A stretch of 29,402 bases of DNA from contig JACQGT010000310.1 of the NCBI GenBank assembly GCA_016199425.1, forward strand, positions 1-29,402, in the 5' to 3' direction. This document shows, piece by piece, positions 1 through 29,402 of this stretch. The number at the start of each line of letters is the position of its first letter. Position 1 is the stretch's first letter. A program made the position numbers and the translations under genes. The stretch comes from Chloroflexota bacterium. Its GTDB lineage: Bacteria; Chloroflexota; Anaerolineae; Caldilineales; Caldilineaceae. Below the pieces are notes generated by a model. The model ran no database searches, was not told the origin of the DNA, and saw nothing but the letters and a program-made list of their open reading frames with translations.

Positions 1-94
1 ATCTCCAATCTCTAATCGCCCGCCATCGAACCAACTGTCATCTGCTGACCAATCAATCTTGAACAATTCAATTTTCCAAGAGTGAGGGATACCA

Positions 95-559
95 ATGGAC
101 GAAAACCGCAAACTCGCGATTATCTGCTCGAAGGGCACGCTGGACATGGCCTATCCTGGCCTGGTACTTGCCAACGCCGCCCGTATGATGGGCATTGACG
201 TGATGCTTTTCTTCACCTTCTGGGGGATGGAGATTATCTCCAAGAAGAATGTGGACCAGCTAAAAGTTGTGCCTGTGGGCAATCCTGCCATGCACATGCC
301 TCAGTTTGTCGGCGGTCTGCCCGGCATGACCGGACTGGCAACAGTGATGATGAGGAAGGAGATCGAGAAGCTGGCCATGCCGCCTGTGCATGAGTTTCTG
401 GAAATGATTCACGATGCCGGGGCTGAAATCTACGCTTGCCGTATGGCTTCCGATATGATGCATTTGGACCGGGAAGACCTGATCGACGAAGTGGACGATA
501 TTGTCGGCGCCATGGAATTTCTGGAGAAGGCCGAAGGAGCGCAACTGCTCTTTATCTGA
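95..559 (+). CDS. DsrE/DsrF/DrsH-like (DsrE2-type) sulfur-relay/peroxiredoxin-family protein, 154 aa
   Basis: LAIICSKGTLDMAYP..LANAA..MG.DV..FFTFWG and IYACRMA..M motifs typical of the DrsE_2 family; GAGGGA RBS before ATG 95. Confidence 0.85.
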   Translation: MDENRKLAIICSKGTLDMAYPGLVLANAARMMGIDVMLFFTFWGMEIISKKNVDQLKVVPVGNPAMHMPQFVGGLPGMTGLATVMMRKEIEKLAMPPVHEFLEMIHDAGAEIYACRMASDMMHLDREDLIDEVDDIVGAMEFLEKAEGAQLLFI

Positions 560-600
560 TGCGAAGTCCTCGGCGCTTTCCGAAGTAGACGAGCAGACTT

Positions 601-664
601 GATTCCGGGAATCGGCCAGATGACCAGGGACATTCGAGAGAAGGTGTGGCCGATTCCCGGAATC
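601..664. repeat. 64-bp hairpin element, copy 1
   Basis: Perfect 18-bp IR GATTCCGGGAATCGGCCA (601-618) / TGGCCGATTCCCGGAATC (647-664) with a 28-nt spacer. Confidence 0.9.
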
Positions 665-717
665 GTGTCCACGAATTCGACCACATCCGCGCCTTTGTGC
701 ATTTCATGTTCCCTCCT

Positions 718-757
718 CCGGTGGGGGCGGCTGGCGACGGTCTGCCGCCCCCACCGG
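718..757. repeat. GC-rich REP-like hairpin
   Basis: 14-bp perfect stem CCGGTGGGGGCGGC / GCCGCCCCCACCGG, 12-nt loop. Confidence 0.65.
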
Positions 758-767
758 GAAATGAGGA

Positions 768-810
768 CAAAAGAGCCGGGTGTCACCTGAGGTGACACCC
801 GGCTCTTTTG
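768..810. terminator. Bidirectional intrinsic terminator between convergent genes
   Basis: 20-bp perfect IR CAAAAGAGCCGGGTGTCACC-tga-GGTGACACCCGGCTCTTTTG with A/T tracts at both ends. Confidence 0.85.
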
Positions 811-829
811 TGGGAGTTTATTCGGCTGG

Positions 830-892
830 CAGTCATCAGCCAACAGTCATCAGTCGGACGCCCACTGATTACTGATAGCTGTTGACTATCTG
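830..892. repeat. Heptamer-periodic palindromic repeat (CAG-type units facing CTG-type units)
   Basis: CAGTCAT CAGCCAA CAGTCAT CAGTCGG, 7-nt loop, CTGATTA CTGATAG CTGTTGA CTATCTG. Confidence 0.7.
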
Positions 893-1432
893 CTACTCCC
901 CCATCTGCACAGGGCGATAGCCCAGATTGGCTTCGGCTGTGCGGGGATCGACCTTTTGGGTGCGGGGTGGCTGATTGTAGCCCGTGGATGCGCCCGTCTG
1001 GGGTGTGCCACAGCGCACGCAGATGTCCCACTCCTGGCGGACCAGTGTGCCGCAGTTGGCGCAGGCATACTGCTGCTGGGCGTGGCAATTGGGGCAGAAG
1101 ACCCACTCACCTTTGACAGGCACGCCGCATTCATGACAGGTGACGCTCTCTTCCAACTCACGCAGGATCGCCTCTTCTTCCAGCGCCCGGTCATAGACAT
1201 CGGCCAGGGTATCCTTGGGCCGAATCATCATATAGAGGATCAGCCCAACCAGCGGGAAGATGAGGGTGAGCAGACAGGCCAGACCAATCGCCAGCCAATC
1301 CCGGGTACGGGAACGGATGTCGTTAAAGGTCCAGATGCCCATGGCGATCCAGAACGCAAACAAAAAGGCACCGAGAAGCGCAACGACTATACCCAGCACT
1401 GTTGCAATTGAATTGACCAAATCAGTTGACAT
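893..1432 (-). CDS. Membrane-anchored double zinc-ribbon protein, 179 aa
   Basis: Two N-terminal hydrophobic helices, then CHECG..CPNC..CANCG..CVRCG; start moved from 1465 to ATG 1432 with GGAG RBS. Confidence 0.8.
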   Translation of the reverse strand: MSTDLVNSIATVLGIVVALLGAFLFAFWIAMGIWTFNDIRSRTRDWLAIGLACLLTLIFPLVGLILYMMIRPKDTLADVYDRALEEEAILRELEESVTCHECGVPVKGEWVFCPNCHAQQQYACANCGTLVRQEWDICVRCGTPQTGASTGYNQPPRTQKVDPRTAEANLGYRPVQMGE

Positions 1433-1464
1433 GGAAACTCTCCAGAAATAAATCGATTGGGGCA

Positions 1465-1493
1465 ATTATAGCCTAGCCCGGTGGGATGACCAA
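1465..1493 (-). promoter_or_regulatory. Putative sigma70-type promoter for the zinc-ribbon gene
   Basis: Minus strand TTGGTC-N17-TATAAT. Confidence 0.45.
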
Positions 1494-1510
1494 ACAAGTT
1501 GGGGCGTCAG

Positions 1511-1540
1511 ACCTGCCAGGTTTCGGAAAACCTGGCAGGT
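1511..1540. repeat. REP-like hairpin ACCTGCCAGGTTT-cgga-AAACCTGGCAGGT
   Basis: 13-bp perfect stem, 4-nt loop, in a divergent intergenic region. Confidence 0.75.
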
Positions 1541-1560
1541 TTGATGCGAGCAGGAGCGGT

Positions 1561-1623
1561 TTGTAATAGCTTACAACCGGGCGTATAGGAGAGTTTGCAA
1601 AAATCAGTCAAATCCTGTATAGT
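1561..1623 (+). promoter_or_regulatory. Putative sigma70 promoter of the ABC operon with an upstream palindrome
   Basis: TTGCAA (1595-1600)-N17-TATAGT (1618-1623); palindrome TTGTAA-N4-TTACAA at 1561-1576. Confidence 0.5.
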
Positions 1624-1868
1624 AGCCCCACCTCCGAACACAACGTGTTTTCACAAGAGGCCAAAACCTCCCAAACCGGTGTATCACTGAATTCTTGACC
1701 ACGAAATCGACCCGTTTCTGCGTTCTCCCGCAGTGGGGTCTGCGTTGGGCCAAAGCACCCACCCAAACTGAGTCACGCGCATATTTTGATGGGGTTTTCT
1801 GACGCGCCAGGGCAATTTCAGTCCACACAGCCACGCCCGCTCAGAGTAACTGCTCAGGCTACGAGACC

Positions 1869-1933
1869 CATTCCGGGAATCGACCAGACCAATACGGGAA
1901 TTCCCAGGCAGATAGTGGTCGATTCCCGGAATG
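1869..1933. repeat. 64-bp hairpin element, divergent copy
   Basis: Perfect 18-bp IR CATTCCGGGAATCGACCA / TGGTCGATTCCCGGAATG with a 29-nt spacer; two paired substitutions relative to the other copies. Confidence 0.85.
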
Positions 1934-2098
1934 AGGTTGAGCAGCTACCGCTCAGATTCTACTGCTCACTGGTTTTCGATTCGTAGTTCCCCTTTATCGT
2001 ACTTTGTAATCGTACAGCAACCGTCTGACTGTGTTTGCTTGTCGATACTATTCCAAAGGTTTTCTGTTCACCCTTTTTCTATCAGAAGGAGTAATGCA

Positions 2099-3190
2099 AT
2101 GTTGAAAGGCAAGAAGATCCAAACTGTGGGGATGATTGTATCTATGGTTGTGGGTATGATTATCGCCGCCTGTCTGGCCCCGGCTGCGGTCCCGGTCACA
2201 TCCGAGGAACCGGCCGCGCCTGTAGCTCAGACCACCGCCAAGTCCACTCTGGACATTGTGAAGGAGCGGGGCAAGTTGATCTGTGTGGGCAATTCCGCTC
2301 TGCCCGGCTTTGGCTTCCTGAATGAAGCAGGCGTTTTCAGCGGCTTTGATGTGGACTACTGCAAGGCGCTGGCTGCTGCCATCTTTGGCGACCCCAGCAA
2401 GCACGAAATCAGGGCCACATCCGCTTCCGAGCGCTTCACAGTGTTGCAGAGCGGTGAGGGCGACGTGCTGATCCGCAACACCACCTGGACAATGTCCCGG
2501 GACACCGACCTGGGCATGAATTTCGGCCCCACCACCTTCTACGACGGTCAGGGCATGATGGTCCACAAGGATAGCGGCATCAAGACCCTGCAAGACCTGA
2601 ACGGCGCTTCTGTCTGCGTGCAGACCGGCACCACCACCGAACTGAACCTGGCTGACCAGATGGCCGCCGCCGGTGTCACCTACGAGCCGGTTGTTTTTGA
2701 GACCGCCGACGAAGTGACCACTGCCTATGAAGAAGGGCGCTGCGACGCCTGGACCACCGACAAGTCCGGTCTTGTTTCCCGCCAGACCATTTTGGCTGAG
2801 CCGTCCGCCCACGAAATTATGGACGTGACCCTCTCCAAAGAACCCCTGGGGCCGGCCGTGCGCCACGGTGATGATCAGTGGTTCGATATTGTGAATTGGG
2901 TTGTCTACGCCACCTTCACCGCCGAAGAGATGGGCATCACCAGCGCCAATGTGGACAGCTTCATGACCACTGAAGATCCGAATATCAAGAAGCTGCTCGG
3001 TTTGGAAGGCGAATTCTGCGCCAAGATCGGCCTGGCCAACGACTGTTTTGTCAACGTCATCAAGCAGGTCGGCAATTACGGCGAAATTTACAATGCCAAC
3101 CTGGGCCCGGACACGGTCTTCAACCTGCCCCGTGGCCTGAACAGCCTCTACACCCAGGGCGGCCTGCTCTACGCTCCGCCCATCCGCTAA
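2099..3190 (+). CDS. aapJ: Amino-acid ABC transporter substrate-binding lipoprotein (AapJ/BztA type), 363 aa
   Basis: Lipobox-like IIAAC; GFDVDYCKALAAA, RNTTWT, FYDGQG, SKEPLGP, WFDIVNW family motifs; AAGGAG RBS before ATG 2099. Confidence 0.92.
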   Translation: MLKGKKIQTVGMIVSMVVGMIIAACLAPAAVPVTSEEPAAPVAQTTAKSTLDIVKERGKLICVGNSALPGFGFLNEAGVFSGFDVDYCKALAAAIFGDPSKHEIRATSASERFTVLQSGEGDVLIRNTTWTMSRDTDLGMNFGPTTFYDGQGMMVHKDSGIKTLQDLNGASVCVQTGTTTELNLADQMAAAGVTYEPVVFETADEVTTAYEEGRCDAWTTDKSGLVSRQTILAEPSAHEIMDVTLSKEPLGPAVRHGDDQWFDIVNWVVYATFTAEEMGITSANVDSFMTTEDPNIKKLLGLEGEFCAKIGLANDCFVNVIKQVGNYGEIYNANLGPDTVFNLPRGLNSLYTQGGLLYAPPIR

Positions 3191-3213
3191 GACTTCGTTC
3201 GAACTCTGCAAAC

Positions 3214-3247
3214 ACCTTCCCGGAAGTTTCTGAGCTTCCGGGAAGGT
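3214..3247. repeat. Intercistronic hairpin between the binding-protein and permease genes
   Basis: 13-bp perfect stem ACCTTCCCGGAAG / CTTCCGGGAAGGT, 8-nt loop. Confidence 0.7.
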
Positions 3248-3303
3248 TGTTCCCCCGTGCATCCCCCTTGACCAAATGTCTAGCCACGCCAGACGGAGGC
3301 ACG

Positions 3304-4488
3304 ATGCAACAAATCGCTGCTAGCCAGGCCAGACCCCCCTTCTATCGCGACGAACGCGTTCTGGGCGTCATCAGCCAGATTGTGGTCGTGGGCATTGCGG
3401 TGGGTCTGCTATCCTATTTTTATAGCAATATGGTGAGCGCGCTGCGCAATCAGTTAGGCGTTGCCATCAACTACGGCTTTCTGCGCTCCACCGCTGGTTT
3501 TGACATCGGCGAGAGTCTCATCGCCTACACCCGCTCCGACACCTATTTGCGGGCGCTGATTGTGGGGCTGCTCAATACTCTCCAGGTTGCCATTCTGGGC
3601 ATCTTTTTTGCCACACTGTGGGGAACCCTCATCGGCATTATGCGGCTCTCCACCAACTTCTTGGTGAGCCGGATCGCTGCGGTCTATATCGACATCTTCC
3701 GCAATATCCCTCTGCTGCTGCTCTTGATCTTTTGGGCACAGGCGGTGTTCTTTAAGCTGCCCCGTGTGCAGGAAGCGCTGATTCTGCCCGGACCCACCTT
3801 CCTCAGCAACCGGGGCATTGCCATCCCCTGGGGTGTGCCGACCGACTCCTGGCCCACCTATCGCCTTATTCTGCTGGTAGGGCTGATTCTGGCCTTTGTC
3901 GTGGCCCGGCTCTTGCAGGAACAGGGCAAGCGCACAGGACGCATGCCGTTGCTCACCCTCTGGTTTGTGGTCACATTTGTGGTGGTCGGGGTGATCGGCT
4001 GGTTTGTGCTGCCCCAGCCTCTGACCTTGACTACACCGGAATTGGTGGGCTTCAACACCCAGGGCGGACGGGTCTTCAGCCAGCAGTTTCTGGCCCTGCT
4101 CACCGGGCTGATTGTCTACACCGCGTCTTTCATCGCCGAGACGGTGCGGGCGGGCATTCAGTCGGTCACCAAAGGCCAACGGGAAGCCGCCACCGCGTTG
4201 GGGCTAACCGGCTTTCAAACTCTGCGCCTGATTATCTTTCCCCAGGCGTTGCGAGTGATTGTTCCCCCTCTCACCAGCCAATATCTGAACCTGACCAAGA
4301 ATTCGTCCCTGGCTATCGCGGTGGGTTATCCCGATCTTTTCGCGGTGGCGGGCAACACAATTCTGAATCAGACAGGACGGGCGATTGAGGTCTTCTCTCT
4401 GGTCATGGGCATCTATCTCTTCTTTAGCCTGACCACATCGTTGTTTATGAACATTTACAATCAGCGCATCCGGCTGATCGAGCGCTAA
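3304..4488 (+). CDS. aapQ: Amino-acid ABC transporter permease (AapQ/BztB type), 394 aa
   Basis: GLLNTL, FRNIPLLL, EAA loop (GQREAATALGL), NLTKNSSLA..GYPDL; GGAGG RBS before ATG 3304. Confidence 0.92.
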   Translation: MQQIAASQARPPFYRDERVLGVISQIVVVGIAVGLLSYFYSNMVSALRNQLGVAINYGFLRSTAGFDIGESLIAYTRSDTYLRALIVGLLNTLQVAILGIFFATLWGTLIGIMRLSTNFLVSRIAAVYIDIFRNIPLLLLLIFWAQAVFFKLPRVQEALILPGPTFLSNRGIAIPWGVPTDSWPTYRLILLVGLILAFVVARLLQEQGKRTGRMPLLTLWFVVTFVVVGVIGWFVLPQPLTLTTPELVGFNTQGGRVFSQQFLALLTGLIVYTASFIAETVRAGIQSVTKGQREAATALGLTGFQTLRLIIFPQALRVIVPPLTSQYLNLTKNSSLAIAVGYPDLFAVAGNTILNQTGRAIEVFSLVMGIYLFFSLTTSLFMNIYNQRIRLIER

Positions 4489-4490
4489 GT

Positions 4491-4585
4491 AACTGTCCAC
4501 GATTCCGGGAATCGGCCACACGATCTCTCGAATGCCGCTGTACATCTGGCCGATTCCCGGAATCAAATCGCCCCAGTGGACAGTT
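4491..4585. repeat. 64-bp hairpin element (4501-4564) inside an outer 10-bp IR
   Basis: Perfect 18-bp IR 4501-4518 / 4547-4564, 28-nt spacer; outer AACTGTCCAC / GTGGACAGTT. Confidence 0.9.
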
Positions 4586-4596
4586 CTAATCAACGA

Positions 4597-4620
4597 TAGC
4601 GGGTGAGAAACCCGCCCTAC
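4597..4620. repeat. Degenerate CTAC/GTAG-tagged REP-like hairpin
   Basis: TAGCGGGT-gaga-AACCCGCCCTAC. Confidence 0.45.
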
Positions 4621-4637
4621 TTTTGGGAAGAACGATT

Positions 4638-5855
4638 ATGACATCAGCCGTACAAACAGCGACACGCAAAGCACTGCCGCCGCCCACCGAGCGCTACACG
4701 ATTCTGGGCTGGCTGCAAAAGAACCTTTTTGATGGCTGGTTCAACTCTGGGCTGACGATCGTAGCATTGGGGCTGCTCTATGCCCTACTGCGCCCGCTGC
4801 TGAACTGGGCTGTCAACACCGCCCGCTGGGAAGTAATCCCGGCCAACTTCAATCTGATACTACGCGGCCAATACACTGCCGAGCAGGTGTGGCGGCTTTG
4901 GCTGGCTCTCTATTTGCTGGCCTTTGTCGTCGGCTTTGCCTGGGCTGCCAACACCAAAATCATCCAGGGCGAGCTGATTGTACTCTTCGCCGTGCCTCTT
5001 TTGCTGATGCTGGTCCCCTTCTTCGACGGCGGAATCCGCATCAATCTGCTGATTGTAGAAGCCGCTGGTCTGGTCGGTTATGTCGTCGGGCGGGTCTTGC
5101 CCCAAAGGCAGAGCAGACTCGGCGTCTATGCACTACTCATTTACGCCGTCGTGCTGCTGTTTATCCTGCGCGGCGGATCGGGCGACACAGGCGCATGGGC
5201 TGCTGTACCCACGAATTTGTGGGGCGGTCTGCTGCTTTCTCTGCTCCTGGCCGTCTTTGGGATCGCCATCTCCTTTCCGCTGGGGGTGCTGCTCGCTCTG
5301 GGCCGCCAATCCAAACTGCCCGCGATTCGGATGGTTTCGGTCCTCTACATCGAGTTTATCCGGGGCGTGCCGCTGATCAGCCTGCTCTTTATGGCCCAGG
5401 TGATGTTGCAGCTTTTCCTGCCCGACGGTTTCCCGACCATTGACCGGGCATTGCGTGCCCTGGCTGCCGTCACCCTCTTCTCCGCAGCCTATACAGCCGA
5501 GAATGTGCGGGGTGGTCTGCAATCTATCCCCAGAGGTCAATACGAGGCCGCCGACGCCCTGGGGTTGAGTACCTTCCACTCCATGACTTTTATCATTCTG
5601 CCCCAGGCCCTGCGCGCTGTGATTCCTGTGCTGGTCGGGCAGTTTATCGGCCTCTTCAAAGACACCTCTCTGGTGGCGTTGGTTGGCCTCTTCGATCTAT
5701 TGGGCGTTGCCCGCACAGTTCTGGGCAACCCCAATTGGCTGGGAACCCACCAGGAGGTCTATGCCTTCATCGGCCTGCTCTACTGGATTTTCAGCTATAT
5801 GATGTCCTACACCAGCCGCCGCATCGAAGCGCGCCTGGCTGTTGCCAATCGCTGA
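4638..5855 (+). CDS. aapM: Amino-acid ABC transporter permease (AapM/BztC type), 405 aa
   Basis: WGGLLLS, IRGVPLI, AYTAENVRGGLQSIPRGQYEAADALGL, FKDTSLV; weak RBS so start is approximate. Confidence 0.9.
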   Translation: MTSAVQTATRKALPPPTERYTILGWLQKNLFDGWFNSGLTIVALGLLYALLRPLLNWAVNTARWEVIPANFNLILRGQYTAEQVWRLWLALYLLAFVVGFAWAANTKIIQGELIVLFAVPLLLMLVPFFDGGIRINLLIVEAAGLVGYVVGRVLPQRQSRLGVYALLIYAVVLLFILRGGSGDTGAWAAVPTNLWGGLLLSLLLAVFGIAISFPLGVLLALGRQSKLPAIRMVSVLYIEFIRGVPLISLLFMAQVMLQLFLPDGFPTIDRALRALAAVTLFSAAYTAENVRGGLQSIPRGQYEAADALGLSTFHSMTFIILPQALRAVIPVLVGQFIGLFKDTSLVALVGLFDLLGVARTVLGNPNWLGTHQEVYAFIGLLYWIFSYMMSYTSRRIEARLAVANR

Positions 5856-5900
5856 TCCACTGCATTTTGTCCGCCCAGCAGCATTCTATGGGAGCTTTCC

Positions 5901-6650
<750 letters not shown>

Positions 6651-6658
6651 GGAGGCGA

Positions 6659-7031
6659 GGGACGCAGATTTGCCTGATCTGTATTGATTTGGGTGTGTTC
6701 AAAATGAGTGATAAGGCGGGGCGTATAGCCGCGGATCAGGGGTGACGCGGATTTGCCTCGCTCTGCGCGGATCAATCCGCGCTGCCTGGAATCCGCGGCT
6801 ATCGTCTCTCCAACTCATTTTGAACACACCCTATTGATTTGTCGCTGAACAGAAGACGAGAACACGGATTGCGGAATTTGCGGATTTGATCTGCGTTCAT
6901 CCGCTGTTTCTGTGTCATCTGCGTCCCGCTTTTGGCGGATTATTGGGAACGGGGCAGTCTGGACGTATGGCTGCCCCACTTTTTGCCACGCCCCAATGAC
7001 AAATCCGCAAATTCTGCCATCTGTGTTCTCG
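6659..7031. repeat. Cluster of nested and crossing inverted repeats of the C(A/G)CGGAT type
   Basis: 11-bp IR 6659-6669 / 6917-6927; 12-bp IR 6725-6736 / 6791-6802; 32-bp IR 6857-6888 / 7000-7031 (29/32); hairpin 6951-6977. Confidence 0.75.
6691..6831. mobile_element. 141-bp MITE-like element with 19-bp TIRs and 9-bp target-site duplication
   Basis: TIR GGGTGTGTTCAAAATGAGT (6691-6709) / ACTCATTTTGAACACACCC (6813-6831); direct repeat TATTGATTT at 6682-6690 and 6832-6840. Confidence 0.85.
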
Positions 7032-7127
7032 CAGGCGGAGGATTTCGACATTCTCTTTCCCCCCGGTACAATGTGTCGGGTATTTTGACGAGTCGCTTGC
7101 CATACTCTATTCTTGCAGGAGTTTTCG

Positions 7128-8957
7128 ATGATCCGTCGCTTTCTGCCCATTTTTGCATCTCTCTTTGTCCTGGCGCTGACCTTCTTTTCTCTGACTGGCG
7201 CTGTGTTTGCCGCTCTCTCTATCCAGGAAAGCCAGCCGATCACAGCAGTCACCATCCCGCCGCGCATGAACGCGCGCACAGGACCGGGGACCGGCTATCC
7301 GGTGGTGGGGTTTGTGGCCGCGGGAACAAAAGTGAAAATCATCGGCGAGAACGCCGACGGCACGTGGGTGCGGGCCGAAATCGACGGCTTCGATGGCCCG
7401 GTCTGGCTGGCAAAGTGGCTGTTGAATGTGGCGGAAGGAAGCGCAGCCGCAGCGCAATCCAGACCGCAATCCAACGCAGCCATATCCCAGACAACGCCCC
7501 TATCCGCGACAGTAGCTTTCTCGACAACGGCGACAGCCGCTTCGGTAACAGAAAAACCGTCCGCACCCGCTGTGGATACCTCTGCCGGGCCGGTAGCGGT
7601 GACGACGCCCGCCCGTATGAATGTGCGCCGGGGGCCGGGGACCGCATATCCCGTGGCGACAAACGCGGCCGCGGGCACCCAGGCCCGCATCCTGGGTATC
7701 GGCCCGGACCGCCAGTGGTATCAGGTGGAGATGGACGGTCAGAGCGACAAACTCTGGATTTTTGCCAGCCTGACCACCACCCACGGCTCGTTGGAGGGCG
7801 TTCCCCAACTGACAGAAGCTGAGATTCCGCCCCGTCCCCAGCCTGTAGCCCAACCTGCACCCCAGGCCGCCGCGCCAGCCGCCGCTCCCGTGGCCCGCGC
7901 CGCGTCCCTGCCTGGCGTGGGATTTGGCTACGGCATCCAGGCGCACATTATCCACACCGGCCAGGAAGGGCTGGCGATGGACAAGACCCGGGAGATGGGC
8001 TTTACGTGGATGAAGCAGCAGATCGAATGGCGCATCTTCGAGTCAAACCCCGGCCAGTACGGCTTCGGCGACATTGGCCCGATCATCGGCGCGGCCGATC
8101 AGCGGGGCATCAACCTGCTCTTCAGCGTTGTCAACGCGCCGGACTGGGCAAGGGGGCCGGGCTTCGACGCCAATGTGGGCGGCCCGCCCGCGGATCCCCA
8201 GACTCTCGCCAACTTCCTGGGCGCGCTGGCCCGTGAATATTGCGGCTCATCGTTGAAAGCTATCGAAGTCTGGAACGAGCAGAATCTCCACTACGAATGG
8301 GGCAACAAACCGCTCAACCCGGCAGAGTATGTGGCCCTTCTGCGTCCGGCCTATGCCAGCATCAAAGCCGCCTGCCCGTCCATCTACGTCATCAGCGGCG
8401 CGCCCACCCCCGCGGGCGACAACGGCACGCTGGCCATGGACGATTTCCGCTATCTGGAAGAGATGTTCAAGCAGGGGGTGGCCCGCTACGTAGACGGCAT
8501 CGGTGCCCATCCCAGCGGCTACAATGTGCCGGCCAACGTCACCTGGCAGGCTGCCTGCGCGGCCATCCAGCAGACGGGCAACAGCTTCAACGGCGCGTGC
8601 GACAATCCCCACCACTCCTGGAGTTTCCGCAGCACAATGGAGGGCTATCGCAACATCGCGGTTGTCTACGGTGCAGGCAATATCCCGATTTGGCCCACGG
8701 AGTTTGGCTGGGCTGCCGGCGGCGCTTATCACCCGGCCTATGCCTACGCCAACGACAACAGCTACGACGAGCAGGCCGCCTGGACGGTAGAAGCCTACCA
8801 GATGATGAGGAATTGGGGCTGGGTGGGGCCTGCCTTCCTCTGGAATCTCAACTTCCGGGTGGTGGCCGACGGCACGGAGAAGGCCCAGTGGGGGATTGTG
8901 CGCAACGACTGGAGTCCGCTGCCAGTGTATGAGGCGTTGCGAGGGATGGGGAAGTAG
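7128..8957 (+). CDS. Secreted protein with two bacterial SH3 domains and a clan GH-A (GH39/GH5-like) glycoside hydrolase domain, 609 aa
   Basis: Signal peptide; two (M)N(A/V)R.GPGT.YPV repeats; Pro/Ala linker; WNEQN acid/base and PTEFGW nucleophile motifs; AGGAG RBS before ATG 7128. Confidence 0.8.
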
Positions 8958-8974
8958 TTGCAGGTTGCAAGCGG

Positions 8975-8995
8975 TGTCCTGAGCCTGTCGAAGGA
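8975..8995. repeat. Single TGTCCTGAGCCTGTCGAAGGA REP-like unit
   Basis: Matches a half-palindromic intergenic repeat type I recognise from other bacteria; one copy only in this window. Confidence 0.45.
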
Positions 8996-9011
8996 TGGCA
9001 GGTGGAAAGCC

Positions 9012-9041
9012 AAAGGCCGGGCGAATCATCGCCCGGCCTTT
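9012..9041. terminator. Bidirectional terminator between the glycoside hydrolase and sulfatase genes
   Basis: 13-bp perfect stem AAAGGCCGGGCGA-atca-TCGCCCGGCCTTT. Confidence 0.8.
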
Positions 9042-9058
9042 ATTGAACTTGTGACGTT

Positions 9059-10489
9059 CTAGCTCTTCAGATGTCCCCGCGGGTCCTCCGCAAAGGGCGT
9101 CACGTCCGCGGTCTGAACGTACCAATCCAGCAGGCGGCGTTCCAGGGCACTCTGTACCGCCTGATAGTCTGCCCTGCCGTGGAGGTTCGCCAACTCCCGC
9201 GGGTCCGCGGCCAGGTCGTAGAGTTCGCTGACGCCCGTGGGCCGATGCACCAGTTTGTGGCTGGCTGTGCGCATCATCACATCCCGGCAGACGCTGTTGG
9301 GATGTGTCTGCTGCAACTGGCCTTTGGGGTAGTAGATGTGTTCTGGGCTGCGTGCGAACTGATCCCGCTGGGGCATCCCCTCAAAGCAGTGGGATTCGTG
9401 GGGCGCATAGCCCCCTTCACAGAAGACGGCCCGTTCGGGGTCGCCCGCCGCGCCGTGGAGTTGGGGCGTCAGCGCGCGGGCAAAGTGGGTATGCTCAGCT
9501 TGGATTCCGGCCAAATCCAGCGTCGTCGCCATCACATCGAACAATTCCACCGGCTCGGCCACCGAATGCCCCGCCGCGCCGCCGGGGATGCGGACAATCA
9601 GCGGGACACGGGTGATCACATCCTCGGCTGCGCTGGGCCACTTTTCCACCAGCCCGTAGTCCCCGGCCCAATCCCCGTGATCCGAGAAGACGAAGACAGC
9701 CGTCTCGTCGGCCAACCCGCTGGCATCCAGCGCATCCAACAGACGGCCCAGCAGCCAGTCCACATAGCCGGTCATGCCCAGATAAACGGTCTGAATTTTG
9801 CGCAGCAGCGACTCGTCGATCCGGTCCAGGCGGCGGCTCTCCCGGATCAGCCGGTGAAAATCGGGGCGGTTGGGCAGATCAGCGGGGCGCAGGGGTGGCA
9901 GATCGTCCGGGTTGACGAGGTCGTGCCAGGGCTGGGGCGCGGAGTAGGGGCAGTGGGGCGAGGTGATGGGCAGGTAGAGGCAGAAGGGCTGGGTCGGTCT
10001 GCTCTGCAAAAAGTCGATGCCCGCCTGCACATTGGCGTAGTCGCTGTGCTCCTCCAGCGGGCCGGTGTAGGGGTCGTAGAGAAAGCTGTAGTATTCCGGG
10101 TCGTCCGGGCTGTAGGGGTTGGTACCAAACATTCCTCGCCCCCGCCGCTCGGCCACATCCACGCTGTCGGCGAAGCTCTCCGGGCTGAGGGTGTCGTTTT
10201 TGCCGTACCAGTGGACGGCGTAGCCCGCCTGCTTCAGATAGCGGAAGAGGTTCGGCTCATCCGGGCGCAGCATATGCCAGAGGGTTCGGTGGCCGCGCAC
10301 GTGGGGATACCAGCCGGTCATCAGCGAGCAGCGGGAAGGGGTGCAGACCGAATGCTGCACGTGGCACTGGTCGAAGCGGGTTCCCGCTGCGGCCAGCGCG
10401 TCCAGATGGGGCGTGGGCGCGAGGGGATGGCCGTAGCAGCCCACGCTCTCGGCGCGCAGTTCATCGGGCATAAAGAAGATGAAGTTCAT
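9059..10489 (-). CDS. Sulfatase-family hydrolase (Cys-type, formylglycine-dependent), ~476 aa
   Basis: NFIFFMPDELR, CTPSRCSLMTG signature, SDHGDW, RVPLIVRIP, ELYDLAADPRE; alternative start at 10504. Confidence 0.9.
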   Translation of the reverse strand: MNFIFFMPDELRAESVGCYGHPLAPTPHLDALAAAGTRFDQCHVQHSVCTPSRCSLMTGWYPHVRGHRTLWHMLRPDEPNLFRYLKQAGYAVHWYGKNDTLSPESFADSVDVAERRGRGMFGTNPYSPDDPEYYSFLYDPYTGPLEEHSDYANVQAGIDFLQSRPTQPFCLYLPITSPHCPYSAPQPWHDLVNPDDLPPLRPADLPNRPDFHRLIRESRRLDRIDESLLRKIQTVYLGMTGYVDWLLGRLLDALDASGLADETAVFVFSDHGDWAGDYGLVEKWPSAAEDVITRVPLIVRIPGGAAGHSVAEPVELFDVMATTLDLAGIQAEHTHFARALTPQLHGAAGDPERAVFCEGGYAPHESHCFEGMPQRDQFARSPEHIYYPKGQLQQTHPNSVCRDVMMRTASHKLVHRPTGVSELYDLAADPRELANLHGRADYQAVQSALERRLLDWYVQTADVTPFAEDPRGHLKS

Positions 10490-10518
10490 GGGCAAAGCTC
10501 GCATTTTCGCAGATGTTT

Positions 10519-10550
10519 ATCCGTGTGAATCCGTACAATCCGTGTCAATC
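10519..10550. repeat. ATCCGTG-periodic repeat arm just past the RNA ligase stop codon
   Basis: ATCCGTGTGAATCCGTACAATCCGTGTCAATC, 9-10 nt period. Confidence 0.75.
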
Positions 10551-10553
10551 TTT

Positions 10554-11627
10554 TCATAGGTCTGTCGTGTCTTGCTCGGCTGCTTTACCGAATAAATAGG
10601 CGTCCCCCACATATTTTAGAATAACCCGGCCGATCTTTGCATCCTGGCGCTCCTGCACCGGTTTGACAACGACCCCTTCGCGATCTTGCTTTCCACCCAC
10701 CAACGACGCGCCATCGGAAAGCTGTTTGATGGTGGACAGGCTGAAAGGGCCACGGTACGCCAGGGGCACAGTCTCAATGGCGTACTTTTTACAGCAGGCG
10801 ACGAAGGCATCGTAGTCGAGAAACTTGCCATCGATCATCAAGTCAAAGGCGCGGAAGGCAATACTCTTTTGGCCGTAGGTGTAGGACTGAATGCCAGAAC
10901 CAAAAACTTCGCCGTATAGAATTGCCGTGTGGTGGCTCTGGGCAAAGAGATCGTGCAACAAGTTTTTTACCCCTTCCAGCGTCCAGGGGTACCAGTAGGT
11001 ATTGTTGCGCATTGCCTCGGCGTCCAGCGGCTCTTTGCGCCGTAACCCGCGCGAGCCAGCCATTGGGATCATCTCCCGCTGATCATCTACAGCGGTGTTG
11101 GTTACAAAGCCCACGCGACAATTGGTGCCGTGGAGCTTTTCGGTCGCCACAACCTCTTCCCCCGGGCCAATCACAGCGGGATAGCTGCGCATATTCTCCA
11201 CTTCGGTATAGGCCGGGAAGCGCGGATCATTCGCCGCCGCGTCCCCGGCCTGGGTGCGCACGGGTGGGTAAAATTTGGTTGCGCCATAAAAATCGGCCAC
11301 ATCCTGCCCAACTTCCATCCCCGCTTCCGGCGAGATGACCAGACCAAACGAGGGTTCACCGCGCAGTCTCACCCGGTGGATGACCAGGACGCGCTCGCCG
11401 TTGATGTCCAGTTTTTCCGACAGGTATTGGGTCACACCCAGGCGGTCGGCCACAGCACGCGACAAAACCGTCCCCTGCTCAAAATAGACAACAGGGTCGC
11501 CATCCCGATAAACCCCTTTTTTCACACACATCTGCCAGCCGCCCACTGTCGCCAGTTCCAGCGCATCGGCATTGCTATGGGCGCGCACATCGTTGATGCG
11601 GGTAACTTCGACTTTGATGGTACTCAT
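10554..11627 (-). CDS. ATP-dependent RNA ligase, DRB0094 (Rnl5) family, 357 aa
   Basis: N-terminal HSNADALELATVGGWQ module; motif I TEKLHGTN; LYGEVFG; FRAFDL; REGVVVK; ILKYV; start moved to ATG 11627. Confidence 0.88.
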   Translation of the reverse strand: MSTIKVEVTRINDVRAHSNADALELATVGGWQMCVKKGVYRDGDPVVYFEQGTVLSRAVADRLGVTQYLSEKLDINGERVLVIHRVRLRGEPSFGLVISPEAGMEVGQDVADFYGATKFYPPVRTQAGDAAANDPRFPAYTEVENMRSYPAVIGPGEEVVATEKLHGTNCRVGFVTNTAVDDQREMIPMAGSRGLRRKEPLDAEAMRNNTYWYPWTLEGVKNLLHDLFAQSHHTAILYGEVFGSGIQSYTYGQKSIAFRAFDLMIDGKFLDYDAFVACCKKYAIETVPLAYRGPFSLSTIKQLSDGASLVGGKQDREGVVVKPVQERQDAKIGRVILKYVGDAYLFGKAAEQDTTDL

Positions 11628-11665
11628 TGGCGCTCTTTTCCAAAAGACGTGCTCTGAAAAAAGAA

Positions 11666-11702
11666 CACGGATTGACACGGATGCTCAAGGATTCACACGG
11701 AT
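11666..11702. repeat. CACGGAT-periodic repeat arm upstream of the RNA ligase
   Basis: CACGGAT / CACGGAT / CAAGGAT / CACGGAT at 11666, 11676, 11686, 11696 (10-nt period). Confidence 0.8.
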
Positions 11703-11808
11703 TTTCATGCCCCGTGGCGTCTACCCGCCCATAAGGAACTGATAGATACTTGCCCGTATGACCGCATTCTATCGCTCTTTTTCAAACGAGTAAACTGCAA
11801 AGGGTCGG

Positions 11809-12369
11809 GTGACAGTTGCTCGCCCCTTTGCGCATCTCTTCCCGCCCCACCTCGTGCCCCTACTTATTGAGACCTGTTTTGTAAATTTTACCACTCATCT
11901 GCTTCCTGCCTGGTCAAGCAATCTAAGCAGCCGGCTGGTCAAAGCCCCCAAAGTGCTGCTCAACGATAGTGGCATTCTCGCCTATCTGTCCGGCATGAGC
12001 GAGGCGCATTTGGAGACTTCGCCGACGGCGGCCGGTATATTAATCGAAAACTTCGTCGGAATGGAATTGGTCAAGCTTGCCACGTGGAGCCAGACGCGAC
12101 CTGAGCTTTTCTACTTTCGCACCCACGATGGCAAGGAAGTGGATTTTCTCTTGCAAGACCGCACCGGCGCGGTGGTAGGCGTTGAAGTGAAAGCGGCCAG
12201 CAGTGCGCAGGAGAACGACTTCAAAGGGCTGCGCGCCCTGGCAGATCCGCTTGGCGAGCGTTTTGTGCGCGGGCTTGTCCTGTACACAGGCGACACCCTA
12301 CTGCCTTTTGGCCCTCGCATGCACGCGCTGCCTATCGCCACGTTGTGGTCGCCCATCGGGAACGCTTGA
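11809..12369 (+). pseudogene. C-terminal remnant of an AAA_14-type ATPase + DUF4143 (PD-(D/E)XK-like) protein
   Basis: LLPAWSSNLSSRLVKAPK, ENFV..EL.K, FYFRTHDGKEVDFL..VEVKA are present; the N-terminal P-loop domain and a credible start are absent. Confidence 0.7.
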
Positions 12370-12438
12370 CCCTTCCCGTCGCCTGTTTTCTCGAAATTCC
12401 CCAGCCATCACATCGACACCTTATTCTTTGACGAGTCC

Positions 12439-13821
12439 TTAACGTTGCAGCAGGGGCAGATAGGCCCAGGACCTGGTGGGGACAAACTCATACGCGCCGA
12501 TGTCGAAGGCGGCGGTGACGTCCCCATCGCCGTCCAACGGGCGCGGCCTGCCGTCGAAGTCCAGGGCAGGCGCGGCCAGGGCTGCGCCCCGGTCGATGGC
12601 GGGGGAAGCGCTGGAGAGATGAAAATTTGCGTTCGGCGGGTCGAAGAAGAGCGGGTCGCCTTCCACATACTCCTGCCCGTAGATTTCACCCGTTGCGCCA
12701 CGATAGCCGTCAATCAAATTGTGATCGACGCTGAACGTGGCCTCTGCTACCCCGCTCTCCACCAGTATCTGATAGCCCTGGTTCTGGCTGACGATGTTGT
12801 TACGAACCACCAGATTGGTCACATCCGGGTTGGCGATGTGAATGCCGCCGCCGTTGCCGAAAAAGGTGTTGTTGAGGATGTAAATGTCGGTCATCGGATG
12901 GGTGGCAGCCAGATCGGAGCAACAATTTGATACGTTCAGCCCGACACTGTTGTTGACCGACACGTTATTATAAACCCAGATATTCTCAAGCCCACCGCCT
13001 TTCTCCGCGGCCAGGGCGATGCCGTCATCCGCGGCCACGTCATAGACCAGATTGGCGTAGACCCGGATGTTGTGGGTATGTTTGCTGAAGGCGTCGATAT
13101 AAATGCCCACCTGGTCCAGGTCATAGATTTGATTGTGATGGATCGAGCCGTTGGCCGCGCCATTCTTGGCGTCGATGCCTTCTTTGCGATGGTTGGCGAC
13201 CGGGTTGAAGCCATGCACCCGGTTGTAGCGCACCTCAAAACCGTCCACCTCGGCGATGGAGATATACTCCTGATTCCCGCCGGAACCCGCCCAGACCACT
13301 TCGTTGCTATCCACCAGGACATCCCGCGCTCGAAAGAAAAATATCCCGGACGAGGCAGTGTTGTAAGTGTAGCAGTGCTCCACAATCAGGTTGCTTCCCT
13401 CATCCGCAAAGACGCCGGCGTAGGCCGAATTCACCAGCCGCAGCCCGCTCACCCGCACATAACTCTGGCGGGAGAGGTCGATCACCCCGCTCCAATTCCA
13501 CATATCAAAGCCATCCCCATCGACCGTCGCCGTTTCCCCCGCATAGGCCGCCAGTGTGATAAATGCGCCCGGGCTGCCGGAACGCGTTATCACCACGTGC
13601 TCGTGATAGCTCCCCGCCCGGATGTAGACCGTATCGCCGGGCAGCAGTCTATCCACGGCGTGCTGGATGGTGCGCCAGGGCTGCTCCAGCGTGCCGGGGT
13701 TGGTGTCGTCGCCGTCAGGGGCCACGTAATAAGTCTGCTCCGCTGCCGCGGCCCGGTCAGCGGAGATTGCCACACAAAAGGTCAGAAGCAGAAGGCCAAG
13801 CAACAACGGCAGGCTGCGCAC
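12439..13821 (-). CDS. Secreted right-handed parallel beta-helix protein (DUF1565/pectin-lyase-like fold), 460 aa
   Basis: Signal peptide; YYVAPDGDDTNPGT..QPWRTIQHA; Asn-ladder repeats; C-terminal SPAIDRG..DIGAYE and YLPLLQR; GTG start 13821 with AGGAGA RBS. Confidence 0.82.
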   Translation of the reverse strand: MRSLPLLLGLLLLTFCVAISADRAAAAEQTYYVAPDGDDTNPGTLEQPWRTIQHAVDRLLPGDTVYIRAGSYHEHVVITRSGSPGAFITLAAYAGETATVDGDGFDMWNWSGVIDLSRQSYVRVSGLRLVNSAYAGVFADEGSNLIVEHCYTYNTASSGIFFFRARDVLVDSNEVVWAGSGGNQEYISIAEVDGFEVRYNRVHGFNPVANHRKEGIDAKNGAANGSIHHNQIYDLDQVGIYIDAFSKHTHNIRVYANLVYDVAADDGIALAAEKGGGLENIWVYNNVSVNNSVGLNVSNCCSDLAATHPMTDIYILNNTFFGNGGGIHIANPDVTNLVVRNNIVSQNQGYQILVESGVAEATFSVDHNLIDGYRGATGEIYGQEYVEGDPLFFDPPNANFHLSSASPAIDRGAALAAPALDFDGRPRPLDGDGDVTAAFDIGAYEFVPTRSWAYLPLLQR

Positions 13822-14112
13822 ACCAACTCTCCTTCCCTGTCGAGGGCAGACGTGTGAACGGAGATTTCCCGACGCACCTCGACGATCCACCAACCATCAC
13901 ACCAGATGAAGCCGCTGCATCAGCCTGCGCGCCTCGTCGGCCCGATCCAGGCAAAACTCGCACAGCATCACCCAGCCGGCCAGCACTTCCGCGGCGGGGC
14001 GACCATACATCGCGGGAACATTGACGCCCGAGGCCGGGTCCAGCATCACCGCTGCCCAGCCGGGCAGCGTGGCCCCTTCCGCAGAGCAGCGCAGGCTGTG
14101 TAGCCCAGCAGT

Positions 14113-14157
14113 AGTATAGCACCCTTCGACTTGCTTGTCTTGCCATTTCTTGCCAAA
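14113..14157 (-). promoter_or_regulatory. Extended -10 promoter with upstream 17-bp motif (site A)
   Basis: Minus strand TTTGGCAAGAAATGGCA-N19-TGCTATACT. Confidence 0.65.
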
Positions 14158-14246
14158 TGTGATCGTCTGCCCTTCCATTTACCCAATACGATGATGCTTG
14201 TTTTCGCAGGAGGAGATCGGGCGATATACTACATCCTCGAGGCCAC

Positions 14247-14309
14247 GATTCCGGGAATCGGCCACAAAATTTCTCGAATTCCTGCCATCGCTTGGCCGAT
14301 TCCGGAATC
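14247..14309. repeat. 64-bp hairpin element, copy with a 1-nt deletion in the right arm
   Basis: GATTCCGGGAATCGGCCA (14247-14264), 28-nt spacer, TGGCCGATTCCGGAATC (14293-14309). Confidence 0.88.
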
Positions 14310-14346
14310 AGTGTCGATTTGCTTGACGATAGGGAGTCTAATATCC

Positions 14347-17300
14347 ATGCGATACACGAGCAGATCAATTATCTCACCAGTGCTGATTGGGCGGGTGCGA
14401 GAAATGGAAGTCCTGGAGATGGCCTTGCGCACCGTCCAGCAAGGCACAGGGCAGATCGTGCTGTTGGCTGGCGAAGCAGGTGTGGGCAAGAGCCGGTTAG
14501 TCGCTGAGATCCGCCAGCGCGCGGTTCGCGAGAGCTTTACCATTCTGGAAGGCTGTTGCTTTGAGCGTGACCTGCTCTTTCCCTACGCTCCGTTGATTGA
14601 CGCCTTGCGGGCCTTTTTGGCAACGCAACCGACGGTCGCGATAACGGACTTGCTCGGCGCGCTGGCCGCGGAACTTGTCAAGCTATTGCCTGAACTGGCG
14701 CTGGCGCTCCCTCAGGTGCAGTCTACGCGCGCGCTTGACCCCGAAGCAGAAAAACGACGCCTCTTCGAGATGCTGGCGCAATTTCTGATCAGATTGACCC
14801 AAGCACCGAGAACTGCACCTCTCCTGCTGATCCTCGAAGACCTCCACTGGTGCGATGAAACCAGCCTCGACTTTCTTCACCTCCTGGCCCGCCGGGTGAG
14901 TGCGTGCCCCGTTCTTGTGTTGGCGACCTATCGCCGTGAAGAAATCTCACCGCACCTCCAGCAGCTATTGGCCCAGTTGGGCCGCGGGCGACTGGCGCGC
15001 GAAGTCGTGCTTTCGCCCCTCACACAGAGCGAAGTCAATGCCCTGCTGCAAATCATCTTTGATTTGAGTCGCCCCGTGCGCGCCGAGTTTTTGGAGGCAA
15101 TCTACGCGCTGACCGAAGGCAACCCCTTCTTTATCGAGGAGGTGCTGCAAACGCTGATTGCTGCTGGTGACATCTTCTATGCCGATGGCAAATGGAACCG
15201 CAAGTTCTTGGAGGAGTTGAAAATTCCGCCCAGCGTACAGGAGGCTGTGCAACGCCGCACGGCCCACTTGAACGACGCCGCCCGTCAGCTTCTCACGTTG
15301 GCCGCGGCCGTCGGACGGCGCTTCAACTTCGCCCTGCTGCAACAGTTGGCCGGACGCGACGAATCCGAGCTGCTGCGGTTGCTTAAAGAACTGGTGACGG
15401 CGCAACTGGTGATCGAAGAGACGACCGAGCAGTTTGCCTTTCGCCATGCCCTCACCCGCCAGGCAGTTTATGGCGGGCTGTTGGCGCGCGAGCGCCAGGT
15501 GTTGCATCGCGGGATTGGTGAAATCATCGAGCGCATCTACGGGGATGTACTCGACGCGCATGTCGCTGATCTTTCCTACCATTTTTATGAGGCCGGCGAG
15601 TGGGCCAGGGTGCTGGATTATGCCCGACGCGCCGGCGAAAAGGCGCAAGCCTTGTACGCGCCGCGGGCTGTGATCGAACATTTTACCCGCGCGCTGGTAG
15701 CTGCGCAGCGCCTGGAACAGGTGCCTTCCCTCGCGCCTCTGGTTCGCGCGCGTGGGTTGGCCTATGACATCCTCGGCGACTTCGAGCCGGCGCACGCCGA
15801 TCTCGAGAGAGCGCTGGAACTGGCGCGGGGGGCGGGGGATCGAGCGGCGGAGTGGCAGGCGCTGGTCGATCTTGGCAAGCTGTGGGCGTCGCGTAACTAT
15901 GCGCAAACCGGCGCTTATTTTCAATCTGCTTTGGACCTGGCGCGTACCCTGGATAACCCCACAACTCTTGCCCACAGCCTGAACCGTATGGGCAATTGGT
16001 GCATCAACGTCGAACAGCCACTGGAAGCGACGCGTTGCCACCAGGAAGCGCTGGCCATCTTTCAAACCCTGAACGACCAGCGCGGCCTGGCCCAGACATT
16101 CGATCTTCTGGCCGTGACGAGTATGCTGGGCGGCGATTTGATTCAAAGCGCAGCCTATAACAAACACGCGGCTGCGCTTTTTCAAGGCTTAGACGACCGC
16201 CAGGGGCTGGCATCCTGTCTGGCATTCCTGGCGATGGGCGGCGCCAACTACTCTACCGATACCGTGATTCCGGCGGCGATGAGTGGCGTCGAGTGCCAAC
16301 AGTGCGTTGAGCAGGCCGTCCGGATCGCGCGCGAGATTGGCTGGCGCGCCGGGGAAGCCTTTGCCCTGATTTTGTCGGGCTATAGCCTGTGGGCGCAGGG
16401 GCAGTACGGGCGCGCATTGGCGAGTATAGAGCGCGGGTTGGAGATCGCCCAAGAGATTGAGCATCGCCAGTGGATGGGCCTTGCCCATCGCAATTTGGGC
16501 GCGCTCTATCTCGACTTGCTGGCGCTGCCCGCGGCGCGGCAACATCTGGAACAAGCCTTGCGGTTGGCAAACGAGATCGGCTCCCTGTATCATGCGCGTA
16601 TCGCGACAGGGTTTCTTGTCTCCGTCGCAATTTTGGAGCATAAGTATGCCCAGGCGGAAGTTCTTCTGGATGGCGCGCTCCGCCCTGACCTGCCGATGCA
16701 AACGTTGGCGCAGCGGGGGATTTGGCGCGGGCGGGCCGAGCTTGCCCTGGCCCAAAAGGATCCCGATCTGGCCTTGCAGATTGTCAACCGGCTGATCGCC
16801 TCGGCGGCGAACCTGGACACGCGCGAGGCCGGCGCCATCCCCAGCCTGGCCCGATTGCAGGGGGAGGCGCTGGCCGCGCTCCGGCGCTGGGCCGAGGCCG
16901 AGGCCACGCTTCTGGCCGCGTTGGCGACGGCGCAAGCGCAAGGCGGGCCGCGGCTACTATGGCGCATTCACCTGGCGCTGGGCCGGTTATATCAAGCCCA
17001 GAGGCAGCGTGGGGAAGCCGAGCAAGCGTTTGCCGCCGCCCGCCAGGTCGTGGAAGAAATCGCCGCCAATCTGCCTGACCCGCATCTGCGTGACCATTTT
17101 CTGCGCCAGGCCCTGGCCCTGATTCCGCAACCACAACCACTCTCACCGCTGCAGGCGGCCAAACAGCTCTACGGCGGGCTGACCCACCGCGAGAGCGAGG
17201 TGGCCGCGCTCATCGCTCAGGGCAGATCCAACCGCGCCATTGCAGAGGCGCTGATCCTCGGCGAGCGGACGGTAGAAGGATACGTCGCCAATATCCTGGC

Positions 17301-17382
17301 CAAACTCGGGTTTTCCTCGCGTACCCAAATTGCCAGTTGGGCCGTCCAAAAAGGTCTTTTCGCCACGGATGAACACGGATAA
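14347..17382 (+). CDS. Large ATP-binding LuxR-family (LAL/MalT-like STAND) regulator: AAA_16 ATPase, TPR, LuxR HTH, 1011 aa
   Basis: Walker A GEAGVGKSR, LILEDLHW, EGNPFFIEE, FRHALTR, TPR helices, GLTHRESEVAALIAQGRSN..IA..L..TVEGYVANILAKLG; GGGAG RBS before ATG 14347. Confidence 0.92.
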   Translation: MRYTSRSIISPVLIGRVREMEVLEMALRTVQQGTGQIVLLAGEAGVGKSRLVAEIRQRAVRESFTILEGCCFERDLLFPYAPLIDALRAFLATQPTVAITDLLGALAAELVKLLPELALALPQVQSTRALDPEAEKRRLFEMLAQFLIRLTQAPRTAPLLLILEDLHWCDETSLDFLHLLARRVSACPVLVLATYRREEISPHLQQLLAQLGRGRLAREVVLSPLTQSEVNALLQIIFDLSRPVRAEFLEAIYALTEGNPFFIEEVLQTLIAAGDIFYADGKWNRKFLEELKIPPSVQEAVQRRTAHLNDAARQLLTLAAAVGRRFNFALLQQLAGRDESELLRLLKELVTAQLVIEETTEQFAFRHALTRQAVYGGLLARERQVLHRGIGEIIERIYGDVLDAHVADLSYHFYEAGEWARVLDYARRAGEKAQALYAPRAVIEHFTRALVAAQRLEQVPSLAPLVRARGLAYDILGDFEPAHADLERALELARGAGDRAAEWQALVDLGKLWASRNYAQTGAYFQSALDLARTLDNPTTLAHSLNRMGNWCINVEQPLEATRCHQEALAIFQTLNDQRGLAQTFDLLAVTSMLGGDLIQSAAYNKHAAALFQGLDDRQGLASCLAFLAMGGANYSTDTVIPAAMSGVECQQCVEQAVRIAREIGWRAGEAFALILSGYSLWAQGQYGRALASIERGLEIAQEIEHRQWMGLAHRNLGALYLDLLALPAARQHLEQALRLANEIGSLYHARIATGFLVSVAILEHKYAQAEVLLDGALRPDLPMQTLAQRGIWRGRAELALAQKDPDLALQIVNRLIASAANLDTREAGAIPSLARLQGEALAALRRWAEAEATLLAALATAQAQGGPRLLWRIHLALGRLYQAQRQRGEAEQAFAAARQVVEEIAANLPDPHLRDHFLRQALALIPQPQPLSPLQAAKQLYGGLTHRESEVAALIAQGRSNRAIAEALILGERTVEGYVANILAKLGFSSRTQIASWAVQKGLFATDEHG

Positions 17383-17390
17383 ACGCGGAG
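17364..17390. repeat. CACGGAT-periodic arm overlapping the LuxR stop codon
   Basis: CACGGAT 17364, CACGGAT 17374, CGCGGAG 17384; the TAA stop at 17380-17382 falls inside it. Confidence 0.75.
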
Positions 17391-17473
17391 TCACCCCACC
17401 CTAACCCTCCCCAGATTGGGGAGGGAACTGTCACGACTCCTCACCCAATCTGGGGGAGGCTGGGAGGGGGTGA
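17391..17473. repeat. C-rich/G-rich palindromic repeat
   Basis: 30-bp IR 17391-17420 / 17444-17473 (24/30) with internal hairpin CCCTCCCC-agatt-GGGGAGGG. Confidence 0.7.
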
Positions 17474-17487
17474 GCAGTTACCCTGAA

Positions 17488-17571
17488 ACTCCTCGCCCCA
17501 AAAACACCGTACTCCTCGCGCAAAATCCCTGTACTTTCCGCGTTCTCAAGCCACGCTTTTCCTGATAGACT
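17488..17571 (+). promoter_or_regulatory. Tandem ~22-bp direct repeats plus extended -10 upstream of the jacalin gene
   Basis: CAAAAACACCGTACTCCTCGCG / CAAAATCCCTGTACTTTCCGCG (16/22); ACTCCTCGC also at 17488; TGATAGACT at 17563-17571. Confidence 0.55.
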
Positions 17572-17614
17572 CCTTGCACAGAGCGCAACGACTATCAGCG
17601 GGAAACAAAAGAGC

Positions 17615-18052
17615 ATGACTACCAGAAGATGCGGGCCGTCCGGCGGCACAGGCGGCGAAGAGTTCGCGGACGACGTCCTCCCCGAGGACTGGCAGGTTGT
17701 GGAAGTACACGTCCACGCGCGTAAACAGGTCTACGCTGTGCAGATCGTCCACGAAACCGGCGATGGGCGTCGCCATCCGTTTCCTGTCCACGGGAAACCC
17801 GCTGAGCAGCCTTATATCCTCCGCCTGGCTGCCGACGAATTTATTGTCGGGATTAGCGGGCACTGCAGCGCCCAAGTGGATTCGATGCGCATCCACACCA
17901 ACAAACAGATTTCGCCGCTGTTGGGCGGTGACGGTGGAGGCGGAGCCTTCATCTATGAGGCAGCGTCTGGCAGCGAGATCGTCGGTTTTTTTGGCCGCGC
18001 CGGTGACGGCTTGCACGCGATTGGGGTCATCCTACGCGGGCGTGGCTTGTAG
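17615..18052 (+). CDS. Stand-alone jacalin-like lectin domain protein, 145 aa
   Basis: GPSGGTGGEEF, EFIVGISG, GGDGG, EIVGFFGRAGDGLHAIG beta-prism pattern. Confidence 0.85.
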   Translation: MTTRRCGPSGGTGGEEFADDVLPEDWQVVEVHVHARKQVYAVQIVHETGDGRRHPFPVHGKPAEQPYILRLAADEFIVGISGHCSAQVDSMRIHTNKQISPLLGGDGGGGAFIYEAASGSEIVGFFGRAGDGLHAIGVILRGRGL

Positions 18053-18091
18053 AGCGTTGGCGTAGAGAGTGCGCTGGAATGGAAGGCGAAT

Positions 18092-18598
18092 ATGGAAATT
18101 GAGCTGTACGCATTCAAAGAGGTTATGGCGCGTTGGGCCAGCGGAGTTACGATTGCGACGACGCGCTCCAAAGCGACCCCGCTGGGCATGACCGTCAGTT
18201 CGTTTGCCAGCGTCAGCCTGCATCCAGCGCAGATTCTGATCTGCGTCAATCGCAATGCGTCCACACATGCGGCTATCGAAGAGAGCGGCTATTTCGCCGT
18301 CAATCTTCTTGCGGTGGATTATCTGGAATGGGGAGTTCGCTTCGCCGGTTTACGGCCGGAAGTCACTGACCGCTTCGAAGGCATTATCTGGTTGACGGCG
18401 CAGACCGGCGCGCCGATCTTGCCCGGCGTGTTGGGCTGGTTGGATTGTCGCCTGCGCCACGCCTTCGCCAGCGGCGACCATACGATTTTTGTGGGAGAAG
18501 TCGTCGCCGGCGGCGTGCGCAGCGACGGCGCACCGCTGCTCTACTACCGCCGCAACTGGCGACAGTTGGAAGGGCAGGTTTTGCAGCCGAAGGGGTAA
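18092..18598 (+). CDS. Flavin reductase (HpaC/DIM6/NTAB family), 168 aa
   Basis: MARWASGVTI, GMTVSSFASVSLHP, FAVNLL, GDHTIFVGEV, PLLYY. Confidence 0.92.
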   Translation: MEIELYAFKEVMARWASGVTIATTRSKATPLGMTVSSFASVSLHPAQILICVNRNASTHAAIEESGYFAVNLLAVDYLEWGVRFAGLRPEVTDRFEGIIWLTAQTGAPILPGVLGWLDCRLRHAFASGDHTIFVGEVVAGGVRSDGAPLLYYRRNWRQLEGQVLQPKG

Positions 18599-18638
18599 AA
18601 GTATCATCCACAGGTAGGATAGCAAAGGGAGAAAGGAA

Positions 18639-19892
18639 ATGATCATGAATTCTTCACAAACCAGAGAAGGCGAAGCGCTGATCGAAGCGGCGCGAGCGCT
18701 TCGCCCGCAGATCGAGCGATACGCGGCTCAGATCGAGGAAGATCGGCAACTCCCCCAACCGCTGGTGGACGCCCTGGCGCAGGCCGGACTCTTCAAGATG
18801 CTGGTTCCGCAATCTTTGGGCGGCAGCGAGACAGACCCGGAGACCTTTTGCCGTGTGATCGAAGAGCTGTCGCGGGTGGATGGCAGCACAGGCTGGTCTG
18901 TCTTTGTTCCCGCGTGCGTGGGCGCAGCTTCCGGTTCCTTTGGCGAGGATGTAGCGTGGGAGATCTTCGGCAGGGAGCCAAAGGCATGCATAGCAAGCTC
19001 TGTCACGCCTGCTCCCAATTCATCGCTGCGACCTCCTGACAGGGCTATCGTCGTTGACGGCGGCTACCGCGTGACCGGTCGCTGGTCTTTCACAAGCGGA
19101 TGTATGCACTCGACGTGGCTGGCGGGTGCCAGCGGCATTTATGAAGGAGACAAGCCTAAAATTGATGACAAAGGCCAGCCGGAAGTCCGGCTCATGCTTT
19201 TCCCAATCTCCGACTGCCAAATCATCGACACCTGGCGCGTCACCGGTCTGCGTGGAAGCGGCAGCCACGACTTCGCGGTGACGGACGTCTTTGTGCCGCA
19301 CGAGCATTCGTTGTCACGCAGTACTCCGGTGAAACCATGCCACCCGGGTGCCCTCTATGTGTTTGCGGGTGGCAAAGTCACAACGAGCATAGGTACCGCG
19401 GGTCCGGTCATATACTCCCATTGGACCGTCGTGGGGTCGATTGGCTTCGCTGCCGTCTGCCTGGGCATCGCCCGCGGCGCGCTCGACGCCCTGACTGAGC
19501 TTGCGGCTGTCAAGACACTGGGCAAAGGCAAAGGACAGCTACGCGACAACCCGATTGTCCAGGATCAGGTGGGTCGGGCGGAAGCGACCCTGCAGGCAGC
19601 GCGCGCCTATATGTATGCGATGATACGCGAGGTATGGGAAACCGTACACAAGAGCGGTTCCAGCACTCCTGAGCAGCTCAGTTTGCTCCGCCTGACTGCC
19701 ACCCATGCAGCCACCCTCTCGGCCCAGGTTGTGGATACAGCGTGGAACACAGCCGGGGCGTCGGCCATCTTCGCTGGCAATCCGATTGAGCGCCGCTTTC
19801 GTGACATCCACGTGGCAACGCAGAACATCGCCATCCGGTCGGAGTACTATGCAGTGGCGGGCAGGATGTTTCTTGGGCTTGACAAGGAATGA
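18639..19892 (+). CDS. Flavin-dependent monooxygenase oxygenase component (acyl-CoA dehydrogenase fold, HsaA/C2-like), 417 aa
   Basis: GGYRVTGRWSFTSGC, DTWRVTGLRGSGSHDF, LGIARGALD, IERRFRDIH; adjacent to the flavin reductase. Confidence 0.88.
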   Translation: MIMNSSQTREGEALIEAARALRPQIERYAAQIEEDRQLPQPLVDALAQAGLFKMLVPQSLGGSETDPETFCRVIEELSRVDGSTGWSVFVPACVGAASGSFGEDVAWEIFGREPKACIASSVTPAPNSSLRPPDRAIVVDGGYRVTGRWSFTSGCMHSTWLAGASGIYEGDKPKIDDKGQPEVRLMLFPISDCQIIDTWRVTGLRGSGSHDFAVTDVFVPHEHSLSRSTPVKPCHPGALYVFAGGKVTTSIGTAGPVIYSHWTVVGSIGFAAVCLGIARGALDALTELAAVKTLGKGKGQLRDNPIVQDQVGRAEATLQAARAYMYAMIREVWETVHKSGSSTPEQLSLLRLTATHAATLSAQVVDTAWNTAGASAIFAGNPIERRFRDIHVATQNIAIRSEYYAVAGRMFLGLDKE

Positions 19893-20084
19893 ATTTTTGG
19901 GCATGGTTCATTTTCGACAAATTCTGCTTTACAAATTTTCGGCACACGCACTGGCGATTTGAAGGAGTGAACGGGTGAAATTTCCGTCTTGCGCAGCGTG
20001 AAGCAGACAAACAGACGTGCAGTGTATGACCTCGTCATCTATCTCGCCTATTTTTTTGAAGCACAGCGTACTCAGAGTGACAAC

Positions 20085-21422
20085 ATGACCACAATGACAA
20101 GCCTGCCTGTCGAGGAACGTCTCTGGCAACTATTGCAACACTTGGGCATTGCTAAGGCTCATTTCGCTGGCTGGATGTCTGCGGATTGGACTGGGCTTGT
20201 CACCACCTATCCCGGGGCAGTTGTCTCGCTGACTCTTGCTGGCCCATCGCTGATTGATCCGCTTACAGCGGAGCATCTCGCCTCAAAACTACTGATGTTC
20301 TCTGAGGAGCGGGGGCCCAGGGCAGAGTTAGCACAGAGGGCCGCAGCAGGTGTTCCAGATGCTCGCCTTGTTGTTCTGCGTGATTACTCCATCTTGCCGT
20401 GGGCGGATGTAGCCGCTGACCGTACTGATGAGATGGAGGCCAGCATGATGCCTTTTTTAGCCCAGACGGGTTCTCGCGCCGAGATCAAGAGCCTCTCGTC
20501 TGGCGAGGGAGCAGGAGAAGTGGCCGGAATTTTCTACCGTGTGCGCGGTGCTGGCCCCCCGCTCGTACTCATGCCTCTCTTCCTTGCTCCCTCGCAATGG
20601 GAACCTCTGATACCTCGACTCAGTGAACAGTATTGCACCATTACTTTAAGTGGTCCCGAGTTGGGGATAGCGCCCTTCCTGGAATCACGGGGGAGTGCCC
20701 TGGGATACGTGCAAATGGTGCGGACGCTTCTTGATGAAATTCAGCTTCAACCAGGCGAAACAGTCCTCGAGATCGGCTGTGGCACAGGCGTCATTACTCG
20801 CTGGCTGGCGCAACGCCTTGGGCAAGAGCATCGTGTCGTTGGTATGGACATCAATCCATATCTCTTGCGAGAAGCAAGCATGTATGCCCGACGGGACGGG
20901 CTTGAAGGTGCAATTGAGTTTCGCGAAGGCAACGCCGAAGCCCTGCCGTTTCCGAATAATAGCGTTGATGTCACACTCTCCGTGACGGTCATCGAAGAGG
21001 TGGATGCTACCCAGATGCTGGCTGAAATGTTCCGCGTGACCAAACCTGGGGGGAGGGTAGCAGTCATATCGAGAGCCACCGATATGCCGTTGCTGATGCA
21101 TCTGCCACTCAGCGAAGAATTGAAAGCGAAGGTGCAAAGGCCTGGAGTGATTATGGCGTCGGTAGGGGAACGAGGGTGCGCGGATGCGAGCCTGTACCAA
21201 CGCCTGTACCAGGCGGGTCTCACGAAGGTAAAAATGTTCCCGCAGCTTGCATCTTTCACGGATGCAGACACCCATGTTCTGCCGTTTCTGCAGACCGCTC
21301 TCCTCTCGACATTGAGTCAGGAAGAAGCGCATGAGTGGCGACGTGGCTGTGTCCAAGCGAAGGCGGAAGGCACCTTTTTTATGGCGTGTCCACACCACTG
21401 TGCGGTAGGGACGAAGTCATGA
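20085..21422 (+). CDS. Fusion of a degenerate alpha/beta-hydrolase-like region and a class I SAM methyltransferase, ~445 aa
   Basis: C-terminal VLEIGCGTG, VVGMD, GNAEALPF, VTKPGGRV; N-terminal hydrolase-like segments without GxSxG; start 20085 or 20094. Confidence 0.8.
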   Translation: MTTMTSLPVEERLWQLLQHLGIAKAHFAGWMSADWTGLVTTYPGAVVSLTLAGPSLIDPLTAEHLASKLLMFSEERGPRAELAQRAAAGVPDARLVVLRDYSILPWADVAADRTDEMEASMMPFLAQTGSRAEIKSLSSGEGAGEVAGIFYRVRGAGPPLVLMPLFLAPSQWEPLIPRLSEQYCTITLSGPELGIAPFLESRGSALGYVQMVRTLLDEIQLQPGETVLEIGCGTGVITRWLAQRLGQEHRVVGMDINPYLLREASMYARRDGLEGAIEFREGNAEALPFPNNSVDVTLSVTVIEEVDATQMLAEMFRVTKPGGRVAVISRATDMPLLMHLPLSEELKAKVQRPGVIMASVGERGCADASLYQRLYQAGLTKVKMFPQLASFTDADTHVLPFLQTALLSTLSQEEAHEWRRGCVQAKAEGTFFMACPHHCAVGTKS

Positions 21423-21451
21423 AACGCGGGAGACCGAGAGAACAAAATCAC

Positions 21452-21544
21452 TGGCTTGGGGACGGTACCGAAGGGGCCAAGTTCTGGCTCAGTGTCATCA
21501 TCCACATCCAGACTCCTGACCTCGAAGACATCTTCATTACCTGA
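21452..21544 (+). pseudogene. Short IS256-family transposase remnant
   Basis: Translates WLGDGTEGAKFWLSVI..DLEDIFIT*, resembling the IS256 segment EGAKFWLSVL..L..RGVEDIFIAC. Confidence 0.6.
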
Positions 21545-21581
21545 TAGAGTGGTAGTGTGATACCGAAAGGAGAACATAAGA

Positions 21582-22547
21582 ATGGTCACGTTTTCAATTG
21601 CCACCGAAACACAATTGGGACTCACTTGGGAGTACTGGAAGCGTCGCGTCGCGGCAGTCGAGGCCGCAGGGTTTGCTGGCCTCTATCTGTCCGACCATTT
21701 TGTGATGCGCGGGCCGCCTGATCTCGATTCACTGGATCTGATCGTGGCGCTCACCTACCTGGCCAGCCATACGCAACACCTGCATTTTGGCCCGCTGGTG
21801 GCGCCGCTTTCCTTTCGCCATCCCGTGATCCTGGCGCGGCAGGCCGTTGCCCTGGATGAACTGAGCAACGGGCGTATGATCCTGGCCGTGGGCACCGGAC
21901 ATATCGTGCGCGAGCATGAAATGTTTGGCTTTGAACTCGGCGATATTCCCACACGGATCGCGCGCTTCAGCGAAGGGTTAGAAGTGATCACACGGCTGCT
22001 GCGCAGTCACGAGCCAGTTAACTTTACCGGGCGCTTTTTCCGCTTGCAAGATGCCGTGCTGGCCACGAAGCCGCAACGACCTGGACAGCCACCGATCCTC
22101 ATCGGCACGCAGGGCGGTGCGAAAATGTTAGCGCTGGTGGCGCGCTATGCCGATATTTGGAATACCTGGTGGGTTTCGCCCGCAACTTTTCTGGAACGCT
22201 CGACCCAGTTGGACGAGTTTCTGCGTGCGGCAGGCAGACAACCGAGCGCGGTCAAACGTACAGTCATGCTGGGACTCTTTATCGATCACCCCACGGCCAA
22301 TCTCGAGCGACAAGTTGACGTCATCCGCCGCTACTTTCCCGAAATGGCGAATCTGCCGCTGGCCGATTTACTGACGAAACTTCGGCAGGTTGATGGGTGT
22401 CTGGTGGGAACGCCTGCGCTGCTCATCGAGCAGCTTCGCGCCTATGTCGATGCCGGGGCCGAGGAGATTATCCTCGGTTGTTATGATTACGACGACGACC
22501 GTTGGTTGCGTGTCTTTGCTGAGCAGGTGATACCTGCTTTCAGCTAA
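21582..22547 (+). CDS. Luciferase-like monooxygenase (LLM) class oxidoreductase, possibly F420-dependent, 321 aa
   Basis: LYLSDHF, FRHPVILARQAVALDELSNGR..L.VGTG, PPILIG..G, ARYADIWN; AAAGGAG RBS. Confidence 0.88.
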   Translation: MVTFSIATETQLGLTWEYWKRRVAAVEAAGFAGLYLSDHFVMRGPPDLDSLDLIVALTYLASHTQHLHFGPLVAPLSFRHPVILARQAVALDELSNGRMILAVGTGHIVREHEMFGFELGDIPTRIARFSEGLEVITRLLRSHEPVNFTGRFFRLQDAVLATKPQRPGQPPILIGTQGGAKMLALVARYADIWNTWWVSPATFLERSTQLDEFLRAAGRQPSAVKRTVMLGLFIDHPTANLERQVDVIRRYFPEMANLPLADLLTKLRQVDGCLVGTPALLIEQLRAYVDAGAEEIILGCYDYDDDRWLRVFAEQVIPAFS

Positions 22548-22579
22548 TTTTTCTAGCAGGAATCTGAACAAGGAGCAAA

Positions 22580-23458
22580 ATGATGACCAACCATAAGGAT
22601 ACCCAACTAGATACACAGCCGTTTGCGGGTCAAGTCGCACTGGTCACAGGAGGCGGCCGCGGCTTAGGGCGCGCCTACGCGCTGGCGCTTGCCCAGGCGG
22701 GGATGGCGGTGGCGGTCACGGCCCGCACCGAATCAGAGATCCAGGCGACGGTGCAGGAAATTGAGCAAGGCGGTGGCCGTGCGCTGGCCATCCCCGCCGA
22801 TGTGACGGATGCCAGCGCCGTCGCACAGATGGTGGCAGCAGTGGAGCGGCAACTGGGGCCAATTGACTTGCTGGTGAACAACGCAGGCGTTGCCCGGGCG
22901 TTTGCTTTGATTGTCGAAGTTGGCGAAGATGAGTGGTGGCGCGAGATGGAGATCAATCTGCGCGGCCCCTTTCTCTGCGCTCGGGCCGTCCTCCCCAGTA
23001 TGATTGCGCGGCGACGCGGTCGCATCATCAACGTGGCGAGTCGTGGCGGTTTGATCGTATTTGAACGCGCCTCCGCCTATTGCGTGAGTAAAGCTGCACT
23101 CATTCGTCTCAGCCAATTCCTGGCTGCCGAAACGAAAGAACATGGCATTGCCGCTTTTGCGATCCATCCCGGCACGGTGCGCACGCCGATGAATGATTAT
23201 ATGCGAACCGCCGAGATTGTACGCCGGCGCGCGCCGCTCATTCAACAACGATTCCAGAAACTCTACCAAGAAGGTACTGATACCCCCATTGAGCAATCCG
23301 TGGACTTGATTTTGTTGCTGGCGTCAGGCAAAGCCGATGCGCTCTCTGGACGGTTTCTCAGTATTGATGATGACGTCAACGAGTTGGTGCGCCGCATCGA
23401 AGAGATTCAGCGGGCGGATCTATACACCCTACAGCTACACAGATTAGAGAAAGCATAG
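22580..23458 (+). CDS. Short-chain dehydrogenase/reductase, 292 aa
   Basis: TGGGRGLG, LLVNNAG, NVAS, YCVSK (YxxxK), IHPGTV. Confidence 0.93.
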   Translation: MMTNHKDTQLDTQPFAGQVALVTGGGRGLGRAYALALAQAGMAVAVTARTESEIQATVQEIEQGGGRALAIPADVTDASAVAQMVAAVERQLGPIDLLVNNAGVARAFALIVEVGEDEWWREMEINLRGPFLCARAVLPSMIARRRGRIINVASRGGLIVFERASAYCVSKAALIRLSQFLAAETKEHGIAAFAIHPGTVRTPMNDYMRTAEIVRRRAPLIQQRFQKLYQEGTDTPIEQSVDLILLLASGKADALSGRFLSIDDDVNELVRRIEEIQRADLYTLQLHRLEKA

Positions 23459-23491
23459 CTTACAGGTAACAATTGTCTTTTTGAGTTCCTT

Positions 23492-24307
23492 TCAGCCACT
23501 GACTGATTGCTGCGCCCAGCCCAGCACGGCTTCGGTGGGATAGTCCAGCCCGTGCGTACTGCAATAGACGTCCAATAGCCGGGCCACATCCGCGCAGAGG
23601 CTGTCGCGCAGGGCCGCGTCGGCCTCCAGGCCGGCCAGCGCGCCGTAGCCGTAGACCAGTGCCTGGGGCGACGGAAAATGGGCACGGCCCTCTTGCCTCT
23701 GTACATCGATCTGGGCAAAACCCGCCGCGTTCAGCAGCCGACGCACCTCTGCAGGATCGTTGAGCGAGTGGGGCGGTTGCAGCTTGGCGGCCTGTTCCGC
23801 GCCGACGCGCTCACCCCAAGCCGCGGCCATCGCCGCATTGCCCAGGTTTTTGTCCAACGCGCCCCACGTCATCAGCGCGAGGCGGCCCCCCGCTGCCAGC
23901 ACCCGGCGCATCTCTTTGAGCGCGGCCACCCGGTCCGGGAAGAACATCAGCCCCAGTTGGCAGGTCACAACGTCGAAGCTGCCGTCGGCGAAGGGCAGGC
24001 TGTCCGCCGATCCTTCCCGCCACGCAATCGTCGCGCCGCCGTCAGGCCCGTTCAGGCTGCGAGCGACTGCCAACGCCTCCGGGCTGAGGTCCAGGCCGAC
24101 CACTCGGCCCGACGCGCCCACCATCCGGGCGGCCTGGCGGGTCACTACGCCGCTGCCGCAGGCCACATCCAGCAGCCGCTCGCCGGGGCGGGGCGCGGCC
24201 AGGGCCAGGGTATGCTCCACCCACGGCGCAATAATCGTCGGCACGAAGCAGGAATGATAGACCTCTGCCCAGTTGCCGGTGATTCCCCAAATGTTTGCTG
24301 TACTCAT
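23492..24307 (-). CDS. Class I SAM-dependent methyltransferase (UbiE-like), 271 aa
   Basis: LLDVACGSG, VVGLD, ADSLPFADGSFDVVTCQLGLMFF; start moved to ATG 24307. Confidence 0.9.
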   Translation of the reverse strand: MSTANIWGITGNWAEVYHSCFVPTIIAPWVEHTLALAAPRPGERLLDVACGSGVVTRQAARMVGASGRVVGLDLSPEALAVARSLNGPDGGATIAWREGSADSLPFADGSFDVVTCQLGLMFFPDRVAALKEMRRVLAAGGRLALMTWGALDKNLGNAAMAAAWGERVGAEQAAKLQPPHSLNDPAEVRRLLNAAGFAQIDVQRQEGRAHFPSPQALVYGYGALAGLEADAALRDSLCADVARLLDVYCSTHGLDYPTEAVLGWAQQSVSG

Positions 24308-24327
24308 GGCAGTCCCTTTTCTTTGGA

Positions 24328-24367
24328 CCCAGTCGGCCAGGTTGCTTTGACTGCCTGGCCGACTGGG
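24328..24367. repeat. Intercistronic hairpin
   Basis: 14-bp perfect stem CCCAGTCGGCCAGG / CCTGGCCGACTGGG, 12-nt loop. Confidence 0.7.
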
Positions 24368-24405
24368 ATGCATTTGCCGTTTCCACGAAACGTCTACTCA
24401 CAGCG

Positions 24406-25146
24406 TCACGTCGCCCCATTCTTCGCCACCGGCAACCCCGCGTCGATCCACGCCTGGACGCCCCCCTCCAGAATCTGCACATTCGCAAAGCCCATATCGC
24501 GCAACAGCTTGCCGCCGATAGCGCCCATCGGCCCCAGAATGCAGGTGGTGATGATGGGCCGCGAGCGATCCGCCAGCCGGGGATCTCGCCAGCTTTCCGG
24601 CACTTCGTTGTCGGCCAGATAAGTGAGCGATCCCAGGGAGAGATTGGCTGCGCCGGGGACAGTACCCGTCTGGGCGATGTCGGCCGCGTCGCGCACGTCG
24701 ATGACCAGCAGGCCAGTTTCCCTCTTCTGGCGGCGTTGGGCGTCGGCCGGTTTGATGGTGGGCACGGCCCGGTAGGCTTCCTCGGCCATGCGGCCAAAGG
24801 TCTTGGAACGGCCATTGGCGCTGGCGAGTCGGTCGCCCACAGGACCCCGGGTGATGGCTGTGTGCGCCTCCATTATATCGAAGATCTTCACACTGGCGTT
24901 GCTCAGAATCGGCGCATCCTTCGTCGCTGCGACAATCGGGCTGGCCAGGAAAGCCTGCACGGAAGCTTCGTCGTCGAAGAGGTAGACCCCGCCGCACTCG
25001 TGTTCGTTCTCGTTCATCAGCCAGACCTTCCAGCGCAGACCGGGCGTCTCCGCGATGGGTTGGGCGGCCGGCAGCCAGGCCTGCTCCAGTTCGCTTCTCG
25101 CTATGCCGCTGAAGGTGAAATTGATCTGCAGAATCTTTTGAGACAT
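24406..25146 (-). CDS. YdhR-family (putative monooxygenase) domain fused to a rhodanese domain, 246 aa
   Basis: [20 protein letters not shown] (YdhR-like); [20 protein letters not shown] loop, [15 protein letters not shown] (rhodanese); start moved to ATG 25146. Confidence 0.82.
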
Positions 25147-25204
25147 TGCCGTATTCCTTTCGATTGTTGAACTGTTCGCTTGGAGACCGTCGAGGGATGT
25201 CCAC

Positions 25205-25249
25205 AGGATAGCAGATGTCGGGTTGCCTTTTCTGCCATTTCTTGCCAAA
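25205..25249 (-). promoter_or_regulatory. Extended -10 promoter with upstream 17-bp motif (site B)
   Basis: Minus strand TTTGGCAAGAAATGGCA-N19-TGCTATCCT. Confidence 0.65.
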
Positions 25250-25275
25250 AAAGTCTGCCATTCTTGCGCAAGTTG

Positions 25276-25290
25276 TGCTATACTTGCGCT
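25276..25290 (+). promoter_or_regulatory. Leaderless-type extended -10 promoter
   Basis: TGCTATACT, 6 nt, then ATG 25291; no Shine-Dalgarno. Confidence 0.7.
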
Positions 25291-26847
25291 ATGCAAAAAC
25301 TACCGATCGGCATCCAATTCTTCGACAGCCTGCGCGAAGGCAATTTCCTCTACGTTGACAAGACCGAGCAGATCCACCGGCTGATCAACACAGGAACTTT
25401 TGTTTTTTTGTCGCGCCCGCGACGTTTTGGCAAATCACTGCTGGTCTCCACCCTGCAACATCTCTTCCAGGGGCACAGGGAACTCTTTGGCGGGCTGTGG
25501 ATCGAGGACAAAGTTGACTGGCAGCCCCGCCCGGTGCTGGTGATCAATTTCAACGATCTGGACTATCGCGAACAGCCGTTGGAGCGGGCGCTGACCAATC
25601 ACTTGGATCGCCTGGCCGCCGAGAATGAAATACAACTGCGCGCTGAACACTACAAAGAGAAATTCCAGGAACTGATTGTCCGTCTGTCTGAAGAACAAAA
25701 GATCGTTCTGCTGGTTGACGAATACGACCGGGCCATCACCGACCTGCTGGAAGATGAGCAGAAGGTGGCTGAGCATATCGCCACCCTCAAGAACTTCTAT
25801 TCGGTGCTGAAGACGACCGCGGCCAACCACATCCACTGGACCTTTCTGACCGGCATCTCCAAGTACGGCAAACTTTCGCTCTTCTCCGACCTGAACAACC
25901 TGCTCGACATCACGCTGGACGAGCGCTTTGCCACGCTGCTGGGCTACACCCAAGAGGAGTTGGAGCGTTCCTTCCCCGACCGCATCGACGCCCTGGCCGA
26001 ACGCTTTTCCGTCAGCCGGGCGGAGATGGTGGAGGCCATCCGTTTCTGGTACAACGGCTTTTCCTGGGATGGCAAGCAGACGCTTTACGTGCCCTTTTCC
26101 ACACTGGTCTTTTTTGAATTGCAGAGCTTCGAGAATCACTGGTTCGCCACGGCCACGCCCACTTTTCTGATCAAACTGCTGCGCCAGAAACAGCTTCCGG
26201 CCTACGCGCTGGAACGTCTGCGCGCCGACAACACACTGCTCGACAGCGCCGACGTCAACAACATCAATGTCATTTCCCTGCTCTTTCAGACCGGCTATCT
26301 CACCGTCAAACGGGTACACCCTTCCCTGCGGGGAACGCGCTACGATCTGGGCTACCCCAATCACGAAGTCTCCCAGGCCTTTCAGCAATACCTGCTGGCT
26401 GAATTTATCAATGTTTCCACGAGTCAAATCGGAACTCTCCTGCTGGCCGATCTGCAGGAAGCGCTGGAAGGAGAGCGGCTTGAGCGTTTCATCACAATCC
26501 TCAATGCAATTTTTGCCGGCATCCCCTACACCCTCTTTTTGCCCGAAGAAGCCTACTACCATTCGATTGTCTATCTGGTCCTCAAACTGCTGGGCTTTTC
26601 CATTCTGGCCGAGCCGCTGAGCAGTCAGGGACGAACGGACGCGGTGCTCGAACTGCCCGATAAAATCTACATCCTGGAGTTCAAAATGAGCAGCGCGCAG
26701 ATCGCGCTCGATCAGATCCGGGCCCGGGGCTACGCTCAACCCTACCGCGCCAGCGGCAAGCCGGTCGTGCTGATCGGGATCGCCTTCGATAGAGAAAAGC
26801 GCACTATCGGCGACTGGAAGTCGGAATCTGCTATAATCCTCCTATGA
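25291..26847 (+). CDS. AAA-ATPase-like protein with C-terminal PD-(D/E)XK nuclease (PF09820 + PF08011 type), 518 aa
   Basis: [54 protein letters not shown]. Confidence 0.9.
26829..26843 (+). promoter_or_regulatory. Leaderless-type extended -10 promoter embedded in the upstream gene
   Basis: TGCTATAAT, 6 nt, then ATG 26844. Confidence 0.7.
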
Positions 26848-28394
26848 AATTCTTCAACACCGCCGGTCCCTGCCGTCCTGAATATCATTATATGCTGCCC
26901 GCCGCGGCCCGGCTGCGGGAAGAAAATGTCATGCGCCTGATCGAAACCCAGAGCTATTTTGTGGTCCACGCCCCGCGCCAGACAGGTAAGACGACGGCCA
27001 TGCTGGGATTGGCTCAGGAGTTGACCGCATCGGGGAAGTATACGGCTGCCATGCTGACCCTGGAACTGGGGGCTGGACTGCCCGACGACCTGGGCGGGGC
27101 TGAACGCGCTATCCTCGCTGACTGGCGGCAATCCATCGCCCACGACCTGCCGCCAGAGCTGCATCCTCCGCCCTGGCCCAAAAGTGAGGAGGGCCAGCAG
27201 ATCAGCGCTGCCCTCAACGCTTGGGCGCTGCACAGCCAACGCGCGCTGGTAGTTCTTCTGGATGAGATCGACGCGCTGCAGAATCACGTCCTGATTTCGG
27301 TGTTGCGCCAGCTACGTGCGGGATACCCGCGGCGCCCTCGTTCCTTTCCCGCCGCTCTTGCCCTGATCGGGCTGCGCGATGTGCGGGACTACAAAGTCAA
27401 ATCCGGGGGCAGCCCCCACCAGGGCACCACCAGTCCCTTCAACATCGCTGTGCGCTCCATCACCCTGCGCAACTTTACCGAAGGCGAAGTCGCCGCCCTC
27501 TTGCAGCAGCACACCGCCGAGACAGGCCAGCCCTTCACGCCGGAGGCACTGGCGCACGTCTGGCATCTGACCCGGGGACAGCCCTGGCTAGTCAACGCCC
27601 TGGCCAAAGTGGCCGTGGAGGAGCTGGTCAACGCTCTGCAACAGCCTGTGGACGTCCCGGACATCGACGCCGCCAAAGAACTGCTCATCCTGCGCCGCCA
27701 GACACACCTGGACCAGCTTACGGATAAACTGCGCGAACCCCGCGTCCGTCACGTCATCGAGCCGCTGTTGGCCGGCGCATCCTTGAACAATATTCCGCTC
27801 GATGACCTGGAATACGTCACCGATTTGGGGTTGATTACGCGGGAGTACGGTGGAGTCCGGATCGCTAACCCCATCTATCAAGAAGTCATTCCCCGCACCC
27901 TGACTATCATCCCCGAAGCCTCCCTGCCGACAATTCACCCCACCTGGCTGACCGCCGACAACCAGCTCGACCCGGACAGGCTGCTGGCTGCCTTTCTCGA
28001 TTTCTGGCGGCAGCACGGCCAGCCTCTGCTCAAGAGCGCGCCCTATCACGAAATCGCGCCCCATCTGGTGTTGATGGCCTTTCTGCATCGGGTGATGAAC
28101 GGCAACGGGACAATCGAACGGGAGTACGCCATCGGCTCGAGGCGTATGGATTTGCTGGTGCGCTATGGCCCGGTGCGTCTGGCACTGGAATTGAAGGTCT
28201 GGCGCGATGGGGTCAAAGACCCCGCGGTCGAAGGGCTGGGTCAGTTGGACAGCTATCTAGACGGGCTGGGGCTGCCCACCGGCTGGCTGGTGATCTTCGA
28301 CCAGCGCAGCGGTCTGCCCGAAATTGCCGAACGGGTGACGACGGAGCAGGCGACGACCCCTGCCGGGCGTGTTGTGACTGTCATCCGCGCGTAG
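26844..28394 (+). CDS. AAA_35-like ATPase with C-terminal PD-(D/E)XK-like domain, 516 aa
   Basis: FFNTAGPC, HAPRQTGKT, VLLDEID, TSPFNI, TRGQPWLVN, GSRRMDLL..ALELK; ATGA overlap with the previous stop. Confidence 0.85.
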   Translation: MKFFNTAGPCRPEYHYMLPAAARLREENVMRLIETQSYFVVHAPRQTGKTTAMLGLAQELTASGKYTAAMLTLELGAGLPDDLGGAERAILADWRQSIAHDLPPELHPPPWPKSEEGQQISAALNAWALHSQRALVVLLDEIDALQNHVLISVLRQLRAGYPRRPRSFPAALALIGLRDVRDYKVKSGGSPHQGTTSPFNIAVRSITLRNFTEGEVAALLQQHTAETGQPFTPEALAHVWHLTRGQPWLVNALAKVAVEELVNALQQPVDVPDIDAAKELLILRRQTHLDQLTDKLREPRVRHVIEPLLAGASLNNIPLDDLEYVTDLGLITREYGGVRIANPIYQEVIPRTLTIIPEASLPTIHPTWLTADNQLDPDRLLAAFLDFWRQHGQPLLKSAPYHEIAPHLVLMAFLHRVMNGNGTIEREYAIGSRRMDLLVRYGPVRLALELKVWRDGVKDPAVEGLGQLDSYLDGLGLPTGWLVIFDQRSGLPEIAERVTTEQATTPAGRVVTVIRA

Positions 28395-28416
28395 GGTGTT
28401 GCCTCTGCGCCAAAAT

Positions 28417-28499
28417 CAGTAGATCGCAATAGATGCTCTCTGCCGGTCCGTGACCGGCGGGCGGGTCATGGACCGCGCCCGGAGCATTGCGCTCTACTG
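28417..28499. repeat. GTAG/CTAC-tagged compound hairpin (REP-like)
   Basis: Outer CAGTAGATCGCAAT / ATTGCGCTCTACTG (13/14); inner GGTCCGTGACC / GGTCATGGACC (10/11). Confidence 0.65.
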
Positions 28500-28577
28500 A
28501 GAATGCCTTTGATGCAGAAACCTCAGATCATCTGTGTTCCTCCGCGCTCCCTTACCGCCCGAAAAAGGAGGTGTCGT

Positions 28578-29402
28578 ATGGCCGCCCTTTCCGCCTCTCT
28601 TGACACTTGCGCCACCTGCGGAGAGCTGTTGAAGTTCCTGCGCCGCCGCGCCCGCCTCTCCCAGCGCGAACTCTCCATCGCCATCGGCTACAGCGAATCC
28701 CACATCAGCCGCATCGAAAACAACGAGCGACCCATCGATCGCTCCAGCCTGCTGGCCCTCTTTGTGCCTGCGCTGGACATCCAAAACGAGCCGGAGACCA
28801 TCGCCCGCCTCCTGGCGCTCTGCGAGCAGGCGCAGCCGCTGCCTGCCGACAACCCGCCTGGGCCTGTTCTGTCACAGCCCGCGCCAGGAGCTCAACCGGC
28901 GAACCGCAATCATCTGCCCGCTCAACTCACCTCCTTCGTCGGACGCCGGGAAGAAGTGGCCGAACTGCGTGATCTGCTGGCCGACAGGCAGACCCGGCTG
29001 CTCACCCTGACCGGCGCGGGCGGCTGCGGCAAGACCCGTCTGGCCCTGCGCGTGGGTGAAGAGATGGCCCATGCCTACAGCCACGGCGTCTGGCTGGTGG
29101 AATTGGCCCCGCTTGCCGACCCCCAACTGCTGGTCAGGGAAGTGGCTTCGACGTTCGATCTGCGCGAAAGCACCGACCACCCGCTTCTATCGGCCCTGGC
29201 AGACTTTCTGCATCCCCGCCAGGCCCTGCTCATCCTGGACAACTGCGAACATCTGGTGGATATGGCCGCGCATCTGGCGGCGACGCTCTTGCAGGCATGT
29301 CCCACTTTGCAGATTCTGGCCACCAGCCGGGAGAATCTGGCCATCCCCGGCGAGACCAACTACCCGATCCATCCCCTGGCCCTGCCCCCGGCGCTGCGGG
29401 GA
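28578..29402 (+). CDS. XRE-type HTH + NB-ARC-like STAND ATPase regulator, 3'-partial (runs off the window)
   Basis: Hand translation from ATG 28578 (AAGGAGG RBS): [65 protein letters not shown]; open to the window end. Confidence 0.9.

Follow-up and report, generated by a model that had tools for sequence, protein, structure and literature searches.

The stretch of DNA analysed here (the window, 29,402 nucleotides) is contig C206 of a 690-contig Caldilineaceae metagenome-assembled genome (MAG) that is 74% complete, and the feature under study occupies a spacer between two genes on the plus strand. The upstream gene (5901..6650) encodes an ABC-transporter ATPase (PF00005, 134.5 bits), whose orthologues in five congeners are 83–87% identical. 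Past its stop codon, a hairpin followed by a T run (6951..6979, plus strand, −18.7 kcal/mol) probably serves the ABC operon as its intrinsic terminator and aligns with the terminator hairpins of the congeners G004, G001 and G006. A promoter-like site (7045-7072) then stands ahead of the downstream gene for an SH3-domain protein (7128..8957, plus strand), whose start at ATG 7128 is inferred from the alignment of orthologues and from a GCAGGAG ribosome-binding site. Between stop codon and terminator lie a palindromic repeat of the host, belonging to the GGGACGCAGAT family, and, nested in its left arm and beginning 41 nt after the stop codon, a non-coding 141-bp element (6691..6831) with the anatomy of a MITE. 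In G004, G001 and G006, which have the same gene order and where the conserved promoter and ribosome-binding site of the SH3-domain gene come after the terminator, the spacer from stop codon to terminator measures 35–75 nt, versus ~300 nt here; nearly all of the extra length is host repeat (~119 bp) plus MITE with its duplication (150 bp). These three syntenic congeners lack the whole block of repeat and MITE, while G005 carries a different insert in the orthologous spacer and the downstream sequence of G002 does not align with the one found here. The region contains further repeated structure: two 32-nt inverted arms (6857-6888 and 7000-7031, 91% complementary) bracket the operon terminator, and the arm sequence at 6859-6933 is in turn a repeat module dispersed in many copies through this genome and those of congeners.

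The 141-bp element has perfect terminal inverted repeats (TIRs). The left one, GGGTGTGTTCAAAATGAGT (6691..6709, plus strand), recurs as its exact reverse complement at 6813-6831 (19/19 nt), and when up to three mismatches are allowed the window holds 2 matches to it, versus 0 in 100 shuffles. On either side of the element stands an exact copy of the 9-bp target-site duplication TATTGATTT, at 6682..6690 on the left and at 6832..6840 on the right. An earlier note, made from the letters of the sequence, had described both the 19-bp ends and the duplication, together with a 12-bp inverted repeat in the interior; all three are confirmed, the last of them by the pairing of 6725-6736 with 6791-6802. 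These 12-bp stretches are the outer arms of an imperfect palindrome (6725..6802) that holds CGCGGAT motifs and a 15-mer at 6744-6758, and that is conserved in the copies of this subfamily present in other genomes. If a terminal G is counted, the exact direct repeat at the flanks reaches 10 nt; since the duplication is 9 bp family-wide, this tenth base is either a coincidence or the product of a G/C preference next to the target. The 141 bp carry no transposase gene, their sole internal ORF being a mechanical frame of 42 aa. Folded as single-stranded DNA, the whole MITE forms one long hairpin (−49.4 kcal/mol, z = −10.3), and a search of it against Rfam returned nothing at threshold, with mir-657 as the sole match (25.7 bits, versus a gathering score of 69).

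The host repeat into which the MITE is inserted can be followed on both sides of it. Its left arm (6657..6690, plus strand), which matches the consensus of the repeat family at 27/30 positions in a 30-nt alignment, is interrupted by the MITE, and the remainder (6841..6927, plus strand) resumes at 6841 and ends in ATCTGCGTCCC (6917-6927), the inverted partner of 6659-6669 over 11/11 nt. Repeats of this family are bounded by GGGACGCAGAT and ATCTGCGTCCC and contain several GATC sites; their commonest form is 66–68 bp long with arms of ~30 bp, as at C116:2656, C141:8000 and C189:7377. In this genome the 10-mer GGACGCAGAT, which marks the repeat, is present 206 times, ~21-fold more often than expected. 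Uninterrupted paralogues of the repeat, on contigs C419, C340, C479, C510 and C622, read across the insertion point and hold the 9-mer once, not twice, and deleting the MITE plus one TATTGATTT from the window restores the continuity of the repeat, one extra base aside. Judged by these alignments, the uninterrupted copies would represent a paralogous empty site. In the orthologous spacers of the five congeners no single TATTGATTT is visible, these spacers being too diverged. Searches of metagenome contigs with the reconstructed empty site and with the left flank gave 0 matches each, and the ABC ATPase protein, looked up by exact match, had no record; no same-species empty allele was thereby found. 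Since the MITE is nested in a repeat that lies between stop codon and terminator, transcripts of the ABC operon probably include it in their 3′ UTR as a long hairpin, and it may or may not affect the transcripts that carry it.

The ends of the element define a family. We searched with a degenerate 20-mer of the end, allowing 1 mismatch, and with the reversed pattern as a control. This genome holds 13 matches to the 20-mer; among other genomes it was found in 5/6 congeners and in 11/36 of the sampled genomes of the same family, with up to 32 matches in relatives, and in 0/24 genomes from other families of the class, the reversed pattern having 0 matches in every genome searched. Four copies with both ends stand elsewhere in this assembly: C294:3511-3625 (115 bp, duplication GTTAGATAT), C421:1415-1623 (209 bp, duplication AAAGCAATA), C614:1869-2009 (141 bp, of the same subfamily as the window copy, duplication AATTCAT(T/G)C) and C34:6747-6850 (104 bp, the duplication matching at 7/9 positions). 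The copy on C421 owes part of its length to a second small element nested inside it, an unrelated TIR element of ~100 bp inserted after nt 15 of the left end. Truncated or one-ended copies are found on C124, C675, C542, C365, C683, C630, C423, C283, C641 and C270, and copies that reach contig ends on C328, C640, C668 and C129; the copies classed as one-ended are truncated MITEs or MITEs located at contig ends. The one at C124:6607-6725, which has no right TIR, is flanked by a direct repeat of 15–18 bp (GGTTCAAACTGTATA) and not by a 9-bp duplication. Because copies run into contig ends, the MITE family breaks this assembly, and contigs C328, C640 and C668 break inside its copies.

Counting this genome and its relatives, 29/45 end pairs are flanked by 9-bp duplications with at most one mismatch. 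The earlier note had taken the element for a non-autonomous transposon with TIRs and a genuine target-site duplication, and had suggested looking for further copies with different duplications; those copies exist (the 29 end pairs have distinct 9-bp duplications), and the proposal is supported by a multi-copy family with varied footprints. The family comprises at least five subfamilies of MITEs, 63–295 bp long, which have unrelated hairpin interiors and the same 20-nt ends. The window element belongs to the subfamily with a CGCGGAT interior, with copies in G006, in G004 and on contigs C614 and C542 of this genome. Within this genome the closest copies of the window MITE are only ~73% identical to it, so that nothing here points to a recent burst. 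A much closer relative lies in another species: L043:121-261 (on G006:C196) is 95% identical to the window MITE and occupies another locus, where it has a duplication of its own (AATTCGATT), whereas the adjacent ABC ATPase gene is only 83% identical between this genome and G006. This comparison, made with a single gene, suggests that the master copy may be younger than the split between the two species, and that the element may have been exchanged between them.

The earlier note had also postulated an autonomous element of the DDE type with the same ends, and such an element was found in the congener G005. The IS at L056:301-1968 is 1668 bp long; its ends are identical over 20 nt to those of the MITE family, its 24-nt inverted repeats differ at 1 position and have ...CACACCC at their ends, and it is flanked by a perfect 9-bp duplication, AAATTAGCC. 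This IS begins, at either end, with the 19 nt of the left TIR of the window MITE. The right end of the MITE (6807..6831, minus strand, including the perfect TIR proper at 6813-6831) matches the left end of this IS at 25/25 nt by blastn. The single ORF of the IS (514 aa) matches NCBIfam model NF033572, ISKra4 family transposase, at 296.5 bits (cut-off 205) over profile positions 19-422 of 422; its search against Pfam gave no PF00872 match and only a weak one to UPF0236. Four further full copies of 1674–1686 bp, with ends of the identical type, are present in three other MAGs, and the transposases of the full IS are 57–64% identical, a lower conservation than that of the 20-nt ends. L072 (1686 bp) has the duplication ATATCATTC and L073 (1684 bp) the duplication TATTGATAT. 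The remaining two, L057 and L058, are each 1674 bp long and lie in inverted orientation ~34 kb apart (G011:C10:181203-182876 and 215447-217120), with swapped flanks (AAATGGTTT/AAATCAATA versus AAACCATTT/TATTGATTT), exactly what is expected of an inversion by recombination between copies. One of the two original targets of this pair was TATTGATTT, the same 9-mer that is used in the window.

The genome studied here contains the ends of this IS and not its body. Searches with protein sequences, with family models and by blastn and tblastn returned no cognate transposase in this 74%-complete assembly, where the matches to the IS are confined to ends of 22–25 nt, and no ORF was found within 3.5 kb inward of 17 ends. 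The sole trace of ISKra4 in this genome is a relic at C261:10-363 (L082), an internally deleted transposase in which profile positions 20-97 are joined to 390-421, and its ends are not of the MITE-family type. The same holds for the ends of further ISKra4 transposase loci, taken from G001, G003, G004 and G006. Within the genus the MITE-family ends are found in 6/7 genomes and the cognate IS in G005 only.

The duplications also reveal how targets are chosen. The 29 reconstructed empty sites, from genomes of ~60% G+C, give the consensus S-AAWT-S-AWWT-S: positions 1-3 are A/T in 28–29 of the sites, followed by T at position 4 (20 sites), G/C at position 5 (26 sites), A at position 6 (24 sites) and mostly A/T at positions 7-9, with G/C preferred immediately outside on both sides. 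Promoters play no visible part in this choice, in a strict as in a relaxed test: a promoter match was found at 1/58 junctions, and hexamers like the −35 box show no enrichment at offsets 13-17, where no single offset has them at more than 2/58 junctions. This ISKra4 lineage is thus sequence-targeted at an AT-rich 9-bp site, without promoter homing.

With the family, its partner and its targets in hand, the relationship between the MITE and the host repeat can be considered. The earlier note had observed that the interior 15-mer (6744-6758) is 14/15 identical to 6661-6675, just outside the element, which is correct, and had described the MITE as carrying a copy of the repeat it had landed in, which does not hold: the 15-mer is unchanged in the G006 copy, at another site, and occurs with one to three changes in three copies of G004 that align in the same orientation. 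Since it is present in copies elsewhere and in other species, the 15-mer is inherited within the subfamily, and was in the MITE before this insertion. The same note had supposed that the element might target the repeat, which is supported in part. In favour of that idea, of the ~19 independent insertions counted in this genome, two (those of the window and of C668) are in the palindromic repeat, versus 0.15% of random 50-mers; against it, a match to the AT-rich target is the simpler reason. The two sites are 6 bp apart in the repeat arm and both are AT-rich 9-mers that fit the target logo, for which reason ordinary target preference is sufficient for both insertions.

These observations bear on the alternative that survives best, in which the MITE is a chimera: ISKra4 ends would have captured a diverged host GGGACGCAGAT repeat, and the resulting element would re-insert preferentially into that repeat family. 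We regard this as unlikely, and no less so the homing that goes with it, which would operate via homology or via a shared host factor. The figure of two insertions in ~19 speaks for such a chimera, as do two interior stretches, 6744-6758 and 6762-6776, whose similarity to the repeat consensus is collinear, the second of them matching at 14/15 positions, a score that 0/2000 shuffles equalled. However, the likeness is confined to these two 15-mers, and the first of them matches the local repeat copy at 14/15 and the repeat consensus at ~11/15; outside the MITEs the interior has no good match in this genome (E > 0.9 throughout); of the 29 sites with a clean duplication, the one in the window is alone in lying within the repeat; and the AT-rich logo by itself explains two repeat insertions that sit at different positions, 6 bp from each other. 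If the chimera were real it would tie together two classes of dispersed repeats that are otherwise unrelated, and the identities of 95% and 83% between the species would then reflect its recent horizontal spread.

It is far less probable that the 141-bp unit is what remains of a full IS after internal deletion on the spot, and that it was never mobile as such. The relic on C261, with its different ends, demonstrates that decay of this kind has occurred in this genome, but the interior of the MITE has no similarity to any of four IS bodies past the terminal 25 nt, and near-identical 141-bp units with other duplications occupy other loci in G006 and G004. By the first of these observations the MITE is not a simple internal-deletion derivative of the IS, and by the second it was the short unit itself that spread.

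As to the transposon family, the earlier note had named IS256 among other candidates and had pointed to an IS256 relic at 21452. The superfamily was right, both families being Mutator-like, and the family was wrong. A MITE of the IS256 family, perhaps tied to that relic, would be compatible with a duplication of 8–9 bp and with ends that start with G, and IS256 and ISKra4 transposases do belong to one Mutator-like superfamily (PMC3942029). However, every full-length element found with these ends encodes an NF033572 ISKra4 transposase, and Pfam gives no PF00872 match, by which membership in the IS256 family is refuted, and a search of the whole genome with the PF00872 profile found nothing, so that this alternative retains hardly any credibility. 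The supposed relic finds no confirmation in profile searches: the ORF in question (21335-21544) has no Pfam match even at E ≤ 10 and has no link to the MITE, although its C-terminal peptide may bear some likeness to Mutator-type transposases. Just as implausible is the idea that the 141 bp are an immobile structure, be it a REP-like hairpin, a terminator or a small RNA, with flanking 9-mers that would be due to chance or part of the host repeat. The very stable fold and a 3′ UTR crowded with other palindromic repeats lend this idea some appeal, but it has against it the 29 family members with unrelated 9-bp duplications at unrelated sites, the identity of the ends with those of a transposase-bearing IS, the lack of an Rfam family at threshold (mir-657, at 25.7 versus 69) and the single 9-mer of the uninterrupted host-repeat paralogues.

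We therefore favour, with a probability of about 0.92, the reading that 6691-6831 is a MITE that uses the ends of an ISKra4-family IS and lies within a palindromic repeat of the host, in the 3′ UTR of the ABC operon. For this MITE the following course of events can be proposed. The host repeat inserted first, between the stop codon of the ABC-transporter ATPase gene and the operon terminator, and the MITE then landed on a fitting 9-mer in the left arm of that repeat. An ISKra4-family transposase (a Mutator-like DDE enzyme), supplied in trans, would bind both ends of the MITE and excise or copy it, and staggered cuts 9 bp apart would give rise to the TATTGATTT duplication, the lineage preferring the AT-rich, near-palindromic 9-mer AAWT-S-AWWT with its G/C borders. 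The perfect ends and the perfect duplication suggest that the insertion is fairly recent, a reading tempered by the absence of a cognate transposase from the 74%-complete assembly, by a sole ISKra4 trace with other ends and by the ~73% identity of the closest copies in this genome. Any present mobility here is therefore putative; the missing transposase concerns present activity and leaves the status of the element as a MITE untouched.

These results assign dispersed repeats of uncultured Caldilineaceae to a named transposon family, and they provide ends, a 9-bp footprint and a target logo that are useful for annotating Caldilineaceae MAGs. They also present an ISKra4 lineage that chooses its targets by sequence and does not home to promoters, and document mobile and palindromic repeats nested in one 3′ UTR.

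How does this element compare with known systems? In the classification of Guerillot et al. 2014, ISKra4 (p-MULT 4) and IS256 (p-MULT 1) are members of a prokaryotic Mutator-like superfamily, whose elements have inverted repeats of 18–39 bp that end in C and direct repeats of 8–9 bp (PMC3942029). The partner IS resembles ISKra4 in its single transposase ORF, which passes NF033572, in inverted repeats of 20–24 nt ending in C and in direct repeats of 9 bp; the MITE has the ends and the duplication length of that IS, and Chloroflexi are among the phyla listed for p-MULT 4 (PMC3942029). There are also differences. Thirteen members of the ISKra4 group insert 13–17 bp upstream of sigma-A promoters (PMC3942029), whereas here the target is an AT-rich 9-bp sequence; furthermore, the MITE and the IS have only ~25 nt in common, and these ends are used by many subfamilies whose interiors are unrelated. 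With IS256 the common ground is the Mutator-like DDE superfamily and a duplication of 8–9 bp (PMC3942029), but the partner transposase lacks PF00872 and no IS256 transposase was detected in this genome. The host repeat, as distinct from the MITE, is reminiscent of the GTAG- and CGTC-tagged REP and BIME palindromic repeats (PMC3733652), being an abundant intergenic palindrome with GACG...CGTC at its termini. In contrast to the CGTC-tagged REPs, which have stems of 8–9 bp and loops of 4–5 nt, it is 66–68 bp long with arms of ~30 bp, and we claim no REP/BIME membership for it.

We found no paper in the literature that discusses ISKra4-derived MITEs; the papers listed as mentioning both ISKra4 and MITEs survey resistance genes or take a census of IS elements, and seem to name the two together by coincidence. 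Classical bacterial MITEs, such as the Correia elements of Neisseria and the MITE families of cyanobacteria, are small elements without coding capacity, with TIRs and a target duplication, that fold into hairpins; they are intergenic, often lie within transcripts and far outnumber the parent IS. The window MITE differs from these classical elements in its parent IS family, its 9-bp duplication and its target consensus, and it represents a clean but ordinary addition to a known type of mobile element, with no new mechanism implied.
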